A DNA stretch of 64,000 nucleotides from Candidatus Latescibacterota bacterium (GCA_965205485.1 OZ242180.1:3648001-3712000); one strand, 5' to 3'. Shown: positions 1 through 64,000, counted from the first letter of the stretch. Notes: generated by a model not told the origin, from the sequence alone. Translations and numbers: made by a program.

Positions 1-2
1 CC

Positions 3-473
3 ATCGAACCCTATCCTGGAGGCGCGCCGGGTTACGCCAATCTGGGATGTACGCCGGAGACGCTCCGGGCCGTATTCGAAGTCGTGCCGTCCCCCCATCT
101 TGGGATCTGCTACGATCCGTCGCATTTCATCCGGATCGGTGTGGACTATCAGCGTCTGCTGATGGAATTCGGAGACCGCGTCCGTCACGTACACGCCAAA
201 GATACGGAATTGCTGTCAGACGGTCTCTATCTGTACGGCAGCCTCGGACAGAGCTTCGGCAAGCGGTATGGACACGGGGAAGGCTGGTGGCGGTACTGCA
301 TTCCCGGTTGGGGCGACGCCGACTGGATCTGGATTGTGGCGCGACTCGAAGAGTTCGGCTACGACGGGCCGCTTGCAATCGAGCTGGAAGACGACCGCTA
401 TATGGGAAGCACGGCCCTGAATCAGGAGGGGCTGCTTGCGGCCAAGGCGTATCTGGAGGACATCATTCGCTAG
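3..473 (+). CDS. Sugar phosphate isomerase/epimerase (xylose isomerase-like TIM barrel), 5'-truncated by window edge
   Basis: Open frame from base 3; motifs GICYDPSH, HVHAKD, PGWGDADW, GPLAIELED. Confidence 0.85.
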   Translation: MEPYPGGAPGYANLGCTPETLRAVFEVVPSPHLGICYDPSHFIRIGVDYQRLLMEFGDRVRHVHAKDTELLSDGLYLYGSLGQSFGKRYGHGEGWWRYCIPGWGDADWIWIVARLEEFGYDGPLAIELEDDRYMGSTALNQEGLLAAKAYLEDIIR

Positions 474-574
474 CAGTCCGTTGAGAAAGTCGCTCTGCAG
501 GCGAGGCCGAGCAACGCAGTATTTCGACCGCAAGGGCCGGCCGTAGCCCGGATGGGCAATTTCAGCGGGCTGTT
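472..574. mobile_element. MITE-like element
   Basis: Imperfect terminal inverted repeats agcagtccgttgaga / tttcagcgggctgtt (11/15); left end overlaps upstream TAG; internal ggcgaggccgagcaacgc motif resembles the element at 38127. Confidence 0.45.
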
Positions 575-622
575 GTGTACGACTCGAATTCCCAATAAGA
601 CAGCCGGGTCCGGAGGCGCGCG

Positions 623-1024
623 ATGAGAAGGTTCAAACCGTTTACGTTTGTCGTGTCACTGCTTTTCATGTCCTGCGGAGAAGACAATCCGCTGAATTAC
701 GATACGCTGGCAGGCACCTATACGCTCCGCGAAATACAACTGGCGGGCGGCGCGGCGACGCAGACACTGCGTCCGCCCGAAGCAATCGGCACGCTCGTGC
801 TGACGACTACGGGCGACTTTTCCCTGAGCCTGAGCATCCCTTCGCTTGGGCACGAAGATCGCTATTCCGACGGAACGTACGCCATTGAAGGATCGAGCAT
901 TCTGTTCCAGGAAGCAGCGACGCTGGGCCTTGTCGGTACCAACGCCACGATCGACGGGAATGAGCTGACGTTGACTTCGTCGCTTGCCGGGTCCCAGGTT
1001 ACCATGGTTTTCGTGAAGGTCTGA
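623..1024 (+). CDS. Putative lipoprotein, lipocalin-like beta fold
   Basis: Signal peptide ending FMSC; LAGTY and GTYAIEG..GNELTL beta-strand pattern; SD ggagg. Confidence 0.65.
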   Translation: MRRFKPFTFVVSLLFMSCGEDNPLNYDTLAGTYTLREIQLAGGAATQTLRPPEAIGTLVLTTTGDFSLSLSIPSLGHEDRYSDGTYAIEGSSILFQEAATLGLVGTNATIDGNELTLTSSLAGSQVTMVFVKV

Positions 1025-1092
1025 CCCTCGTTGCAGTGGGTCGCCATCCGGGAGCATGAGCCGGAGCAATAACTCGCAGAGGAGCGATGTAA

Positions 1093-2262
1093 ATGGTAAG
1101 GGTGGCAGACGCCGTCGTGATCGGCGGGGGAATCATGGGTGCCAGCGCGGCCCATTTTCTCGCAAAAAAGGGTCTGAGTAATGTCGTGCTCCTGGAAAAA
1201 CGGTCGCTGGCCGCCGTGAGCACGGGTCATTCGGCCGCCGTGATCCGCACCTTCTACTCGAACGACCTGACCATCCGGTTGTCCATGAAGGCGCTGGAGA
1301 TGTTCGCGAACGGACAGGAGGCGCTGGGGGGTGACTGCGGCTTTCGCAATACGGGTTATATCTGTCTTCTGGGTGAGCATACCGCCGCTGCGGGCCTGGC
1401 GGTGCTGGAGGCCGAGCAGCGGAATCACACCCGGGCCGTGGAAGTGGAAACGGATGAGATCGCGGAACTCGTACCGGGCGTGAACACGGACGGGATTATC
1501 TCAGGCATTTACGAACCCGCGTCCGGGTACGCGGACCCCGTCAGGACGGTCAGGAATCTGGTGAAGCGAGCCGCGGACTGGGGGCTGACGTGCTATGAGG
1601 GGGTGGGGGCAACGCGAATTCGGCTTTCCGGCGATCGCGCAACGGGGGTGGAGACGGATGCCGGCGAAATCCGGACAAACCTGGTGGTCAACGCGGCAGG
1701 TCCCTGGGGACGGCATATGGGATTGTCAGCGGGCCTGAATTATTCTCTGCGATGGAGCCGGGAGAGCGATCTGGTTCTGCGATTGCCGGAGGGATACGGG
1801 CGGTTTCCCGTGGTTTCCGATCCCAATCTCAGGGTCTATTTTCGTCCCGACGGCGAAAACGGGCTGCTTGCCGGATTGAGCTTCCCAAAAGAGGTGGAGC
1901 CGATGGACGTGGACGCGTACGATCCGGTTCTGGATGAGCCCACGCGACGGCGCATCGAGTCTGGGACCTTCGAACGGGTGCCGGCGTTCCGGCAGGGCGA
2001 ATACGTGAAGGGCTGGGCTTCGGTCTATACCATTACGGACGACTGGCATCCCCTGGTCGGAGCCGAGCCGGGGCTGGAGGGCTACTATGCCTTCTTTGGC
2101 GGGAGCGGGCACGGGTTCAAGCTGGGTCCGCCGATCGCCGATTCGCTGACCGACACGATCCTCGGCCGGACGCCCGAGTTCGATCTTCACCCGTTCCGTC
2201 CCAGCCGGTTCCAGGAGGGCGATCAGTTCGCGTCCGCTTGGGGAGGAGGAAACCGGGGGTGA
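1093..2262 (+). CDS. FAD-dependent oxidoreductase (DAO/sarcosine oxidase beta family)
   Basis: VIGGGIMG Rossmann motif, VNAAGPW, GGSGHGFKLGP. Confidence 0.9.
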   Translation: MVRVADAVVIGGGIMGASAAHFLAKKGLSNVVLLEKRSLAAVSTGHSAAVIRTFYSNDLTIRLSMKALEMFANGQEALGGDCGFRNTGYICLLGEHTAAAGLAVLEAEQRNHTRAVEVETDEIAELVPGVNTDGIISGIYEPASGYADPVRTVRNLVKRAADWGLTCYEGVGATRIRLSGDRATGVETDAGEIRTNLVVNAAGPWGRHMGLSAGLNYSLRWSRESDLVLRLPEGYGRFPVVSDPNLRVYFRPDGENGLLAGLSFPKEVEPMDVDAYDPVLDEPTRRRIESGTFERVPAFRQGEYVKGWASVYTITDDWHPLVGAEPGLEGYYAFFGGSGHGFKLGPPIADSLTDTILGRTPEFDLHPFRPSRFQEGDQFASAWGGGNRG

Positions 2263-2274
2263 GAGGAACGGAGA

Positions 2275-2330
2275 ATGCGCACGTTGAGTATCTGGTCGTC
2301 GTCGAAAGATCCGGACTGCGCGCAAACTGA
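2275..2330 (+). pseudogene. HicB-like N-terminal relic
   Basis: With one base restored after ATG it reads MAHVEYLVVVERSG, matching HicB at 16202 (MAQTEYLVIVENYG); SD ggaga. Confidence 0.45.
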
Positions 2331-2336
2331 GCCGCT

Positions 2337-2356
2337 CCCTGAGCTTGTCGAAGGGT
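2337..2356. repeat. REP-like unit ccctgagcttgtcgaagggt, exact copy at 6217-6236
   Basis: 20-bp identity; palindromic ends ccct...aggg. Confidence 0.75.
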
Positions 2357-2392
2357 CGGCGACACAAGGACGTCTACAGCAGGGAGGGCACG

Positions 2393-2710
2393 ATGAACTT
2401 CGACAGAGCCGCGAGCAAAGGCAGGCAAGCAGCAGACGATAGGTCTGTATTCTTGTGGGGTCTCTTCGGTTTTCTGACTTGGCTGCCCGCTGTTTTCGTT
2501 GCCCACCTCATCGAGCCGCGTGTCCCACTCATTTTTCTTCAAAGATCACGGGAAGCAGAAGATGGAGTGGAGTTCGAACGCGCCTACTGTGACCGCATGA
2601 AGACCAAGCAGGTACGCGCTGCATGGTTAGGTTTGGCCGCCAGCATATTGGTGGTTATGTTCATCTATCTCTTCATCCTTGCAGTTGCCCTTACCGCCGG
2701 GGTTAGGTGA
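2393..2710 (+). CDS. Hypothetical membrane protein
   Basis: SD gggagg; two hydrophobic segments. Confidence 0.65.
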   Translation: MNFDRAASKGRQAADDRSVFLWGLFGFLTWLPAVFVAHLIEPRVPLIFLQRSREAEDGVEFERAYCDRMKTKQVRAAWLGLAASILVVMFIYLFILAVALTAGVR

Positions 2711-2877
2711 CGAAGAGACATCCTGTGTCACACCAAGGGAAAGATGCTGCGGCAAACCCATTCGTCATCACGGCGGGTGCCCTTCGGGTAATCCGCCTTT
2801 CTCTTGTTTGAGAAGGGACCACCCAGGCCAGATGCTGCCATGAAATGTCCAATCTCAGATCGAGGAGAAGCGCGACA

Positions 2878-5319
2878 GTGAGCAACGCCAACCTGAACTG
2901 GATCGCGAACTATATCTGGGGAATCGCCGACGACGTACTGCGCGACCTGTACGTGCGAGGCAAGTACCGCGACGTGATCCTGCCGATGACCGTGCTGCGC
3001 AGACTCGACGCGGTACTGGAGGACAGCAAGCAGGCGGTCCTGGACATGCAGGCAAATCTCGATAAAATCGGTCTGGTCGACCAGGAGGAGCCGCTAAAGC
3101 AGGCAGCGGGACAGGACTTCTACAATACCTCCAGGTTCACCCTGCGCGACCTGCGCGCCCGCGCGAACCGCCAGCAACTCGAGGCCGACTTCAGGGCCTG
3201 GCTGGACGGGTTCTCCCTGAACGTCCAGGATATCCTCGAGAACTTCGAGTTCCGAAACCAGGTCTCCCGGCTTTCCAGGGCCGACGCGTTGGGGACGCTG
3301 ATCGAAAAGCTGACGTCACCTGATATCAACCTGAGCCCGGCCCCGGTGCACAACGGCGATGGTTCGGTCAGGCACTCCGGCCTCGACAACCACGGCATGG
3401 GGACGATCTTCGAGGAGCTGATCCGGCGCTTCAACGAGGAGAACAACGAGGAGGCGGGCGAACACTGGACCCCGCGCGATGCGGTGACGTTGATGGCGAA
3501 GCTGGTCTTCCTGCCCGTCGCTGATGAGATTACGTCCAGCACCTACCTGATCTACGACGGCGCGTGCGGTACAGGCGGCATGTTGACCGTGGCCGAAGAG
3601 GTCCTTCAGCAACTCGCCGCCGAGCGCGACAAGCAGGTCTCCACCCACCTGTACGGACAGGAAATCAATGCTGAGACCTACGCCATCTGCAAGGCCGACC
3701 TTCTGCTGAAGGGTGAAGGAGATGCGGCGGACAACATCGTCGGCGGCCCGGAGCATTCCACCCTGGCCAACGACGCCTTCCCGTCCCGAGAGTTCGACTT
3801 CATGCTCTCCAATCCGCCTTACGGGAAGAGCTGGAAGACTGACCTGGAACGCATGGGCGGAAAGAAGGAAATGCGGGACCCGCGGTTCGTGATCGAACAC
3901 GCGGACGATCCCGAGTATTCGCTCGTTACCCGGTCCAGCGACGGGCAGATGCTCTTTCTCGCCAACAAGTTGTCCAAGATGAAGGAGGGCGGCAGCCGCA
4001 TCGCTGAGGTGCACAACGGCAGTTCTTTGTTCACGGGTGACGCCGGGCAGGGCGAGAGCAACATCCGCCGCTGGATCATCGAGAACGACTGGCTGGAGGC
4101 GATCGTCGCACTGCCTCTCAACATGTTTTACAACACCGGCATCGCGACCTACGTGTGGGTGATCACCAACCGAAAACCGGAACATCGCCGGGGCAAGGTG
4201 CAGTTGATTGATGCCACCGAGTGGTACCGGCCGCTCCGCAAGAATCTGGGCAAGAAGAACTGTGAACTCGGCGAGGAGGACATCCGGCGCATCTGCGACA
4301 CATTCCTGGCCTTCGAGGAAACCGAACAGAGCAAGATCTTCGACAACGCCGCCTTCGGCTACTGGAAGGTGACGGTCGAGCGGCCGCTTCGGCTCGATGG
4401 GATCGACCCCAACCGCGCCTACAAGGCCTCTGAAATCAAGAAGTTAAAGGAGAGCAGTGAACGAAGCGAAACCGCGCCGCCCGTCATCAAGAGGGTCCAC
4501 AAGAGAGGCACGGAAGCTGACCCGCTGCGCGGCCGGTTCCAGGCTACTGTCGACGGCAGGCCCGTCGTGGTCGAGTACGAACCGGACACCGACCTGCGCG
4601 ACACCGAGCAGATTCCGCTGCAGGAAGAAGGCGGCATCGAAGCGTTCCTGGGGCGGGAAGTCCTTCCCTACGCCGCTGACGCCTGGTATCAAGCGGACAG
4701 CGTAAAAGTCGGCTACGAAATCAGCTTCACTCGATACTTCTACAAGCCCCAGCCCATGCGAACTTTGGAGGAAATCGGGGCGGATATTCTGGCGCTGGAG
4801 AAAGAGACTGAGGGGTTGCTGGGCGATCTTCCGATGGTGCGCGAACCGCCGGCTGTGTACGGCAAGCCGCGCATCTACGTGGATACCTCGGTGATCGGCG
4901 GGTGCCATGATGATGAGGTCCGTGAGGCGTCCATGGAGTTGTTCGAAAAGTTCAAGCTCGGAGATGCTATCCTCGTTTATTCCGATGTCATTCTCAGGGA
5001 ACTGGCGGCGGCGCCGGAAAGCGTGCGCCAGATGATCGATCAGATTCCCGCTGCAAACAAAGAGATGCACTTTCTCACGGATGAGGCAGAACGTCTTGCG
5101 GAAGCTTACATTGATTCCGGGGCTTTAGGCCTTGCGAACCGCGCTGACGCGGAGCATATCGCCCTTGCAACCCTGGCCGAGGCCGACGTTCTGGCAAGCT
5201 GGAATTTCAGGCACATGGTGAACTGGCGACGTAACCGGTTGTATAACTCAGTCAACCGGCAAATGGGGTACGCGGAGTTGAACGTCCTATCCCCGGAGGC
5301 AATCAGCTATGACAAATGA
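2878..5319 (+). CDS. hsdM: Type I RM methyltransferase HsdM with C-terminal PIN-domain fusion (alternative start 2845)
   Basis: N-terminal IWGIADDVLRD, motif I YDGACGTGGML, motif IV NPPY, HsdM tail GYEISFTRYFY..LEKETEGLL, then PIN (RIYVDTSV..RELA..ADAEHIALA..SWNFRHMVN) from ~4870. Confidence 0.95.
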   Translation: MSNANLNWIANYIWGIADDVLRDLYVRGKYRDVILPMTVLRRLDAVLEDSKQAVLDMQANLDKIGLVDQEEPLKQAAGQDFYNTSRFTLRDLRARANRQQLEADFRAWLDGFSLNVQDILENFEFRNQVSRLSRADALGTLIEKLTSPDINLSPAPVHNGDGSVRHSGLDNHGMGTIFEELIRRFNEENNEEAGEHWTPRDAVTLMAKLVFLPVADEITSSTYLIYDGACGTGGMLTVAEEVLQQLAAERDKQVSTHLYGQEINAETYAICKADLLLKGEGDAADNIVGGPEHSTLANDAFPSREFDFMLSNPPYGKSWKTDLERMGGKKEMRDPRFVIEHADDPEYSLVTRSSDGQMLFLANKLSKMKEGGSRIAEVHNGSSLFTGDAGQGESNIRRWIIENDWLEAIVALPLNMFYNTGIATYVWVITNRKPEHRRGKVQLIDATEWYRPLRKNLGKKNCELGEEDIRRICDTFLAFEETEQSKIFDNAAFGYWKVTVERPLRLDGIDPNRAYKASEIKKLKESSERSETAPPVIKRVHKRGTEADPLRGRFQATVDGRPVVVEYEPDTDLRDTEQIPLQEEGGIEAFLGREVLPYAADAWYQADSVKVGYEISFTRYFYKPQPMRTLEEIGADILALEKETEGLLGDLPMVREPPAVYGKPRIYVDTSVIGGCHDDEVREASMELFEKFKLGDAILVYSDVILRELAAAPESVRQMIDQIPAANKEMHFLTDEAERLAEAYIDSGALGLANRADAEHIALATLAEADVLASWNFRHMVNWRRNRLYNSVNRQMGYAELNVLSPEAISYDK

Positions 5320-5515
5320 TACCGCAACCGAGAGATTCGATTGCATCCGTTTTGTGCGTGAGGTCCGTGCGAGGATTGCCGAAGAAACGGCCGGCATGAG
5401 CAATAAAGAGCGAATCCAGTACTTTCGCTCGTATCACTATGAAGACCCTGTTCTGGAACGACTGGCCGTGCCTTTGCGCGAATTGGACGAAGACGAAAGA
5501 GGGTGAACCCTGATC
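5306..5515 (+). repeat. ~210-bp direct repeat, copy A (copy B 6764-6973)
   Basis: About 90% identical from gctatgac to gtgaacc(c)Ygatc. Confidence 0.95.
5309..5506 (+). CDS. Small FDC-family protein, putative antitoxin of the PIN domain (copy 1)
   Basis: Overlaps hsdM-PIN stop by 11 nt; RFDCIRFVREVRARIAEETAGMS motif shared with three neighbours. Confidence 0.75.
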   Translation: MTNDTATERFDCIRFVREVRARIAEETAGMSNKERIQYFRSYHYEDPVLERLAVPLRELDEDERG

Positions 5516-5674
5516 AATGTCCTGAGGAGCAGCCGGCACCGCGTGACCGTACCGAGGGTTCGGGACTTGCGAGTTGAAACGCTTGACGGAATCATTGCCG
5601 ACGTCGTGAAGTTTCGTGGTCTGTCCAAACCGAAGTACGAGAAACTCTCTTTGGTTGACTCCAAGATCCCCAGC

Positions 5675-5707
5675 CTGAAGCCTTTTCCCGCAAAAAAGGA
5701 TTCCGGC
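5675..5707 (+). pseudogene. hsdS N-terminal repeat relic
   Basis: LKPFPAKKDSG versus QPYPAYKDSG in the HsdS of this locus. Confidence 0.5.
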
Positions 5708-5709
5708 GC

Positions 5710-5793
5710 TTCAGGGCATACAACGAGGTCAATCGTCAAAACGGATACCCCGCTATTGACATTCGCACGCCGGAGGAGATCCTCCATGGCTGA
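5710..5793 (+). pseudogene. Orphan PIN-toxin C-terminal relic
   Basis: FRAYNEVNRQNGYPAIDIRTPEEILHG* aligns with HsdM-PIN end RLYNSVNRQMGYAELNVLSPEAISYDK*; overlaps next ATG. Confidence 0.8.
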
Positions 5794-6001
5794 TGACACC
5801 CATAAAATAAAGAAATTCGACTGTGTCGAATTCATGCGCCAGGCCCGCGCCCGCATTACCGCCGAAACCGCCGATATGACTGCTGACGAACGGATAGAGT
5901 GGTTCAATTCGAAGCGGTATTCCGACCCCGTGCTGGAAGCAATGGCCGCGCGAATACGCAAATCGAATGAGGACAGGGCAACAGACAATCCTGACGGCTG
6001 A
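5786..6001 (+). CDS. Small FDC-family putative antitoxin (copy 2)
   Basis: MADDTHKIKKFDCVEFMRQARARITAETADMTADERIEWF..YSDPVLE; SD gaggag. Confidence 0.75.
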   Translation: MADDTHKIKKFDCVEFMRQARARITAETADMTADERIEWFNSKRYSDPVLEAMAARIRKSNEDRATDNPDG

Positions 6002-6062
6002 ATCGAAGGCAAACTGAAGCGCATTGGCCGGCGATGCTCTGCATATCGCTACCGCGACGCTT

Positions 6063-6380
6063 CATCCTGAGGAGGCCAGCCCGCTCAGCATGACCTGTTT
6101 TACGATTGCCAGGCACGTGGCTTCCCGCTGTCATCCAGAGGACTTGCCCTGAGCGTGCGGTCCATGAGCCTTTGTCCTGAGCCTGCCGAAGGATAGTCAA
6201 AATGTCGAAGGCGCTGCCCTGAGCTTGTCGAAGGGTGCCGACCCCAGGCCGACGAAGGATCTACTGCAGCATCGCATCATCCTCGAGGGTTTTCAGGTGT
6301 CGATACCTGAGAGGCAGCACGTCCGCCTGCCGCGCGGGTCGGAAGAGGCGAAAATTGCTTCGACTCTGCTCAGAATGACA
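6063..6380. repeat. Cluster of REP-like CTGAG/GTCGAAGG palindromic repeats
   Basis: catcctgag..ctcagcatg hairpin; tgtcatccagag (6129) pairs with ctcagaatgaca (6369-6380); several cctgagc..cgaagg units. Confidence 0.7.
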
Positions 6381-6405
6381 TGCGTTGCGACAAACACCGG
6401 CCGAG

Positions 6406-6479
6406 GGCAACCTGGTTTCCGTTATCCGACCTTATCCCTGAGTATCCCACGTTTCCTGGACAGCAGTAATGAAGAATAA
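6406..6479 (+). pseudogene. Second, more degenerate PIN-toxin C-terminal relic
   Basis: NL..(G/R)YPTLSLSIP..NEE*, with the same 11-nt overlap onto the next FDC gene as hsdM-PIN and copy 1. Confidence 0.5.
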
Positions 6480-6702
6480 GAGCAACGCAAAGGCTTTCGA
6501 CTGCGTAAAGTGGACGCGCGAGGTCCGGGAGAGGATCAACGCGGAACTGGCGGGAATGTCCCCGGAAGAGCGGCGTCGGCGGCTCAACGCGGCTGTCCGT
6601 AAGGATCCCTACTTCGCTCGCATTCCGAAGTCCCGGGTTGTGCGACCCTGGCAGGACGATGGGGCAAGCGACGGCGGACGATCCGGCGCCGAGGGCCATT
6701 AA
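6469..6702 (+). CDS. Small FDC-family putative antitoxin (copy 3)
   Basis: KAFDCVKWTREVRERINAELAGMSPEERRR..KDPYF. Confidence 0.75.
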   Translation: MKNKSNAKAFDCVKWTREVRERINAELAGMSPEERRRRLNAAVRKDPYFARIPKSRVVRPWQDDGASDGGRSGAEGH

Positions 6703-6766
6703 TGATGTAGACCGGGAAGGGAACGAAGGCTTGCAGCAGCGTATGGACCAAGCGTGAGATTCCGCT

Positions 6767-6964
6767 ATGACCGATGAAGCCGCTGGCAAGAGATTCGATT
6801 GCATCCGCTTTGTGCGTGACGTCCGTGCGACGATTGCCGAGGAAACAGCCGGCATGAGCAATAAAGAGCGAATCCAGTACTTTCGCTCGTATCGCTATGA
6901 AGACCCTGTTCTGGAACGACTGGCGGCGCCTTTGCGCGAATTGGACAAAGACAAACGAGGGTGA
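6767..6964 (+). CDS. Small FDC-family putative antitoxin (copy 4, near-identical to copy 1)
   Basis: RFDCIRFVRDVRATIAEETAGMSNKERIQYFRSY. Confidence 0.75.
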   Translation: MTDEAAGKRFDCIRFVRDVRATIAEETAGMSNKERIQYFRSYRYEDPVLERLAAPLRELDKDKRG

Positions 6965-7010
6965 ACCCCGATCTTTGCCCGGTCGAGTAGCCGGCGAGAA
7001 ACAGGGTTTG

Positions 7011-7161
7011 CACATTGGTTCGTACAAATCCGCCGCAACCAGACGCGTCAACGCCAGATTGGATTCGGCAATACATCGTGGATCACCCGGCCGGATGGTC
7101 TGAAGACCCGGAGAATCCTGACGCTAAGAATGGCCAAGACACCTGGAGGATATACAGATGA
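7011..7161 (+). pseudogene. Internally deleted relic of a REP-associated tyrosine transposase (RAYT/IS200-like)
   Basis: IGSYKSAATRRVNAR, then in another frame IRQYIVDHPAGWSEDPENP; both are typical C-terminal blocks of this family. Confidence 0.65.
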
Positions 7162-7370
7162 GACGGAGCGGGATCATCTTCGAGGTAACTGAAGCGATTG
7201 AAGGCGGATACGACGCCAGAGCGCTCGGCCACAGCATCTTCACGCAGGGAGAAGACTGGAACGACCTGAAGGCGATGGTGCGAAATGCGGTGCGCTGTCA
7301 TTTTGACGACGAGAACATGCCACGAGTGATCAGGCTGCATCTCGTCAGAGTCGAGGCCATCGCGGTATGA
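7158..7370 (+). CDS. HicB-like antitoxin
   Basis: IIFEVTEAIEGGYDARALGHSIFTQGEDWNDLKAMVRNAVRCHF; SD ggagg. Confidence 0.8.
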   Translation: MRRSGIIFEVTEAIEGGYDARALGHSIFTQGEDWNDLKAMVRNAVRCHFDDENMPRVIRLHLVRVEAIAV

Positions 7371-7411
7371 AACTGCCCCGAGACGGGCGCCGAATTCGGG
7401 AGGAAATGGAA

Positions 7412-7735
7412 ATGACAGCGGAAACCCTGAATCAACATATTGAGATCACACCGGGCATTTCAGGCGGCAAACCGCGCATTGCCGGTCGTCGAATTGCCGT
7501 GGAGAATATCGTCATCTGGCACGAGCGCCTGGGCAAGAGCGCTGACGAAATCGCCAGTGATTACGATATTACTCTTGCGGATGTGTACGCAGCACTGGCT
7601 TACTATTTCGATCATCAGAATGAGATTGACCAATCTCTTGAGGAGAGTCGTGCATTTGTAGAATCCTTACGTCAGAAGTTCTCTTCGAAGATTTCCCAGA
7701 AGATTCAAGACCCGACCCAACATGGCAACGATTAA
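7412..7735 (+). CDS. DUF433 antitoxin (in frame with an upstream MKLPRD HicA-like stub from 7367)
   Basis: IEITPGISGGKPRIAGRRIAV..LADVYAALAYYFDH; SD gggagg. Confidence 0.9.
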   Translation: MTAETLNQHIEITPGISGGKPRIAGRRIAVENIVIWHERLGKSADEIASDYDITLADVYAALAYYFDHQNEIDQSLEESRAFVESLRQKFSSKISQKIQDPTQHGND

Positions 7736-8051
7736 GTTTTTGACCGATGAGAATGTTTCCAGAGCAGTTGTAATGGGGCTGCGACGTAGAGGTGTGGACG
7801 TACTGACTGTTGCCGAAGCGGGTAGTCGTGGAGCGTCTGACGAAGTAATTCTCGGAATTGCCGGGGAAACAGAACGCGTCATCTTCACGCAGGATGATGA
7901 CTTTCTTCGTCTTGCAGTAATTGTACATGACCACAGAGGAATTGTCTACACGTCTCAAGAAAATACGGTTGGTGAGATAATTCGTGGCTTGATGTTGATC
8001 CATCAGGTTCTGGAAGCGGAAGAGATGGTTGGGCATGTTGAATACCTGTAG
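7722..8051 (+). CDS. DUF5615 PIN-like toxin
   Basis: FLTDENV, SDEVIL, IFTQDDDFL. Confidence 0.9.
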   Translation: MATIKFLTDENVSRAVVMGLRRRGVDVLTVAEAGSRGASDEVILGIAGETERVIFTQDDDFLRLAVIVHDHRGIVYTSQENTVGEIIRGLMLIHQVLEAEEMVGHVEYL

Positions 8052-8124
8052 AACCCATCGAAATCTTGGCCAATTCAGACCTGTTTGTCGCCCACCGCAC
8101 GATTGCCTTGTACCTTGCGTTGGG

Positions 8125-8184
8125 CGCTGACGCTTGATTTCGGACGACCAGCGTCGAGCTCAACCACGAAATCAGCTTCACCCG
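8125..8184 (+). pseudogene. Degenerate copy of hsdM C-terminal segment (4674-4733)
   Basis: 44/60 nt ungapped identity, including exact acgaaatcagcttcac; TGG changed to TGA. Confidence 0.75.
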
Positions 8185-8217
8185 GTTTAGTATAGCCCCC
8201 TCTTTGTAGGTGCCGGA

Positions 8218-9045
8218 ATGCCTTTTCCAGAACCACTCAAGAGAAGGGTCCGTGAACAGGCACTTTTCCACTGCTGTATATGCCAGAAGATATCTGTCAG
8301 TTTGGAAATCCATCATATCATCCCAGAAGCAGCAGGCGGGCCGGATACGGAGGATAACGCGGCACCACTATGCCCCGGCTGTCACGGTGATTTTGGAGGT
8401 AACCCGGAAAAGCGTTCTCGGATTCGAGAGATGCGAGATCGCTGGTACGATATATCCGAGAATTGTGTTATTGGATCCACAAGAAATCCAATGCCAGATT
8501 CTCTTGAAACTGATCGATATTCATTTGCCTGTGACGAGTTTGTCCATCCTCTGATTGTTCGTGAGTTGTTAGGATGGATTTCCGATACATCAGAGACGAT
8601 TGTTGGAGTGGATCTTGAATCGGCCAACACGAGCAATCGGTTCCATGGTGACTTCGAGATAGATGATCGCGATGGCAGAAAGTGGGTGAAGTGGAACGAA
8701 CCTGAGAGTGCCCGGAGAGGGTTTTTCAAATACGCACACATTGCGACTTCGCCAACCGGAGTTGAAATGGTGGAGTGCTACGATTGTGGTGGAGGTAGTG
8801 GCGTATTTGGAAGTGTTGGGCTATTCCTTATTGATCCAGATCGAGCTTTAGACGAATCTTGTTCAGGAAAAATACCCACGCGGGATCGCCAGGTGCTTAA
8901 GGTCCTCGGATCAGTTCGTTTGGGGGATAGATACGTTGGCGAGATTACGTACAATGATAAGATCCTTGCCATTAGTCCAGACGAGGGTAGGATCAGATCT
9001 CTCGGAAGCACTTCAGAGTCGTGCCGCAAGTACCGTATTTTATAG
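8218..9045 (+). CDS. HNH endonuclease with uncharacterised C-terminal domain
   Basis: CCIC..EIHHIIP..GG..EDNAAPLCPGCH; visibly lower GC than backbone. Confidence 0.85.
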   Translation: MPFPEPLKRRVREQALFHCCICQKISVSLEIHHIIPEAAGGPDTEDNAAPLCPGCHGDFGGNPEKRSRIREMRDRWYDISENCVIGSTRNPMPDSLETDRYSFACDEFVHPLIVRELLGWISDTSETIVGVDLESANTSNRFHGDFEIDDRDGRKWVKWNEPESARRGFFKYAHIATSPTGVEMVECYDCGGGSGVFGSVGLFLIDPDRALDESCSGKIPTRDRQVLKVLGSVRLGDRYVGEITYNDKILAISPDEGRIRSLGSTSESCRKYRIL

Positions 9046-9098
9046 CAGTTCATCCTTTCCTTACATCCAATTCGTCACGATGATAACTCAGGCCCATT

Positions 9099-10532
9099 GT
9101 GCCCAATCCCATTAACCCATATCCTGCCTACAATCCTCCGAGTGTCGAATGGATCGGCGATGTGCCGGCGCATTGGGAAATTAGGCGACTCCGCACCGTC
9201 GCTGAGTTGCGTGTCAGTAACGTGGATAAGCACACTAAGGAGGGTGAAATTCCCATTCGGCTCTGCAATTACGCCGATGTGTACAAGAACGACCGTATCA
9301 CTTCGGCCATGCCATTCATGAATGCAACGGCTTCGCAGGGTGAAATCGAGAAATTCCATCTGAAGAAAGGTGATGTCCTCATTACCAAGGACTCAGAGAC
9401 TTGGGACGATATTGGGGTTCCCGCCCTGGTAACGGAGCCAGCCATGAACCTTATTTCTGGCTACCATTTGGCTTTGCTCCGGCCTTTCAAGGAGGCGATA
9501 GGGCCGTACCTGGCTCTGACGTTGCAGAGTAAGCCGGTTGCGTATCAGTTTCACGTGCGGGCGAATGGCGTAACAAGGTACGGCCTTACTCACGCTGGGA
9601 TCCAGTCCGTTCGTATCCCGCTCCCACCCCTCCTCGAACAAAACGCCATCGTCCGCTTCCTCGACCACGCCGACCGACGTATCCGGCGCTACATCCGTGC
9701 GAAGCAGAAGCAGATTGCGCTGCTGGAGGAGCAAAAGCAGGCTATTATCCACCACGCCGTCACGGGCCAGATCGACGTCCGAACCGGCCAGCCCTACCCG
9801 GCCTATAAGGACTCAGGTGTGGAGTGGCTGGTGGAGGTGCCGGTGCATTGGGCGGTACTTCCTCTGAAGAGGGCTTTTGGCTCTATGGAGTACGGAATCT
9901 CAGATTCGGGATCCGATGACGGCACTATTGGCCTGCTCACAATGGGGAACGTTCGTGACGGAACGGTAACGGTACCAACGTACGGCGGAGTCACCTCTGT
10001 TGATCCGACCCTGCTACTGCAGGACAAGGATCTACTCTTTAACCGCACAAATAGCCCTGATCTGGTAGCCAAAGTCGGTCTGTTTCGTTCCCAAGGGAGA
10101 CCAATAACTTTCGCTTCGTATCTCGTGCGAATGCGAACCGGCCCTGAAAACAGTCCAGAATACCTAAATCTGCTCTTGAACGATGTAGGCTTCGTGTCTG
10201 TCGCACGAAGAGCAGCAATTCCCAGTCTACATCAGTCGAATCTCAATCCAACCCGTTACGGTCGTCTGAAGATTCCACTTCCTCCTCAGTCTGAACAGGA
10301 GGCAATCGTCCAAGGTGTAACCGAGTGGTCGTCGGTCGTTAATTCTGCGATTGTGAAAACGAACCGTGAAATCGATCACTTACGCGAATACCGCACCCGC
10401 CTGATCGCCGATGTCGTCACCGGCAAGCTCGATGTACGCGATGCGGCGGCTGAACTACCTGAAGAAGACCTCTCGGGTGACGCAGAGGAATCGGCTGAAG
10501 AGTATAAAATCAAAACGGACTTGACCGTATGA
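9099..10532 (+). CDS. hsdS: Type I RM specificity subunit HsdS
   Basis: Two PYPAY..VEW..VPxHW repeats, two TRDs, PLPP..EQ motifs, RTRLIADVVTGKLDVR, acidic tail. Confidence 0.95.
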   Translation: MPNPINPYPAYNPPSVEWIGDVPAHWEIRRLRTVAELRVSNVDKHTKEGEIPIRLCNYADVYKNDRITSAMPFMNATASQGEIEKFHLKKGDVLITKDSETWDDIGVPALVTEPAMNLISGYHLALLRPFKEAIGPYLALTLQSKPVAYQFHVRANGVTRYGLTHAGIQSVRIPLPPLLEQNAIVRFLDHADRRIRRYIRAKQKQIALLEEQKQAIIHHAVTGQIDVRTGQPYPAYKDSGVEWLVEVPVHWAVLPLKRAFGSMEYGISDSGSDDGTIGLLTMGNVRDGTVTVPTYGGVTSVDPTLLLQDKDLLFNRTNSPDLVAKVGLFRSQGRPITFASYLVRMRTGPENSPEYLNLLLNDVGFVSVARRAAIPSLHQSNLNPTRYGRLKIPLPPQSEQEAIVQGVTEWSSVVNSAIVKTNREIDHLREYRTRLIADVVTGKLDVRDAAAELPEEDLSGDAEESAEEYKIKTDLTV

Positions 10533-10725
10533 AGGTCCTGAGCACCTGCCCGGCCGCTCAATTGATCGGGGAGGCCGTTCAAGAGCGTGCAATTGCACCT
10601 GGTGACCCAACAGCAACTCCAAGACTGATGCGTTATGTGCCTTGGTGGGCGACGGAGTGATCCGATACTGGTACTTGATGACGATGTTGTTCAGGCAACC
10701 GAATCGAGCATGAAATACCCATATA

Positions 10726-10740
10726 TGATAATTATTATCA
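10726..10740. promoter_or_regulatory. Perfect 7-1-7 palindrome TGATAAT-T-ATTATCA (Fur-box-like)
   Basis: Exact match to the TGATAATnATTATCA consensus, inside an AT-rich patch. Confidence 0.4.
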
Positions 10741-10785
10741 ATAAATTATGTTGATCAAGTCGTACTTGACGGGTACTTGATAACT

Positions 10786-10818
10786 GTGGCCGCCGACACA
10801 ACCGGAATTGGACTTGAG
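10786..10818 (+). pseudogene. hsdR 5' relic 1
   Basis: GTG-AADTTGIGLE versus HsdR GTG-NTDTTESGLE; 22/33 nt. Confidence 0.55.
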
Positions 10819-10930
10819 TCGAAACAATTCGGTACACATTCCGCAGGAACCACCCGCGTTAACGCCCAATTGAAAGTCCACCGTTGAAAACTTCAACAAG
10901 ACTCATTTTAGTCCCTCGCCGCCACAAGTG

Positions 10931-10978
10931 TTGCCCATCGCCCGGCAAATGTTTATATTGTGTAACACAGAAACTGTG
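10931..10978 (+). promoter_or_regulatory. Sigma70-like promoter TTGCCC-17-TATATT with overlapping inverted-repeat operator
   Basis: tgtgt-a-acaca and cacag-aaa-ctgtg palindromes, conserved in the copy at 12040-12087. Confidence 0.7.
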
Positions 10979-10989
10979 AGGATGTGACT

Positions 10990-11181
10990 ATGAGAAATAT
11001 TACCGTTTCCGTCGACGAAGAGACCCATCGGCTCGCCCGTATCCGTGCGGCAGAGTTGGACACGTCGGTATCGGCACTCGTGCGAGACTTCCTGAAGAAC
11101 CTGGCTGCCGACCGCGTCGGCGGAACAGCGGCCGCAAGGCAGGACGTTGAGTCCGCAGCCGAACGTCGTCGCGGGATGTAG
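10990..11181 (+). pseudogene. Truncated RHH (VapB-like) antitoxin, paralog of 12099-12461, without toxin
   Basis: MRNITVSVDEETHRLARIRAAELDTSVS identical to the paralog; early TAG. Confidence 0.75.
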
Positions 11182-11273
11182 CACGCGGTGATTGAGAAAA
11201 TCACTACCAATGGCGGCCGATTCAGTTGTGGTGAACCACAACACGTTTACGGTTTGATCGCAGACACCTGACG

Positions 11274-11327
11274 GACGTTGAAGGACCTGCAGAAGAGCGC
11301 ACAGTTGCAGCGGAGGTGAGAATATGA
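11274..11327 (+). pseudogene. hsdS 3' tail relic
   Basis: DVEGPAEERTVAAEVRI* versus HsdS DAEESAEEYKIKTDLTV* (33/54 nt, stop in register); ATGA overlap with next gene. Confidence 0.6.
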
Positions 11328-11566
11328 TTGACTGGTCGAAATGCCCGGTCGTGGAGAGCGTGCCTGGGAAGGTGAGCGGGGCCTGGGTGTTCAAAGGAAC
11401 CCGGCTGCCGCTGTACGTCCTCTTTGAGAACCTTGCGGCGGGCGCGACCATCCACGACTTCATCGAGTGGTTCGGAGGTGTGGATGAATCGGAGGTGAAG
11501 GCAGTGCTGGAGCATGTGGCACAGGAGCTCCGTACAAGGGTGGTTCATGCGCATCCTGTTCGATAA
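11324..11566 (+). CDS. DUF433 antitoxin
   Basis: VESVPGKVSGAWVFKGTRLPL..LFENLAAG. Confidence 0.9.
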   Translation: MIDWSKCPVVESVPGKVSGAWVFKGTRLPLYVLFENLAAGATIHDFIEWFGGVDESEVKAVLEHVAQELRTRVVHAHPVR

Positions 11567-11882
11567 CGGGACACCCAGGCAGTTGCGCGTCCGGCTCTTT
11601 GGCCATGTCGTCGAAGAGGCCAGGGAACGCGGATGGGACGGTTTGGCCAACGGAGACTTGCTGGACCGTGCTGAAGAATTCGGCTTCGATGTCTTGATCA
11701 CGACCGACCAAAGCATCCAATATCAGCAGAACATGCCAGACAGACAGGTGGCCGTGGTTGTCTTGATGCAAACCGCTTGGCCGCGCATCTCGCAGAGAAC
11801 GGAAGCCATCCGCGTTGCATTGGACGAAATCCAGCCCGGCGAAGTCCGGGAAGTCCACATCCCGGCGATAGGCGAAACATAG
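11547..11882 (+). CDS. DUF5615/VapC45-like PIN toxin
   Basis: MRILFDNGTP, NGDLL, LITTDQSIQYQQN. Confidence 0.88.
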   Translation: MRILFDNGTPRQLRVRLFGHVVEEARERGWDGLANGDLLDRAEEFGFDVLITTDQSIQYQQNMPDRQVAVVVLMQTAWPRISQRTEAIRVALDEIQPGEVREVHIPAIGET

Positions 11883-11884
11883 CG

Positions 11885-11986
11885 CGGATCAACGACGCCA
11901 GCAAGAAAGGGCTGGAGCGTCCTGTATGAACGACCCTGGTCGGCCATCGCTGCAATCGCCTCCGGGGTCCGATTGTAGGGGACAGG
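11885..11986 (+). pseudogene. hsdR 5' relic 2
   Basis: DASKKGLERPV*TTLVGHRC..IVGD aligns ungapped with HsdR DTTESGLERLICAALTGQGC..TVGE (TGC changed to TGA). Confidence 0.75.
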
Positions 11987-12039
11987 TTTCGCAGGCGCCT
12001 TTACCAGGTCAACGATGGTAACCCGTCCTGCCGCAGGTC

Positions 12040-12087
12040 TTGTCCGTGGGCCGGTTGATGACCATACTGTGTTACACAGAAACTGTG
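12040..12087 (+). promoter_or_regulatory. Promoter TTGTCC-17-CATACT with operator ctgtgt-t-acacag / cacag-aaa-ctgtg
   Basis: Spacing and palindromes; duplicated at 10931-10978. Confidence 0.7.
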
Positions 12088-12098
12088 AGGTTGTGACT

Positions 12099-12461
12099 AT
12101 GAGAAATATCACCGTATCCGTCGACGAAGAGACACATCGGCTCGCGCGCATCCGTGCGGCAGAATTGGACACGTCGGTATCGTCCCTCGTGCGAGACTTT
12201 CTGAAGAGTCTGGCAGAGAACCCGGACACGGATGGCGAATCCGGTTCCGGGTCTGTCGAAACCATCTATCAGCGTCGGTGCAGGCTGCTGCGGGAAGTGC
12301 TCGCGGACTTCGATAGACAGGGCATCGGGTTGCGGATGTCCGACAACCTTCCCAGGGAGGCGTTGTACGATCGCAACGCGGCAAGGGCCGAAGCTGTCGC
12401 CGAGCGGGAGCGGCAGCGCAGTATCTCCGAAGCACTCGGATCCTCACCATGCGATTCGTAG
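12099..12461 (+). CDS. RHH antitoxin (VapB-like)
   Basis: N-terminal ribbon-helix-helix; C-terminal LPREALYDR; overlaps vapC. Confidence 0.85.
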   Translation: MRNITVSVDEETHRLARIRAAELDTSVSSLVRDFLKSLAENPDTDGESGSGSVETIYQRRCRLLREVLADFDRQGIGLRMSDNLPREALYDRNAARAEAVAERERQRSISEALGSSPCDS

Positions 12462-12874
12462 ATACCAACATTCTGCTGTATGCTGTCAGCGAGATCCCGG
12501 AGGAGGCCGACAAGCGGGCGCGGGCGGCGGAAGTCCTGACGGAACCCGACCTCGCTGCGTCCGTTCAGGTGCTGCAGGAGTTCTACCACCAGGCCACCCG
12601 GCCGACTCGAATCGGCAGTCTTTCTGGCAATAAAGCATTGCAATTCCTGGAGCCGATTCTGCTTTTTCGGATTCAGACCATGTCGACGGACGTATTTCTC
12701 AATGCCATTGCCATTAGCCGACGATTTCGCCTTTCCTACTGGGATGGCGCAATTCTCGCCGCAGCCCGTGCCTTGGGCTGCGATGCCGTGTACTCCGAGG
12801 ATTTGAGCACAGAACAGGACTACGACGGCCTCCGGGTCATCAATCCGTTCACGCACCAACAGGCTCCGCAGTGA
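12449..12874 (+). CDS. vapC: PIN-domain toxin VapC
   Basis: FVDTNILLY, QVLQEF, SYWDGAI, YSEDL, RVINPF. Confidence 0.93.
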   Translation: MRFVDTNILLYAVSEIPEEADKRARAAEVLTEPDLAASVQVLQEFYHQATRPTRIGSLSGNKALQFLEPILLFRIQTMSTDVFLNAIAISRRFRLSYWDGAILAAARALGCDAVYSEDLSTEQDYDGLRVINPFTHQQAPQ

Positions 12875-15872
12875 ACACAGACACCACCGAGAGCGGGCTT
12901 GAACGCCTGATTTGCGCCGCCCTGACAGGCCAGGGTTGCGAGCCGCCTGTTTCAGGCACCGTGGGAGAACCGCCCGCCGGTTACGGCGGTGTCGGCTGGA
13001 GCTGCGGCAATCACCACGACTATGACCGTGAGTTCTGCGTCGATCTGGCGCAGCTGTCGGCATTCCTGCACGCCACCCAGCCGGAGGCCGCCGAGGCGTT
13101 GCCGCTTTCTGAAGACGGTCCCGTGCGGCGCGCATTCCTGACCCGTCTCCAGGGCGAAATCAGCAAGCGCGGCACCATCGACGTGCTGCGCAACGGGATC
13201 AAGCACGGAGCGTTGAATCTGGACCTGTTCTACGGCACGCCGTCGGCCGGCAATCCGCAGGCACAGGAATTGTTCGAACTGAACCGGTTTACCGTTACGC
13301 GACAGCTTCGCTACAGCCGGGACGATGCGCAGCGGGCGCTGGACATCGGGCTGTTCATCAACGGGCTGCCGGTGTTCACGTTCGAGTTGAAGAACAGTCT
13401 CACCAAACAGACGGTGGACGATGCGGTCTGGCAGTACAAAAAGGACCGCAACCCGCGTGAAAAGCTGTTCGAGTTCGGGCGGTGCATCGCGCACTTCGCG
13501 TTGGACGAACGCGAGGTGCGTTTTTGTACGCACCTGAAGGGGAAGGCGTCCTGGTTCCTTCCCTTCAACCGCGGCTGGAACGACGGGGCGGGCAACCCGC
13601 CCAATCCGGACGGTCTTTCAATCGCCTATCTCTGGCGCGAAGTCCTCACCCGGGAGAGTCTCACCAACATCCTCGAGAATTACGCGCAGGTGGTGGCGTC
13701 GAAGGACGAAAAGAGCGGAAGGCAGCGAAAGACTCAGATCTGGCCGCGCTACCATCAACTCGACGTGGTGCGCCGCCTGCTGGCCGACGCGGGCGACCGC
13801 GGCGCCGGTCAGCGCTACCTGATCCAGCACTCCGCCGGCAGCGGCAAGAGCAACTCCATCGCCTGGCTCGCGCACCAGTTGATCGGACTGGAGAAGGACG
13901 ACGCTCCGGTCTTCGACTCGATCATCGTCGTCACCGACAGGGTCATCCTGGACCGTCAGATCCGCGACACGATCAAGCAATACGCCCAGGTGGCGGCAAC
14001 GGTCGGACACGCCGACCGCTCGGGCGATCTTCGTGAGTTCATCGAAAGCGGGAAGAAGATCATCATTTCCACGGTCCAGAAGTTTCCGTTCATTCTGGAC
14101 GAGATCGGCAATGAACAGCAGGGGAAGCGCTTCGCCATCATCATCGACGAAGCCCACTCGAGCCAGGGGGGTCGTACCAGCGCGGCGATGGCTCAGGCGC
14201 TGTCGGAGGCAGGCGAAGAGGACGATCAGGATACCTTCGAGGACCGGATCAACCGCCTGATGGAGTCGCGCAAGCTCCTGCCCAACGCCAGCTACTTCGC
14301 GTTTACCGCCACGCCGAAGAACAAGACGCTCGAGATCTTCGGCGCTCCGGAACCGCAGCCGGACGGTTCGGTGAGGCATCGCGCCTTCCACAGCTACACC
14401 ATGAAGCAGGCGATCCAGGAAGGATTCATCCTGGACGTACTGTCGCACTATACGCCTGTGGCGAGCTACTACAAGCTTGCCAAGACGGTTGAAGACGACC
14501 CCGAGTTCGACGCTCGAAAGGCGCAGAAGAAGCTGCGCCGCTTCGTGGAGGGCAGCGATCACGCGATCCGCCTGAAGGCCGAGATCATGGTCGACCACTT
14601 CCACGACCAGGTGCTGAAGCAGGGCAAGATCGGCGGCGCGGCGCGGGCGATGGTGGTCACGAACGGCATCGAGCGCGCGATTCAGTACTATCACGCCATC
14701 CGCGACTATCTCAAGGAGCGCAAGAGCCAATTTGAGGCGCTGGTCGCGTTCTCCGGCGAACACGACTTCGGCGGCGGCAGGGTAAGCGAGGCGTCGCTGA
14801 ACGGCCTGCCTTCGGCCCAGATCGCCAGGCGATTTCAGGAGGATCCGTACCGGTTCCTGGTGTGCGCGGACAAATTTCAGACCGGCTACGATGAGCCCCT
14901 GCTGCACACCATGTACGTAGACAAGACGCTGTCCGGCATCAAGGCCGTGCAGACGCTGTCTCGCCTCAACCGGGCCCACCCGAAGAAGCACGACGTGTTC
15001 GTTTTCGACTTTCTCAACGACACCGATACGATTCAAGACGCGTTTTCTGACTTCTACCGGACGACGATTCTGGCCGATGAGACCGACCCGAACAAGCTGC
15101 ACGACCTGCAGGCGAACTGGACGGACCCCAGGTCTATTCTGAAACGCAGGTCGACGAGTTTGTGCGGCTCTATCTGGAAGGGGTGGAACGCGACCGGCTG
15201 GATCCTATTCTGGACGCTTGTGTCGCGGTCTATCGACACGACCTTGACGAAGACGGCCAGGTTGCATTCAAGGGCAACGCCAAAGCATTCGTGCGTACGT
15301 ACGCCTTTCTTTCGTCCGTGCTTCCGTATAACGTTGCCGAATGGGAAAAACGTTCGATTTTCCTGAACTTCCTGGTGCCGAAGTTGCCGGCGCCCGAGGA
15401 AGAGGACCTCTCCAAGGGAATCCTGGACGCGATCGATCTGGACAGTTATCGGGTGGAGAAGCGGGCGATGCAACGGATCCTGTTGGAGGACGAAGATGCC
15501 GAGATCGATCCGGTACCGGGTTCAGGGGGAGGGCATCAACCGGAGCTGGAATTGGATCGACTTTCCAACATCATTCGGGAATTCAACGATAACTATGGGC
15601 ATATTAAATGGGCAGATGAAGACCGTGTACAGCAACTCATCGTCGAGACAATTCCCGCCCGCGTCGCCGCTGACACCGCGTTCCAAAACGCCCGGGTAAA
15701 CTCCGACCGGCAGAATGCACGGATCGAACACGACAAGGCGCTGCTGCGCGTGATGACCGCCATGATGAAGGACGACACCCAGCTATTCAAGAATTTCATG
15801 GACAATCCTGGCTTTAAGCGCTGGATGACTAACAAGGTGTTCGGACTTGCGTACAATCCGGTAGAGAGGTAA
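12871..15872 (+). CDS. hsdR: Type I RM restriction subunit HsdR, split by a -1 frameshift at ~15114
   Basis: FELKN, HSAGSGKS, DEAH, FTATP, FQTGYD; one restored G gives LHDLQAELDGPQVYS running into ORF 15162-15872. Confidence 0.93.
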
Positions 15873-15996
15873 CGTAGGTCACGCTGTGTGTCCGTTTAAT
15901 GGCTTGATTCGGACAGAAGATACCGGAGACAATCTCGCACACACAGTCCACAGGCAATGTAATTCGGATTCGAACCGACTGCCGTGTAAATACTGC

Positions 15997-16200
15997 ATGA
16001 AGATTCGGGAACTATTGAGAGAATTGCGCAAGGACGGATGGTACGAGGTGCGCCGCCGCGGGAGCCACCGGGTGTTGCGACATTCGACAAAGCGTGGCAT
16101 CGTCGTGGTTGCTGGGAACCCCAACGCGGATATCAAGGCCGGTACGCTGAGCCAGGTACTCAAACAGGCCGGATTGAAAGAGAACGACATGGAGGATTAA
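15997..16200 (+). CDS. hicA: HicA toxin
   Basis: LRKDGW..RRRGSH..H..IKAGTLSQVLKQAGL. Confidence 0.9.
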   Translation: MKIRELLRELRKDGWYEVRRRGSHRVLRHSTKRGIVVVAGNPNADIKAGTLSQVLKQAGLKENDMED

Positions 16201-16201
16201 G

Positions 16202-16423
16202 ATGGCACAGACTGAGTATCTTGTCATTGTAGAGAATTACGGCCACGGGTCGTACGGGGCGTATGTACCGGAACTTCCGGGGATTGGCGTTGCGGGTGAG
16301 ACGGAGGAGCAAGTGCGCGACCTGGTTGCCGAAGCTATCAGGTTGTATCTAGACGAACTTGAGCGGGATGGTGAGTCGAAGTCGACTTCGGTAGTGGTGA
16401 ACCACTACACCGTTACGGTCTAA
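16202..16423 (+). CDS. hicB: HicB antitoxin (short form)
   Basis: YGAYVPELPG..AGETEEQ..EAIRLYL. Confidence 0.9.
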   Translation: MAQTEYLVIVENYGHGSYGAYVPELPGIGVAGETEEQVRDLVAEAIRLYLDELERDGESKSTSVVVNHYTVTV

Positions 16424-16437
16424 CCCTCGGTGCCCGA

Positions 16438-16476
16438 CGGCTTTCAACCCCGCGATGCCGGAGTGCTTGAAAGCCG
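16438..16476. terminator. Inverted repeat after hicB
   Basis: cggctttcaa..ttgaaagccg 10-bp stem, no clear U-tract. Confidence 0.4.
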
Positions 16477-16577
16477 GTTGATTCGACATCACACCGCTCT
16501 GGATGTTATCTTAAGTAGTACGGTAGGGAGAGATAGATGAAAATCGTATATGTAATCAGATCGCTCACGGGACTGCG

Positions 16578-17444
16578 ATGAACAAGAGGTATGCCCCTGT
16601 AGAGAGGTGCATCTACTGCGGTACAAACGAAGGACCTCTTGGTGACGAGCACATTGTCCCGCTTGCGCTCGGTGGCCGACTAATCCTGCCTAAATCAAGT
16701 TGTAGAGATTGCGAGAAGATAATAAATCGTCAGGTCGAAGGGCCAATCTTACAGAGTGAATGGGGAGATTTCCGGATTAAACACAATTTTCCGACGCGAA
16801 ACAAGAAAGGTCGACGTTCTACATCCGAGTTACGTCGGCCCGACGGATCGAAAATGCGCATTCCCATCCGCGAACACGCAACGCCTGTTCCTTTATATCA
16901 ATTCCGGGATGCACGTTTACTTTCAGGAGGTCAGGCTCGCGAAAACGACTTTACAGTATCCATGCTTGCAAGTCACACAGACGAAATGGCGATGCAGAAG
17001 AGGCATGAAGAGTGGGACCGTACGCATACATTCGTGGCTGAGCCATACCGATTTGCTCGATGGATCGCGAAGATTGCATATAGCTATGCAGTTGCAGAAC
17101 TCGGAGGAAGGTTGTTCATGCCTCTTGTTACTGATGTGATTCTTGGGAAATCCGAAGACGTTCTGTCCATCGTCGGAGGATCCAAGTCTCCGCACAAAGG
17201 AACTCTTTCTGGAACAATCGAAGTAAAGACCAGCTTTCAAATTGAAGTACGAACAGCGCAATATGGTATGGGATTGGTAGGACTCTTGATCGTACACGTG
17301 CAATTGCTAGAACCGTTAGCGATACCCTCGTACCACACTGTGGTTGGCATCATTGACTTTGCGAATCCCCATCATTGCGAGGAATTCGAAAAATTCCGCG
17401 TGCAGCATCGATGGCAGCCAAATGAAATTGGAGGAAGTGCGTAG
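16578..17444 (+). CDS. HNH endonuclease family protein
   Basis: CIYCG..DEHIVPLALGG..SCRDC; lower GC. Confidence 0.85.
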   Translation: MNKRYAPVERCIYCGTNEGPLGDEHIVPLALGGRLILPKSSCRDCEKIINRQVEGPILQSEWGDFRIKHNFPTRNKKGRRSTSELRRPDGSKMRIPIREHATPVPLYQFRDARLLSGGQARENDFTVSMLASHTDEMAMQKRHEEWDRTHTFVAEPYRFARWIAKIAYSYAVAELGGRLFMPLVTDVILGKSEDVLSIVGGSKSPHKGTLSGTIEVKTSFQIEVRTAQYGMGLVGLLIVHVQLLEPLAIPSYHTVVGIIDFANPHHCEEFEKFRVQHRWQPNEIGGSA

Positions 17445-17598
17445 ACTTGGGAAAGGGACTTCCGACGGGTTCCGCTAACTCCACCTATCTTTCGCATTCT
17501 AGCGGGATATCGGAGTATATTCGGCGGGCGGGTAGAAGCTTGGCAGCAGATACGGACCGCGGAAGCGGGTGGATTCTTCTACCCCGTTCCGCGTTTCT

Positions 17599-18888
17599 TT
17601 ATGTCCGGTTTGACAGCACTTCCTTCTCGTACGCTTCCATTTCCGGAATCCAGGCGACGCCGGGGGGGACGCCGGTTTTCAGACAGGCCATGTCCCATAC
17701 GGCGGAAAAGGGCATGGTTTTCATGTCTTCCATCAGGGCCAGCTTCTGCGCCAGTTTGCCCTCCCGTTCCAGTTCCTTCAGTTGCCGCGTGGGATCGAGC
17801 AGCGCGTAGAGGATGGCTTTCCGCGTCGCGCGGGCGCCGATGACGTAGGCGCCAATGCGGTTGATGCTGGCGTCAAAGAAGTCCAGGGCCACGTACACGC
17901 GGTCCAGGGCGTTGCAGCGGACAATCTCGAGAAAGACGTTGCGTACATCGTCCCCGAACAGAACGACGTGGTCCGAATCCCAGCGGATGGGCCGGCTCGT
18001 GTGGATGAGCAGCCTTTCGTGGAAGGGAAGGTGCGAGGAAATCTTGTCCGCGATGGATTCCGTGGGGTGGAAGTGGCCCATGTCCAGGCAGAGAACCGCG
18101 CCCCGAGACAGGGCGTAGTTCGCGTAGAAGTCGTTTGAGCCCGCTGTGTAGTCTTCCACGCCCAGGCCGAAGAGCTTGCCCTCGACGGCGTCCACGCAGG
18201 CCGGTCCGATGCCCAGCGAGGGATCCAGGACGGCGTCCAGGGATTCCACGAGGCGTTCACGGGGTCCGATTCGGTCCGCCGGATGGTCCTTGGCGCCGTC
18301 GGGAATCCAGTGGTTGTTCACGCACACGTCGTCCAGCGCAAGCCCCATCGCTTCCGCGATCCACCGGCTAGCCACGCCGTGGCGAATCCAGAATTCCCGG
18401 ACTTCCACCTCCGGATGGGCCAGGGTGTACCCGTCATTCGCCTTCGGATGGGCGAAATACGTGGGGTTGAAGTCCAGCCCGACCCCGTTTTCCTTCGCCC
18501 ACGTTATCCAGCCGGCGAAGTGTTCGGGTTCGAGCCTGTCGCGGTCCACGATTTTACCGCCCGTGTCGCCGTAGGAAGCGTGGACGTTCGCGCGGTGCCT
18601 CCCCGGCAACAGGTCGATCGCCTGTTTCAGATCGGCCCGCAGCTCATCCCCGTTTCGGGCCCGGCCCGGATAGTTCCCGGTGGCCATGATGCCGCCGCCC
18701 TCCACGGCTTCGTCCTTCGTCTCGAACCCCGCCACGTCGTCGGCCTGCCAGCAGTGAAGCGATATGGGCACATCGGCTGCCTTTTCCACGGCTTCGTGCG
18801 TGTTCACGCCGAAGGCGGCGTACTGTTCGGCGGCCTCCTGAAAGGCGGCCTCGATCTGCGCGTCGGTCCGCGTCGTCTGGTATTGCAT
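17599..18888 (-). CDS. rhaA: L-rhamnose isomerase
   Basis: ISLHCWQADD, ATGNYPG, LDMGHFHPTE, RWDSDHVV, LDFFDASINR. Confidence 0.96.
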   Translation of the reverse strand: MQYQTTRTDAQIEAAFQEAAEQYAAFGVNTHEAVEKAADVPISLHCWQADDVAGFETKDEAVEGGGIMATGNYPGRARNGDELRADLKQAIDLLPGRHRANVHASYGDTGGKIVDRDRLEPEHFAGWITWAKENGVGLDFNPTYFAHPKANDGYTLAHPEVEVREFWIRHGVASRWIAEAMGLALDDVCVNNHWIPDGAKDHPADRIGPRERLVESLDAVLDPSLGIGPACVDAVEGKLFGLGVEDYTAGSNDFYANYALSRGAVLCLDMGHFHPTESIADKISSHLPFHERLLIHTSRPIRWDSDHVVLFGDDVRNVFLEIVRCNALDRVYVALDFFDASINRIGAYVIGARATRKAILYALLDPTRQLKELEREGKLAQKLALMEDMKTMPFSAVWDMACLKTGVPPGVAWIPEMEAYEKEVLSNRT

Positions 18889-19004
18889 CCGGATTCTCCC
18901 TGACGGTTTACCGGGAAAATGGGGCGTTCCCTGGTACCTGCCGATTTTCGCCCGATTCCCGCATGGAACAGGCAGGCAGTGAAATCGCGTGGTGTCTTCG
19001 ATAG

Positions 19005-19394
19005 CTATCTAACACCCGGCAGCGCTGCGACCTTATCCTGAAGCCACGCCTTCAACCCGGCGAACCGGAATGACCCGGCTTCCAGGTTCCCTACGATAAA
19101 CGCGTATGCCTCATCGTCGTCACAGTCGATAAAGTGGCCGTTCAGACGCAGGAAGGTGTCGGTGACAAAAAAGGCCGCCCGTTTGTTGCCGTCCACAAAA
19201 GGATGGTTGTTGGCGAGGCTCTCCATGAGGGCGGCGGCCTGGTCGATCAGACCGTCGTAGTATCCAAGCTGCGGACGCATGAGCGCCGACGCGAGCGCGC
19301 CTTCATCACGTATTCCAGGTGCCCCGCCAAACGTGCTGATCAGGGCGTCGTGCATGACCAGGACTTCCTGTATGGTGGGGAAGTCGTGGGTCAT
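19005..19394 (-). CDS. doc: Doc/Fic-family toxin
   Basis: HPFVDGNKR motif. Confidence 0.92.
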   Translation of the reverse strand: MTHDFPTIQEVLVMHDALISTFGGAPGIRDEGALASALMRPQLGYYDGLIDQAAALMESLANNHPFVDGNKRAAFFVTDTFLRLNGHFIDCDDDEAYAFIVGNLEAGSFRFAGLKAWLQDKVAALPGVR

Positions 19395-19618
19395 CTGGCC
19401 AGCATTTCACCCAGACGGCGATGTCTTTCCACGCTGGCCTGAAAGTGGGCCATGATCTCAGCGCGCGGCTTCTCCCGGGTGCGGTTATCGATGTATTCCC
19501 GCATGGCCTCTTCCAGCACTACCTGAAAGTGACGACCCTCCATGCGGGCAATCTCCCGCATGGTGCCCAACAGCTCGGGGGCAACCTGGCTGGAGAATTT
19601 CTCTCTTGGCATATTCAT
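19391..19618 (-). CDS. Putative antitoxin of Doc
   Basis: Small RHH-like protein ending LGEMLAR; ATGA overlap with doc. Confidence 0.75.
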   Translation of the reverse strand: MNMPREKFSSQVAPELLGTMREIARMEGRHFQVVLEEAMREYIDNRTREKPRAEIMAHFQASVERHRRLGEMLAR

Positions 19619-19668
19619 AACCGAACGACTCCGTTTTTATTCAAAAATGGGCCTTCGAAGTCCGGCTG

Positions 19669-19684
19669 TCAAGATTTATCTTGA
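19669..19684. promoter_or_regulatory. Palindrome tcaagat-tt-atcttga, candidate operator of the doc operon
   Basis: Perfect 7-2-7 inverted repeat upstream of the antitoxin, overlapping a minus-strand TTGACA. Confidence 0.55.
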
Positions 19685-19789
19685 TAAAAATGGGTAAATG
19701 AACCGCGTTGTCGATCAGGAACCCGTTATCTTTCGATGTCGTGATCCGGGATCTCTCTAATATCCGTGTCCGTATCGCCTTGCCGCCTG

Positions 19790-20740
19790 TCAGCCAATTA
19801 GCGCCTGCAATTCGGGCAGGAGGTAGGCGAGGGCGATGCTGACGAGCAGCCCGCCGGTAATTTTGACGAAGTCCGTTGCGACAAGCCGCGTCACTTCCCT
19901 GCGGCTGCGGTGGCGCTGATTCCAGGCGACCGCGATTTCGCGTCCGGCCAGGAGGCCGACGAAGACCCAGGTCGTGCTCATCGGCAGCTTGCTGACCTCT
20001 TTAAACAGCAAAAGCACGATGCCGTAAATCAGGTCGACAAAAGTCGCTGACCGGATGTCGGTGGTATTGGTCTTGGTGAGCACCACCTTCTGGATGGCGC
20101 CGCCGTGGTTGTAGAAGATAATGGCATGCAGGGCCAGCATGACCACCAGCGAAAGAAAGAACCATTCCGCGGTCAGGCTGCGTGGAAGGAAAACGAAGAT
20201 ATTGGCCAGGTCCTGTATCAGCCATTGGCTCCACAGGAAGCCGGTGGAACACCACTGCGCCACCACCCACCAGCCGGTCGTGGGTCCCTCTGTTTTGTGG
20301 AAGCGGGATTCGATTGTCCCGGTGACCCATCGGTAGATCAGAATTGCCGCGATGAAGGCCGTTGCATACCCGGCGAGCGATTTGACCAGCATGGCCGGCA
20401 GCGCCTTCGGCGCAAAGATCGTCAGGGTGAGAAACGTGGTGCTTACGGGAATGCCCCAACGTGTCAGAAGGAGCAGGACGAACGGAGGAACGCAGTAAAT
20501 CCAGGTCCACTGTTCGGGTTCGGGGATCTTCTCCAGCCTGCCGTAGGAGACGTCGTCGTGCATCCACCACCCGTAGACGAGGACGACGATCAGAATACTG
20601 CATGCAAAGATCCAGAGTACCCACCAGGGGCGTCTGGCATTGGAACTGAGAAAGGTCCCGAGTGTCTGGATTGCGTCGTTTCCAACAATGGAATAGGCGC
20701 CAAGCAAAAATCCGACAACCATGATCACTTCCTGACTCAA
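19790..20740 (-). CDS. Membrane protein related to PiT phosphate transporters
   Basis: VGNDAIQTLG, GIPVSTT, QDLAN, LPMSTT repeated halves; many TM segments. Confidence 0.75.
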   Translation of the reverse strand: MSQEVIMVVGFLLGAYSIVGNDAIQTLGTFLSSNARRPWWVLWIFACSILIVVLVYGWWMHDDVSYGRLEKIPEPEQWTWIYCVPPFVLLLLTRWGIPVSTTFLTLTIFAPKALPAMLVKSLAGYATAFIAAILIYRWVTGTIESRFHKTEGPTTGWWVVAQWCSTGFLWSQWLIQDLANIFVFLPRSLTAEWFFLSLVVMLALHAIIFYNHGGAIQKVVLTKTNTTDIRSATFVDLIYGIVLLLFKEVSKLPMSTTWVFVGLLAGREIAVAWNQRHRSRREVTRLVATDFVKITGGLLVSIALAYLLPELQALIG

Positions 20741-20939
20741 AGCGGTTCTCCTCCGTTCGAAAGGGTTTTGCAGGCGGCAATTGTGGACCGGGCATATTGT
20801 CTCCTGCCTGTCGACGGAGACGGTGTCCGGATCTGACGCCTGCGGTAAATCCGGACGTCAAAGTAAGGTGTGTCGAAAGATCGTTTACCATGGGAATCAC
20901 GCTGTTCGCCGGCTGATATTGCCGTCGACTGATTTCGAA

Positions 20940-22088
20940 TCAATTCGGGCAGTCCTGATCCACAAGTTCGCCTGATTTCACAGTGGCCAGCGGTTCCCAC
21001 GAGCCGCCGGAACGTTCGACGCCGAGGACGTCGGAAAGGCGTCCGTCGGGGTTCCACCGCAAAACCGCGATATCGGCGCACGCGCCGGGCGCCAGTGTGC
21101 CCACCTCGCCCGTCAGCCCCAGTAACTCGGCGGGCCTGGCCGTCGCCCGCGCGAACACTTCCGCTTCGGGCATGCCCGCGGCGACATACTTGGACATCGT
21201 CCTGGGCAGGTGGTGGGGCGGGTCGGCGCCCACGTGCGCATTGTACTGGTCGGTGGAAATCGTATCGGGGTAGAATCCCTCGGCGATGGCCTGTTCCGCG
21301 TGCGGAAAGCTGAAGGACTGCATCCCGTGGCAGCCGTCGAAAAGGACGCCCCGGTCGCGGGCGTCACGGACCGCGCGCCGCACCTCTCCGCCGGCGATGA
21401 TGTTGTCCGGACGGGGGCTGAACGTGTACGTGAAGAGGTCTCCCGCGCGCAGGAGCGACAGTTGTTCTCCGAGCGGAAAGTCGACGTTGAAACGGGGCCC
21501 GTAGAGGATCGGGCGCCCGCTGCGTTCGGCCGCTTCGACGCCACGGCGCATGATCTCCCGGGGGTCGTGGGCGAGGCGTGGCTCGAGTACCGTGTTGAAG
21601 GCGATGCCCCAGATGTCCTCGCCCGCTTCAGCGATCGTATCTACGCAGAGATCGACGTCCGCGTTCTCGAGGCGCTCGAAACAGTGATCGGGCGGCGACT
21701 CACCGGATTTCGACAGGTGAAGCGCGAGCCGCACCCGCGTGCGGCAACCCTGGATGACCTCCTCGCGATAGGCAGGCCAGTTGAGAGCGCCGGCATCGCC
21801 TTGCGACAAACACGTGGTGACCCCGTGTGGAAGAAAATGCGTATCGGGATCCACGCCGAACCGGGAACCGCCCCGTGCCGGATGGGCGTGCATGTCAACC
21901 AGGCCCGGCAGAAGCAGGGCGTCGGGGTAGTCGAGATTCAGACCCGCGGTTCCTTTGACGTCGGGACCGGCTGCGACAATCCGGTCGCCCCTTACGGCGA
22001 CGGCGCCCGGGCCGTCCCGACCGGTGTCGGCGCAGAATACACGCTCGGCTGAAATCAGAAGGTCATAGTCTTCGGCTGTTTCGGACAT
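20940..22088 (-). CDS. Amidohydrolase/dihydroorotase-like metallohydrolase
   Basis: LPGLVDMHAH, PDTISTD, GTLAPGACADIAV. Confidence 0.88.
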   Translation of the reverse strand: MSETAEDYDLLISAERVFCADTGRDGPGAVAVRGDRIVAAGPDVKGTAGLNLDYPDALLLPGLVDMHAHPARGGSRFGVDPDTHFLPHGVTTCLSQGDAGALNWPAYREEVIQGCRTRVRLALHLSKSGESPPDHCFERLENADVDLCVDTIAEAGEDIWGIAFNTVLEPRLAHDPREIMRRGVEAAERSGRPILYGPRFNVDFPLGEQLSLLRAGDLFTYTFSPRPDNIIAGGEVRRAVRDARDRGVLFDGCHGMQSFSFPHAEQAIAEGFYPDTISTDQYNAHVGADPPHHLPRTMSKYVAAGMPEAEVFARATARPAELLGLTGEVGTLAPGACADIAVLRWNPDGRLSDVLGVERSGGSWEPLATVKSGELVDQDCPN

Positions 22089-22183
22089 CGATCGTTCCTT
22101 TTCGGTGGAAGAAATGGTTGGGATACGTCCGCCAGATAGGGGGATCGGGGACGCATGCGGGAATTCCCCGGCGTTCCGGTTCC

Positions 22184-23714
22184 TCAGTTGCACGCGTTCA
22201 AACGCATTCCGCCAATCTCTATAGCGCTGCCACCAGTACGCGTGCACTCGATCGTGACATTCACCAGAGATGCTCCGGCCGGCACTGTGACCGTGGCGTG
22301 TTGTTGGGTCCATTCGGGGTTTTTGTTGAAAACGCGTGTTTCTGCGTCGTTTCGACCTCGAAGAACCGAAACGTCGCCTCGATGCCGGCCCCAGGATGTC
22401 CGCGTGTCCAGACCGAAAAGGTATTCGCGCCTCTTTCCAGACCGCCCAACCCATCAACGCTGCAGATTGTCCCGACATTCCGTACAGTCAGGAAAACACC
22501 GATGGCATCAGGTCCTCCGTCGTTCCGGACCACTTCTGCCGGCAGCATGTCGTATCCGTCCGGAACGCCGTCCGCATTCAGATCGACACTCAATTCGGGA
22601 AACACATTCACTAAAGCGGATCCGGTCGTTGTACGATAGAGAATCGTCCGCCCACTCCGAATACGTCCTCACCGGGACACGGTTGTCCCTGCACCAGGAC
22701 AGCATCCGGTCGACCCGCTCGAGATAGCCGCCCCAGCCGTCCGGCATGACGTGCTCCCAGAAGTGGCTGTGGCCGATGAGCACGCGGTGCCCGGCGATCC
22801 CGTCCGCGATTCGTTTCAGGTTCCAATCCAGGTCCCGCGCCTCGTCATCGAAGTCGCCCCACTGCATACCGAAACGCTTGTCCCCATTGGGATCATCCTC
22901 GTTGAAGCACTTCAGAGACCGGTCGGGGTAGGTCGCGGCGGCGACGTATCCGTACAAGATCTCCGAAACACGCTTTGACGTCTCCACGCCAGAAGTCGGA
23001 GCACCCTCCGGAGCCGGGCTGTATCCACGTCACGGGACGATCAAGGCCAATCTCGTCAAACAATTCGAGCGACGACTCGGCCAGAAGCCTGCGCGCGTCC
23101 AGCGTCATCCGGACGTCCGCCTTGCTCAGCTTGTAGAAGACCACGTCCCGTAATTCGCCCAGATCGACGTTGTCTTCGTCCCAGAAACTGCGCAGCGCCA
23201 ATACGACGTCGCCCGATCGTTCGATCTGTCTGAACCGAAACACACTGTCTATATGGGGAACGTAGACGGCGATGAATCTCGTCTGGTTCGGGTCGTTCAG
23301 GACGCCAGGCGTCCGGCTTCTCATCAGATTGCCCGAAATATCCGCGCGATATTCCGGCAGCAACGAAGGGTCGATCGCTTCAGGCGTCAGGTAGACGTGA
23401 TTTGCATCCACGTGGTCGACGCCCGGCGTCGCGCGCCAGGCATCGGCGTCGGCGCCTTGAGGGAGCGGGAGCTTGTCCACGCTGTGAAGGGGCGTGTGGT
23501 CCATGATTTCGTGCCCCCGGTCCTGCAACGACCTGACCAGCCTCGTATAGTCCTCGTCTCCGGCCATTCTCCCCGGGCACAACGCGGCGCAGAACTTGAA
23601 CCCGTACCGGTTGAAAACCTCCGCGAACTCGATCCATTGCCGTATCGGCTTGTTGTCGTCCACGCGAAAGCAGATGCCTCCGCGTTTGTCTGTTCTCACG
23701 TTTCCAGAATCCAC
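22184..23714 (-). pseudogene. Polysaccharide deacetylase-like protein with C-terminal beta domain, broken by about 3 frameshifts
   Basis: FRVDD, GHEIMDHT..H; contiguous pieces 22893-23714, 22508-22987, 22261-22611, then PEWTQQHATVTVPAG..NACN*. Confidence 0.65.
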
Positions 23715-23948
23715 GTAGACCTTCTGGCAACCGGCTTTCGTTCAATTGGAATATTGCCCTGGCATCAGTCGAATCTCAATTGAAAGACCGCGCATGCCTG
23801 CTGTTTCGTATTCCGCGTTCATCCAATGCACGCCGGCCGGGCGTGGTGCCTCTTTCGATCCGACCGAATTCTTCTTACCATGACGTGTCATACGGGTTCC
23901 ATTCGAGGCAGTATCAATCCAGGATCCTTCACACCAGGGAGCGTCCCG

Positions 23949-24266
23949 ATGATCTACGAACACCGCATCTACAGAGTCCCGGAAGGCCGGATGCCGGACA
24001 TCCTCAGCCGGTTTGAAAACATTACATTCGACCTGTTTGACCGGCACGGCATCAGAGTCTCCGGTTTCTGGACGCGAAAATATGCCAATGAGCTGATCTA
24101 CCTCTGTGAATTTGAAAGCGAAGAGGCGATGGACGCCGCGTGGGATGCATTCCGCGCGGATCCAGACTGGATCGCGGCGCGGGAACGAACCGAAGCCAAC
24201 GGACCCATCGTAGATGAGGTTATCTCAGACGTCCTCATCCCAACCTCCTTCTCGCCGATGCAATAG
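23949..24266 (+). CDS. NIPSNAP family protein
   Basis: MIYEHRIY, AWDAFRADPDW, LIPTSFSP. Confidence 0.92.
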   Translation: MIYEHRIYRVPEGRMPDILSRFENITFDLFDRHGIRVSGFWTRKYANELIYLCEFESEEAMDAAWDAFRADPDWIAARERTEANGPIVDEVISDVLIPTSFSPMQ

Positions 24267-24294
24267 GCGCGGTTCCGATTGAAGCCCCACACCG

Positions 24295-24624
24295 TCATTT
24301 GGGGGGAAGCGAACGGACGTAATCCACCGCTCTGTACACCCAGTCCGTCAGGTCTTCGTCCGATTCGATTGCGGGCGGCTCCACCATCGCCCATCCCTTC
24401 ATGACGCGCCCCGTAATGTCGAACGGCCGCGTGTGCGGCTCGGCAAGTGTCCGTTCGTGGTGTGCCCTGTCGAGACGGACAATCAGGGACCCCTTCCACG
24501 TGCCTGCGCACATGTTGCCGCCGATCATGAAGCAGACCCCTCCGAACATCCTCTTCTCGGAGAATCCGTCCTCGTCAATCAGGATCGTCCGTATCCGACT
24601 GACGAGTTCCTCGTCGCCTGCCAT
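24295..24624 (-). CDS. TfoX/Sxy N-terminal domain protein
   Basis: EKRMFGGVCFM, MKGW, SLPPK. Confidence 0.9.
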   Translation of the reverse strand: MAGDEELVSRIRTILIDEDGFSEKRMFGGVCFMIGGNMCAGTWKGSLIVRLDRAHHERTLAEPHTRPFDITGRVMKGWAMVEPPAIESDEDLTDWVYRAVDYVRSLPPK

Positions 24625-24627
24625 TCG

Positions 24628-25194
24628 CTATATCTCCTCGAACAGCTGTCTCAGTCTGAATACCGTGTTGTGATTTCGGGCGGTGAGCTTCTGATACTCC
24701 GGTGATCCCGGCAGCTTCACCCACGTGGACCGGGTCGGTCGTGTCCTGGATACCGACCAGTAGATCACGCCGGGCCCTGACGTCACGGTCTCCCACTCCG
24801 GCCGCGGCGATGGGAGCCGGGCAAGGATGTCCTCCGGTCGTGCTCCGGCCAGCGTAAAGAGCGCGTGGTGCATCCGCTCGTCGTCTTGTCCCCAATCCTC
24901 GGGCGCCGCGTCAACCGCGGTTCGATATGACTTTCTGGACAGGACGACAGCGCGCGCGTTATACGAAAAACGTGCCGAAAGCGCGCTTTCGACTTCGTCC
25001 GCGAGCGCCGGTTCATCGGAATTGGTCGACCGAAACAGGATGTTACCGGTCTGGATGTAGGTGCGGACGCTGAGGAATCCCATGTCCTCAAAGCAGCCGC
25101 GGAGCGCGTCTTTGGGAACGATGTTCTTCCCGCCGACGTTCACCCCGCGCAGGAGCGCCAGAAATCGGGGATGTGCTCTCTCTTCGCGTGACAT
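24628..25194 (-). CDS. DUF1697 protein
   Basis: ALLRGVNVGG, VRTYIQTGN, TARNHNT. Confidence 0.92.
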   Translation of the reverse strand: MSREERAHPRFLALLRGVNVGGKNIVPKDALRGCFEDMGFLSVRTYIQTGNILFRSTNSDEPALADEVESALSARFSYNARAVVLSRKSYRTAVDAAPEDWGQDDERMHHALFTLAGARPEDILARLPSPRPEWETVTSGPGVIYWSVSRTRPTRSTWVKLPGSPEYQKLTARNHNTVFRLRQLFEEI

Positions 25195-25229
25195 CTGTAC
25201 TACACTCCCGTCGGCGACGAAGCGTGAGG

Positions 25230-26894
25230 CTACAGGGCGCCCCGGTTTCGCAGTAACTTTGCGATATCCTCATGACCGCGTCGATTTGCCCAGGCGAGGG
25301 GCGTCGCCCATTCGGCGCCCGCGGCGTTGGGATCGGCGCCGCTATCCAGTAGAAGCTGCACCAGTTCCGCGTTACCCTCGCGTGCGGCGATCCCCATGGG
25401 TGTCGAGCGGTCCTCCTCATCGATTGCGTTGACGTCAGCGCCGAATTCAATGAACATGCGTACCATCATGGCGGCATCGGACACGGCCCGGTTGGGGCGG
25501 CAGAGGTCGTGCAGCGGGGTTCGCCGCTGCCAGTCGGGCAGGTTCGGGTCCAGGCCGTGTTCGAGGAGCCGGCGCGTCATGCGTGGCACGTGGTAGAGAT
25601 AGGTCTTGCAGGCCGTCAGTACGCGGGGCATCGGGTGTTTGCGCTGCAGGAACATATCGAACATCGCCTCGTGGGCATCCGTGGATTCTCCACGATCCTC
25701 CATGCGCCCGCAGCCGCTGATCGCGGCGGTGTAGGGTGTGGTCAGGTACTCGCTCTCCTCGTTGGAAAACGGATCGTCGGTGTAGCGGAGGATCGCGGCC
25801 ACCGTCTCGAACTCGCCCCGCTGTACGTAGCCCCACGCTCCGGATGCGCGCCCGCCGTAGCCGTAGAGCAAGCCCCGCATGGCGTCAGAGTGGGCACGTA
25901 TCGCGGGGGACCCGGAGGAGTCCACGTGCCCGTTCGGATCGGCGCCGGCTTCAAGAAGCCATCTGGCGACTTCGAGGTCGTCCTGCACGGTCGCGGTCAT
26001 CAGCGATGCCCCGTAGGGGCACAGCCGGCTTTCCGGCAGACCGGGATCCGCCCCGTTATCCAGCAGAAAGCGGACAATGTCACGGTGGCCGCGTTCCACC
26101 GCGGCCGACAGCGGGCGTTTCTGAAGATTCTCGCCGTCGTTCACGGCGGATGGGTCGGCGTCGACAAACGCCCTGACGGCATCCAGGTCTCCCCTCGCGG
26201 CAGCCAGCGTTGGGGTGTCGCGGACGCCTGCGTCCAGCAGAAGTCGCGCCAGATCGGGACTCGCTTCCGACCTGTGCCACATCAGGTCCCGCCAGTAAAT
26301 GTAGTGGATGGCGCGGAAACCGGCGTGGTCGGCGGCATCCACCTCGATGTCGCTGTCGAGGAGCGACCTTACTGCCGCGCGGTCGTTCGCGATGACGGCG
26401 AGATGGAGTGCGGTCCTGCCTTCGGGGTCCCGTTGTGATTCGATGCCATCTGTGCCTTCAAGCAGGCGTTGGATCTCCGCGTGGTCTCCGGCGTCTATCG
26501 CTTTGTGCAGCCGCGGGTCCGGCGCCTCCGAAACGGGCCCGGAGGCCTCCCTGAGATAGTCTGCGACCGAAGTATGGCCGCGGTCGTCTGCCATTTCGAT
26601 GAGGTCCGCGACTTCGTCGTACGGATACGCCTCCCATAACACCCTGGTTGCGTCCGAACTGCCCTCCCGCACCGCGAAGTGGATCGGCGGGGTGTACCAG
26701 AATTGCAGTCTGGCGCAGTCCGGATCCTCGCGCAGGTGATTGCGCAGGGCGCCGGCATCATTCCGGATCGCGGCGCTGATCAGTTCCCAGTAGAGGCGTC
26801 CCTCTTGTGTTTCGATGCACCAGGACGGCCGGTGCATGGCCTCGATGACGTCCTGCGGCGTTCGTTCCGATTCGCCGGTTTTTTCAATGTTCAT
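25230..26894 (-). CDS. Ankyrin repeat protein (in frame with the upstream phosphoesterase)
   Basis: TALHLA, TPLHD, TPLAWA repeats; own SD aagga; length and N-terminus match the paralog at 34469-36136. Confidence 0.85.
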   Translation of the reverse strand: MNIEKTGESERTPQDVIEAMHRPSWCIETQEGRLYWELISAAIRNDAGALRNHLREDPDCARLQFWYTPPIHFAVREGSSDATRVLWEAYPYDEVADLIEMADDRGHTSVADYLREASGPVSEAPDPRLHKAIDAGDHAEIQRLLEGTDGIESQRDPEGRTALHLAVIANDRAAVRSLLDSDIEVDAADHAGFRAIHYIYWRDLMWHRSEASPDLARLLLDAGVRDTPTLAAARGDLDAVRAFVDADPSAVNDGENLQKRPLSAAVERGHRDIVRFLLDNGADPGLPESRLCPYGASLMTATVQDDLEVARWLLEAGADPNGHVDSSGSPAIRAHSDAMRGLLYGYGGRASGAWGYVQRGEFETVAAILRYTDDPFSNEESEYLTTPYTAAISGCGRMEDRGESTDAHEAMFDMFLQRKHPMPRVLTACKTYLYHVPRMTRRLLEHGLDPNLPDWQRRTPLHDLCRPNRAVSDAAMMVRMFIEFGADVNAIDEEDRSTPMGIAAREGNAELVQLLLDSGADPNAAGAEWATPLAWANRRGHEDIAKLLRNRGAL

Positions 26895-27932
26895 CCCGGT
26901 CCTTTCCGTAGGTTTGCGTCGACTTCCGTTCGTCCGTTGCTTCTTCACGATCCTTTGCTCGAAGCTGAACACGTTCTCGCTGGCGGGGTCCACCGTGACC
27001 TCGATCCAGTGTACGTCCGACGCGCCGAACGTCTCCACGCGCGTGAAATTCGCGAATCGCCTGCCGCCACCCTTGCGCCGAAGCGGCTTGTCGATCCGGA
27101 AATAGTGCGAGTCACCATGCGCAAGGACGACCGGCCTCCCGAATCGTTCCGTTTCCTCGCGCAACACGTCGAGGACCGCCTGGTAGTGGGGAGGGTCCGG
27201 CGCATGCCTTTGCTCCAGGCCCATCGACGCGTGCAGGGTAAGAAACAGCGCCTTGCCGGACCCGGACGCCTCCGAAAAAGCACGGCGAAGCCATGCGATC
27301 CCCGCATTGGTGCGCCGTTCGACCGCCGCGTCGTGCCGTTCCGTCCTCACCGGGACCGCGCCAACCTCTGTCGAATCCCGGCGTTGAAACCCTCGCAACC
27401 CGTTTCTGCTCCCCACAATGTGAATGGTCGCGAAGTGAACCCCGGCCCGTTCCCAGCGGACGTTCTCGACAAACTCGCTGTATTCGGGCACCGACGCCTG
27501 GGATTCAACCCGCATCGTCCGCTTGCCGAGCGTCATCCCGGCACGGGGATAGAAAAGTGAACGCAGTTTCCGCAGGCGTTCCAGCGGATCGAAGCGGCCG
27601 GCGATCTTGCGATGACAGTCCGTCCATTCGTTGTCGCCCGGCGTGAGGATGAACGGGTCATCGAAGCGATTGAACCTTTCCAGACGACCTTCCAGAACCG
27701 CATCCGTGCATGGTTGTCCGCCACGTTTGATGTCGCCCGCGTGGATGACCCATTGTACGTCGTCGTCCGCGTTGATCATGTCGGTCAACCTTGCGAACCG
27801 GATACTGTCGGCATCGGCGTACGGCACGTCTCCGATAAGGGCGAACGAGAAGGTATCGGCGCCGGCCCGGCTTTGCGAGGACGTCAGCGCAATCGCGATA
27901 AGCAAGGCGGATAACCTCACGGCCATTGTCAT
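26895..27932 (-). CDS. Secreted calcineurin-like metallophosphoesterase, no stop before the ankyrin ORF
   Basis: Signal peptide; IGDVPY, HAGDIK, PGDNEW, AHGDSH; SD ggagg. Confidence 0.85.
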
Positions 27933-28200
27933 TAAAGCCTCCGTACAGTTGGTAGATTTCTGCATACCGCGAACACGCGCCACACGCAGGCCCGGCGAAA
28001 AACCGCGCAGATCTACTACGGGCACCGCGATCGGCCGCCGCTGGCCAACGATTCCGGAATCCCGGCGGTGTTCTGGCGGGACGATCCCGATCCGGAAACG
28101 CGCGCGTTTTACGGCGTACTCAACGAGCGGACCCGCCTTTACATGGCCGCCTTCGGGCCGCGCGAGGACTGAGCAGGCGGTTTATCGCAAAATCGCATCT

Positions 28201-29190
28201 TCATCCGTCAGTCCCGCCATCCCCAAGGATTACACGGCCGCCGCGGTTCGCCGCTTCCTCGGCGCCCAGCCCGATGCGAACGGCTTCGAGGGCCGTATCG
28301 AGGTCCGATCGCCAATCATCCCTTCCACCGCGCACTTCCTCCAGAAAGAGGCTTTCCAGAGACGTCCCCCGTTCCGTAGGCGGCAGCGATTGCTCTTTGA
28401 CGTCGGCGGACGAGAGCCGCCAGCCCCCGTCCCTTTGGACCAGCGTTCCTTCCTCCAGCACGAACCGCTGATACTGCTCGGCGTTTCCGATTGGAATCCC
28501 GCCCGCCCAGGTCCATTCGGCCGTCCCTCCGCCCGTGAAGCCTACGGCGACACGGTTGACGAAGCGTTCGTACGCTCCGGCGTTGTCCATTCCGTCATAG
28601 TGGGCGTACCCTTCCACCCAGGAAGCCGGGCCGAAGAGGTCCACCAGAGGGTAGACTTGATAGACGAAGAAGAGACTCGGCGGCCCCGACGTGGGAATGT
28701 TGAACAGTACCTCCGGCCGCGCCCCTCTCCCCGGCGTCAGCCGTACGAACAGCGCCAGCAGAAGTCCGCCCAGTGATCCAACGGTCTCCTTGAGTTGCCG
28801 ATGGGCGCCGGAGACGACCTCGGGATGCGCCACGCGCAGCACCGTGCCGGTCGAGCGCGCGAGGTCGACCAGGCCGGCCCCCTCGTCGACGTGCCGCGCG
28901 ACGGGATATTCCAGGAAGACGGGCTTGCCGGCCTCCAGGGAGGCCCGCGCGATGGGGCCGTGGCTGTCGTTGTTGGTACAAACCACAAGTCCATCCACGT
29001 CGGACCGGTCGATCAGCGCCTTCCAGTTTTCCAGCAACGGCAGACCGTGCTGACGGGCCAGTTCCACACCCGTGCGCGGGTTCCTGGCTGCCAGTGCGGT
29101 CAGCCTGCATCCCTGCATCGACGCGAATGCACGCGCGCGGCTTTGCGCCATGCCGCCCGAACCGACCAGGCCCAGACGAATCGAATCCAT
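28201..29190 (-). CDS. Gfo/Idh/MocA oxidoreductase
   Basis: GLVGSGGMA, GKPVFLEYP. Confidence 0.88.
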   Translation of the reverse strand: MDSIRLGLVGSGGMAQSRARAFASMQGCRLTALAARNPRTGVELARQHGLPLLENWKALIDRSDVDGLVVCTNNDSHGPIARASLEAGKPVFLEYPVARHVDEGAGLVDLARSTGTVLRVAHPEVVSGAHRQLKETVGSLGGLLLALFVRLTPGRGARPEVLFNIPTSGPPSLFFVYQVYPLVDLFGPASWVEGYAHYDGMDNAGAYERFVNRVAVGFTGGGTAEWTWAGGIPIGNAEQYQRFVLEEGTLVQRDGGWRLSSADVKEQSLPPTERGTSLESLFLEEVRGGRDDWRSDLDTALEAVRIGLGAEEAANRGGRVILGDGGTDG

Positions 29191-29212
29191 AGTTTAAATT
29201 CCTGTTATTGAG

Positions 29213-30400
29213 TTATTTCGGGGTTTTTTCGCTGCCGTCGAACCGCCGGAGCAAGTCGCCGATGTCGTCCAGTGTCACGACGTCCACGTCGCCCCGGGTC
29301 TGCCGAAATGAACCCCCATAAACAAGCCCCCTGTCCGAGATCTTCGGCAGGAGCCTGGCGATCCGGTTCAGCGCGTCGAAGTAATCGGATGCCACGGTGG
29401 CGCCGGATTTGATCTCGACGGCGCCAATCCGATTTCCCATTTCATAGAGAAGGTCGCACTCGAGGCCGCGTGTATCGCGGAAAAAGGACAGATTGGAGCG
29501 GCGGCCGCGATTGAACAGGTACTTTATTGCCTCTGCGACAACGGCATTCTCAAACAGCGCCCCACGCAGCGGGTGGGTCGCAATCTGACCGGCGTGTTCG
29601 ATTCCGATCAGATAACTCGCCAATCCGACGTCGTAAAAATAGAGTTTGGGCGATTTGATCAGGCGCTTGCGAATATTCGCGTAGAAAGGCGGTAGTTGAA
29701 AGACAACATAACTGGCTTCCAGAATTGACAGCCACTCCCGCGCGGTGGTATGGGAAACGCCCGCGTCGGCGCCCAACGATGAGACATTCAGCAACTGCCC
29801 CGCCCGCCCGGCGCACAGGCGCGCGAATCGACGAAAACTGCTGAGGTTGCGGATTTCACCAAGACGACGCACGTCTCGCTCGACGTAGGTTTCGAAATAG
29901 TCGCCCAGCGCCTGCCGCGGCTCCAGATTCTGATCGTGGATTCGTGGATAAAACCCGGAGTACAGGATGTCGTCGACACTGCCGCCGGCGCCCGCGCGAC
30001 GCCGTTCGTCAATTGTGAACGGCAGCAGGCACAGAAGCGCCGTACGTCCCGCCAGGGACTGGCTGATGGTATCCGAGAGCCTGAACTGCTCGCTGCCGGT
30101 GAGGACGTAAAGACTGTTTCCGCCATTTTCGTCGGCGAGGACCTGAAGGTAGGAAAGGAGTTGTGGGACCCGCTGGATTTCATCCAGAATGACGCCGTCG
30201 CCGTGCTGCGAGAGAAATCCGCGAGGGTCGGTTTCGGCGAACAGGCGCTGATCGGGCGCCTCCAGGTTGACGTATTTGAGATGGGGAAACGCGGCGCGGC
30301 AGAGCGTCGTCTTGCCGGACTGCCGCGGTCCAGTCACGGTAACAAAGGGATACTGCTTGAATAACGCGACCAGTCTGTCTGTGAGTTCACGATGAACCAT
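29213..30400 (-). CDS. AAA+ ATPase with DUF4143
   Basis: GPRQSGKTT, LDEIQR, KSPKLYFYDVG, ECD..EIKSG. Confidence 0.92.
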   Translation of the reverse strand: MVHRELTDRLVALFKQYPFVTVTGPRQSGKTTLCRAAFPHLKYVNLEAPDQRLFAETDPRGFLSQHGDGVILDEIQRVPQLLSYLQVLADENGGNSLYVLTGSEQFRLSDTISQSLAGRTALLCLLPFTIDERRRAGAGGSVDDILYSGFYPRIHDQNLEPRQALGDYFETYVERDVRRLGEIRNLSSFRRFARLCAGRAGQLLNVSSLGADAGVSHTTAREWLSILEASYVVFQLPPFYANIRKRLIKSPKLYFYDVGLASYLIGIEHAGQIATHPLRGALFENAVVAEAIKYLFNRGRRSNLSFFRDTRGLECDLLYEMGNRIGAVEIKSGATVASDYFDALNRIARLLPKISDRGLVYGGSFRQTRGDVDVVTLDDIGDLLRRFDGSEKTPK

Positions 30401-30583
30401 AAGTATTGGAAAATGTACCGAAGAAGCGATATATTTGCAAGTACTACTTTCAATTTTACACACAAGGTGACGATACGCCTTAAAGCGTTTCCCTTTCAGT
30501 TGTCTCAACCAGACGTTGATACGGTCTCATATTCACAGATACCGACAACCGCGACAATGCGTTAAATTGACGTTGTTCAATAC

Positions 30584-31396
30584 ATGGAGAACCTAGTTCT
30601 ACGTCAACTCACAAAGGGAGACGTTACAATGTTCGATCCCAGGGAGGTTGGACGACGGATTCAGGAACAGCGAAAGCAGAAGAGGCTTACCCAGGAACAG
30701 CTCGCTCAGGCCGTATGCATCAGCGTACAGGCGGTTTCCAAGTGGGAGAACGGGGAGTCGATGCCCAATATAGGGACATTCCCCGCCCTGTGCAAAACGC
30801 TTGGCGCCTCGTCCGACGCGCTGCTCGGAATCGACTGCGAGCCCGAAATCGAGGTGCTCGGTGCGAGGTTGGCGCGGCGGGTGAGTCATATCGAGAGCGG
30901 GGAGGAACGAAACGTCGCGCTGATGAAGGTGTTGGGATATCTCGTCTCCTCAGGTGACGGTCCCTGGAATCCCGATCGCAATGTCTCATACAGGCTGTCC
31001 GGGAATGGACTCACGGGCTTCGGTTTCTGGAGCCGCAGCGGACTCGCGTGCTTTGCGGCAGGCGATGCCCTTGCAGAAGACGTCCCGCCATCCACGTTGA
31101 TGGACAGCCTTCGCACCCTGCTCTTACCTGAATGCTGGTCCATCGCTTGCGCATTGTTGAACGGACCGCGTCGTTTTGACTCGTTGTTGGAAGCTGAGGT
31201 CGCCGAGTCCACGCAGGCTTTGTCGGACGCGCTGCGTGAATTGATCCAGGCAGGTCTATTGGTGCAGGAAAGTCGGGGCTATCGGCTGGAAGAGGACTAC
31301 GGGTTGCTGCTGACGGGGATGATCAGAGCCCTTGGCGTTGCCAGCCTGAGAGTGGATCACGGGCGGGGGATACGCGTGAACAACACGGCCGACTGA
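30584..31396 (+). CDS. XRE-family HTH regulator with C-terminal winged-helix-like region
   Basis: LTQEQLA..ISVQAVSKWENGESMP. Confidence 0.85.
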   Translation: MENLVLRQLTKGDVTMFDPREVGRRIQEQRKQKRLTQEQLAQAVCISVQAVSKWENGESMPNIGTFPALCKTLGASSDALLGIDCEPEIEVLGARLARRVSHIESGEERNVALMKVLGYLVSSGDGPWNPDRNVSYRLSGNGLTGFGFWSRSGLACFAAGDALAEDVPPSTLMDSLRTLLLPECWSIACALLNGPRRFDSLLEAEVAESTQALSDALRELIQAGLLVQESRGYRLEEDYGLLLTGMIRALGVASLRVDHGRGIRVNNTAD

Positions 31397-31595
31397 GACG
31401 ACCGTCTCACGGAATCCCCGACCATTGGTTTTCATCCTGTTCATCCTGTTCACATGTATTCTCCTTCCTCGAAAATCCGCAACAATAGTGTTGCCAACGC
31501 GACGGATGGAGCGTAATTTGGGTGCGTTCTGAGGGGATCCGACACGCGGATATCAGGATTCGCCGGTACGACAACCTGTTATCGAGGGAAGGCAA

Positions 31596-33557
31596 ATGAC
31601 TTACGTCGTGGAGCGCCCCGCGGGCGCAGACCAGATCGATCACGAGATGCCGCTGACGTCGTTCAACCCCGATTGCATTCTTGAGAAACTGGATCTGACT
31701 GCGGCGGGGTTGGAAGAAGCAAAACAGGCCGCTGACGCCGGGGACAGGACGGGCGCCCTTACGGTCCTGCGCGACTATTACAGGGCGAAATTTCCGCTGG
31801 GGGAGGCGGTTGAAGAGGGTGATCATACAGAGGCGGACAAGATCTGCCGCCGTATCATCCAATGGGGGCCGTACGACGAGGCGCAATATGGCGACGATTT
31901 CGACTGGGAGTGGGACCCGCCCGGGGATATCGAGTGGGTATGCGTCGTCTATCGCTTTTACTGGGCCGCGCCGCTCGTAAACGCCTACGCGGCATCGCGC
32001 GATGAAAAATACGCGCGGGCATTCGTCGATCTGGCGTCCGACTGGATATCAAAACATCCGCTCGAAAGACACACCAGAACCCATCCCGTATACAAGTCAT
32101 GGAAGGGGTTCGCATGGCTGGACCTGCAGACGGGCATCCGGGCCACGAACATCTGCGCGGCTTTTCGCGGGCTGATCCAGTCCGAGGCGTTCACGCCGGA
32201 GTTTCTGGGCGTGCTGCTCGCGAGTGTGTACGACCATCAGACAAAAACGACGCTGATTCCCATGGGCCTCATCCACAACAAGGCGGTGTTCGAACAGCGC
32301 GGGTTTATCAACGTCGCCTATACGTTCAGCGAGTTCAGGGAAGCGCGCGACTGGATGGAACTGGGGCTTGCGCGCGTGGAGGAAAACATCCTGGCGCAGA
32401 CAACGACCGACGGCGTCCAGCGGGAGTGGTCGTTCGGATATCACCAGGGCGTCCTGCGCGACGCCGTGGAAATCCTCTCGCGCCTCGAAGTCTTCGATAT
32501 CAAGGCGTCACAGGAATTCCTGGAGCGCGTGCAGCGGATGTACGATTACATCTTCTGGATCGCGTCGCCCGATCTGACGCCGCCGATGTTCGGAGACGGA
32601 TCCCGCCCGCTCGTCGCCACGGATGACCGGTCAACGTGGCCGCTCTACGGTGAGTTGATGGGCGCGTCGAAACTGTTCGGTGATCCGAAATATGCGGCAA
32701 GGGCGAATCTGGATCGCGAAGCCCTGCCGGACCGGAAGAGCCGCGCGTTCCGGGAGGCCGGCTTCTACGTGATGCGGAACGACTGGGGTCCCGATCAGAT
32801 TCATCTGGCGCTGCACTGTTCTCCGCCCGCGATTTCAAGCCACGACCAGCCGGACAACGGGACGTTCGAGTTGTACGCCTTTGGTCGTTGGCTGATGAAC
32901 GATACGGGCTTCTATACCTATGGTAGAGACAAGGAGGCCCGGGCGTGGCACCGGCAGACCTCGGTACATCAGACCCTGACGCTCGACGGGCGGGATATCG
33001 CCGACGACGCACGCGATCTGATGTGGGTCTCCGAGGGGGCGGACACAGACGTGCTGGTCGTTGAGAACGGGTCCTATCCCGGCCTCATCCACCGTCGTTC
33101 GGTCTGGTTCGTGGACCGTCGCTTCTTCGTTCTGCTCGACGAGGCGATCGGCGTCGCGCCCGGCCAACTGGACCTGCACTTCCAGTTTGCGCCTGGCGAC
33201 GTCTCAATCGACAGCGGGGGAAACAGGGCGTTCACGATGTTCGAGGACGCCAACGTGCTGGTGCAGGCGGCAGCCGGGTCGCCGGCTTCGATGGTCGAAG
33301 AAACGGGCTGGTTCGCGTGGGAATACGGCTATCGCACACCGCGAAAGGCGTTCCGGTTCGCACTCGACAGCCATGCGCCCACGGTTTTCGGCACCGTCGT
33401 CGCACCGTATCGAGGTACCCGCACGCCGACCGTATCGGGGGAATTGCCCGCGGGTATTCAGGCGGGAGACGATCGCGTTGAGATGACCGTCAGCGAATCG
33501 GGAAAGACCTGGCGTGTGGGAAGAGACCTGGCTTCGGGCGAGGGATGGGCGGTTTGA
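31596..33557 (+). CDS. Heparinase II/III-family polysaccharide lyase
   Basis: DGVQREWSFGYH, PMFGDG, HDQPDNGTF, HQTLTLDG. Confidence 0.88.
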   Translation: MTYVVERPAGADQIDHEMPLTSFNPDCILEKLDLTAAGLEEAKQAADAGDRTGALTVLRDYYRAKFPLGEAVEEGDHTEADKICRRIIQWGPYDEAQYGDDFDWEWDPPGDIEWVCVVYRFYWAAPLVNAYAASRDEKYARAFVDLASDWISKHPLERHTRTHPVYKSWKGFAWLDLQTGIRATNICAAFRGLIQSEAFTPEFLGVLLASVYDHQTKTTLIPMGLIHNKAVFEQRGFINVAYTFSEFREARDWMELGLARVEENILAQTTTDGVQREWSFGYHQGVLRDAVEILSRLEVFDIKASQEFLERVQRMYDYIFWIASPDLTPPMFGDGSRPLVATDDRSTWPLYGELMGASKLFGDPKYAARANLDREALPDRKSRAFREAGFYVMRNDWGPDQIHLALHCSPPAISSHDQPDNGTFELYAFGRWLMNDTGFYTYGRDKEARAWHRQTSVHQTLTLDGRDIADDARDLMWVSEGADTDVLVVENGSYPGLIHRRSVWFVDRRFFVLLDEAIGVAPGQLDLHFQFAPGDVSIDSGGNRAFTMFEDANVLVQAAAGSPASMVEETGWFAWEYGYRTPRKAFRFALDSHAPTVFGTVVAPYRGTRTPTVSGELPAGIQAGDDRVEMTVSESGKTWRVGRDLASGEGWAV

Positions 33558-33664
33558 CTGACGTCGCCGCGTACTCGATCGGCCGCGTCAGCATACGCCG
33601 TTGGGGCGCTGTATGACAATGATCCTGAGGAGGCCGGGCCGCCTCTGGCCGGTTACATAGATCG

Positions 33665-34378
33665 ATGTCGACCGCCGGATTTCAGACGTTCGGACCGCCG
33701 CATCTGGTCGCGATGGCGTTGACAGTGGTTCTGCCGGTGCTGCTCTCGCTGATCGCGAAACGGGCATCGTCCCGGTCAGCCGCCACATTGGGCATTGTTC
33801 TGGGGGTCCTCCTCCTCGGCAACGAGGTGACCCACTGGGGCTTCCGGATCGCCGGATACGGCCCCGATGTCTTCCTCCGATATTTTCTGCCCCTTCACCT
33901 GTGCGGCATCGCGATGTTCGCGACGTCGATCGCCCTGATGTCTCGCAATCAGACGGCGTTCGAAATTGCCTACTTCTGGGGACTCGCGGGGTCGGCGAAC
34001 GCGGTTATAACACCCGGCAACCTGGCGGTTGACTATCCGCAGTACCGGTTCTTCCAGTACTTCATCGCACATTCCGGCATTGTTGCGGGGGTCCTGTACG
34101 CCACGTGGGGCCTGAAGATGCGGCCGACGCTGGGCGGGCTCTTCAAAGCGTTCGTCTGGCTCCACGTCCTGGCGGCGATTGCCGCGGTTGTCAACCTGCT
34201 CTCCGGTTCGAATTACATGTACCTCTCCTCGCCTCCGTGGGGAACGGTATCGCCCTTCTTCTTCCTGCCGTGGCCGTGGTACCTCGTCTTTCTGGACCTC
34301 ATCGGTCTGGCCATGTTTTTCCTTGTCTACGCCCCAGTCCCCATCGCCAGGTGGTGGGAATCGCGTGGTTCGGCCTGA
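33665..34378 (+). CDS. YwaF/TIGR02206-like integral membrane protein
   Basis: LPLHLC, SNYMYL, PWPWY. Confidence 0.88.
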   Translation: MSTAGFQTFGPPHLVAMALTVVLPVLLSLIAKRASSRSAATLGIVLGVLLLGNEVTHWGFRIAGYGPDVFLRYFLPLHLCGIAMFATSIALMSRNQTAFEIAYFWGLAGSANAVITPGNLAVDYPQYRFFQYFIAHSGIVAGVLYATWGLKMRPTLGGLFKAFVWLHVLAAIAAVVNLLSGSNYMYLSSPPWGTVSPFFFLPWPWYLVFLDLIGLAMFFLVYAPVPIARWWESRGSA

Positions 34379-34468
34379 CAGACCGCATGTTTTCACGTCA
34401 GGGGAGTCGCAGTCGATCCGGCTCCCGGGAAAGCGCATTCGAACCTTTGAACAGGGCAGTTCGAATCT

Positions 34469-36136
34469 CTACCTGGTCCCGCGGTCACGTAGAATCCGGG
34501 CGATTTCAGGGTGTCCTTTCTTTTCCGCCCAGGCGAGGGGCCTCGCCCAGGGTGTTCGTGCGGCAGGCCGGCGTCCGCTCCCCGTTTGAGGAGAAACTCC
34601 ACCATCGGCATGACCCGCCCGGCACGCCAGTCCGAGGGGTGTCGAACAGTACTCGGGTTCTATCGCATTGATCTCCGCGCCGTAGTCAAGCAGAAGACCG
34701 GCTCTTCGTACGTCACCCTCATGCGCGATGTTGTGGAGGGAAGAGATCCCCTGCCAGTTCCTGTAATTCGGATTTGCCCCGTTATCGAGCAGGAATTTCG
34801 CAGTTTCGTAGACCCTGAAGAACGAGCCGTGGTTCGTGCCTGATACGGCCGCGCCGTGCTTCAGGAGCAGCTTCACCATTTCCAGCCTGCCGCGCCGGGC
34901 GGGATTGCCCAGTTTCGCGTTCGCGATCTCTTCGGGGTTCTGCGTGAGTATTTCGTCGACGCGCTCCAGGTCGTTGGCGTTGACTGCGGCGCTGATCGGG
35001 GGGATGATATCCTCCCTGCCGCCGTACGATTTCATCAATTCGTAGAGCTCGGGGTCCTTTCTGGCATGGTGGAATGCCGTGCCGGTGGAGTCCACGTTGC
35101 CATTGGGATCGGCGCCGTGTTCGAGAAGCAACTCGGCGATGGCGGTATACCCATGGAATGCCGCCTCCAGCAGGGCCTTTCCGCGAGGAGCGTCGGGCTC
35201 CGGCGCATTCGGATCTGCGCCATTTTCGAGCAGAAGTTCCACGATATCGTGATGGCCCCGGCCGGCGGCGATGGAAATTGGCAGCCTGTCGCAGGTATCT
35301 CGGAAATTGGCCAGCGACGGATCTGCCTCCAGGTACTCCCGGACGCGCCGGGTGTCGCCGAACGCGGAGGCGACGAGGATATTGTAGTCCGCGCCCCTGG
35401 CGACCAGATAACCCGCCAGCGCCGCCTTCGTCCGTATGAGAATCCGGTCCCGCCATCCGGCGTAGAGCGCGACGTGGATGGGTTTCTGCCCCGTGCTGAA
35501 GCCCGTGCCGGCCTGAGCCTGAATGTCGGCGCCTTTGTCCAGGATCAACCGAGTCAGATGGAAGTCGCCGATCGAAACCGCCTCGTGAAGGGCCGTGGTC
35601 CCGTTCGCGTTGCTCAATTTGACCCGTTCAGGAGAATTTCGGACAATGTGTGCCGTTTTCTCGTAATTGCGCCCACGAACGGCATCGATGAGCTCGTTTG
35701 CAAGGGGTTCCGTTTCCCGACTGTACCCGCCACTCCTTTCGCTGATGGCCTCTTCGAGGATTTTCACGATCTCCCGGTGGTCCCGGTCGGCCGCCAGATT
35801 GACCAGCGAATCGTGAAAAATCCGTGTCCGGTAGAAGGGACTGGCGCCCTTTTTCAGAAGGTAACGGACAACCTCCGCGTGGCCCTCGCGGACCGCGAAC
35901 TTTATCGGTTGGGTGTAGTAGTGTACGCAGCGGACAAGGTCAGGGTTGGCCTCGACCAGCCTCTGAATCGCTTCCAGGTCGCCCCGTATCGTGGCGCAGA
36001 ACATCTCCCAGACCTCCGGGCCCTTGCCCTTGCTCTCCGCAATATGTCCGGAATTCTCCAGCTCCGCCGGCCTGACCATTCGTGACATCACCCAGTCGGC
36101 ATGGGTGCTATCCGTGTTCCTTGCATCGCTGGTCAT
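34469..36136 (-). CDS. Ankyrin repeat protein with a compensating frameshift pair at ~34550-34610
   Basis: Multiple ANK repeats; MVEFLLKRGAD appears in another frame between GLACRAGH and WARPLAWA. Confidence 0.88.
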   Translation of the reverse strand: MTSDARNTDSTHADWVMSRMVRPAELENSGHIAESKGKGPEVWEMFCATIRGDLEAIQRLVEANPDLVRCVHYYTQPIKFAVREGHAEVVRYLLKKGASPFYRTRIFHDSLVNLAADRDHREIVKILEEAISERSGGYSRETEPLANELIDAVRGRNYEKTAHIVRNSPERVKLSNANGTTALHEAVSIGDFHLTRLILDKGADIQAQAGTGFSTGQKPIHVALYAGWRDRILIRTKAALAGYLVARGADYNILVASAFGDTRRVREYLEADPSLANFRDTCDRLPISIAAGRGHHDIVELLLENGADPNAPEPDAPRGKALLEAAFHGYTAIAELLLEHGADPNGNVDSTGTAFHHARKDPELYELMKSYGGREDIIPPISAAVNANDLERVDEILTQNPEEIANAKLGNPARRGRLEMVKLLLKHGAAVSGTNHGSFFRVYETAKFLLDNGANPNYRNWQGISSLHNIAHEGDVRRAGLLLDYGAEINAIEPEYCSTPLGLACRAGHADGGVSPQTGSGRRPAARTPWARPLAWAEKKGHPEIARILRDRGTR

Positions 36137-36252
36137 TTAAGGTCTCCTCGTTTGGCATCTCATGCGATGTGCGTCCGTTGCTCGTTCGCCTGAACCGCAG
36201 CATGCTCGTATCACTCTCCCCGTGAGGGGCAGTCGCAGAAACCTGCGTAAGG

Positions 36253-36276
36253 GTGGGGCGGACATTCCTGTCTGCC
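36253..36276. repeat. REP-like hairpin gtggggcggacattcctgtctgcc
   Basis: ggcggaca-ttcc-tgtctgcc stem preceded by GTGG. Confidence 0.5.
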
Positions 36277-36361
36277 TGCCTCCGGTTTGTTGTGGCCTTG
36301 CAGGAGTCCGTTGAAGAACTCGCGGACCGGATGTCGCGTCGAAAGTTCAATCAGCGTTTAC

Positions 36362-36922
36362 CTACTCTATCTCAACGGTCCGCAGTTCCGGAACAAGCGC
36401 TCCCTGAGGTGAAACCGTGATGTACCCCATCGATACCGGAAGCCGGAAGCGGCGTGGCCCGATGCTGCCCGGATTCAGACAGCAGATCGATCCAATCGTG
36501 CTGACTTTCGGTATGTGAGAGTGGCCGCAAACCACGAGATCGAAACCCGCGACGTTTGCTTCTTCGAGGATGTGGGTGACGAGAATCCGCCGCCCGCCGG
36601 CCTGTAGCACGAGTCGTTCGCGCAGATCGCTGCAGGGCGGAACCAGATCCACGTTACCGCGGACTGCGTACACCGGCGCGACAGATTCCAGTTGCTCAAG
36701 TACCGAGATCTTTCCGACGTCTCCGGCATGGATGATCGCCCGGACGCCCTGGAGGAGCGCTATAACCCGAGGCCTCAGGAGTCCGTGGGAGTCGGAGACG
36801 ACACCCAGGCGATCGCCGGCACGGAATTGAGGCGCGTCTTGCCGGGCCGGGTGAGGACGGCGTTCCCGGGAGGACGCGGACAGTCTATCTGGCATAGTGA
36901 GGCTGGTAGAGCTGTATTTCAA
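36362..36922 (-). CDS. YfcE-type metallophosphoesterase (start uncertain)
   Basis: SDSHG, HAGD, VRGNVD, GHSH, NPGS. Confidence 0.9.
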   Translation of the reverse strand: MKYSSTSLTMPDRLSASSRERRPHPARQDAPQFRAGDRLGVVSDSHGLLRPRVIALLQGVRAIIHAGDVGKISVLEQLESVAPVYAVRGNVDLVPPCSDLRERLVLQAGGRRILVTHILEEANVAGFDLVVCGHSHIPKVSTIGSICCLNPGSIGPRRFRLPVSMGYITVSPQGALVPELRTVEIE

Positions 36923-37238
36923 ACCCGCCGGGCGCTTCGAAGTACGTCACCAGCCCGTAGCCGTGGTCTTCGATTTTACGCGTAAAAATCACGCCTTTTT
37001 GCTTCAAGTCAGCGACCGTGGATTCAATGTCGTCACAGTAAAAGGAGACATCCGCATCGCCCGATTTCGGACCTGCGTCTTCTTCCGTTGGATGACAGCC
37101 CATATCCGCCTCGGGGACGTCGAAGATCAACCAGCCGTCGCCCACGTCCGTGGCCGAAAACCCGAGTTTGTCCCTGATGAACGCACGGAGACCCGACGCG
37201 TCCGACGAATAAAACATGGTGTGTACGCCCTTGATCAT
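36885..37238 (-). CDS. VOC/glyoxalase family protein
   Basis: FYCDDIESTV, APGG..LYQP. Confidence 0.88.
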   Translation of the reverse strand: MIKGVHTMFYSSDASGLRAFIRDKLGFSATDVGDGWLIFDVPEADMGCHPTEEDAGPKSGDADVSFYCDDIESTVADLKQKGVIFTRKIEDHGYGLVTYFEAPGGFEIQLYQPHYAR

Positions 37239-37381
37239 GGTATTTTTCTCCTGTTGAATGCAAGATTAATTCATTGCTGATGAAAGCTATGAGCCGCGCA
37301 GTGGTCTGTCCAGCCATTTTTTTTGCGTTCACGGAGATCGACGCCTGCCGACTTGGGGCGAGTTTCGAGAGGACTGAATTC

Positions 37382-38128
37382 ATGCCGGAAAACGCGCTCA
37401 TGCAGCGTGCGCTGGAGGTTTTCGCGCGCGGCTATTCCTTCACGAGGAGCTTTACACACCCTTATCCTGCAAGCCGGGAGGGTGCGATCTGGGTGGTGAG
37501 GGATGCGCAGAGAAAACGAGGCACGTACCGCCGGGAGGAGTGGATCGCCCATGGCGTTGACGCGGAAGAAATCCATCGGGTGGCCTTGGAGAATACCCGG
37601 GGACAGTACGGCATCTGCGCGATCTGTGCGGAAGGGGACTCGGACGCCGGCATGCGCGCGGATTTCAAGGCGCTCAACTATCGACTGAATTCGACGGAAC
37701 CCGTCATGGTGCATCGGCTGCGACGCATCCCGCGTCTGACGGACCCGCTGCCCATCGAACGTGTCCTCACAGCGGAAATGGCGGACAGACTGAACCGGAC
37801 CACCCGGATCAGACAGATTCTGCCGGAACATCTTGTTCCCGACGCTCCGCTGAGGCAATATGTGGCGCTCGAGAACGAACAGCCTGTGGGGTGGGTTCAA
37901 GCCATCGCCGTGGACTCGGCAACGTGGTGTTCGAACATGTTCGTGACGCAGGCTGCCCGGCGTCGGGGAATTGGAAGGGCATTGATGTGCAGGATGCTTC
38001 GCGACGACCGGTCCCATGGTTCAGAATTGGCGGTCCTGACCGCGACCCACACCGGCGCGTTGTTGTATGCCTCAATCGGTTACGTACGGATCGGAACCTT
38101 GCTGTTCTATACGCCCAAGAAGCGGTAG
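37382..38128 (+). CDS. GNAT acetyltransferase
   Basis: RRRGIGRAL, LYASIGY. Confidence 0.85.
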   Translation: MPENALMQRALEVFARGYSFTRSFTHPYPASREGAIWVVRDAQRKRGTYRREEWIAHGVDAEEIHRVALENTRGQYGICAICAEGDSDAGMRADFKALNYRLNSTEPVMVHRLRRIPRLTDPLPIERVLTAEMADRLNRTTRIRQILPEHLVPDAPLRQYVALENEQPVGWVQAIAVDSATWCSNMFVTQAARRRGIGRALMCRMLRDDRSHGSELAVLTATHTGALLYASIGYVRIGTLLFYTPKKR

Positions 38129-38283
38129 TGTACTGTCTCAGAAATAGGTTGCCTGAATTCAGCCGTCGAGTCGCCCGGCTCGCAAGGCGCCTCCGACCTG
38201 CGTAAGGCCGGCGAGGGCAGGCAACGCCGTGGGACGGGATGAATCGGCGGCTGAATGGTTGGATATTTTTGGGACAGGACACT
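38127..38283. mobile_element. MITE-like element
   Basis: Terminal inverted repeats agtgtactgtctcagaaata / tatttttgggacaggacact (17/20); left end overlaps the GNAT TAG. Confidence 0.6.
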
Positions 38284-38309
38284 GAGAGTGGACAGGAAGA
38301 GAGGCGTCA

Positions 38310-38850
38310 ATGTCAAGAGAACAGAGAATCACAGAGTTGCTGGACGAGGCCTGGAAGACCAGGGGGACGTCGGATTACGACCGTGGCAGGCGTCTCGTGG
38401 CCGAGGCGGCTGAGCTCTGCCGGCAGGACGACCACGAGTCCCTGGGCAGGGTGGCGCACGTTTACGGCCAGTTCGCAGAGGGACCACGGCAACCGGGAGC
38501 AGGCACTCCACTATTATCTGGAGGGATACAACCATTATATAGCGGGGAATCACGCGGAGAAGATGGCCCACTCGCTGCGCCACGTCGCGGACGTCCGCCG
38601 GGACCTCGGCGACCGGGAGGGCGCCGAGCACGATTACCGGTCGGCAATACGGATGTACCTTGACCTCGATCCCGCGCCAACGCACTCGCTCGCGAACGCG
38701 TACCGCGGCTTCGCAATGTTGCTCGAACGTACCGGAAAACGCGATGAGGCGCTACGCGCTTTCGTAGAAGCCCACCGGTTCTATCTGCAGGTTGGCAACG
38801 CCCCTGGCATCGAAGAAATGGGGCGTAAGGTGAAACAGCTTCAGGAATAG
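38310..38850 (+). CDS. TPR protein, frameshifted at ~38475
   Basis: MSREQRITELLDEAW..VYGQF continues in another frame as RDHGNREQALHYY..AHSLRHVAD. Confidence 0.75.
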
Positions 38851-38993
38851 AGAATCACCGGCGGATTCAGGGAATCCGATCGCGCGTCTTCAACTGCAAA
38901 ATGCCATCCCGGCCGTGCAGGGGCGTCCCATGCGGGCGCCCTCGTTTGCCTGGCCTCATCACCTCCCTTTGCCGCTCTGCATTCGCATCAACT

Positions 38994-40376
38994 TCAGATC
39001 ACCGTTTGTTTCCACACGCCCTTCCGATAGCGGGTCCAGGCAAGAAGGCCCTGTGCGACGCCGGCGATGAACCAGGCGATCCAGATCCCCGTGGCATCCA
39101 TATTCAGGGTAAACGCCATCACGTAGGACAGCGGCAGCATCAACACCCACTGCGCCACAATGGTATAGTAGAGCAGGGGCCTGGTCTCGCCGCCGCCCGC
39201 CAGGACGCCTCCAACGACGATGGACAACGCGGAGAAGACCTGGGCGGCTGTAATGTACAGGAGCATCACATATCCCATGTCGATTACTGCCGCGGCGTCC
39301 GTGAACAGGTCGACGATCTCACGCGCGAAGACGCAGATGACGATGGCGCAGACGGTGACGAACGCCATGCCCAGCCGGATCGTGTTTGCGGCAAAGCGCT
39401 CCGCTTCGCCAATCTGTTTCGCCCCCAGTCTTTGTCCCACCAGCGCGGTTGCCGCCACGGAAAACGCCAGGGCCGGCATGATGCCGATCATCCGCATCTG
39501 CAATCCGATGGTCAGCGCGGCCGTTGAGGCAGTCGGCCGGCTCGTCCACCCCACCACGCGATAGATCAGAATCCTTGCGCCATTCCGGAAGAAACCCTGC
39601 ACCCCCGTCGGCACGCCGATTCGCATCATTCGTCCGATAATGTCCCGGTTGAACGGAAGCCGCCAGTTCCAGCGCATATGCACACGTGAGCGGCCGGAAG
39701 TTAGCAGGTAAATGCCGATGGCAAAGCCGACCGCCCTCGAGATCACGCTGCCGAGCGCCGCTCCGGTCACGCCCAGTTGAGGCAGACCCCACGCCCCGAA
39801 GATCAGGCCGTAGGTGAGCGGGATTTTCAGACAGATGATGAGACATGAGATCTTCAACGGCGTCCGCGTATCCCCCGCGCCGCCGAAAATCCCGCCGATG
39901 ATGTAATTGGGCATCATGACGACGATGCCGGCAAAGTAGACGCGCATGAACGGCACGGCGTGCGCCAGCACGTCTTCCTGCGCGCCAAGCAGGACCAGGG
40001 CCGGACGGGCGATCGCGCTCCCGATGAGCGCCAGGCCCGCCGACAGAAGGACCCCCATCAGGATGGCCTGCTGCGCCGTATGGCTGAGGTCCTCCCGGCG
40101 ACCGGCGCCGTAGAATTGCGCGACGAGGGTCCGTGATCCCGTGCTGACCGATATCGCCATGACCATGATCACGAACAGGACCTGCCGGCTGAGCCCCACC
40201 GCGGAGATCGCGGCAGGACCCAGTTGCCCGACCATGGAGATGTCGACAAGCCCTTCCATGGCGTCCAGCATCGACGCGGCCACAACGGGCCACGCGATGG
40301 CCCAGACCTGGCGCAGGACCGGCGCCGGGTCGGAGGGGGTGAGATCGGAGTCGGGGGGCGATAGGGGGCGGGTCAT
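38994..40376 (-). CDS. MATE efflux transporter
   Basis: AGDTRTP, LGVTGAA, about 12 TM segments. Confidence 0.93.
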   Translation of the reverse strand: MTRPLSPPDSDLTPSDPAPVLRQVWAIAWPVVAASMLDAMEGLVDISMVGQLGPAAISAVGLSRQVLFVIMVMAISVSTGSRTLVAQFYGAGRREDLSHTAQQAILMGVLLSAGLALIGSAIARPALVLLGAQEDVLAHAVPFMRVYFAGIVVMMPNYIIGGIFGGAGDTRTPLKISCLIICLKIPLTYGLIFGAWGLPQLGVTGAALGSVISRAVGFAIGIYLLTSGRSRVHMRWNWRLPFNRDIIGRMMRIGVPTGVQGFFRNGARILIYRVVGWTSRPTASTAALTIGLQMRMIGIMPALAFSVAATALVGQRLGAKQIGEAERFAANTIRLGMAFVTVCAIVICVFAREIVDLFTDAAAVIDMGYVMLLYITAAQVFSALSIVVGGVLAGGGETRPLLYYTIVAQWVLMLPLSYVMAFTLNMDATGIWIAWFIAGVAQGLLAWTRYRKGVWKQTVI

Positions 40377-40394
40377 CGGTGGGTTGGGAGGCGC

Positions 40395-41738
40395 CTATTC
40401 GATGGTACTCTCAGTGGTCAGCACGTGAATTTCGACTTCAGGCCAGTGTTTCTCGAGGATTTCGATAACGTGTTCCTTGGGTCCGTAAAACATCGTGACC
40501 AGATTTGGTTCGACGAAGTATTCTTGGAGAAACGACCGTATCTCGCCATCAGTGACGGATTTGATGCCGTCTTCACGACTCGGAAAGTCGTAGAGGGCTT
40601 GATCAACCTCACGTGACAGTCTGCGTTGCGGCGTCCGTTCGCCGTGTGTATGGGCGTCGATCACGTCGGGGTTTTCGCGTAACTCGCGGATTGCCGACCA
40701 GAATTCCGGGTTGTTGGCGAGGCCCGCGATGAATGCATGCATTTTCGTCATCAACTCCTCGCTATTCTCAATTCGAGGGTCAGCATAGATTTCGAGAAAC
40801 CTGACATCAGCTTCTCTTCGAAAGGAGCAGGAATTACCGTAAACCAGTCCCGACTCTTCTCGCAAATATTCAAAGAGCAAGCCGCGACCGGTACCGCGAC
40901 CAAGCGTCCAGGACACCATATTGGGTACGAAATTGTCCTCGCCGACGGTTCCGATTGGGATGAGCCAATGGCAGTAGACGTTCTTCAAATTGGAGTAATG
41001 CTTGAAGACGAATGCGGTATGTCCTGGAAGGCGATTTTTTTCCCGGGTCGTCGGCGACCAGTCGAAACCGCCTTTCCGGCGGTCGTTCATGATTGGCCGG
41101 AGCAACTCCGCCACCTCCGTCGAGTCGAGGTCCGAGATCGCCTTGAAGAAGACCACTTCCGCGTTCAGAAGTCCCGCGAAAAAGTGCCTGGCTTCCTCTA
41201 TGGTGATTTGCTTCATTGCTTCGCGTGAGAACCATCTCCCTACACCCACTGTTCGTGAAAGCGCGAAGTTCCGCTGGATATCGTGGTCGCCGGAATCGAC
41301 TTCCTTTTCGTAGGATTCCAGTAACTTCGTCTTTGACTTTTCAAGGGCGAGATCGGTAACTGTCATGCTGCGTATCAGATCGTTCACGATCCCAACGGAC
41401 GCTGCAAAATTCGCGGTCAGGCTGGCTATCGAAATTGTCTGGTGTTCATAGTATGTATGGAAGTCGATGTCCGTGCCCAGTGCTTCCATTCGAGCCGTGT
41501 ATCCGTGCTCTTTCGCATAGTCCTCCAAGAGTCTGGCGACGGTAGCCGCGAGCCCGGTCTTTGAAGTCTCGTCACGCATGCTTCCGCCGCCGGAAAAGAC
41601 GATGTCCAGCATCGTCAGCGGCGCACGGTTGTCATGCTGATAGAATAAGCGGTGATTGGGAATCTGCGCGGAAGCCGGTATCGCGCAAAGAACGCAGAGC
41701 GCCGCAACACTAATAGTGGTATTTACGGATTTCTTCAT
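40395..41738 (-). CDS. M16 peptidase-like non-catalytic subunit
   Basis: Signal peptide; LREESGLVY; no HxxEH. Confidence 0.75.
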   Translation of the reverse strand: MKKSVNTTISVAALCVLCAIPASAQIPNHRLFYQHDNRAPLTMLDIVFSGGGSMRDETSKTGLAATVARLLEDYAKEHGYTARMEALGTDIDFHTYYEHQTISIASLTANFAASVGIVNDLIRSMTVTDLALEKSKTKLLESYEKEVDSGDHDIQRNFALSRTVGVGRWFSREAMKQITIEEARHFFAGLLNAEVVFFKAISDLDSTEVAELLRPIMNDRRKGGFDWSPTTREKNRLPGHTAFVFKHYSNLKNVYCHWLIPIGTVGEDNFVPNMVSWTLGRGTGRGLLFEYLREESGLVYGNSCSFRREADVRFLEIYADPRIENSEELMTKMHAFIAGLANNPEFWSAIRELRENPDVIDAHTHGERTPQRRLSREVDQALYDFPSREDGIKSVTDGEIRSFLQEYFVEPNLVTMFYGPKEHVIEILEKHWPEVEIHVLTTESTIE

Positions 41739-43191
41739 TGTCAGCAACATTGCAAATTGGTGTTAGGGCCCGCCTCCTGACGGCCCGGATTATGGCAAAA
41801 AGAGTGCCGCCACATACGAATACAACGAATGCGAGCACGATAAAATCCGGGCCGGTCAACAGGGGTTCCTTTATCGTCCAGGTAAGTGTGATGGCGTTAT
41901 CTTCAATGAGGTGTTCCCGGGCGATCCGCGGAATATCGTCGGCACTCACACGCTGGATTTGGTTGATTGTCCTCGGATAGAGCAGGGGGTCTCCGGCCAG
42001 CGCGAATGCCTGGCCGAATCTATATGCCATATCAGACCGGTCGTAAAACTCGGAATACTGGCGTCGCAGTTGCGAGTTTCGGGCGGCTGAAAGGTCATTT
42101 TCGGATACGCCGTGAGTCTTTATATCTTCCAATCTTGCGAGTACGGCATTCTCTATGACCTTAGTTGATGAAACCGGGTCCATCTCGGCGACAAAACTGA
42201 TCAGGCCGAACCCCTTATAGCCGTTTATCCGTACGCTAAACGAATTCACTGTCTGAGAGTCGAGCAGTGATGACCGTAGCGAGTTCGAGCGTCTGACCAG
42301 GATTGACGCCAGAACAAGGAAGCCCGCATGGTCCGGATGGCCTGGGCCTGGTATGTGCCAGGCCTTTCTGAACCGGGACTTATTCAGGTTTTTGAACTTC
42401 GTTTGATACCTCTCGCCCAGCGCATCGGGATTGGGAAACCGTGACAAGGGCGATCGATCTTCTCTTTGACGGTCCCCGCCGGGGAACGCTTCGGCCAATT
42501 TCGTGAGGACATCATCTTCATCAACGTCGCCGATAACGACAACCAGGCGTCTCTTCCGTCGCAAGACATTGTGAAAGAGCTGTTTCAGATCCCCAGGTTT
42601 GACCTTTTCGATAAACGACGCTTTGCCAACCCCTTCGAATCTTTCTATTCCGTAGACCAGCCCGAAGAAATGACCGGAGAATCTCCGCCCTGATCGAGTG
42701 CTCTTACCACTGACTTCCGTCAATACAACCTGCCTTTCCCTCTCTATAAATTCGGTGTCAAATACCGTACCGTAAAAACAGTCGCGGTCTATTTCTACGG
42801 CGAGCGCCAGTTTGTCACTTGGAAATCTCATCGTAAAAAACGTCATGTGTAATCCGGTAGCTGCGTCAGATTTCCCGCCGTTGCCGGCGATCAGTCGATT
42901 GAGTTCTCCCGGTGGAAGGCTTCCTGTGCCCGCGATGATATGCTCGAGAAAGTGCAGTTTTCCCTGCTGTCCTTCCGGTTCATCCGCGGAACCCATGGCA
43001 TAAAAGGTCTGATATTCGAAGGTTGGGATCGTCGGGTCGACCACAATGACGGCGTCGAGTCTGTCATTGATGGTATAGTGATGGGCGACGAGGGCGTCCG
43101 AAAGGGATTCCGATCCCACGAGCCGATAGGCGGGGCACGTGTCCGTCCATATGCAGAAGATTATCGCCGCATATAGGGAGGTCTTTGCCAT
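41710..43191 (-). CDS. M16 zinc peptidase with C-terminal TM anchor
   Basis: HFLEH, ERERQVVLTE. Confidence 0.85.
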   Translation of the reverse strand: MAKTSLYAAIIFCIWTDTCPAYRLVGSESLSDALVAHHYTINDRLDAVIVVDPTIPTFEYQTFYAMGSADEPEGQQGKLHFLEHIIAGTGSLPPGELNRLIAGNGGKSDAATGLHMTFFTMRFPSDKLALAVEIDRDCFYGTVFDTEFIERERQVVLTEVSGKSTRSGRRFSGHFFGLVYGIERFEGVGKASFIEKVKPGDLKQLFHNVLRRKRRLVVVIGDVDEDDVLTKLAEAFPGGDRQREDRSPLSRFPNPDALGERYQTKFKNLNKSRFRKAWHIPGPGHPDHAGFLVLASILVRRSNSLRSSLLDSQTVNSFSVRINGYKGFGLISFVAEMDPVSSTKVIENAVLARLEDIKTHGVSENDLSAARNSQLRRQYSEFYDRSDMAYRFGQAFALAGDPLLYPRTINQIQRVSADDIPRIAREHLIEDNAITLTWTIKEPLLTGPDFIVLAFVVFVCGGTLFAIIRAVRRRALTPICNVADNEEIRKYHY

Positions 43192-43478
43192 GTCGGGGAC
43201 CCGAAAAATGGCAGGATGCATCGGGATAGGGATTCGCCAATGCTTGAAATCGTCAAGACTCAGGCGACAAGACAACAGGGTCCGAGGCTAGATGCGTGGG
43301 CGAAATGACGGATGAGAGAGGAGCCTGGATGGTTGATCTGATCATGCTACCGTGGTGCTGAGTTCTGCGAATCGAATGAGTGAGGAAGGTGATATTGATC
43401 AAGTCGGACGGCGTCCGGACAAGGTAAGTACGAACATATTTCAGAACCAACAGTCAATCAAGGGAGGTCTACAGCGCA

Positions 43479-43817
43479 TCAGTCGTCGGTAGGAACCAGC
43501 GGTTCGAGTTGGGCGATCAACGCTGGCAGATCCTCCGTCACCGTATCCCAGACTCGTATAAGGTTGACTTTGAAATACCCATGCACAAGACGATTACGCA
43601 TTCCGATGATTTCATGCCATGGAATATCTGAATGTGTTTCCCTCGTCTCAGGGCTCACATGGGTTGCCGCTTCTCCAATGATCTCTATCGACTTTAGGAT
43701 TGCGTTTTGGTGAAGCTCGCTCTGTGTGAATTGTCAGTACGTTAAACCGGAGGCGAATTTAATGGCCTTGCGCGTATGAATCAGCATGTCCAGCAAGTAG
43801 GCTTCACTTCGCCGCGT
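43479..43817 (-). pseudogene. HEPN (DUF86/HepT) toxin pseudogene
   Basis: YLLDML..IEIIGEAA..IPWHEIIGMRNRLVHGY; start is ACG; in-frame TGA at 43734-43736. Confidence 0.88.
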
Positions 43818-44115
43818 AAATCGTCTCCGCTGATCCAAGGATGGCTTTACGGCGAATGGTGTTGCAGCTCGCCTCGATTGCGTCTCGTTCCAGTAGATCG
43901 GCCGGCCGACCGAATAATTCAGTCAGTTCATCTTCCATGCGTACCATGTCCAGGAGCGTTGGCCGCGCTTCGTCATTGAAGCTGACGAGTATATCGACGT
44001 CGCTTTCGGGACCCAGTTCGTCGCGCAATGCGGAGCCGAACAACGCCAATTCGACGACCCCCCATCGTTCGCAAAACGCATCGAGTTCTCTCGGAATCTT
44101 GGTATGTTCATTCAT
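43804..44115 (-). CDS. Minimal nucleotidyltransferase (MNT) antitoxin
   Basis: LFGSALR..SDVDILV. Confidence 0.92.
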   Translation of the reverse strand: MNEHTKIPRELDAFCERWGVVELALFGSALRDELGPESDVDILVSFNDEARPTLLDMVRMEDELTELFGRPADLLERDAIEASCNTIRRKAILGSAETIYAAK

Positions 44116-44286
44116 TCTAAAGAGTGCTCTGCCACCCTAATTTCCGATGGCGGTCTTGTTGGTTATTGGTCTGTCTTACCTGCCAAGTGTCAGATTCGCG
44201 AAACGGGATTTCGGAATGTGTTAATATAGACGACGTATCCAGCACTCTTGTGAGGTGGTCAACCGCATTGAGCCAACGTAATTGGA

Positions 44287-44835
44287 TCATTGGTCCGGCC
44301 TCGCATTTTGTAGCAGATTGAATGATACGCGACCACCCAAATACGTATGTACATCTATATCTTTGTATTCTTCCTTTTGGACCCGTCGTCTCGGCCTTAC
44401 AGGCTGTTTATCAAGCTTCCGACTGTTCTTCATTCCGATAAGATAGTATCGAATGCCTGGCGTCCATCTACTTTTATTTTTCTCGTCGCCGTGAATATGA
44501 CAAGCGGAAACCAGGTATTTCAGAATCGGAAGTGACCTCCGAAGTTGCTCCATTCCTTTCTTATTTTCCTTCAGAGTCTCTTTCAACTCAACGAATATGG
44601 CATAATCCTCACCGTCTGAACTCCTAACCAGAAGAAAATCGCAGATCCTTTTCAATACACCACGTCTTGTGCCCGGCAAATGCCCAACGACATCCATATT
44701 TATTACTACAACATCTGGTGGCATTTGTGTCACGGCAAGTTCAGTCACCTCTTCCTTTAGAACCACTTCGCTACTGGGTTCATAGGAAATCAGAGCGTTT
44801 TCGGCAAGTATCGACTTCAGTTGGCTCAATTGCAC
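44287..44835 (-). CDS. Hypothetical protein with PD-(D/E)xK-like motif
   Basis: ICDFLL..IFVELK..EQL; TAG/GTG 1-nt overlap with the ATPase. Confidence 0.65.
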   Translation of the reverse strand: MQLSQLKSILAENALISYEPSSEVVLKEEVTELAVTQMPPDVVVINMDVVGHLPGTRRGVLKRICDFLLVRSSDGEDYAIFVELKETLKENKKGMEQLRRSLPILKYLVSACHIHGDEKNKSRWTPGIRYYLIGMKNSRKLDKQPVRPRRRVQKEEYKDIDVHTYLGGRVSFNLLQNARPDQ

Positions 44836-46289
44836 TATTCCGCTGCCTCCGAGTCTTCCGAAATTCGAGACGTCAATTCATTTGCTACCGCGTTTATTTC
44901 ATCGATGGTTCCATCGAAAACCGGCATATCAATGCCAAATTCATCAACGTCGCATTTCTTCAGTCCGTTATCTTCAGCTATATACGCCCGAATGGACTCC
45001 GGTTCCAGCGCATCGTCAGGTCGGTATTTTAGTTTTTTAACAACCGATTCTTTCTCGGCGAACGTACTGTTTAACATGACCAGATTGTTGATTTCCTTAA
45101 TCAGGTAGTCGCTGTGGGTTGTAATGAGTACTTTCAATCCTGCACGTACGAATCGCGCCAGCAATCGCGCGAGTAGAATCTGGTTGGCGGTATCGAGATG
45201 GCTTTCCGGCTCGTCAATGATGAGAAGGTGACCGCTGCTTGCAACGTGACGCAGGAAAAAGTAGAAATCTGATAAACCTCGGGCGGATGACGAGGCGTTG
45301 TGCAGCGGTATGTTGAAGCTGCGTCCCTTTCCCCGAGCCTTGGATATAAACCGTATCTCTTCTTCAGACGCGCGGTAATAACCGCCCATCATGTCCTTGA
45401 TTCCGTCATGCAGCTTGTGTGCATGAAGTTCGCTTTCCTTTGCACGTAAGTCCGGAATACTACGAGTGTAGGCGATGTTGTGTTTAATCGGAAGTGCATA
45501 TCGGCTGGTGGCGCCGTCAATGAACATGAACCTGGAACTCCTGCCCCATGCTTTGTCGTCGCCCATCTTCTGCAGCAGGTCGACCAACTGGTTCTTGGTG
45601 AAGTCGAGCTCTCTGTAGAAAAGTGAGATACCAAATCGCTCCGAGGAGAGAATAAAGGTCTCGGATGGGATTTCAGGAAACAAGAAACGAAGATACAGGT
45701 GCGAAAGCGCTTCATCGATATCTGACCGGAGGTATGGCTGTTTACCCTCCTCGATATACAGACTGGCTTTTTCTCCATCGTAATTCAGCGATAGGATTGC
45801 GCCGTCAGATCGGATAGTCTCGTAGATTCGCTCGCCGTTAGAGGGATCGCGCGCGAGTTCGACATCAAGCCTGGCGCCGTCAAAAACGCCGGTAGGAGAG
45901 CTGAACACTCTAGACAGACGGGTATCCGAAAACGTGCGGGTCATATCGTCCATTAACGAAGACCGCATTTCGTTTCTCATTGTCCAATCTACCGGTTGTT
46001 CAGCCTGAAGGATCTTTCGCATCCTGATTGCAAGCATCTCCTTGATGGCGTGAGCCGTGCCTGCTACGCTTTCGGCGTCTACAATAAGCTCAGGCCATTC
46101 CTCGTACATTTTCAGAAAGGCATATAGCGTATACGCCATGTAGGTCTTGCCGGTATTGTTTCGGCCCGCGATTATGGTAAGTTCTCCCAATTCCAATTTG
46201 GCATCCTTGACGGGACCGATGTTGCTGAACCGAAACGTCGCTGGTTTCATTTTGGATTTCACGATATTCAGTTTTTCGGCCGATGCCAT
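44835..46289 (-). CDS. ABC-type ATPase (AAA_15/AAA_21-like)
   Basis: GRNNTGKT, ASSS signature, IIDEPESHL, TTHS. Confidence 0.9.
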   Translation of the reverse strand: MASAEKLNIVKSKMKPATFRFSNIGPVKDAKLELGELTIIAGRNNTGKTYMAYTLYAFLKMYEEWPELIVDAESVAGTAHAIKEMLAIRMRKILQAEQPVDWTMRNEMRSSLMDDMTRTFSDTRLSRVFSSPTGVFDGARLDVELARDPSNGERIYETIRSDGAILSLNYDGEKASLYIEEGKQPYLRSDIDEALSHLYLRFLFPEIPSETFILSSERFGISLFYRELDFTKNQLVDLLQKMGDDKAWGRSSRFMFIDGATSRYALPIKHNIAYTRSIPDLRAKESELHAHKLHDGIKDMMGGYYRASEEEIRFISKARGKGRSFNIPLHNASSSARGLSDFYFFLRHVASSGHLLIIDEPESHLDTANQILLARLLARFVRAGLKVLITTHSDYLIKEINNLVMLNSTFAEKESVVKKLKYRPDDALEPESIRAYIAEDNGLKKCDVDEFGIDMPVFDGTIDEINAVANELTSRISEDSEAAE

Positions 46290-46410
46290 GGTGATGCCTC
46301 TTTGATGGATGCTAGGAAGTCCACAATATGCAAGCGATGTACACTTTGGTTACGGCAACCGCTGTATTATTGATTATATACAATCCATTGCGTTTCGGGT
46401 CAACCAAAAC

Positions 46411-46442
46411 AAGAATGGAGGTCAATCCTGACCTCCATTCTT
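46411..46442 (-). terminator. Intrinsic terminator downstream of SRAP
   Basis: 14-bp perfect stem aagaatggaggtca/tgacctccattctt with T-rich tail on the minus strand. Confidence 0.7.
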
Positions 46443-46531
46443 CCATTGGTTATATAGTTGATATTTCGTGTCTTGCGTAGCACCTCCTCTTTCAGAGTTT
46501 CCGTCTGCACCGCTTTCGATCTCCGTCTTCC

Positions 46532-47218
46532 CTAGAACAGCCGCTGCTGGGACATGGGCGTGAGGATATCCGGGTCGTCGTTCCGGACGCTGTTGACGCG
46601 GGTGCTGACCGCGCGGATTTCGTATGGACCGGCGCGGGGATTGCGGGCCAGGTCGAGGAGCGTTTCGGCGGGGGATTCTTCATCGAGCCAGACTGAAAAG
46701 TGTTCGGGATTGATGACGGCCGGCTGCCTGTGGTGGATGTCCGCCAAAGGCGGGTCGGCGGCGGTCGTGAGGATGGAAAAGGACTCGAGGGCTTCGCCGC
46801 CCCTGTCCCAGCGTTCCCACAGGCCGGCGAAGGACAGCGGCGACCCGTCTGCGAGCGCCAGGAAGTAGGGCTGTTTGCCGTGCCCGGCCCGCTGCCACTC
46901 GAACCAGCCGTCGGCGGGGACCAGGCACCGCCGCGAGCGGAAGGCCGCGCCGAAAGCCGGTTTTTCGTATACCGTCTCGGACCGGGCGTTGATCATGCGC
47001 GCGCCCAATTTGATGTCTCTGGCCCATCCGGGCACCAGCCCCCATCGAAGCCTGGCGATCACCCGGTCGCCGTTCTCGTCAATGCGGCACACCGAGAAGT
47101 CCTGCGTTGGCGCCCCATTGTATCGGGGCTGCAGGTCCGGCGTCGCCAGGGGTTCGGCCAGGGCGTAAAGCTCATGGAGTTCCCGCCAGGTCATCATCTG
47201 CGTGAAACGCCCGCACAT
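46532..47218 (-). CDS. SOS response-associated peptidase (SRAP/YedK-HMCES family)
   Basis: MCGRF, RYNGAPTQ, INARSET, IHHRQP. Confidence 0.95.
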   Translation of the reverse strand: MCGRFTQMMTWRELHELYALAEPLATPDLQPRYNGAPTQDFSVCRIDENGDRVIARLRWGLVPGWARDIKLGARMINARSETVYEKPAFGAAFRSRRCLVPADGWFEWQRAGHGKQPYFLALADGSPLSFAGLWERWDRGGEALESFSILTTAADPPLADIHHRQPAVINPEHFSVWLDEESPAETLLDLARNPRAGPYEIRAVSTRVNSVRNDDPDILTPMSQQRLF

Positions 47219-47326
47219 GGGATGTTTTCCTCCGTTTTTCGTGCCAACCCGGAAATGCCGTCCGGGGGTTTGCGGTCCGGGTCGCGCTGAAAGCACCGTG
47301 CAATTTCGTCCTTACGTGAAATGGTG

Positions 47327-50300
47327 TCAATGAAAATCCCGGCTCTTGTGGCGGGCCGCTCCGGTATCCAGCTTCGGCTTCCAGATTTTATCAACCACCA
47401 GGTGGGTGACGCCCTCTCCCACCTGCAGTTTTCCGGTCACGCCCATGCAGGAAAGCGTTTTGGCCAGCAGGGAATAGCGCTTGAACGTCCTTTCCCAGAT
47501 CACCAGGTTCACAAATCCCGTTTCATCCTCCAGGGTCATGAAGGTAACGCCCTTGGCGGTTCCCGGGCGCTGGCGGCAGATGACCATCCCCGCGTAGCGA
47601 ACCCGGCGTCCGTCCTGCATCCGGTTGATCTGGCGCGCCGTGGGCAGTTTGCGGGCGGCCAGCTGGGAGCGCAACGGTTTCAGGAGGTGTCCCCGGGTGC
47701 TGTGGTCGGCGGCCTGATGGTCCCAGGCAACGGTCTCCAACCCGCTCAGGGGAGGGAACCGGGGCGGAGAAACGCGGCTGTTCACCGGCAGCGCCGGCCC
47801 CTCGGGAGTTGCGATACCGTGGACCTGCCAGAGCGCGCCGCGCCGGTCCTGGCCGAAACACTCGAAGGCGCCGGCCTCGGCCAGGGTTTCCAGCTTGTCC
47901 TGGCGAAGCCCGCCGCGCCGGGCGACGTCTTCGAGGTCCTGAAAAGGGCGCTTTCTCGCGGTGTCCGAAAGCCGGCGTCCGTCCGCGTCGCCCAGTCCGC
48001 TGACGTAACGCAGCCCCATGCGCACGGCGAACGGAGCGGGCGACGTGCGGGATGAGGCCGGCTCGAGGGTGCAGTCCCAGTCGCTTTTGCGTATGCAGAC
48101 GGGCCGCACGGCGATTCCGTGCCTGCGGGCGTCGTTGACGATGGTGGCGGGCTCGTAGAACCCCATCGGCTGGGCGTTCAGCAGGGCGCAGACGAACTCC
48201 GCCGGATAGTGGCATTTGAGATAGGCGGTGGCATAGGCGATATGGGCAAAGCTGGCGGCGTGACTCTCGGGAAAGCCGTAGTCGCCGAAGCCGCGGATCT
48301 GGTTGAAGATGCGTTCGGCAAATTCGTGTTCGATGCCCTTGTTGACCATGCGGGTGACGAGCCGGCGATGGTGCCGCTCGATGCGTCCGGAACGCCGCCA
48401 CGCCGCCATGTCCCGCCGGAGCTGATCGGCCTCGCCGGGGGTGTAGTCGGCCGCAACCATGGCCAGCTGCATCACCTGTTCCTGAAACAGAGGAATGCCC
48501 AGGGTTTTCCTGAGAACGGGAACGAGGGAAGGGTGGGGATAGTCGACTTCCTCGTCCCCGTTGCGCCGTCTCAGATAGGGATGCACCATGCCGCCCGTGA
48601 TGGGTCCGGGACGCACAATGCTGATTTCAATCACCAGGTCGTAATAACTGCGCGGCTTGAGGCGTCCCAGCATGGCCATCTGCGCCCGGCTTTCGATCTG
48701 AAACACCCCCACGGTATCGCTGCGGCAGATCATATCGAAGGTTGGCGCGTCGCCCCGGGGAAGGGCGGCCAGAGACATGTCCCGCCCGCGGTGCTCCCGC
48801 ATGAGATCGAAGCAGAGATGCAGATGGGTGAGGGCGCCCAACCCCAGCAGGTCCACCTTGAACAGGCCGGCCTGCTCCACGTCCTCCTTGTCCCATTGAA
48901 TGACCGTTCTGCCGTCCATGGTGGCATTCTCGATGGGCACCAGTTCGTGGACGGGGCGATGGCCCAGCAGAAAACCGCCGGGATGGATGGAGAGGTGGCG
49001 GGGAAAATCCTGGATCTCTTTCACCAGGGAAACGAGATGGCGCATGGCCGGGTTTTGAGGGTCCAGCCCGGCCTGCGCGATGAAGGCGTCGCTCCAGCTT
49101 TCATGGGACACCAGCTTGGCAAGGCGGTCCAGGCTGGTTGCCGAAACCTCCAGCGCCTTGCCCACTTCCCGGATGGCGGACCGGTACCGGTAACGCACCA
49201 CGTTGGCCACCATGGCGGCGCGGTCGCGCCCGTATTTTTCGTACATGTGCTGGATCACTTCTTCTCTCCGGTTGTGTTCGATATCCAGGTCGATATCCGG
49301 AGGCTCGGCCCTCTCCCTGGACAGAAAACGTTCGAAGAGAAGTTCCACCTGGGTCGGATCCACGCTGGTGATCCCCAGGGCGAAGCAGACCGCCGAGTTG
49401 GCGGCCGACCCCCGGCCCTGGCAGAGGATCTTCTGACGGCGGCAGTACTCGACGATCTCGTACATGGTCAGGAAGTAGCCTTCGTACTCCAGTTCCTGGA
49501 TCAGTTCGAGTTCCTTCTCCAGTTGTGGAATCTGGTCCCGGAATTTTTCGCCCATCCGCCGCGCGGCGCCCTCGAACGTCCGGTCGCGCAGGTACTGGAT
49601 GGTAGTCTTGCCCTCCGGCACGCGTTCCAGCGGATAGCGGTAGCGCAGTTCCTGGAGCGAGAAGGAACAGCGGTCGGCAATTTCCCGGGTCCGCCCAACC
49701 GACTCCGGATCGTCTGCAAAGAGGCGGGCCAGGTCGTCCGGAGGCGTCAGGGCGTGCCGGTCGTTCGGCCGGATGCGCCGGCCGGCCGTGGACAGGGTCA
49801 CGCCTTCCCGGATACAGGTCAGGACGTCCTGCAGGCGGCGCCGTTCGGGTGTGTGATAGAGGACTTCCACGGCGGCCACGGTGGGGAGGCCGAACCGGTC
49901 GGCCAGTTCCCGGAGCCGGATTTCCCGCAGGATCTCCTCCGCCCGGCGGTGTCTGGCCAACAGGATGTACAGGCGGTCCCCGAATACCGTTTTGAGCCGT
50001 TCCAGCACGGGCTCCGGACCGCTCTCCTCGGGGGCTTCCGGTCCGCCCCGGCCGATCCACAGCGCGATCAGGCCGGGATTGCGGCGACACACTTCATCCA
50101 GGCCCGGCATACACGTTCCCTTCGAGGAACGCAGATGTCCGTCGGTCAGCAGGCGGCAGAGATTGCCGTAGCCCTTCCGGTTCCGGGCCAGCAACAGGAT
50201 CTCCGATCCGTCCCGGAGGCCGATCTGCGATCCCGCGATCAGGTGTATGCCCGCCTGCAGGGCCTGAACGTGAGCCCTGACGATCCCGTACACGCCGTTC

Positions 50301-50440
50301 CGGTCGGTGAGCGCCATGGCCGGAAGGCCGTTCCGCCGGCAGGCCTCGACCAGTTCTTCTGGATGGCTGGCGCCTTCCAGAAAGGAATAGTTGCTCTTGC
50401 ACCAGAGGGGGACGTAAGGCGGATTGGGGGTTGCGGTCAT
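47327..50440 (-). CDS. dnaE2: Error-prone DNA polymerase DnaE2 (ImuC)
   Basis: [27 protein letters not shown]-terminal SRDFH. Confidence 0.97.
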
Positions 50441-51939
50441 TCGACGCGGCCCTGAGCGTACCAGCGATGCGTTTGCTCGTCGTAATAGATCCAGAGGCGC
50501 TCCCCCCGGCGGGTCGTGACGAACCGGTAGTCTCTTCGGACTTCCCGATGCCACCATCCGCCACTGATCGCATGTCCCGGCGGATGCCCCGCGCCCGGCG
50601 TCGGCTTCCGGTTTTTCGCGTGGTAAAGGGAAGCCCCTTCCAGGTGTTCGGGGCAGGCGTGGACGCGCCGCACCAGGGGGCGCAGGGGGACCGGTTGGGG
50701 ATTGGCGACGGCAAGCTTCCCGAAGGGCTGCCACTCGAAACGGGCTTCCGGCAGGTGCCCCGGTTTGAGCCGGGCCGACAGCACGGAATCGGGGCCGAAC
50801 TCGGCGCGGACCCGGGCCAGGGCATCCAGGGCCGCCTCGAGATTGCGGCGTGGGTTCTGCTGCAGCAGGTCCAGTGTTTCGGCGGAGACGTACACGCCCT
50901 CCGCCTCAAGGGCCAGTTCCACCGGGGGAGCGCGGAAAGAGACCGTTTCCAGGTGCAGACGCAGCAAGTCCAGCAGGACCGGCGCCTCCAGCGTCGGCCT
51001 TGCCGGCTGGATGCGCTGGCGATGACGTTCTCCGTCTTCCAGCAGCAGTTGCAGATGCAGGGCCGCCACCGCCTGGCACCTTGCCGCCGTCGCCCGCAAC
51101 AGGGGGTCCAGCCGCCGGCGGATCCAGAAAAGCAGTCTCCGTGCATTGGATTCGGGCTCGTCCAGGTCTATCCGGACGCGGAGGGGTTCGGGGATCTTTC
51201 GGGATTGAATCGGCAGCGACAGCGTACCCGACGCAAAACGGTAGAGGTTCCAGGCCTCCTCGCCGAGGTGGTGCATAATGCCGCCCGCGGGAAGCGCCAG
51301 GAAGTCGCTCACGGTATGGACCGCCAGTTTTTCGAGCCGGTCGCGCAGCTTCGGGTCGATCTGCAGATGCAGCAGCCGCACCATGCGGCTTTCCGTCTGC
51401 TCGACCTCCGGGGAAGGGAACACGATCACCCGGCTTGCCGACCTGGCGACGGCATAGCTGCCGAAACGGCCGAAGCCGACGACGATGCCGGCCTTTAACG
51501 CCAGCCTGGAAAGGCGGGCGTCGATCTGCCTGGCCCAGTCTTCGAGAGAGGTATGGAGCTTGTCGAGCCCGCTGGCATCGACCCAGAAAATCCCGGGCTC
51601 GTCGTTGGAGGGCTCGATCCGGGGGCTGAAACGCTCCAGAAGCCGGTGGACCTGCCGCACCGCGGCCTGAATTTCCCTCTCGGAAACCGTTCCCGCGCAC
51701 AGGTTCCGGTCCAGCGAAAGGGCCGCGGCATAGCGCATACCCGTGCGGATGCCGGCCCGGCCGGCCGCCGGGTTCACCCAGAGGATGGGACTCTGGGGAT
51801 TCTCTTTTTCCACCACGGCGACCGGCTTTCGCTTCCACTCCGGGTGTTTCCTCATCAGGAGTTGCAGCGGCAGCGCGCGGATATTAATGCAGGCCGTCCG
51901 GCCCGCGGCAGATTTCGGTGTGGCGCCAACCCGGTCCAT
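50437..51939 (-). CDS. imuB: ImuB (inactive Y-family polymerase)
   Basis: GIRTGM, FSPRIE, C-terminal SGGWW..RDY; ATGA overlap with dnaE2. Confidence 0.9.
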
Positions 51940-52585
51940 GGCGTCTGTCCTTCAGAATTTCGATGTCGTACTGGAAGCGGTCGACCCCCATGCGCCGGCA
52001 GGAGGATTGCCCTCGCAGACAGACCATCGGTCCCAGCGAAGGCGTCTCCCTGGATTTTGAGGTCAGGCAGAGCAGGGCGGTGTCGTGGCTCCGCGCCAGG
52101 TGGGCCAGGCGCGCCTGCAGCGGAAACGGAATTGCGGGATCGGCGTGCAGGTCCATCACCATCAGGCCGAAGGCGCCCGACCTCAGGAGCCGGTCCGCCG
52201 AACGCGCCGCGGACTGGGCAGAGGGCACGTGGATGACGACGAGGGCATTCAGGTCCACGCCGTTTTCGACGGCATCGGGGGCGAAGAAGGTATCCGGCGT
52301 GGCCGTGATCCAGGCCACCGGCTCATGCCCGAGCTGCGCGTCCAGCACCAGCCGGAAGGCCGCCGTGAGCAGACCGGCTCCTGAACCGGAAGAGAGTTCG
52401 CAGAGGCGCCCGGCCAACTGCGCCAGCGACCAGCGCGGCGTTTTCGTCCGGGCCCTGATCCTGTTCAGATCGGTCCGGAAGCGCTGTAATCCGCTGTCCT
52501 GCAAGGCTGAAAAGCGTTCTCGTTTAATATTGTCCGATACGCTCCGCACCTGGATGACCTTTCCCGGGGGTGAAAAAGGTTCCAC
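51884..52585 (-). CDS. imuA: ImuA (RecA-like)
   Basis: GRLCELS, LLRSGAFGLMVMD; first gene of the cassette. Confidence 0.85.
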   Translation of the reverse strand: MEPFSPPGKVIQVRSVSDNIKRERFSALQDSGLQRFRTDLNRIRARTKTPRWSLAQLAGRLCELSSGSGAGLLTAAFRLVLDAQLGHEPVAWITATPDTFFAPDAVENGVDLNALVVIHVPSAQSAARSADRLLRSGAFGLMVMDLHADPAIPFPLQARLAHLARSHDTALLCLTSKSRETPSLGPMVCLRGQSSCRRMGVDRFQYDIEILKDRRHGPGWRHTEICRGPDGLH

Positions 52586-52614
52586 ATTCTCCTGAAGAAA
52601 TGTTCACAAACAAA

Positions 52615-52636
52615 AAAACAGACATATGTCTGTTTT
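52615..52636. promoter_or_regulatory. Perfect 22-bp palindrome AAAACAGACATATGTCTGTTTT, candidate LexA box
   Basis: About 30 bp upstream of the imuA start, abutting minus-strand TTGACA (52636-52641). Confidence 0.7.
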
Positions 52637-52837
52637 GTCAAGTGTTTTCTTCCGGCTCTATTTTACCGCGGGTTCCGGGCACAGGGAAAGGCGACGGCGT
52701 CTACCGCAAGAGGCCTTTAGAGATCAAGAAACACGCGGGAGTACCAGAACGCGCCATTGCAGTCCCGGGGCGTGCTCTGTTGACACGGAGATACGACAAG
52801 ACCCCCGCGGATTGCGCCGGGGGTCTCATGTACATAG

Positions 52838-52877
52838 ACAGGTCGCCGGAATCGGGTCTGGGAATCCGGCGACCTGT
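52838..52877. repeat. Inverted repeat acaggtcgccgga..tccggcgacctgt (terminator or REP-like)
   Basis: 13-bp perfect stem; a second hairpin agacccccg..cgggggtct at ~52799-52826. Confidence 0.55.
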
Positions 52878-53061
52878 ATTGAAACGCTTTAACTTCGGCT
52901 TTCTGGCAGACTGAGAACTTTCTGAATTTGTATTGCGGGACCGTCAAATACCGTCCGTCGTCGGCAGGGCGGACGCGTTGTGACGAGGATTCCCTTTCTC
53001 TCGCTGGCTGATTTGCGAGAGACATGCCTGCCGTTATAGGCTGCTCATCCCGCTGCGGTGC

Positions 53062-53391
53062 TTATCCTTTGAGGCGATTCAGCGTCCTCTGCACGAGCAC
53101 GGTGACCACACCGGCAAACAGAGAGACACCGGCCAGGTCGACGATCGCATCCAGTTGCTCGCCGATTCCCGGGATGTTGCCAAGTACGTTGGCCATTCCC
53201 GCGCCGCCGACGGCAAGTGCGAGCACGAGGTAGCCTGTGGCGTCCTCAGCGTCGATCGCAACACCCGCATAGGCGAGACCCAGGATGACCAGCACGAGCG
53301 CAAGAATGCCCTCACCGAGGAAAGCGTCGCCAGCCAGGCCCCCAATGATCGCACCGAGGGCGATGAGACCTACGATAACTCTACCTGCCAT
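53062..53391 (-). CDS. Small integral membrane protein
   Basis: About 4 hydrophobic segments; SD ggaggt. Confidence 0.7.
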   Translation of the reverse strand: MAGRVIVGLIALGAIIGGLAGDAFLGEGILALVLVILGLAYAGVAIDAEDATGYLVLALAVGGAGMANVLGNIPGIGEQLDAIVDLAGVSLFAGVVTVLVQRTLNRLKG

Positions 53392-54023
53392 GTCTACCTC
53401 CCTAAAAAATAGTTACGTGCCGCGGACCGTGGACGATTTCGGCCGCAACGGTTACCGACGGAGCGGCGTGGGCGTCAGGAGTGCCTCCCCGTCACGAACA
53501 TCCTGCAAAAAACCACCTTCAGAATTCAGCGAGTCAGCTATTGTGAACCGGTGGAACCGGTCAATACGATCAGCCTGAGGTGCTTCCGTAAGGTGATTCG
53601 CAAACCGCATCGCGCTTGACTTTATCGTATGGACGCCCGATTAGCGGGTTGCGTGATTCGCGGATGGACCTGATATTTTCGATCCATTCACGTGGAATGA
53701 TTTGACGATTGGCAGGTTGGCCTGCCTTGCTCGAATCAGACTGAAGTGCAGACCGTCGTACTACAATGGATAGTGTCTATAGAATGACGTCTGTCGTATA
53801 TGTGGGGGCGTGGGTTGAAAACCGCGGTACAAATGGACTTACACGTGACCCTAATAAAAGCATTGGCGCAAGCCTTGTCAAGTGAATTTATTTAGCGTCA
53901 TTCAGGCGTCATAATTCCGATTTTCATTGGAATAATTCCTGCCGCTTTTGGGCGCTGTCTCCGCGCCTGGATCGTGCCCTGCCGATCTGACCGTGGTCCG
54001 GGAGAACTCGGGAGTCTGTCATT

Positions 54024-54709
54024 TCACTCCTCCAGCACTGCGAGACACGCCTTCAATCGCGGGTCGTGATCCGCGTATTGTCTCAACCACTCCGCGACCG
54101 TCTTGCCATCGGCCATCGCGGCTTCCGGATCCACTCCGCTTGACAGGAGGAATCGCGTCGTCTCCGCATGTCCGTGACCGGCGGCGCAGTACAGGGGAAA
54201 GTGACCGTTGTCCGAGGTGGCATTGACGTCGGCGCCGTAAGCGACCAGCTTTCTGACGATGTCAAGGTCGCCGTTTCGGCAGGCGTGGTGCAGGGCCGTG
54301 TCGCCGCGCGCGTACCGTTCATGCGCCAACCGCGAATCGGCGCGAAGCATGGCGCCCACCCGCTGGACGTTGGCCAGAAAAACCGAGTAGATGAACTGCC
54401 GGGCGACCTCGCTTCCCGGTTTCGTATGCGCGTCGAGTCCGCCGTAAGCGACCAGCAACGACACGATGTCTTTGTTGTCGGGCACTTCGGCGGCATAGTG
54501 TATCGCGTAACCGTCCTGGGCCGCCAGGTCGGCGCCGCGGTCGATCAGGTACTGAACGACTTCGCGGCGGCGGCGCAGGCCGGCGTGGAAGATGGGGCGC
54601 CAGCCGTACTTGTCGTCCTGGTCGACCGCCCCGGGCGTTCCTCCACAATCTTCTTCAGTGTGTCGAGGTCGCCGGTGCTCGCGGCTTCATGAATGGAACC
54701 GGACTCCAT
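54024..54709 (-). CDS. Ankyrin repeat protein, frameshifted at ~54630
   Basis: MESGSIHEAASTGD.. continues as AVDQDDKYGWRPIFHA..TALHHAC; SD ggagg. Confidence 0.82.
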
Positions 54710-54965
54710 TGTTTTCCTCCGTGCGCGCTTGAGGCGAATCCGGGCCAATCGCCCGCGAGTCAGGGCAATGCGTTGCCGGACATGATGCAAGATAGGGCGT
54801 GTATCGGCGTGGAACAAGGAAAATGCGCCTTATGCGGCCGCAATGCGCCGGAAACGGAGGCGGTTTCTTGACGCCTATATATGGAATAGCTATATTCGCA
54901 CGGTTCGCCTGTCGCGGCCCGACAGCGTATCCCTTCAACACCGTCCAATCAGGAGAGGCCGGTCG

Positions 54966-57047
54966 ATGTTTCCCGAACTCGACGTCCCGGTGAGCGCCGT
55001 GCGCGGCGTGGGCGCGAAACGGGAGGAACTGTTGTGTGAGGTTGGGATATCCACCGTCGCGGACCTCCTTCTCTTTCTCCCGTACCGGTACGTGGACCGT
55101 ACGCGCCAGTCGGCCATCGCCGCGCTGCCGGCAGGCGCGGAGGTCACTGCCGTCGCCTCGGTTCGCGGCGGAAACGTGGTGCCTGGCAGGCGGCCCCGGT
55201 TTGTTCTCGTGCTGGAAGACGAATCGGGAACCCTGGAATGCGTCTGGTTTTCGGGTCACCGATATCTTCGGCGGGCGTTCTCGTCCGGCGACCTGCTTGC
55301 CGTCGGGGGCAGGTTGACCCGGTTTGGCCGCAAGCGGCAGATGGTACACCCCGACGTGGAGGTGATTTCGGATGGCGAAGAGGGAACGCGTGTCCATACC
55401 GGGCGCGTGATCCCCGTCTATTCGACGACTGCGCGGATGAAGGCCGAACGCCTCACCAGCCGCGCACTCCGCCGCGTTATCTACCAGGCGCTGGAGGAAG
55501 TGCGCCTGCCGGAACCGTTGCCGGACCCGATGAGGGACCGGTTCGGGGCGCTCTCGCTCGGCGAAGCCGTGAGAAAACTTCACTTTCCGGACGAAATGGC
55601 GGATGTTGAGGCGGCCAGGCGCAGGCTCGCGTTCGATGAACTGCTTTACTTCCAGCTTCGGCTTCGGTCGTTGCAGGCGTTCCGAAACGAAAAATCGGGG
55701 TCCGTTCTTCCCGCGGCGGGCCCGCTGACCGAAAAAATGCTGGGGACGTTGTCCTTCGAACCCACCGGGGCGCAACGCCGCGCGTTGACCGAGATCGGCG
55801 AGGATATGGCGCGCGCCAGGCCGATGCGCCGCCTGTTGCAGGGCGACGTGGGGTCGGGCAAGACGTTGGTGGCAACGGCGGCCATGCTGTCGGCGGTGGA
55901 TGGCGGCGCCCAGGCGGCGCTGATGGCCCCGACGGAGATTCTGGCGGAACAGCACGCACGGACCATCCGGGCCCTTGCGGCCCCGCTGGGGCTGGTGGTC
56001 GCGCTGCTCACGGGTCGGCAACCTCAACGTGAGCGACGCGAGATCCTTCAAGGGCTGGCCTGGGGTCGCGTCCAGATGGTGGTCGGTACGCACGCGCTCC
56101 TGCACGAGGGCGTGGTTTTTGACAGGCTCGGTCTCGCGGTCGTGGACGAGCAGCATCGGTTCGGGGTCCTGCAGCGGGCCGCACTGCTGGAGAAGGAAGG
56201 CGGCGCCCACCTCCTGGTGATGACGGCCACGCCCATCCCGCGGTCACTGGCCCTGACGCTCTACGGGGACCTGGAGGTTACCGTGCTGGACGAGCTGCCT
56301 CCGGGTCGCCAACCGGTGAAGACGGGATGGCGTGCAGCGGCCGACCGTCAAAAAGCCTATCGTTTTCTGCATGAACAGGTTTCGGCGGGCGGTCAGGCCT
56401 ATATCGTCTTTCCCGTAATCGATGACTCCGGAGCCAGGGACATCAGGGCCGCCGCCACGGCATTCGAGGAATTGCGCAACGGCGCGTTGTCGGGATTGAG
56501 GCTGGGGCTGCTGCACGGCCGCCTCCCTCCCGCCGAGAAGGAGGCGGTGATGGCCGCGTTCCGGAAGGGTTCACTGGATGTACTGGTCTCCACCACGGTG
56601 ATCGAAGTGGGCGTGGACGTTCCCGGCGCGACGGTGATGATGGTCGAAAACGCCGAACGGTTCGGCCTGGCGCAACTCCATCAGCTCAGGGGCCGCGTGG
56701 GCCGCGGCGCCGACGTTTCGTATTGTATCCTGATCGCCGACCCGGATGGTGACCTGTCGCCGGACGCGCGCGCGAGGCTGGACGCCATGACCGCCACCGG
56801 CGACGGTTTCGAAATCGCGGAGATGGACCTGAAGATCCGCGGGCCCGGACAGATCTTCGGCACCCGGCAGGCGGGGTATCCTGAATTTCGTTTCGCCGAC
56901 CTGACCCGTGACGTGGACCTGGTCCGGTCGGCCCGGGAGGAAGCGGCTGAACTTCTCGAAAAGGATCCAGACCTCGAGCGCTACGACGCGTTGCGCCGGC
57001 GCGTCGAATCCGTGAACCTCGATGGGCCGCCCGACCGCGCGGGGTGA
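54966..57047 (+). CDS. recG: ATP-dependent DNA helicase RecG
   Basis: QGDVGSGKT, DEQHRFG, MTATPIPR, QLHQLRGRVGR. Confidence 0.97.
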   Translation: MFPELDVPVSAVRGVGAKREELLCEVGISTVADLLLFLPYRYVDRTRQSAIAALPAGAEVTAVASVRGGNVVPGRRPRFVLVLEDESGTLECVWFSGHRYLRRAFSSGDLLAVGGRLTRFGRKRQMVHPDVEVISDGEEGTRVHTGRVIPVYSTTARMKAERLTSRALRRVIYQALEEVRLPEPLPDPMRDRFGALSLGEAVRKLHFPDEMADVEAARRRLAFDELLYFQLRLRSLQAFRNEKSGSVLPAAGPLTEKMLGTLSFEPTGAQRRALTEIGEDMARARPMRRLLQGDVGSGKTLVATAAMLSAVDGGAQAALMAPTEILAEQHARTIRALAAPLGLVVALLTGRQPQRERREILQGLAWGRVQMVVGTHALLHEGVVFDRLGLAVVDEQHRFGVLQRAALLEKEGGAHLLVMTATPIPRSLALTLYGDLEVTVLDELPPGRQPVKTGWRAAADRQKAYRFLHEQVSAGGQAYIVFPVIDDSGARDIRAAATAFEELRNGALSGLRLGLLHGRLPPAEKEAVMAAFRKGSLDVLVSTTVIEVGVDVPGATVMMVENAERFGLAQLHQLRGRVGRGADVSYCILIADPDGDLSPDARARLDAMTATGDGFEIAEMDLKIRGPGQIFGTRQAGYPEFRFADLTRDVDLVRSAREEAAELLEKDPDLERYDALRRRVESVNLDGPPDRAG

Positions 57048-57157
57048 CGCGGACAGTGTTCGTACTGCGGCGCCGGGCGGTTCATTTGAGGGGGATTGGG
57101 GTTGACACCTTCGGGCTTTTGTGGTACATTCAAAGACTGCTCCCGGTGAGGTTGGCT

Positions 57158-58084
57158 ATGTCCGGAAACGCGCGCCGTATCGCGGTGGTCGGTTCAATCA
57201 ACCGGGATACGATTTGTACGCCCGACGGGACCCGCACGGAAAGCTATGGCGGCATCCTGTACAGTATCGCGGCACTGGACCGGATAGGGTCCGCCACGAT
57301 TTTTCCGGTATGCAACGTGGGGAAAGACGTTGAAGACGCGGTTCGGCGTCTTCTGGGTTCCTGGGCGTCCGTGCAGCTGGATGGCGTCCGGTTCGTACCC
57401 GAACGGAATCCCCACTGTTTTTTAGCCTACGATTCCGGTAACCGGAAGCAGGAAACGCTCCTGGGCGGCGTGCCCGCGCTGGCGATCGAGCGGCTTCGGC
57501 CGTTTCTGGACTGCGATGCGGTCTGCTTCAATTTCATCACAGGGATGGAACTTGAACTGCAGACGATGCGGGCCTTTCGCCGCGAAGCCCGCGGTCTCGT
57601 GCTGATGGACGTACACAGCCTGACGCTGGGAATCGACAACCGCCGCCGCAGGTTTCTTCGCCTTCCGCCCTGCTGGGAGGCGTGGTTGGCCTGTGCCGAT
57701 ATCGTTCAGCTGAACGAGCATGAAGCCGGTCTCCTTGCCGGCGCGTCTCTGCATGGCGCGGGGGCCACCCGCGAATTCGGAGAGAAGGTTCTGGCACTCG
57801 GTCCGGACGTGCTGTTGATTACCCGCGGCGAAGACGGGGCGGATTCCGTTGTCAGAAACCGGCGCGGGGGCGTGGAAATTCAACACTGTCCGGCGCGGCC
57901 CGTGGACGTTCCCGTGGACGAGACCGGGTGCGGCGATGCGTTCCTGATGGGTTTCGCGTGGTCGTTTCTCAATACCGGCAGTGTTCCGGCGGCCGCCAGG
58001 TTCGCCAACCGGGTCGCCGGTGTTACCTGTTGCCTTCGGGGCATCGAGCAGATGGCCCGGATCGGCGACTATCTGAAGCAATGA
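57158..58084 (+). CDS. PfkB family carbohydrate kinase
   Basis: VGSINRD, DETGCGDAF. Confidence 0.9.
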   Translation: MSGNARRIAVVGSINRDTICTPDGTRTESYGGILYSIAALDRIGSATIFPVCNVGKDVEDAVRRLLGSWASVQLDGVRFVPERNPHCFLAYDSGNRKQETLLGGVPALAIERLRPFLDCDAVCFNFITGMELELQTMRAFRREARGLVLMDVHSLTLGIDNRRRRFLRLPPCWEAWLACADIVQLNEHEAGLLAGASLHGAGATREFGEKVLALGPDVLLITRGEDGADSVVRNRRGGVEIQHCPARPVDVPVDETGCGDAFLMGFAWSFLNTGSVPAAARFANRVAGVTCCLRGIEQMARIGDYLKQ

Positions 58085-58156
58085 AAGGTTCGCCCGCCGT
58101 ATTCTTGCGCTCCGGCGGTATTCCGGCGCCAGCCATTTCATCAAGGGGTTTGTTCT

Positions 58157-59158
58157 ATGCAACAATACGATTTCCCTGGTCGGCCCAGTTTCGACCTGTC
58201 CCTCAGCCCGCGGCTGGTCTATTACGGTCTGGGCGTTCTGGTCCTGTTATGGCTGCTCAGCGGAATATATATCGTGCAGCCGGCCGAGCAGGCGGTGGTA
58301 TTGCGGTTCGGCAAGTCCATGGGCGTGGAGGAGCCCGGCATCCACTACCATCTCCCCTGGCCGATCGAGTCGGTGGAAATCGAGCGGGTGAGCGAGGTGA
58401 AGCGGGTGGAGATCGGGTTCAGGACCGTCGCCATTGAGCCGGTGCCGCGCTATCAGACCGTTGCCAGAGAGGCGTCCATGCTCACCGGCGACGAGAATAT
58501 CGTGAACGTCGAACTGATCGTTCAATACCGGATCAGTGACATTGAAGCCTATCTGTTCAATGCCGCCGACCAGGTGCACGCCGTCCGGAGCGTGGTGGAA
58601 GCGGCGCTGCGCCAGGTGCTGGGGCGATCGCCGATCGATGAAGCGCTCACAGAAGGGAAATTCAAGATCCAGGGAGAGATCGAGGAACAGGTCAAAGAGG
58701 TATTCAATCTCTACGATATCGGTCTGCACGTTGAGAACGTGAAGCTGCAGACGGTCTCGGTGCCGCGCGAGGTGGACCACGCGTTCAAGGACGTCGCCAG
58801 CGCCCGGGAAGACCGGGAGCGGCTGCGCAACGAAGCCGAGGCCTATCGGAACGAAGTGATTCCCAGGGCCCGTGGCGAAGCCGAGAAGATGATCCGGGAG
58901 GCGGAGGCGTATACAGTGGAACGCGTCAAGCGATCGCAGGGTGACGCGGAGCGGTTCCTGGAGGTGTTGACCGAGTACAGGAAGGCCAAAGACGTAACCG
59001 AAGTCAGGCTTTATCTGGAAACCATGGAGAAGATCCTGCCGGGTATTCAGAAATACGTGGTGGAGTCCGACGGCAAGGGAAGCGGTTTTCTGAATATGTT
59101 GCAGTTGCAGCCCCGGGCCGCGAGAAGTACTCAACCCGCGACAGCAGGGGGGAACTGA
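58157..59158 (+). CDS. hflK: FtsH modulator HflK
   Basis: MLTGDENIV, PRARGEA, RLYLETME. Confidence 0.95.
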   Translation: MQQYDFPGRPSFDLSLSPRLVYYGLGVLVLLWLLSGIYIVQPAEQAVVLRFGKSMGVEEPGIHYHLPWPIESVEIERVSEVKRVEIGFRTVAIEPVPRYQTVAREASMLTGDENIVNVELIVQYRISDIEAYLFNAADQVHAVRSVVEAALRQVLGRSPIDEALTEGKFKIQGEIEEQVKEVFNLYDIGLHVENVKLQTVSVPREVDHAFKDVASAREDRERLRNEAEAYRNEVIPRARGEAEKMIREAEAYTVERVKRSQGDAERFLEVLTEYRKAKDVTEVRLYLETMEKILPGIQKYVVESDGKGSGFLNMLQLQPRAARSTQPATAGGN

Positions 59159-59160
59159 GG

Positions 59161-60021
59161 ATGAAATCGTTAATCAAGGCTATCGTGGCGGTCGTGCTGG
59201 CGGGTCTCCTCATCGAATCGGTCCTGTTCACGGTGGACGAGCGTGAACAGGTGGTGGTGACCAGGCTGGGAGAACCCAGACGCACCATCAAGAGCCCCGG
59301 CCTGCACTGGAAAGTGCCGTTTGTGGAGCGGCTTCACTCCTTCGACGATCGTCTGCTCTACAGCGACGCGGACCCGGCGCCCATTTACACGCTGGACAAG
59401 AAGAACCTGACCGTCGACAATTTCGCCAGGTGGCGCATTGTCGACCCGCTGAAATTCCTGAAGTCCGTGCAAACGGTTCGCGGCGCCCAGTCCCGGCTGG
59501 ACGATATCATCTACGCGGCGGTCCGCGAGGAGTTGGGCCGGCGGACGCTGGACGAGATCGTCTCCGGGAACCGCAGGGGGATTATGGACAAGGTCACGAC
59601 GCGGTCGCGACAGGACGCCGCGGAACTGGGCGTGGAGGTGGTGGACGTGCGCGTCAAACGCGCTGATCTGCCCGAAGAGAACAAGAAGAACGTATTCGAC
59701 CGGATGAGGGCCGAGCGCGCCCGGCAGGCCAAGGAGTATCGCGCCGAGGGCGAAGAAGCCGCCCTCAAGATCCGCGCGGAGACCGACCTGGAGGTCACGC
59801 GGATCAAGTCCGATGCGTTTCAGAAGTCCCAGCTGATCCGCGGACAGGGGGATGCCGAGGCGTTGGGGATCTATGCGAGTGCATTCCAGAGAGACCCGCG
59901 GTTCTACGAGTTCCAGCGCACCCTCGAAGCCTACGAAAAAACGCTCGGCGAAGGGACCACGGTCGTGCTGCCCCTTCGCACGGACTTCTTCAAATATCTG
60001 GGTAACAGGAAACGGCGATGA
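59161..60021 (+). CDS. hflC: FtsH modulator HflC
   Basis: DKKNL.VDNFARWRI, RMRAER, RTLEAY. Confidence 0.95.
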   Translation: MKSLIKAIVAVVLAGLLIESVLFTVDEREQVVVTRLGEPRRTIKSPGLHWKVPFVERLHSFDDRLLYSDADPAPIYTLDKKNLTVDNFARWRIVDPLKFLKSVQTVRGAQSRLDDIIYAAVREELGRRTLDEIVSGNRRGIMDKVTTRSRQDAAELGVEVVDVRVKRADLPEENKKNVFDRMRAERARQAKEYRAEGEEAALKIRAETDLEVTRIKSDAFQKSQLIRGQGDAEALGIYASAFQRDPRFYEFQRTLEAYEKTLGEGTTVVLPLRTDFFKYLGNRKRR

Positions 60022-60959
60022 ACGCCCGGCGGTTCTGCCCGTTGATCTGGGCGGTCTGCCTGCTCTGCCGGCCGGTTGCGGCCGGGGGCTGGGAGCGACT
60101 CGAACGGGAAGGACTGACGCTTCGGTTTCAGGATATCGATCGAGAGCCGGCGCGGGTGCTGCTGGATGAGCTGATTTCCGCAAGATCTGACGTCGCGCGG
60201 AAGCTGGGCGGCGGGCAGGACGTCCCGATCATCGTCTACGTAGCCGGTTCACAGGCGCTTTTTCAGTCCGTTACCCGCGGGCTCATCCCCCACTGGGGCG
60301 CGGGTTGCGCCTTCCCCGCCGAACGGATCGCGGTGTTGCGCCTGTTGCCGGGGCAGCGCGGACAGGTCCTGAAAACCGCGCGGCACGAGATATCCCATAT
60401 TCTGCTTCACCAGCTGGCGCGCTCGCGCGTTCCACGCTGGTTCGACGAAGGTGTGGCCATGTGGGCCGCGCAGGAATGGCGGCTGCGGGAAAGCTCCGAG
60501 CTCTCCTACGCGATTTTCTCCGGCGGACTGATTCCGCTGGGTGAAATCGATGGGGTGCTCGGTTTTTCTTCTTCAAAAGCGAGCCTTGCGTATACCGAGA
60601 GCCTGCTGGCCGTCCTGTACCTGATCCATCTGGGCGGTCCCGGCACCGTGGCGCAGATCGTCCAGTCGCTCGGCACGGGGGTCTCGTTCGACGTCGCACT
60701 ATATCGGATCACCGGACTCACGCCCGGGAGATTTGAACGCGAGTGGGCTGAATACGCCGAGGGCCGGTTCAGCGTATCGGCCCTGTTGACATCGGCGGGG
60801 GCGCTATGGTTCTATATGACGCTGCTGGTTCTCGGCGTGTTCGTCGCGGTCCGCGTCCGGAACCGTCGGATTATCGAACAATGGGATGAGGAATCTCCTG
60901 AAGACGCATTGCCGCTGCACCTCCGACTCCGCGTGCGTCGATCCGGAGACAGGACGTGA
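60018..60959 (+). CDS. Peptidase MA-like metalloprotease with C-terminal TM
   Basis: HEISH, PRWFDEGVA. Confidence 0.85.
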   Translation: MNARRFCPLIWAVCLLCRPVAAGGWERLEREGLTLRFQDIDREPARVLLDELISARSDVARKLGGGQDVPIIVYVAGSQALFQSVTRGLIPHWGAGCAFPAERIAVLRLLPGQRGQVLKTARHEISHILLHQLARSRVPRWFDEGVAMWAAQEWRLRESSELSYAIFSGGLIPLGEIDGVLGFSSSKASLAYTESLLAVLYLIHLGGPGTVAQIVQSLGTGVSFDVALYRITGLTPGRFEREWAEYAEGRFSVSALLTSAGALWFYMTLLVLGVFVAVRVRNRRIIEQWDEESPEDALPLHLRLRVRRSGDRT

Positions 60960-61552
60960 TCGTTGGGGTAACAGGCGGCATCGGCGCCGGCAAGAGCCGT
61001 GTTTGCGACGTCTTCGCCCGTCAGGGCGGGGTCGTAATCGAGGCGGACGAGGTGGGGCGTGCGGCGGTGGACGCCCCGGCGGTATTGCGGGCGCTGGCAG
61101 AGACGTTCGGCCGCGACATCCTGGATGAAAACGGCGCCATGGTACGCCGTGAACTGGGCCGGCGCGCTTTCGCGTCAAACGAGGCGCGGGACCGCCTGAA
61201 CGCCATCGTTTGGCCCACGCTGGTGGAAAAGCTGAAGGACTGCATCCGGAGCGCGCTCGCACAATATCCCGAACGCCCGGTGGTGATCGATGCGGCCCTG
61301 ATCCTGGAGTGGGGTGAGCATCGTGAACTATGCGACGTTCTGGTGGTAGTCACGGCGCCGGAGACGGTCCGGATCCGGCGGGCGATGGAGCGGAAGGGGC
61401 TGTCGGAGGCGGAAGTCAGGGAACGGATGGCGTGCCAACTGCCGGAGTCCGAAAAGGTTGAGGCCGCGGACTTCGTGATCGAAAACGCCGGGTCCGCGGC
61501 AGAACTGGAATCCGTCGCGCTTTCAGTCTGGCGACTGATTGTCAGACCCTGA
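60956..61552 (+). CDS. coaE: Dephospho-CoA kinase
   Basis: GVTGGIGAGKS, ADFVIEN. Confidence 0.95.
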   Translation: MIVGVTGGIGAGKSRVCDVFARQGGVVIEADEVGRAAVDAPAVLRALAETFGRDILDENGAMVRRELGRRAFASNEARDRLNAIVWPTLVEKLKDCIRSALAQYPERPVVIDAALILEWGEHRELCDVLVVVTAPETVRIRRAMERKGLSEAEVRERMACQLPESEKVEAADFVIENAGSAAELESVALSVWRLIVRP

Positions 61553-61631
61553 CGAAAGAGACTTTAGAGAATTACGCGACCGGTTTCCATTGAATCGGAA
61601 CTGCAAACGACATTCGTTCGAACGACTGAAT

Positions 61632-61659
61632 GACCCCGACGGGATCCTCCATCGGGGTC
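61632..61659. terminator. Hairpin after coaE
   Basis: gaccccga..tcggggtc stem. Confidence 0.5.
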
Positions 61660-61752
61660 TCATCTTTGTCCAGCGGTGTACAGATTGTCATGGATATAAG
61701 AAAACGCTCGTATTGTAACGTCCAAATAAAGAAACGAACGCTTCATAAATAC

Positions 61753-61781
61753 TTGACATGCGTACCGGTACGCGATACATT
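61753..61781 (+). promoter_or_regulatory. Sigma70 promoter TTGACA-17-TACATT with palindrome gcgtaccggtacgc in the spacer
   Basis: Consensus -35, exact 17-nt spacer, perfect 14-bp palindrome at 61760-61773. Confidence 0.7.
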
Positions 61782-62040
61782 CACTGCGGGGTAACGTTCT
61801 CCCTCAACGCGGCCCCATATGTCCGCGAGAACACGCATATTCCGGGAAATCGTCGCCCGGAAATGCCCTGCACGACCCCCTCCCACGGATAGATCTCTTC
61901 GAATTCACTCCCCCCGGCCCGATCTTTCGGGATTACAACTTGCTGTAAATCTGTCGATTGACGAATTGACCTGGAATTAAGCGAATGCCGTCCGGTACGG
62001 CGTCGAGCGGTGTAACCACAACCAGCGCGGGGTAAACGCC

Positions 62041-63555
62041 ATGGCAATGGAGAAACCGCCTCATCCCGGTCTCAGCATCGTCGAGAACTGGCTCGACCCG
62101 CTCTGCCTCAACGTCACCGACGCCGCGAGGGTGTTGGGCGTGGCCCGTCACACGCTGTCCAGGGTGCTCAACGGACACGCGGGCATCTCCCCCGAAATGG
62201 CGATTCGGTTGGAGAAGGCCGGGTGGTACGACGCCGAGTACTGGTTGCGCCGGCAGACGGCCTACGATCTCCTGAAGGCCCGGGAGCAGGAAGATCGCAT
62301 CGAGGTGGAGCGCTATCAGCCTCAGCCCACGTTGCAGGAAGGACACGGTGTTTACAGGAATACCAACATCGCCGTATTTCTGGGCGCCGGAACGTCAGAA
62401 GCGGCGGGCTATCCTTCCATTCAGGACCTCACCGACCTGGTTGTTTCCGGACGGGGCGTTACCCGGCACGGCGATGGGTGTTTTTATCTGAGCGGTGGAG
62501 AAGAACCGAAAACTGCGGAAGTCAGGTTACCCCTGAGCATGGTGAAGCGACTACAGGAGGAGGCTGAGACGTACCTTTCCACATTCGTCGACCGAAAGGC
62601 CAACTATGAGGATATTTACTTCCTCGCGCGGCAGGCGCTGGATAATGAGTTGGGCGAAACGGAGAATCCGGCGCTTCGCCTGTTTGTGGACAGGCTGAGA
62701 GCCAAATGGCTGTCGCTCACTCACAATGCAATGGAAAGAGGCGAAGCCGCGGTACATACAACCGAACTGTTTGTTCCTGACGACCTGGGCGGCTTATTGT
62801 GGGAAACATGCAACTTCATCGCGGACGTCGTCAGGCGAAGTCTTCTGCGTTACCGGCCCGAACCTGACCGCATCCACCAATTGAATGCCGTCGAACACGC
62901 CTGCAAGGCCTTCAACGTAACCTGTATATCGACGCTTTGTCACGATACCCACGTCGAGGCGTTTTTGAAGGACCGGAACGTTGCGCTCGCCGATGGATTT
63001 TCGGACGGCGAGGATGACATTTCACCCTGGAACGGCGATCTCATATCGGAGGTGAAGATTCCATTCCTGAAGTTGCATGGTTCCGTCGACTGGTACCGCT
63101 ACCGGGACGGAAAGGTCAGACGCATCCCGCCAGACCTGTATCCCCAGCGCATCGAGGTTGACGGCGCCTTTCTGTACGCGGAAGATATCCCGAGGATGCT
63201 GCTGATCGGCACTTTCAACAGGCTTTCGGACTATGGCTCAGGGATCTTTCGCGAACTCAGGCATTGCTTCCGGTCGACCATTGGAAAAGCGAACACAATG
63301 GTCGTCTGTGGCTACGGCTTTGGCGACAGGGGCGTCAATGATGAATTGATCGATTGGCATGCAGGCAGGGAGGGACGCCGGTTCGTGATCGTTCACCCGG
63401 ATCCTGACCATCTCGCCGAAAACGTCCACGCGGCCCTCCGGATACATTGGGAGACCTGGCAGAAAACCGGCGCGGTCTCAATCATCGAAAAGAGATTCGA
63501 AGATATCGAAGCGCCTGAGTTCGTGGAAGCCATTGCGCAAACGGCGAATCATTGA
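62041..63555 (+). CDS. HigA-like HTH fused to a SIR2-family domain
   Basis: [24 protein letters not shown], then [27 protein letters not shown]. Confidence 0.88.
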
Positions 63556-63572
63556 CCGAAAGCAGAGAAGCG

Positions 63573-63617
63573 AAAAGGGAACGGCGCGGTTCTCAAGACC
63601 GCGCCGTTCCTTTTTTT
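63573..63617. terminator. Bidirectional intrinsic terminator
   Basis: ggaacggcgcggt/accgcgccgttcc stem flanked by an A-run and T7. Confidence 0.9.
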
Positions 63618-63668
63618 GGTTCGGGCCACATATCCTCACGGGACCTCAGACCGGATAGTTATCGGATT

Positions 63669-63998
63669 TCAGTGACCGGAAACAACCTGGATAATCGAGG
63701 CGAGGCTGGTTTTCGAGAAGGGATTGGCTTTCTGTTCGGAGTCCTCGTCTTCGGGCGGCAGGATGTCTTCGAGGCTTTTCACCTCAGCCGTCAGGGGCCC
63801 CTGTTCCGGATTCCACGTAAGGGTCGCAGGGATGATTTCCTCGCCCGAGATTTTCACGCCGTACGTCGCGCGCGCTGCCTCTTCGGAGAAACTCACGCCG
63901 CCGCCCGCGGGTCCTGACGCGCCATCGAGCAGCATCAGCTTGCGCGCGTCGTGCCAGTCTCCCGTGCTGAGCCGGTAGATGTAGACCCCGGCGCTAAC
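63669..63998 (-). CDS. 3' end of a protein with an FlgD-Ig/T9SS-sorting-like segment (partial)
   Basis: VSAGVYIYRLSTGDWHDARKLMLLD. Confidence 0.65.
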   Translation of the reverse strand, partial: VSAGVYIYRLSTGDWHDARKLMLLDGASGPAGGGVSFSEEAARATYGVKISGEEIIPATLTWNPEQGPLTAEVKSLEDILPPEDEDSEQKANPFSKTSLASIIQVVSGH

Positions 63999-64000
63999 GC

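Follow-up and report, generated by a model that had tools for sequence, protein, structure and literature searches.

The window analysed here, a stretch of 64,000 nucleotides of a Candidatus Latescibacterota bacterium (GCA_965205485.1 OZ242180.1:3648001-3712000), carries a type I RM (restriction-modification) system as judged by its genes: hsdM with motif I and NPPY intact, hsdS and hsdR lie in one operon. What makes the operon unusual is the 3' end of hsdM and the genes that follow it:

2878..4830, + strand: HsdM core, a type I N6-adenine methyltransferase with Pfam PF12161 (HsdM_N) and PF02384 (N6_Mtase)
4831..4866, + strand: linker PMVREPPAVYGK, joining the HsdM tail to the PIN domain
4867..5319, + strand: PIN/VapC-fold tip, type A (from the model, fold searches, conservation in 120 fusions and the identity scan)
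5309..5506, + strand: FDC1, putative cognate antitoxin of tip A
5529..5658, + strand: frameshifted 3' end left over from a hicA toxin gene, aligning with the intact hicA of genome G004 (Pfam HicA_toxin)
5704..5793, + strand: 3' end left over from a type-B PIN tip, its last ~29 codons (HMM positions 120-148), overlapping the start of FDC2
5786..6001, + strand: FDC2, orphan antitoxin of type B, the type of the tip-B cognates in G004, G006, G011 and G014
6028..6061, + strand: weak internal PIN remnant (DALHIA motif), marginal at a score of 36 against a shuffle maximum of 30
6469..6702, + strand: FDC3, orphan antitoxin of type D, the type of the tip-D cognate in G008
6767..6964, + strand: FDC4, again of type A and sharing 83% identity with FDC1, inside a 235-nt direct repeat of 5303-5537
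7158..7370, + strand: HicB-like antitoxin, with only a 6-codon 5' stub left of its hicA and that stub joined to the gene after it
7367..8051, + strand: DUF433 + DUF5615 (PIN_10-type) toxin-antitoxin pair (Pfam)
8113..8184, + strand: degenerate copy of the hsdM 3' end, a cassette boundary scar, 71% identical to 4662-4733
8218..9045, + strand: HNH nuclease cargo gene (Pfam HNH), also found in the G008 array
9099..10532, + strand: HsdS specificity subunit (Pfam/PADLOC)
10984..12874, + strand: second toxin-antitoxin (TA) stretch by Pfam, with a truncated RHH gene (10984-11181), DUF433/DUF5615 (11324-11882) and RHH + VapC (12099-12874)
12871..15872, + strand: HsdR (Pfam/PADLOC), with a frameshift at 15113

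The frameshift in HsdR is most likely an assembly error; contigs of runs X1, X2 and X5 have one additional base at 15113. Promoter and terminator scans gave no usable prediction, and no tRNA gene was found in the window.

The earlier note had read HsdM as running in frame through a linker into a PIN domain of about 150 amino acids, and indeed a single open frame (2845/2878-5319, + strand) encodes HsdM, the linker PMVREPPAVYGKP and a 150-aa tip. An in-frame ATG at 2845 lies upstream of 2878, where the alignment of relatives begins. The core matches the PADLOC model MTase_I at 8e-238, with motif I (aa 226), NPPY (aa 312) and a C-terminal tail helix (aa 628-651), and both motifs are unbroken in 110/110 full-length fusions. 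Within the genus HsdM is 92-97% identical to that of the window, as against 29-52% for the far more divergent HsdS. An assembly slip at the junction, for which reads across 4800-4900 were to be inspected, is ruled out: the junction is open in 8 further same-genus genomes and in the best 120 of 4175 matches, and a gap-free contig of 752 nt from run X5, which belongs to a different study, covers 4638-5388 with neither stop nor indel. The linker holds an unconserved ATG at 4834 (Met is present in 67/119 linkers), from which a separate PIN product could be made.

The tip sequence by itself matches no Pfam family at a meaningful level, although PF01850 is matched at E<=0.01 by 52 of 78 aligned relatives. 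Searched by sequence with the PIN profile, the PDB gave no match. The structural model, which was built with an alignment (pLDDT 94, against 43 for a single-sequence fold), has the VapC/PIN fold in Foldseek, and its best structural matches are VapC toxins; against 7vwo_A (VIA) the Z score is 13.1 with an rmsd of 2.5 A over 125 aligned residues. Weaker matches include Nob1, Utp24 and protein-only RNase P. The four catalytic positions expected by the note, D (codon at 4882), E (4999), D (5146) and N (5203), are conserved in 119, 120, 118 and 120 of 120 fusions, and the tips are under purifying selection (dN/dS 0.13-0.30, about 0.2). At the sequence level the active site is intact, and the model suggests a toxin-like protein, a putative RNase of VapC fold.

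The fusion stop overlaps FDC1 by 11 nt, and the three further FDC paralogs that had been claimed are all located. A complex model of FDC1 with the tip scored 0.71, compared with 0.00 for the best of 3 controls; the mark for such models is reached by 116/157 solved complexes and by 2/215 mismatched pairs. The runs shared at least 96% of contacts, the partner had a pLDDT of at least 79, and the modelled interface spans all four catalytic positions. The prediction supports binding of the small FDC protein, the putative cognate partner, over the PIN active site, which it may block. The pass may, however, echo a likeness to solved VapBC pairs, and since close cousins of a true partner pass too, it need not mean specificity. 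The predicted interface is more variable than the remaining positions (0.38 vs 0.54), a comparison confounded by surface exposure and so not counted as support. FDC matches no family at a meaningful level in Pfam, NCBIfam or PADLOC, and profile searches recognised no DNA-binding family (RHH, AbrB, HTH, Phd) in it; in the ESM Atlas it falls in unnamed clusters only, at 0.91 and with a recognition value under the mark, a weak result. Unlike in canonical VapBC, where the antitoxin lies upstream, FDC is 3' of the toxin in 31/31 fusion loci. Free PIN+FDC pairs also exist outside RM loci. Two narrow patterns found no FDC-like gene in viral contigs, which has little bearing on phage mimics.

The fusion is not a peculiarity of one genome. 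A search for HsdM with a C-terminal PIN domain, suggested as a check, found it in 9/12 same-genus hsdM genes and, across four phyla, in 31/80 loci of a best-scoring subset; an FDC gene comes after every one of the 31 fusions, though only 12 of these loci have more than one. More than 120 protein clusters contain the fusion, and profile annotation labels them N6 methylases only. All 32 of 32 fused tips form one clade (99/88) nested among free PIN relatives. Nine free PIN relatives occur in viral contigs, 0 of them fused to HsdM, and no plasmid record covers 80% of the junction query. Tip-less alleles are common (3/12 in the genus), and loci L079, L082 and L107 retain the linker and FDC without a tip. 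Among 150 representatives with the same HsdM tail (again a best-scoring subset), 34 extend 40 or more aa, 3 with a full and 2 with a broken PIN, the other extensions being HsdS/HsdR read-throughs or singletons; neither these representatives nor the 80 loci hold a recurrent non-RM tip other than PIN.

It had also been proposed that tips vary on a conserved HsdM, each with its own FDC. This agrees with the comparison within the genus, where the tips fall into four types (50-64% identical) carried by HsdM cores with 90-97% identity and the identity scan places the switch between types near 4917. The window and G014 share 97% in the core and 59% in the tip; for G012 the values are 93% and 90%. Each tip type overlaps its own FDC type, and FDC distance tracks the tip (partial rho 0.61) rather than the core (0.12), with n=28 and relatives that are not independent. 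Genome G001 has a tip of type C and, behind an hsdM-3' repeat, a complete spare tip-A cassette 96% identical to the live cassette of G009. At the sequence level, tip and FDC are thus shown to be swapped by recombination, for which the conserved hsdM 3' end, the linker and the first PIN strand serve as anchors; tip variants appear to be exchanged between related bacteria together with the matching small antidote gene.

The claim that copies 2 and 3 each sit behind a PIN remnant stands for FDC2, whose type-B 3' end scores 133 against at most 32 for shuffles. It does not stand for FDC3 in the window, where the match to the type-D tip is confined to the 11-nt stop/start overlap (score 22 against shuffle scores of up to 29, not significant); clear type-D remnants are retained at the FDC3 orthologues in G007 and G009. 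Against other copies of their types, dN/dS is 0.15-0.42 for FDC2 and 0.14-0.39 for FDC3. The array also goes beyond FDC genes, with hicB without hicA, DUF433/DUF5615, RHH-VapC and HNH. An intact hicA lies 3' of the HicB-like gene in G002, G004 and G006, and the hsdM-3' copies at the junction of the scar are better preserved in G008 and G012.

Same-genus arrays together contain 10 full PINs, 15 PIN fragments, 27 intact FDC genes and 2 broken ones; 17 intact FDC genes are therefore surplus to the full PINs, and there are 10 extra hsdM-3' copies. At one orphaning junction common to six species, the toxin remnant has a pN/pS of 0.28-1.29 with an indel, and the FDC gene has 0.11-0.59 and is intact in 5/6. 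In G002 FDC genes persist though hsdM and hsdS are gone, and hicB likewise outlasts hicA in same-genus loci. Small as the counts are, the substitution patterns indicate that orphan FDC genes are kept by purifying selection beside decaying toxin remnants; gene conversion with live copies could account for part of the low orphan dN/dS. The suggestion that the array preserves the FDC genes of earlier tips is borne out by this selection and by the former-tip remnants still attached.

Rhs and CDI loci contain orphan toxin-immunity cassettes. The effector-immunity arrays of the V. cholerae type VI secretion system (T6SS), as described in the text of Kirchberger et al. 2017 (PMC5361080), have a conserved 5' anchor, a variable 3' toxin and a cognate immunity gene, and with each successive displacement the former immunity genes and 3' pieces of toxin are left behind downstream; both kinds of system also have spare cassettes behind a homology repeat, as G001 has here. 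The polymorphic-toxin layout claimed by the earlier note holds to this extent: conserved carrier, variable tip, cognate FDC and spare cassette are all there. Unlike those systems, the carrier is a cytoplasmic methyltransferase subunit, HsdM from end to end, with no export or delivery domain, so that the toxin cannot reach other cells, and PIN is the sole recurrent tip, all tips being variants of one PIN family and not unrelated toxin families. The layout, familiar from toxins fired at other cells, is carried here by a protein that remains intracellular.

The pair resembles type II VapBC (PDB 7vwo, 7by2 and 4chg are among the best matches) in its PIN fold, four polar/acidic site residues, overlapping two-gene layout and a small helical partner modelled across the site, but the toxin gene comes first, identity to solved VapC is 12-20%, the partner is outside the named families and the toxin is fused to HsdM. 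TA pairs, including DUF433-PIN_10, are co-transcribed with hsdM/hsdS/hsdR and rearranged between close relatives (section 17 and the Fig. S7 legend of Matelska 2017, PMC5499597; Payne 2024, bioRxiv 10.1101/2024.01.29.577857); as described there they are separate neighbouring genes, unlike the in-frame HsdM-PIN with exchangeable tips. We found no description of an HsdM-PIN fusion in the literature, mainly that outside subscription journals, and Fig. S7 of PMC5499597 and the supplements of Payne 2024 and Silas 2023 could list such loci.

In our opinion, the probability is about one in two that PIN and FDC form a lock on the type I restriction locus and that old antitoxins ease the displacement of rival alleles. 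A widespread toxin-first pair of PIN and small helical FDC would have been grafted once onto the HsdM C-terminus. HsdM tails and HsdS together make up a four-helix bundle (as described in PMC9613975), and the tip would ride on the M2S complex just past the HsdS-binding tail helix, restrained by FDC over its active site. Should the supply of FDC halt, through replacement by an incoming hsd allele or through phage shut-off of host expression, the more stable HsdM-PIN would be freed and cleave RNA, causing post-segregational killing. Type I systems are described as lacking such killing, which is argued to act in allele competition (text of PMC3874152). A new tip would oust the old one and push the old FDC and a 3' toxin scrap downstream; orphan FDC genes would be kept since an allele with antidotes to rival tips may replace those alleles without cell death. 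The outcome would be an arms race among alleles, at a locus where HsdS, too, undergoes constant exchange. Two points limit the lock model. A free TA pair beside hsdM would lock the locus equally, so the model alone leaves the covalent link unexplained, and since tip-less alleles are common, the lock can be shed.

The long-kept covalent link in four phyla is accounted for by the main rival, which we consider rather unlikely on balance: the tethered PIN would read the state of the RM complex, and FDC would be displaced, or the two PIN tips paired, when a DNA mimic (Ocr, ArdA) binds, HsdS is lost or the conformation changes, leading to abortive infection as in PrrC and Ronin. Tip variation would then reflect a phage arms race and the orphans would be by-products; this is compatible with the lock model. 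HsdS lies 3' on the same strand in 30/31 fusion loci, and since in the structure of PMC9613975 the HsdS coiled coil is where the two HsdM tails come together, two tips would adjoin if this extends to the present family. PrrC of EcoprrI, an RNase, and Ronin (RonA with HsdMS) are precedents for a toxic effector in a type I operon that is physically bound to the RM complex (PMC3874165; bioRxiv 10.1101/2023.04.06.535777; PMC12707154). As far as genes, models and these accounts allow comparison, the present system differs in its covalent tie, VapC-fold PIN and allelic series, and PrrC and RonA are restrained by the RM complex itself, whereas the HsdM-PIN tip has a small partner protein of its own. 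The rival does not account for orphan FDC genes being under purifying selection or for their survival in G002, and PIN and FDC match no PADLOC model.

It is distinctly improbable, in our view, that the locus is a neutral hotspot, where cargo gathers between hsdM and hsdS, a lost stop fused PIN once, shared sequence recombines and orphans pile up because deletion of a toxin is tolerated and that of an antitoxin is not. The slot does carry unrelated cargo (HicAB, DUF433/DUF5615, RHH-VapC, HNH, an IS200-like transposase), embedded genes are common in type I operons in the surveys of Payne 2024 and Matelska 2017 cited above, and both the frequent tip-less alleles and the survival of hicB after loss of hicA fit. 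Against it are the single fusion clade with many tip types, four phyla, an intact site and constrained tips, the intact orphans beside decaying remnants, and the fact that PIN alone recurs after the HsdM tail. Least probable of all is that PIN is no toxin but a nuclease or regulator of the RM complex, trimming for example operon mRNA or nucleic-acid intermediates, with FDC as a tuning subunit: PIN folds do include non-toxic processing nucleases such as those among the weaker matches, and the toxin-first order and an FDC without a recognised DNA-binding domain are unlike VapBC, but free pairs occur without RM genes, VapC toxins are the best structural matches, and loss of PIN with retention of FDC is a toxin/antidote pattern.

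Carried further than the lock model, and only tentatively, this may be a polymorphic toxin system that works inside the cell and is built on a restriction enzyme: alleles of type I RM would pass between bacteria of several phyla that live together, each allele with its own type of covalently tethered RNase that fires on displacement or inhibition of the RM complex, and cis arrays of old antitoxins would set which allele overwrites which, the locus recording and enforcing a hierarchy of epigenetic (HsdS) identities. The fusion would tie a TA module directly and covalently to a type I restriction enzyme, whereas the 2017 PIN survey (PMC5499597, in the parts named above) states that direct TA-RM interaction had not been shown. 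Orphan antitoxins without toxin are proposed, in the review PMC7354431, to neutralise toxins of competing elements (anti-addiction); unlike the rivals described there, those considered here are alleles of one chromosomal locus, with the orphans in cis in displacement order. With tips, cognates and orphans of four types in hand, the locus offers a small testable system for whether orphan antitoxins are used for anti-addiction. It defines a widespread, unnamed toxin-first PIN/FDC pair outside Pfam, NCBIfam and PADLOC, and it bears on the question of how, lacking post-segregational killing, type I loci resist or permit replacement by alleles of new specificity.

A single open frame runs on the + strand from 2845/2878 to 5319, which upholds what the earlier note had read from the sequence: an HsdM continuing in frame through a linker into a PIN domain of about 150 residues. 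Counted from 2878, the first 651 residues form a type I HsdM (Pfam HsdM_N and N6_Mtase; PADLOC MTase_I, 8e-238), in which motif I lies at residue 226, NPPY at 312 and a tail helix at 628-651; a 12-residue linker and a 150-residue domain follow, for a predicted product of 813 residues. Modelled with an alignment of 78 relatives, this domain, the tip, has a pLDDT of 94 and matches VapC toxins (Foldseek; VIA Z 13.1, rmsd 2.5 Å over 125 residues). The start of FDC1, a small putative antitoxin gene, overlaps the fusion stop by 11 nt, and three further FDC genes lie downstream, also as claimed:

2878-4830, + strand, HsdM part of the fusion (core)
4831-4866, + strand, linker
4867-5319, + strand, PIN/VapC-fold tip, type A
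5309-5506, FDC1, putative cognate antitoxin gene
5786-6001, FDC2, type B
6469-6702, FDC3, type D
6767-6964, FDC4

The further claim, that copies 2 and 3 each follow the remnant of a different PIN, stands for FDC2, which is preceded by the last ~29 codons of another PIN (score 133, shuffles at most 32), but not for FDC3, where the 11-nt overlap alone remains and is by itself not significant. The junction at 4800-4900 is supported by another sequencing run, labelled sponge metagenome, in which a gap-free contig spans 4638-5388 at ~90% identity. The lineages that carry the fusion are typical sponge symbionts. Because 67 of 119 linkers contain a Met, some fusions may also yield the PIN as a separate product, which in the window would start at 4834. 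By the pattern used, the genome contains the motif V(R/G)EPPA(V/G)YG twice, in the linker (4837-4860) and near the HsdR N-terminus (12963-12986); related HsdR proteins retain a similar motif, and it is possibly a short binding motif that the two share.

The supposed pairing of tip and antitoxin is also what modelling predicts for tip A and FDC1, with a score of 0.71 against 0.00 for the best control; among solved complexes 116 of 157 reached this mark, and among mismatched pairs 2 of 215. The runs agree on at least 96% of contacts, with a partner pLDDT of at least 79, and the modelled FDC1 would cover PIN residues 6-12, 43-51, 90-94 and 112-113, and thereby all four site residues. This pass may reflect resemblance to solved VapBC pairs, and it is no demonstration of specificity.

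Comparable fusions, whose absence from relatives would by the note have refuted its reading, occur in other genomes. Among 15 same-genus genomes searched (the window's included; the regions compared exclude those of G005 and G010), hsdM of the window type is intact in 12 in the regions fetched; it is fused in frame in nine of these and ends normally in three (G003, G007, G013). A junction-region search scored 4175 of 8000 candidates, and the best 120 of the 4175 all span the region and carry N6_Mtase; the PIN site residues D/E/D/N are kept in 119, 120, 118 and 120 of them, and both methylase motifs are present in 110 of 110 full-length fusions. In a scan of named genomes (80 loci, the best of 527), an HsdM tail is joined to a full PIN in 31, six of them identical with loci in our set of relatives. 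By title they belong to Ca. Latescibacterota, Gemmatimonadota, Acidobacteriota lineages and Gammaproteobacteria. An FDC gene comes next in all 31 and a same-strand hsdS is present in 30; more than one FDC is found in 12, a single FDC being the state of most. Three loci (L079, L082, L107) have lost the tip and retain linker and FDC. In one protein, P0101, HsdM-PIN reads through into its own FDC as one chain; this is a single case and could be due to a frameshift artefact.

A tree built from 32 fused and 55 short PINs places every fused tip inside one clade (support 99/88), which also includes four short proteins. Free PIN+FDC loci away from restriction-modification genes have an FDC match after the PIN in 12 of 14 cases and an hsd match in none (one of the 14 was read in the opposite orientation), and such pairs are present also in environmental genomes and viral contigs. 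The pair is therefore old and found widely, and its attachment to HsdM most likely happened a single time. Outside the window, the genome (G000:C1) encodes a free PIN that belongs distantly to this broad family and has another small partner (1094776-1095450), and a lone FDC-family gene with its PIN cut to a few codons (2778395-2778631).

That tips vary on a conserved HsdM proved correct. The genus has four types, A (window, G009, G012), B (G004, G006, G011, G014), C (G001) and D (G008), which are 50-64% identical to one another on cores that are 90-97% identical. The core nearest to the window's, in G014, is 97% identical but bears a tip of only 59%, and the nearest tip is that of G012 (90%); tip D is nearest to a Bryobacterales tip (73%) whose core is 76% identical. 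Across the 28 loci with all three parts (those lacking a full core left out), FDC distance tracks the tip (partial rho 0.61) and not the core (0.12), kin among these loci not being independent. DNA identity to the type-B and type-D alleles is high until ~4916 and then falls to 45-60%, so that the anchor of exchange extends from the hsdM 3' end through the linker to the first PIN strand. In G001 the HsdM bears tip C, and directly after the FDC of that tip comes a 274-nt anchor copy followed by complete tip A and FDC-A, a spare cassette 96% identical to the live G009 allele. Purifying selection acts on the tips (dN/dS 0.13-0.30, against 0.04-0.07 for cores). In these sequences, then, tips are swapped together with their partner FDC.

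Antitoxins outlast toxins in these arrays. In 14 stretches, taken from 13 same-genus genomes, we counted 10 full PINs and 15 PIN fragments, against 27 FDC genes that are intact and two that are broken; the hsdM 3' end is present there in 10 extra copies. Type-B and type-D orphans, that is, FDC genes without their full PIN, mostly follow a 3' end of the matching tip type. Six species share a junction of hicA 3' end, short type-B remnant and FDC-B, at which the remnant has since decayed (pN/pS 0.28-1.29, a 9-nt deletion in two) and the FDC is constrained (0.11-0.59, intact in five of six), on small counts and with gene conversion possible. The retention of antitoxin over toxin is a general bias: in the window hicB is intact, and of hicA only a 6-codon stub (7367) and a 3' piece (5529-5658) survive. 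At six loci (L143, L142, L144, L147, L079, L032) the gene after a HicB-like gene is an hsdS that starts with the first hicA codons and overlaps the hicB stop, so that hsdS has taken over the start of a deleted hicA. In G002 array genes are present and hsdM is absent: locus L022 (G002:C1:5139700-5142200) keeps hicBA, FDC-B, FDC-D and RHH-VapC with hsdR scraps only, and neither hsdM nor hsdS was found across the 19.5 kb examined.

The locus order is hsdM-PIN, FDC array, hicB, DUF433/DUF5615, an hsdM-3' scar, HNH, hsdS, further toxin-antitoxin genes and hsdR. HsdS is only 29-52% identical among same-genus genomes, where HsdM reaches 92-97% and HsdR 89-98%; the entire middle of the operon is thus a swapped cassette. 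Scars of hsdM-3' copies and hsdS stubs mark off cargo in these loci. At 15113 hsdR has a frameshift, probably through an assembly error of one base, because contigs of three sequencing runs (X1, X2, X5) have one extra base there; X1 and X2 possibly derive from the source sample itself. The array also contains a REP-like repeat (6175-6236), whose 20-mer at 6217-6236 has 78 genome matches at up to two mismatches, and beyond FDC4 lies a remnant of an IS200-like (Y1) transposase (7058-7123), a full-length gene of that kind being present in the arrays of G001, G006 and G014. An intact HicA-HicB pair and another HNH-domain gene lie 3' of hsdR (15985-17444). In G008 (L027/L028, C1:4933800-4955000) a degenerate whole hsd operon with array stands directly upstream of an intact one, as expected from the integration of an incoming operon. 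In tip-less loci of other genera (L034, L035; G015, G016) two or three hsdM-3' copies separate cargo genes, some joined to hsdS 5' stubs.

The layout had been called polymorphic-toxin-like, which we accept in part. The workings resemble those of Rhs/CDI orphan cassettes and of the T6SS effector-immunity arrays of V. cholerae, which arose through sequential displacement (PMC5361080); membership of the polymorphic toxin class we rejected, since there is no export and one toxin family. No delivery domain was found on HsdM-PIN. Of the 150 best representatives with an HsdM tail, 34 extend by at least 40 residues, comprising three full PINs, two broken PINs and otherwise HsdS/HsdR or singletons, and no recurrent non-RM tip other than PIN was found among the 150. 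Unlike canonical VapBC, HsdM-PIN/FDC places the toxin first and has an unclassified partner. It is known that PIN genes can stand beside type I genes as separate genes (in parts of PMC5499597, bioRxiv 10.1101/2024.01.29.577857 and PMC7641849). We found no description of the fusion in the literature searched, a scope outside which fall subscription journals and bioRxiv supplements, and the locus joins known parts in a combination that is real and apparently undescribed.

What would such a fusion be for? In our opinion, with a probability of about one half, it is a toxin-antitoxin lock on a type I locus combined with competition between alleles. The main rival is a guard akin to PrrC or Ronin (passages of PMC3874165, bioRxiv 10.1101/2023.04.06.535777 and PMC12707154), by which the covalent link would be better explained than by the lock. 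The two HsdM tails of PacII join HsdS in a four-helix bundle (part of PMC9613975), so that, if this HsdM family is alike, two PIN tips would sit side by side on the complex. We regard the guard as rather unlikely, and it can coexist with the lock. A neutral hotspot fits less well and is improbable; that the PIN is a non-toxic accessory nuclease also fits less well, and we think it slightly more improbable still.

To return to the lock with allele competition, sections of PMC3874152 report no post-segregational killing for the type I systems examined, and argue that such killing operates between alleles when recombination replaces one by another. An RNase that is stable, carried by HsdM and paired with a small antidote would provide this killing. 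Orphan antitoxins have been proposed as anti-addiction modules, their common use as such being not demonstrated in the relevant parts of PMC7354431. An allele bearing antidotes to rival tips could overwrite rival alleles safely, which would account for selection on cis orphans although the toxin never leaves the cell.

Follow-up and report, generated by a model that had tools for sequence, protein, structure and literature searches.

Stacked cargo and hsd gene-end relics in a type I restriction-modification operon of a Latescibacterota bacterium

The two intergenic slots of a predicted type I restriction-modification (RM) operon, hsdM-hsdS (M-S) and hsdS-hsdR (S-R), contain cargo genes interspersed with decayed ends of hsd genes. 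We consider it fairly probable that these stacks arose by repeated addition of segments of related operons beside the resident segment, and not by its replacement. The window, i.e. the whole stretch of DNA analysed, comprises 64,000 nucleotides of a Candidatus Latescibacterota genome, and all five gene-end relics claimed in a preliminary description were confirmed as real.

Organisation of the operon and its slots

The hsdM, hsdS and hsdR genes, identified by Pfam and PADLOC matches, lie together on the plus strand in one operon, which is a predicted type I RM system. The hsdM gene (2845..5319; Pfam N6_Mtase and HsdM_N), whose relatives begin near codon 12, encodes an invariant NPPY motif (HsdM 323-326) and continues in frame into a PIN nuclease domain at the C-terminus. 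The hsdS gene (9099..10532) is intact; hsdR (12871..15872) is frameshifted by one base near 15113, which probably reflects misassembly; the missing base was present in contigs of 4/4 public runs, which may stem from relatives. A HicA/HicB pair (16012..16423; Pfam) lies 3' of hsdR. Contigs from public runs bridged the relic junctions at 5706, 8125, 10786 and 11885 with 0 differences and that at 11274 with 9.

All genes and relics of both slots are on the plus strand. The M-S slot begins with a gene for a small unnamed protein (5309..5506; allele A), which is predicted to act as antitoxin to the fused PIN. It is followed by the relic of a HicA toxin gene tail (5533..5657), 86.5% identical to the intact gene of relative G006 and identified as HicA by Pfam in the G004 copy, and by an hsdS head relic (5661..5708), supported by profile against shuffles and also present in G004, G006, G008, G009 and G012. 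This head is fused to a PIN tail belonging to a second allele, B (5704..5793; 91% identical to the hsdM-fused PIN of G006). Three orphan antitoxin candidates follow, one of allele B (5786..6001), one of allele C (6469..6702), found 3' of the hsdM-fused PIN in G008, and a second copy of allele A (6767..6964; 88% DNA identity to 5303-5537), with a multi-copy palindromic repeat element, which has dozens of matches in its own genome, inserted at 6062..6428. Further downstream are a collapsed RAYT-like Y1 transposase relic (7025..7120; 95% identical over 60 nt to the intact G011 gene, raw score 105 against a shuffle maximum of 33), what we take to be a HicB-like gene followed by an 18-nt HicA head (7158..7384; intact as a pair in G002, G004 and G006) and an intact DUF433/DUF5615 pair (7406..8051; Pfam). 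The slot closes with an hsdM tail relic (8125..8186), better preserved at the same position in G008, and an HNH nuclease gene (8218..9045; Pfam HNH), which also follows this relic in G008.

At the start of the S-R slot, a putative DUF433 head in decayed form overlaps the stop of hsdS (10525..10553); its match to the hsdS-DUF433 join of G013, with 79% identity, is short (29 nt). Then come a relic of an hsdR leader and head (10763..10817), a truncated ribbon-helix-helix antitoxin gene without toxin (10990..11181) and a HicB tail relic (11212..11257), 83% identical to the G011 HicB end (raw score 52, shuffle maximum 28) and 85% to positions 16387-16419 of the window. An hsdS tail relic (11272..11327) precedes a second, intact DUF433/DUF5615-like pair (11324..11882), which lies directly 3' of hsdS in G013; its DUF433 passes the Pfam cut-off, and the DUF5615 partner scores 16.6 bits, below the cut-off of 23.8. 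Another hsdR head relic (11885..11957), a decayed REP-like palindrome 3' of it (11978-12001) and an intact ribbon-helix-helix/PIN toxin-antitoxin pair (12099..12874; Pfam PIN, 2.5e-11) complete the slot.

Relics were tested with profiles of the relatives' intact hsd ends, scored against 200 dinucleotide shuffles. With these family profiles, three of the five exceeded all shuffles: the hsdM tail at 8125 (44/60 nt identical to 4674-4733; 24.2 bits for 8125-8184, best shuffle 4.3), the degenerate hsdS head (5661-5708; 11.8 bits, maximum 9.5) and the second hsdR head (11888-11957; 13.5 bits, maximum 9.1). The other two passed only when the query was an intact gene end from a relative, picked after the best relative was known. 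For the hsdR head at 10786, the family profile gave 4.6 bits (10781-10817), inside the shuffle range, and 10763-10817 is 78% identical to the leader and start of the intact G012 hsdR (raw score 46 against 32, 0/200 shuffles). The hsdS tail at 11274 was not found by the family profile; 11272-11327 is 73% identical to the G013 hsdS end (37 against 32, 0/200 shuffles), a modest figure because the query was chosen post hoc, and the weight is carried by continuous synteny, the alignment running on into the same DUF433 gene. The stop of this tail overlaps the DUF433 ATG, just as had been described, and the DUF433/DUF5615 pair indeed lies between an hsdS tail and an hsdR head. The earlier view that the island has no integrase holds for intact genes, no intact mobility gene having been found in the window cargo, and fails for the collapsed RAYT transposase. 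Additional to that description are this transposase, the hsdM-PIN and hsdS head-PIN tail fusions, and relics of PIN, HicA, HicB and DUF433.

Relics and junctions in related loci

Relics are present at the orthologous locus in 12/12 same-genus genomes with intact hsdM. Every relative has a different number and order of cargo genes, which bears out the proposal that the M-S and S-R intervals are accreting slots. Relic positions follow a slot rule: M-S slots contain hsdM tails and hsdS heads, S-R slots contain hsdS tails and hsdR heads, and all are co-oriented. Counting profile hits of at least 12 bits inside the two slots, 46/46 matched the expected end, slot and strand (17/25 order-level loci), but many junctions are common to several species, so that these hits represent far fewer independent events. 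No minus-strand relic hits were found among the 80 loci scanned. Outside loci from several phyla were also examined, and 22 of the 74 contained curated relics. Elsewhere in the genome under study, a second type I locus, unrelated to this one, has two paralogous cargo pairs with a relic of an hsdR head between them (83 bits against a shuffle maximum of 30).

The cassettes were expected to occur alone between hsd genes elsewhere. This was so for four of them, the DUF433/DUF5615 pair between intact hsdM and hsdS (L063), the HicB-like/HicA pair between hsdM and hsdS (L071), RAYT between hsd genes (L058) and the second DUF433/DUF5615 pair between hsdS and hsdR (L081), and not for the HNH gene, which was not found alone. 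Synechocystis pSYSG likewise has a single-occupant slot, and in G038 hsdS abuts hsdR. No relics were present in three plasmid loci of cultured bacteria, of which two contain embedded cargo, and embedding is therefore possible without the route proposed below.

The relics are 45-480 nt long, co-oriented and variable in their starts; at 73-91% identity, they are old. Their identity did not fall steadily with distance from hsdM. The hsdM relic of G009 is 93% identical to the hsdM of G003 and 86% to its own, and G008 has two copies that diverge by 8-13%, values that point to a foreign origin of relics. Most adjacent cassettes belong to different alleles, the PIN types being 55-60% and the DUF433 types 64-72% identical.

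The junctions connect a downstream head with an upstream tail; their positions vary, the exact overlap is 0-7 nt, and several have none. These microhomology lengths were measured on proxy sequences because the true donors are missing. An hsdS head joined to an hsdM tail was seen directly in G015, G016 (two) and L084, and an hsdR head joined to an hsdS tail in L061; similar head-to-tail joins were deduced from sequence in G007, G008, G011 and G014. Starts of 22 hsdM relics range over profile columns 100 to 277. Other cargo genes also leave ends, as hsd genes do, and in G001, G008 and G009 a duplicated tail of the upstream core gene occurs, its length differing from one locus to the next.

Origin of the stacks

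Since in-register exchange replaces a slot, stacking requires an out-of-register join of a downstream head to an upstream tail. According to our model, a piece of a related allele, consisting of a gene tail, cargo and the head of the next gene, would enter the cell. Its downstream end would join the upstream tail out of register at short microhomology, giving junctions of the kind observed, while its other end would recombine by homology, most simply through circularisation followed by a single crossover. In the laboratory, this route yielded partial target duplications of 109-950 bp (PMC3240628). In the product, gene X would be followed by a first cargo, then by the head of X+1 fused to the tail of X, then by a second cargo and finally by gene X+1, with one whole hsdM, hsdS and hsdR retained. 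A piece ending inside hsdM would swap the fused PIN and displace the old PIN and its partner downstream. Comparison of the loci shows that stacks are later trimmed by microhomology deletions, with toxins lost earlier than antitoxins, as would be expected if the toxins were active. Relics would be by-products of addition and, together with common cassettes, may later serve as repeats for unequal exchange between alleles. Neither circles nor fresh tandems with identical repeats were seen in the assembled contigs.

The preliminary description had slots filled by recombination at conserved hsd ends. Taken literally, as ordinary allelic exchange with two crossovers there, this is a highly improbable source of relics: although cargo and hsdS are mosaic across species (G001 and G009 share cargo 96-99% identical against 85-94% for hsdM), an in-register swap would replace the slot and leave no relic, it cannot make a second gene end, and the observed joins unite non-homologous ends, a contradiction on which we rejected it. 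Such exchange could nevertheless explain the spread of ready-made stacks. The three RAYT-tail/hsdS-head units of G001, 93-94% identical, would suit duplication of a slot in place between sister chromosomes at microhomology, followed by overwriting of one copy by a foreign allele, and transformation is known to stimulate tandem duplication at repeats in pneumococcus (PMC3784515). However, the differing alleles of adjacent cassettes (PIN 55-60%, DUF433 64-72%) and the G009 relic, nearer to another species' hsdM than to its own, make this origin very unlikely. A second allele of the whole locus might also land in tandem, with deletions collapsing the pair to one hsd set and leaving relics. Indeed, G008 carries a collapsed locus copy 5' of the intact one with a core gene tail between them, G002 has only a collapsed copy, G001 and G009 retain post-hsdR cargo 5' of hsdM, and the window has a HicB tail in its S-R slot and HicAB 3' of hsdR. 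Yet piecemeal collapse predicts some hsdS tails or hsdR heads in M-S slots, where 0/46 were observed, and intact HicB lies inside the S-R slots of L058, L061, L063 and L069, so that the window HicB tail need not derive from behind hsdR. Whole-locus tandem insertion followed by erosion does occur, as G008 shows; as the general origin of the stacks we regard it as unlikely.

Transposition by RAYT, an HUH Y1 transposase that would cut REP palindromes and move slot cassettes as single-stranded circles, deserves attention as well. In 5/12 genus loci the M-S slot contains an intact RAYT, and copies of REP precede hsdM and hsdS and follow the hsdS stop; these RAYTs score below the family cut-offs (NF047646 69.3 bits against 80, PF01797 19 against 23). 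RAYT also adjoins the second type I locus of the same genome, and RAYT-tail units are repeated in G001, G007, G008 and G011. The rearrangement joints, however, are not at REP ends: 0/45 relic boundaries lay within 15 nt of a REP, and 7 distinct ones lay at 21-35 nt or about 40 nt. Loci of G015, G016 and G032 contain relics without REPs of these types, 18/22 outside relic loci had no RAYT in the fetched DNA, and RAYT itself is fragmented into heads and tails as other cargo is. The genome under study contains 18 exact REP copies, none of that type in the locus. Taken together, we consider the RAYT route decidedly unlikely, and addition beside the resident segment remains our preferred explanation.

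The HsdM-PIN fusion and relation to known systems

The PIN part of HsdM-PIN spans about 4870-5319, and those of relatives match PF01850/PF13470. HsdM residues 630-824 were covered to at least 85% in 120/120 homologues among the matches listed, and for HsdM pairs at least 90% identical (n=665) the median PIN identity was 58%. The partner encoded at 5309-5506, a protein with no significant Pfam match, gave a predicted complex with the PIN scoring 0.75 against 0.00 for the best of 3 controls; the complex-score mark was reached by 116/157 solved and 2/215 mismatched pairs. Runs agreed in at least 94% of contacts, and the partner model (pLDDT at least 76) covers PIN residues 680, 719, 768 and 787; the small partner is predicted to cover, and so block, the PIN active site. 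The 13 genus loci held 44 toxin-antitoxin pairs, 37 antitoxin-only and 1 toxin-only cases, entries that are not independent because junctions are common to species, and in which roles were assigned by family knowledge and one prediction. Antitoxin-only cases occurred in antitoxin-first (17) and toxin-first (20) modules alike, and the sole toxin-only case was split by an insertion, leaving 0 clean ones. Slot deletions therefore likely spare antitoxins.

An integron cassette array does not fit: no integron integrase lies beside the array, and the cassette borders vary over about 180 nt of hsdM instead of sharing a fixed recombination site. Rhs/CDI orphan modules carry a variable C-terminal nuclease on a conserved carrier, with the cognate inhibitor gene adjacent and displaced modules downstream. 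HsdM-PIN resembles them as a variable C-terminal toxin on a conserved carrier, and G001 even has a displaced module, an intact hsdM tail-PIN-partner. The carrier here is, however, presumably a cytoplasmic methyltransferase and not an exported protein (no export domain among the window Pfam matches), and most displaced PIN copies are decayed. One might further imagine, although we find it rather doubtful, an integrase-free array in which breaks by the operon's own restriction enzyme free entire slots of related alleles as circles, hsd ends act as landing pads, the HsdM-tethered PIN changes in the manner of a polymorphic toxin tip, and the stacked orphan antitoxins are a library kept to neutralise the PIN alleles of rival operons that arrive.

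Thousands of defence genes lie inside type I RM, BREX and DISARM operons. Embedding was described for type I RM, BREX, DISARM and Hma loci by Payne et al. 2024 (10.1101/2024.01.29.577857), for DarTG2 in EPEC (PMC12255303) and for the rlo/mlo genes of Campylobacter (cited in PMC5183652). In those loci too, the genes between hsdM, hsdS and hsdR are co-oriented defence genes that vary, and the S-R gap has been termed a potential recombination hotspot. Their passages on embedding offer no mechanism and describe neither relics nor stacking; the main text of Payne et al., which puts forward a 'genomic sink' idea, lacks the word 'recombination', and its survey filtered out pseudogene-bearing loci. 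Matelska et al. 2017 reported that hsdM-hsdS operons can harbour PIN modules, DUF433-PIN among them, which are not conserved among close species, with an HsdM-PIN fusion, orphan antitoxin stack and relics unmentioned in their section on RM-coupled PINs (PMC5499597).

Insertion of RM genes with long target duplication (Furuta, Abe, Kobayashi 2010; PMC2853133) is similar in that long variable direct repeats flank the insert, often across a start or stop, without an integrase. Here too, co-oriented repeats >30 bp of variable length stand on both insert sides, and single-target alleles exist (G038; L058, L063, L071, L081). There, the insert was RM genes and the target lay elsewhere, whereas here the target would be hsd gene ends, the insert another allele's slot, and the events nested many times; an insert holding R and M genes occurs only as the whole-locus copy of G008, not at slot scale. 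Homology-facilitated illegitimate recombination likewise has one homologous and one short-microhomology end, but classically deletes recipient DNA, only its circular route, demonstrated in E. coli using a plasmid substrate, duplicating the target (PMC3240628). The pneumococcal tvr locus (Kwun et al. 2018, PMC6265443) also combines type I RM with toxin-antitoxin genes and direct repeats, and its circles excise and reintegrate; it has its own recombinase, fixed repeats and shuffled hsdS domains, in contrast to the variable joints and added cargo found here. A tvr-like system or hsdS shufflon was rejected, as the locus has no site-specific recombinase (the genome's only two tyrosine recombinase matches, PF00589 at C1:1884726 and C1:2863414, are distant from it) and no spare recognition domains, the window relics being conserved ends <60 nt only. 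Embedded cargo and long-target-duplication insertion are already known; no prior description of the stacking rule or the swappable HsdM-PIN fusion was found in the literature searched.

The HsdM-PIN fusion, with a partner predicted to block its active site, suggests a direct physical tie of the methyltransferase to a toxin-antitoxin module, a link that Matelska et al. noted as not shown (PMC5499597). The genome encodes ComEC and DprA. These loci keep a scar of each addition, so that event order and joints can be read and the route could be tested in a transformable host. Relics, which gene-level pipelines miss because pseudogenes are dropped, also offer an easy way to screen for defence loci that have grown recently. 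If additive insertion is true, stacking would provide a testable route for the growth of defence islands.

Gene-end relics in the window

The type I restriction-modification operon consists of hsdM (2845-5319), which reads in frame into a PIN domain, hsdS (9099-10532) and hsdR (12871-15872). Throughout the genus, an oxidoreductase gene and a sugar isomerase gene flank the operon. A one-base frameshift in hsdR near position 15113 was present neither in relatives nor in contigs of any of the four sequencing runs compared, and is likely an assembly error. A small membrane-like ORF occupies the gap between the core gene and hsdM (2345-2710); among the loci fetched, it is common only to the relative G012. 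HicAB and a second HNH gene lie behind hsdR (16012-17444), and HicAB precedes hsdM in the relatives G011 and G013. PADLOC named no cargo gene except for a weak type IV match of the HNH gene, and no RNA holder was listed.

The preliminary description recognized five decayed hsd gene ends between the cargo cassettes. The window was scanned with profiles of intact gene ends taken from 15-17 loci of relatives, and 200 dinucleotide shuffles of the 6081 nt cargo served as the control. The tail of hsdM scored 24.2 bits (vs 4.3), the head of hsdS 11.8 (vs 9.5) and the second hsdR head 13.5 (vs 9.1), all above the shuffles, while the first hsdR head (10786; 4.6 bits) and the hsdS tail (11274) were not supported by the family profiles. 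The latter two did align with intact ends of single relatives, both queries being picked afterwards: the first hsdR head with the hsdR leader of G012 (raw score 46 vs a shuffle maximum of 32), and the hsdS tail with the hsdS end of G013 (37 vs 32), which continues straight into the same DUF433 gene as in the window. All five relics are thereby confirmed as observed, three with family profiles and two with these single ends. Relatives were needed for the other relics because tblastn with the window's own HsdM, HsdS and HsdR gave useful E-values in the interval only for a PIN tail and the hsdM tail. The relic junctions are not assembly chimeras, since contigs of public runs bridge them, although one of these runs may be the source sample.

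When intact genes from relatives were tiled over the window, further relics emerged: a tail and a head of HicA, the head of DUF433, the tail of HicB, a PIN tail joined to an hsdS head, the small gene following PIN in three orphan copies, a collapsed RAYT transposase and a truncated ribbon-helix-helix gene. Gene ends are left behind by every kind of cargo gene, not by hsd genes alone. A PIN fragment at 6032-6061 (score 30 vs shuffle 32) is not claimed, and neither is 8052-8120, possibly a decayed hsdS leader. At 6062-6428 there is a multi-copy palindromic element; one contig of the public run X1 links 6019 to 6479, which suggests a variant without this element in the same sample. In contigs of X1 and of a further run, X2, the DUF433 gene shows 9 differences (11350-11425), which may represent another allele in the population.

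Slot rule in relatives and distant loci

The locus was matched in 35 of 41 genomes searched, and the cargo was different in every one of the 30 loci assembled. Among profile hits of at least 12 bits in 25 canonical-order loci, the gap between hsdM and hsdS (M-S slot) held 17 hsdM tails and 8 hsdS heads, and the gap between hsdS and hsdR (S-R slot) held 8 hsdS tails and 13 hsdR heads; no gene end was found in the wrong slot or on the wrong strand. G026, G034 and G038 (non-canonical or slot-less) do not enter this count, nor do G017 and G002, which lack a complete hsdS record, or the collapsed copy upstream in G008. Relics were carried by 17 of the 25 canonical loci and by all 12 genus loci (12/12). 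Loci L050 and L051 (in G026 and G034) are arranged S-R-M-S, hsdR lying directly against hsdM, an order that circular permutation would give, and in L022 and L024 (G006 and G013) hsdR carries an in-frame REP palindrome insertion about 250 nt from its start.

Outside this set, 80 loci were fetched with the HsdM-PIN alignment, six of which repeat genus genomes and were dropped. Curated relics were present in 22 of the remaining 74, a lower bound as only 10 kb behind hsdM was covered. Hits that were intact, split or collapsed genes were dropped in nine loci (L065, L073, L078, L081, L088, L091, L101, L113 and L115), as was one hit in L060. The relic loci are titled Latescibacterota, Acidobacteriota, Spirochaetia, Gammaproteobacteria, Entotheonella, Ignavibacteria, Gemmatimonadota and others. 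All 25 hits inside slots abide by the rule, and four sit before hsdM or after hsdR. HsdM proteins of L053-L132 are 69-94% identical over many phyla, and these identities suggest wide horizontal exchange of this HsdM family.

When cassettes were checked for standing alone between hsd genes, as had been suggested, four did so (L063, L071, L058 and L081, the last with hsdS split further upstream); no such case was found for the HNH gene. Three plasmid loci from cultured bacteria showed no relics. Plasmid pSYSG of Synechocystis PCC 6803 (L134:14001-20700) has an operon of this family, with a lone DUF433/DUF5615 pair between hsdM and hsdS, five genes behind hsdS and no relics; this strain is a tractable host.

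The genome of the window contains a second type I locus (L136:2100-17900, equal to contig C1:105100-120900) of a different HsdM family (25% identity); its S-R slot contains PIN_4, Mrr and two TIR/8xMP pairs, and a RAYT gene follows hsdR. Between the two paralogous TIR/8xMP pairs lies an hsdR head relic (C1:113272-113395; 83 bits vs 30 in 100 shuffles). The hsdM and hsdR of this locus also look frameshifted.

The HsdM-PIN fusion and its small partner

With 8000 candidates of 453-1442 residues scored, the best 120 hits to residues 630-824 were all HsdM proteins, with at least 85% of the region covered. In pairs with HsdM at least 90% identical, the median PIN identity was 58% (among 111 of the best 120), and therefore the PIN tip has been swapped. 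HsdM with a variable PIN is found in at least 120 protein clusters (P0001-P0120), and also in loci titled Spirochaetia, Vicinamibacterales, Gammaproteobacteria and Palauibacter. Within the genus, 9 of 12 hsdM genes are fused, to four PIN types. In G001, hsdM-PIN-partner is followed by the displaced module in intact form, hsdM tail-PIN-partner, which shares 98.6% identity with the front end of G009. Three partner genes are stacked behind HsdM-PIN in L087 and L109.

The small partner and the fused PIN are predicted to form a complex (0.75 vs 0.00 for the best control, with own alignments used), the runs sharing at least 94% of contacts and the partner having a pLDDT of at least 76. Of 157 solved pairs, 116 attained the score mark, as did 2 of 215 mismatched ones; similarity to VapBC pairs of solved structure may play a part in the score. 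The predicted interface covers the conserved PIN residues 680, 719, 768 and 787. For the partner, ESM Atlas returned unnamed clusters only. The 13 genus loci contained 44 intact toxin-antitoxin pairs, 37 antitoxins only and one toxin only (split by insertion), counts which are not independent and in which roles were assigned from family knowledge. The antitoxin-only bias is present in both gene orders (17 and 20). Selection against the loss of addictive modules during replacement has reportedly been described by the Kobayashi group (see the review PMC2993543).

Junctions and the probable route of addition

Junctions with both sides preserved connect the head of a downstream gene with the tail of an upstream one: hsdS head with hsdM tail in G015, G016 (twice) and L084, hsdR head with hsdS tail in L061, and hsdS head with the PIN tail of hsdM in five relatives as well as in the window. 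The exact overlaps listed, estimated with proxy donors, are 0-7 nt, often inside a patch of partial likeness. Relics of hsdM start at profile columns from 100 to 277, and a single start site for all of them (near codon 604) was ruled out by comparing DNA borders. No steady decay gradient of the relics was found. This geometry belongs to addition with target duplication rather than to exchange. The slots had been proposed to fill by recombination at conserved hsd ends; addition in the slots is supported, while the head-to-tail joins and the duplicated target argue against exchange, which we regard as very improbable. In-place duplication is also given little chance.

Similar events are seen outside the operon: G001, G008 and G009 carry a duplicate of the upstream core gene's tail ahead of hsdM. 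The G009 relic is 93% identical to the hsdM of another species vs 86% to its own; the crossover point between the G001 and G009 hsdM genes could not be placed. Erosion of a whole-locus tandem is unlikely, though G008 does retain a collapsed copy of the locus, 8-13% diverged from the intact one beside it. A HicB tail as proof of such a tandem was weakened by the wider survey of outside loci. It is somewhat more doubtful that RAYTs drive the process. In G001, G006, G011, G013 and G014 the M-S slot contains an intact RAYT-like Y1 transposase gene, and REP palindromes lie at borders of genes, but none of 45 relic borders lay within 15 nt of a REP, and in the DNA fetched RAYT was not seen in 18 of the 22 outside relic loci. 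A six-frame PF01797 search of the window's own genome returned nothing, although the second-locus RAYT, taken by itself, passes Pfam. RAYT is treated here as cargo; the available text of the RAYT paper reports no link to restriction genes (PMC5581495). Tyrosine recombinase matches were found only far from the locus, in contrast to tvr, described as having its own recombinase (PMC6265443).

The data show a slot rule, joints running head to tail, borders that vary, alleles of foreign origin and a bias towards antitoxins. We consider it fairly probable that addition proceeded by circularisation and single crossover. Donor DNA would enter the cell, for which uptake is plausible given that ComEC and DprA are present in the genome; the donor piece would circularise and then integrate by a single crossover, with toxin activity and later unequal exchange as further presumed steps. 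In E. coli, linearised donor DNA was recircularised and integrated, which duplicated 109-950 bp of the target (PMC3240628).

Cargo embedded in type I systems (Payne 2024; PMC12255303; PMC5183652), PIN modules in them (PMC5499597) and insertion with long target duplication (PMC2853133) are already known, and a unit spanning one gene's end and the next gene's start is described for a tandem paralogue cluster (PMC2568036). For stacked hsd-end relics and the HsdM-PIN fusion, no account was found in a literature search, which missed most subscription journals and supplements. By the tests made, the locus is not a shufflon or integron; it behaves like nested insertion with long target duplication in which the targets are gene ends of the operon itself.
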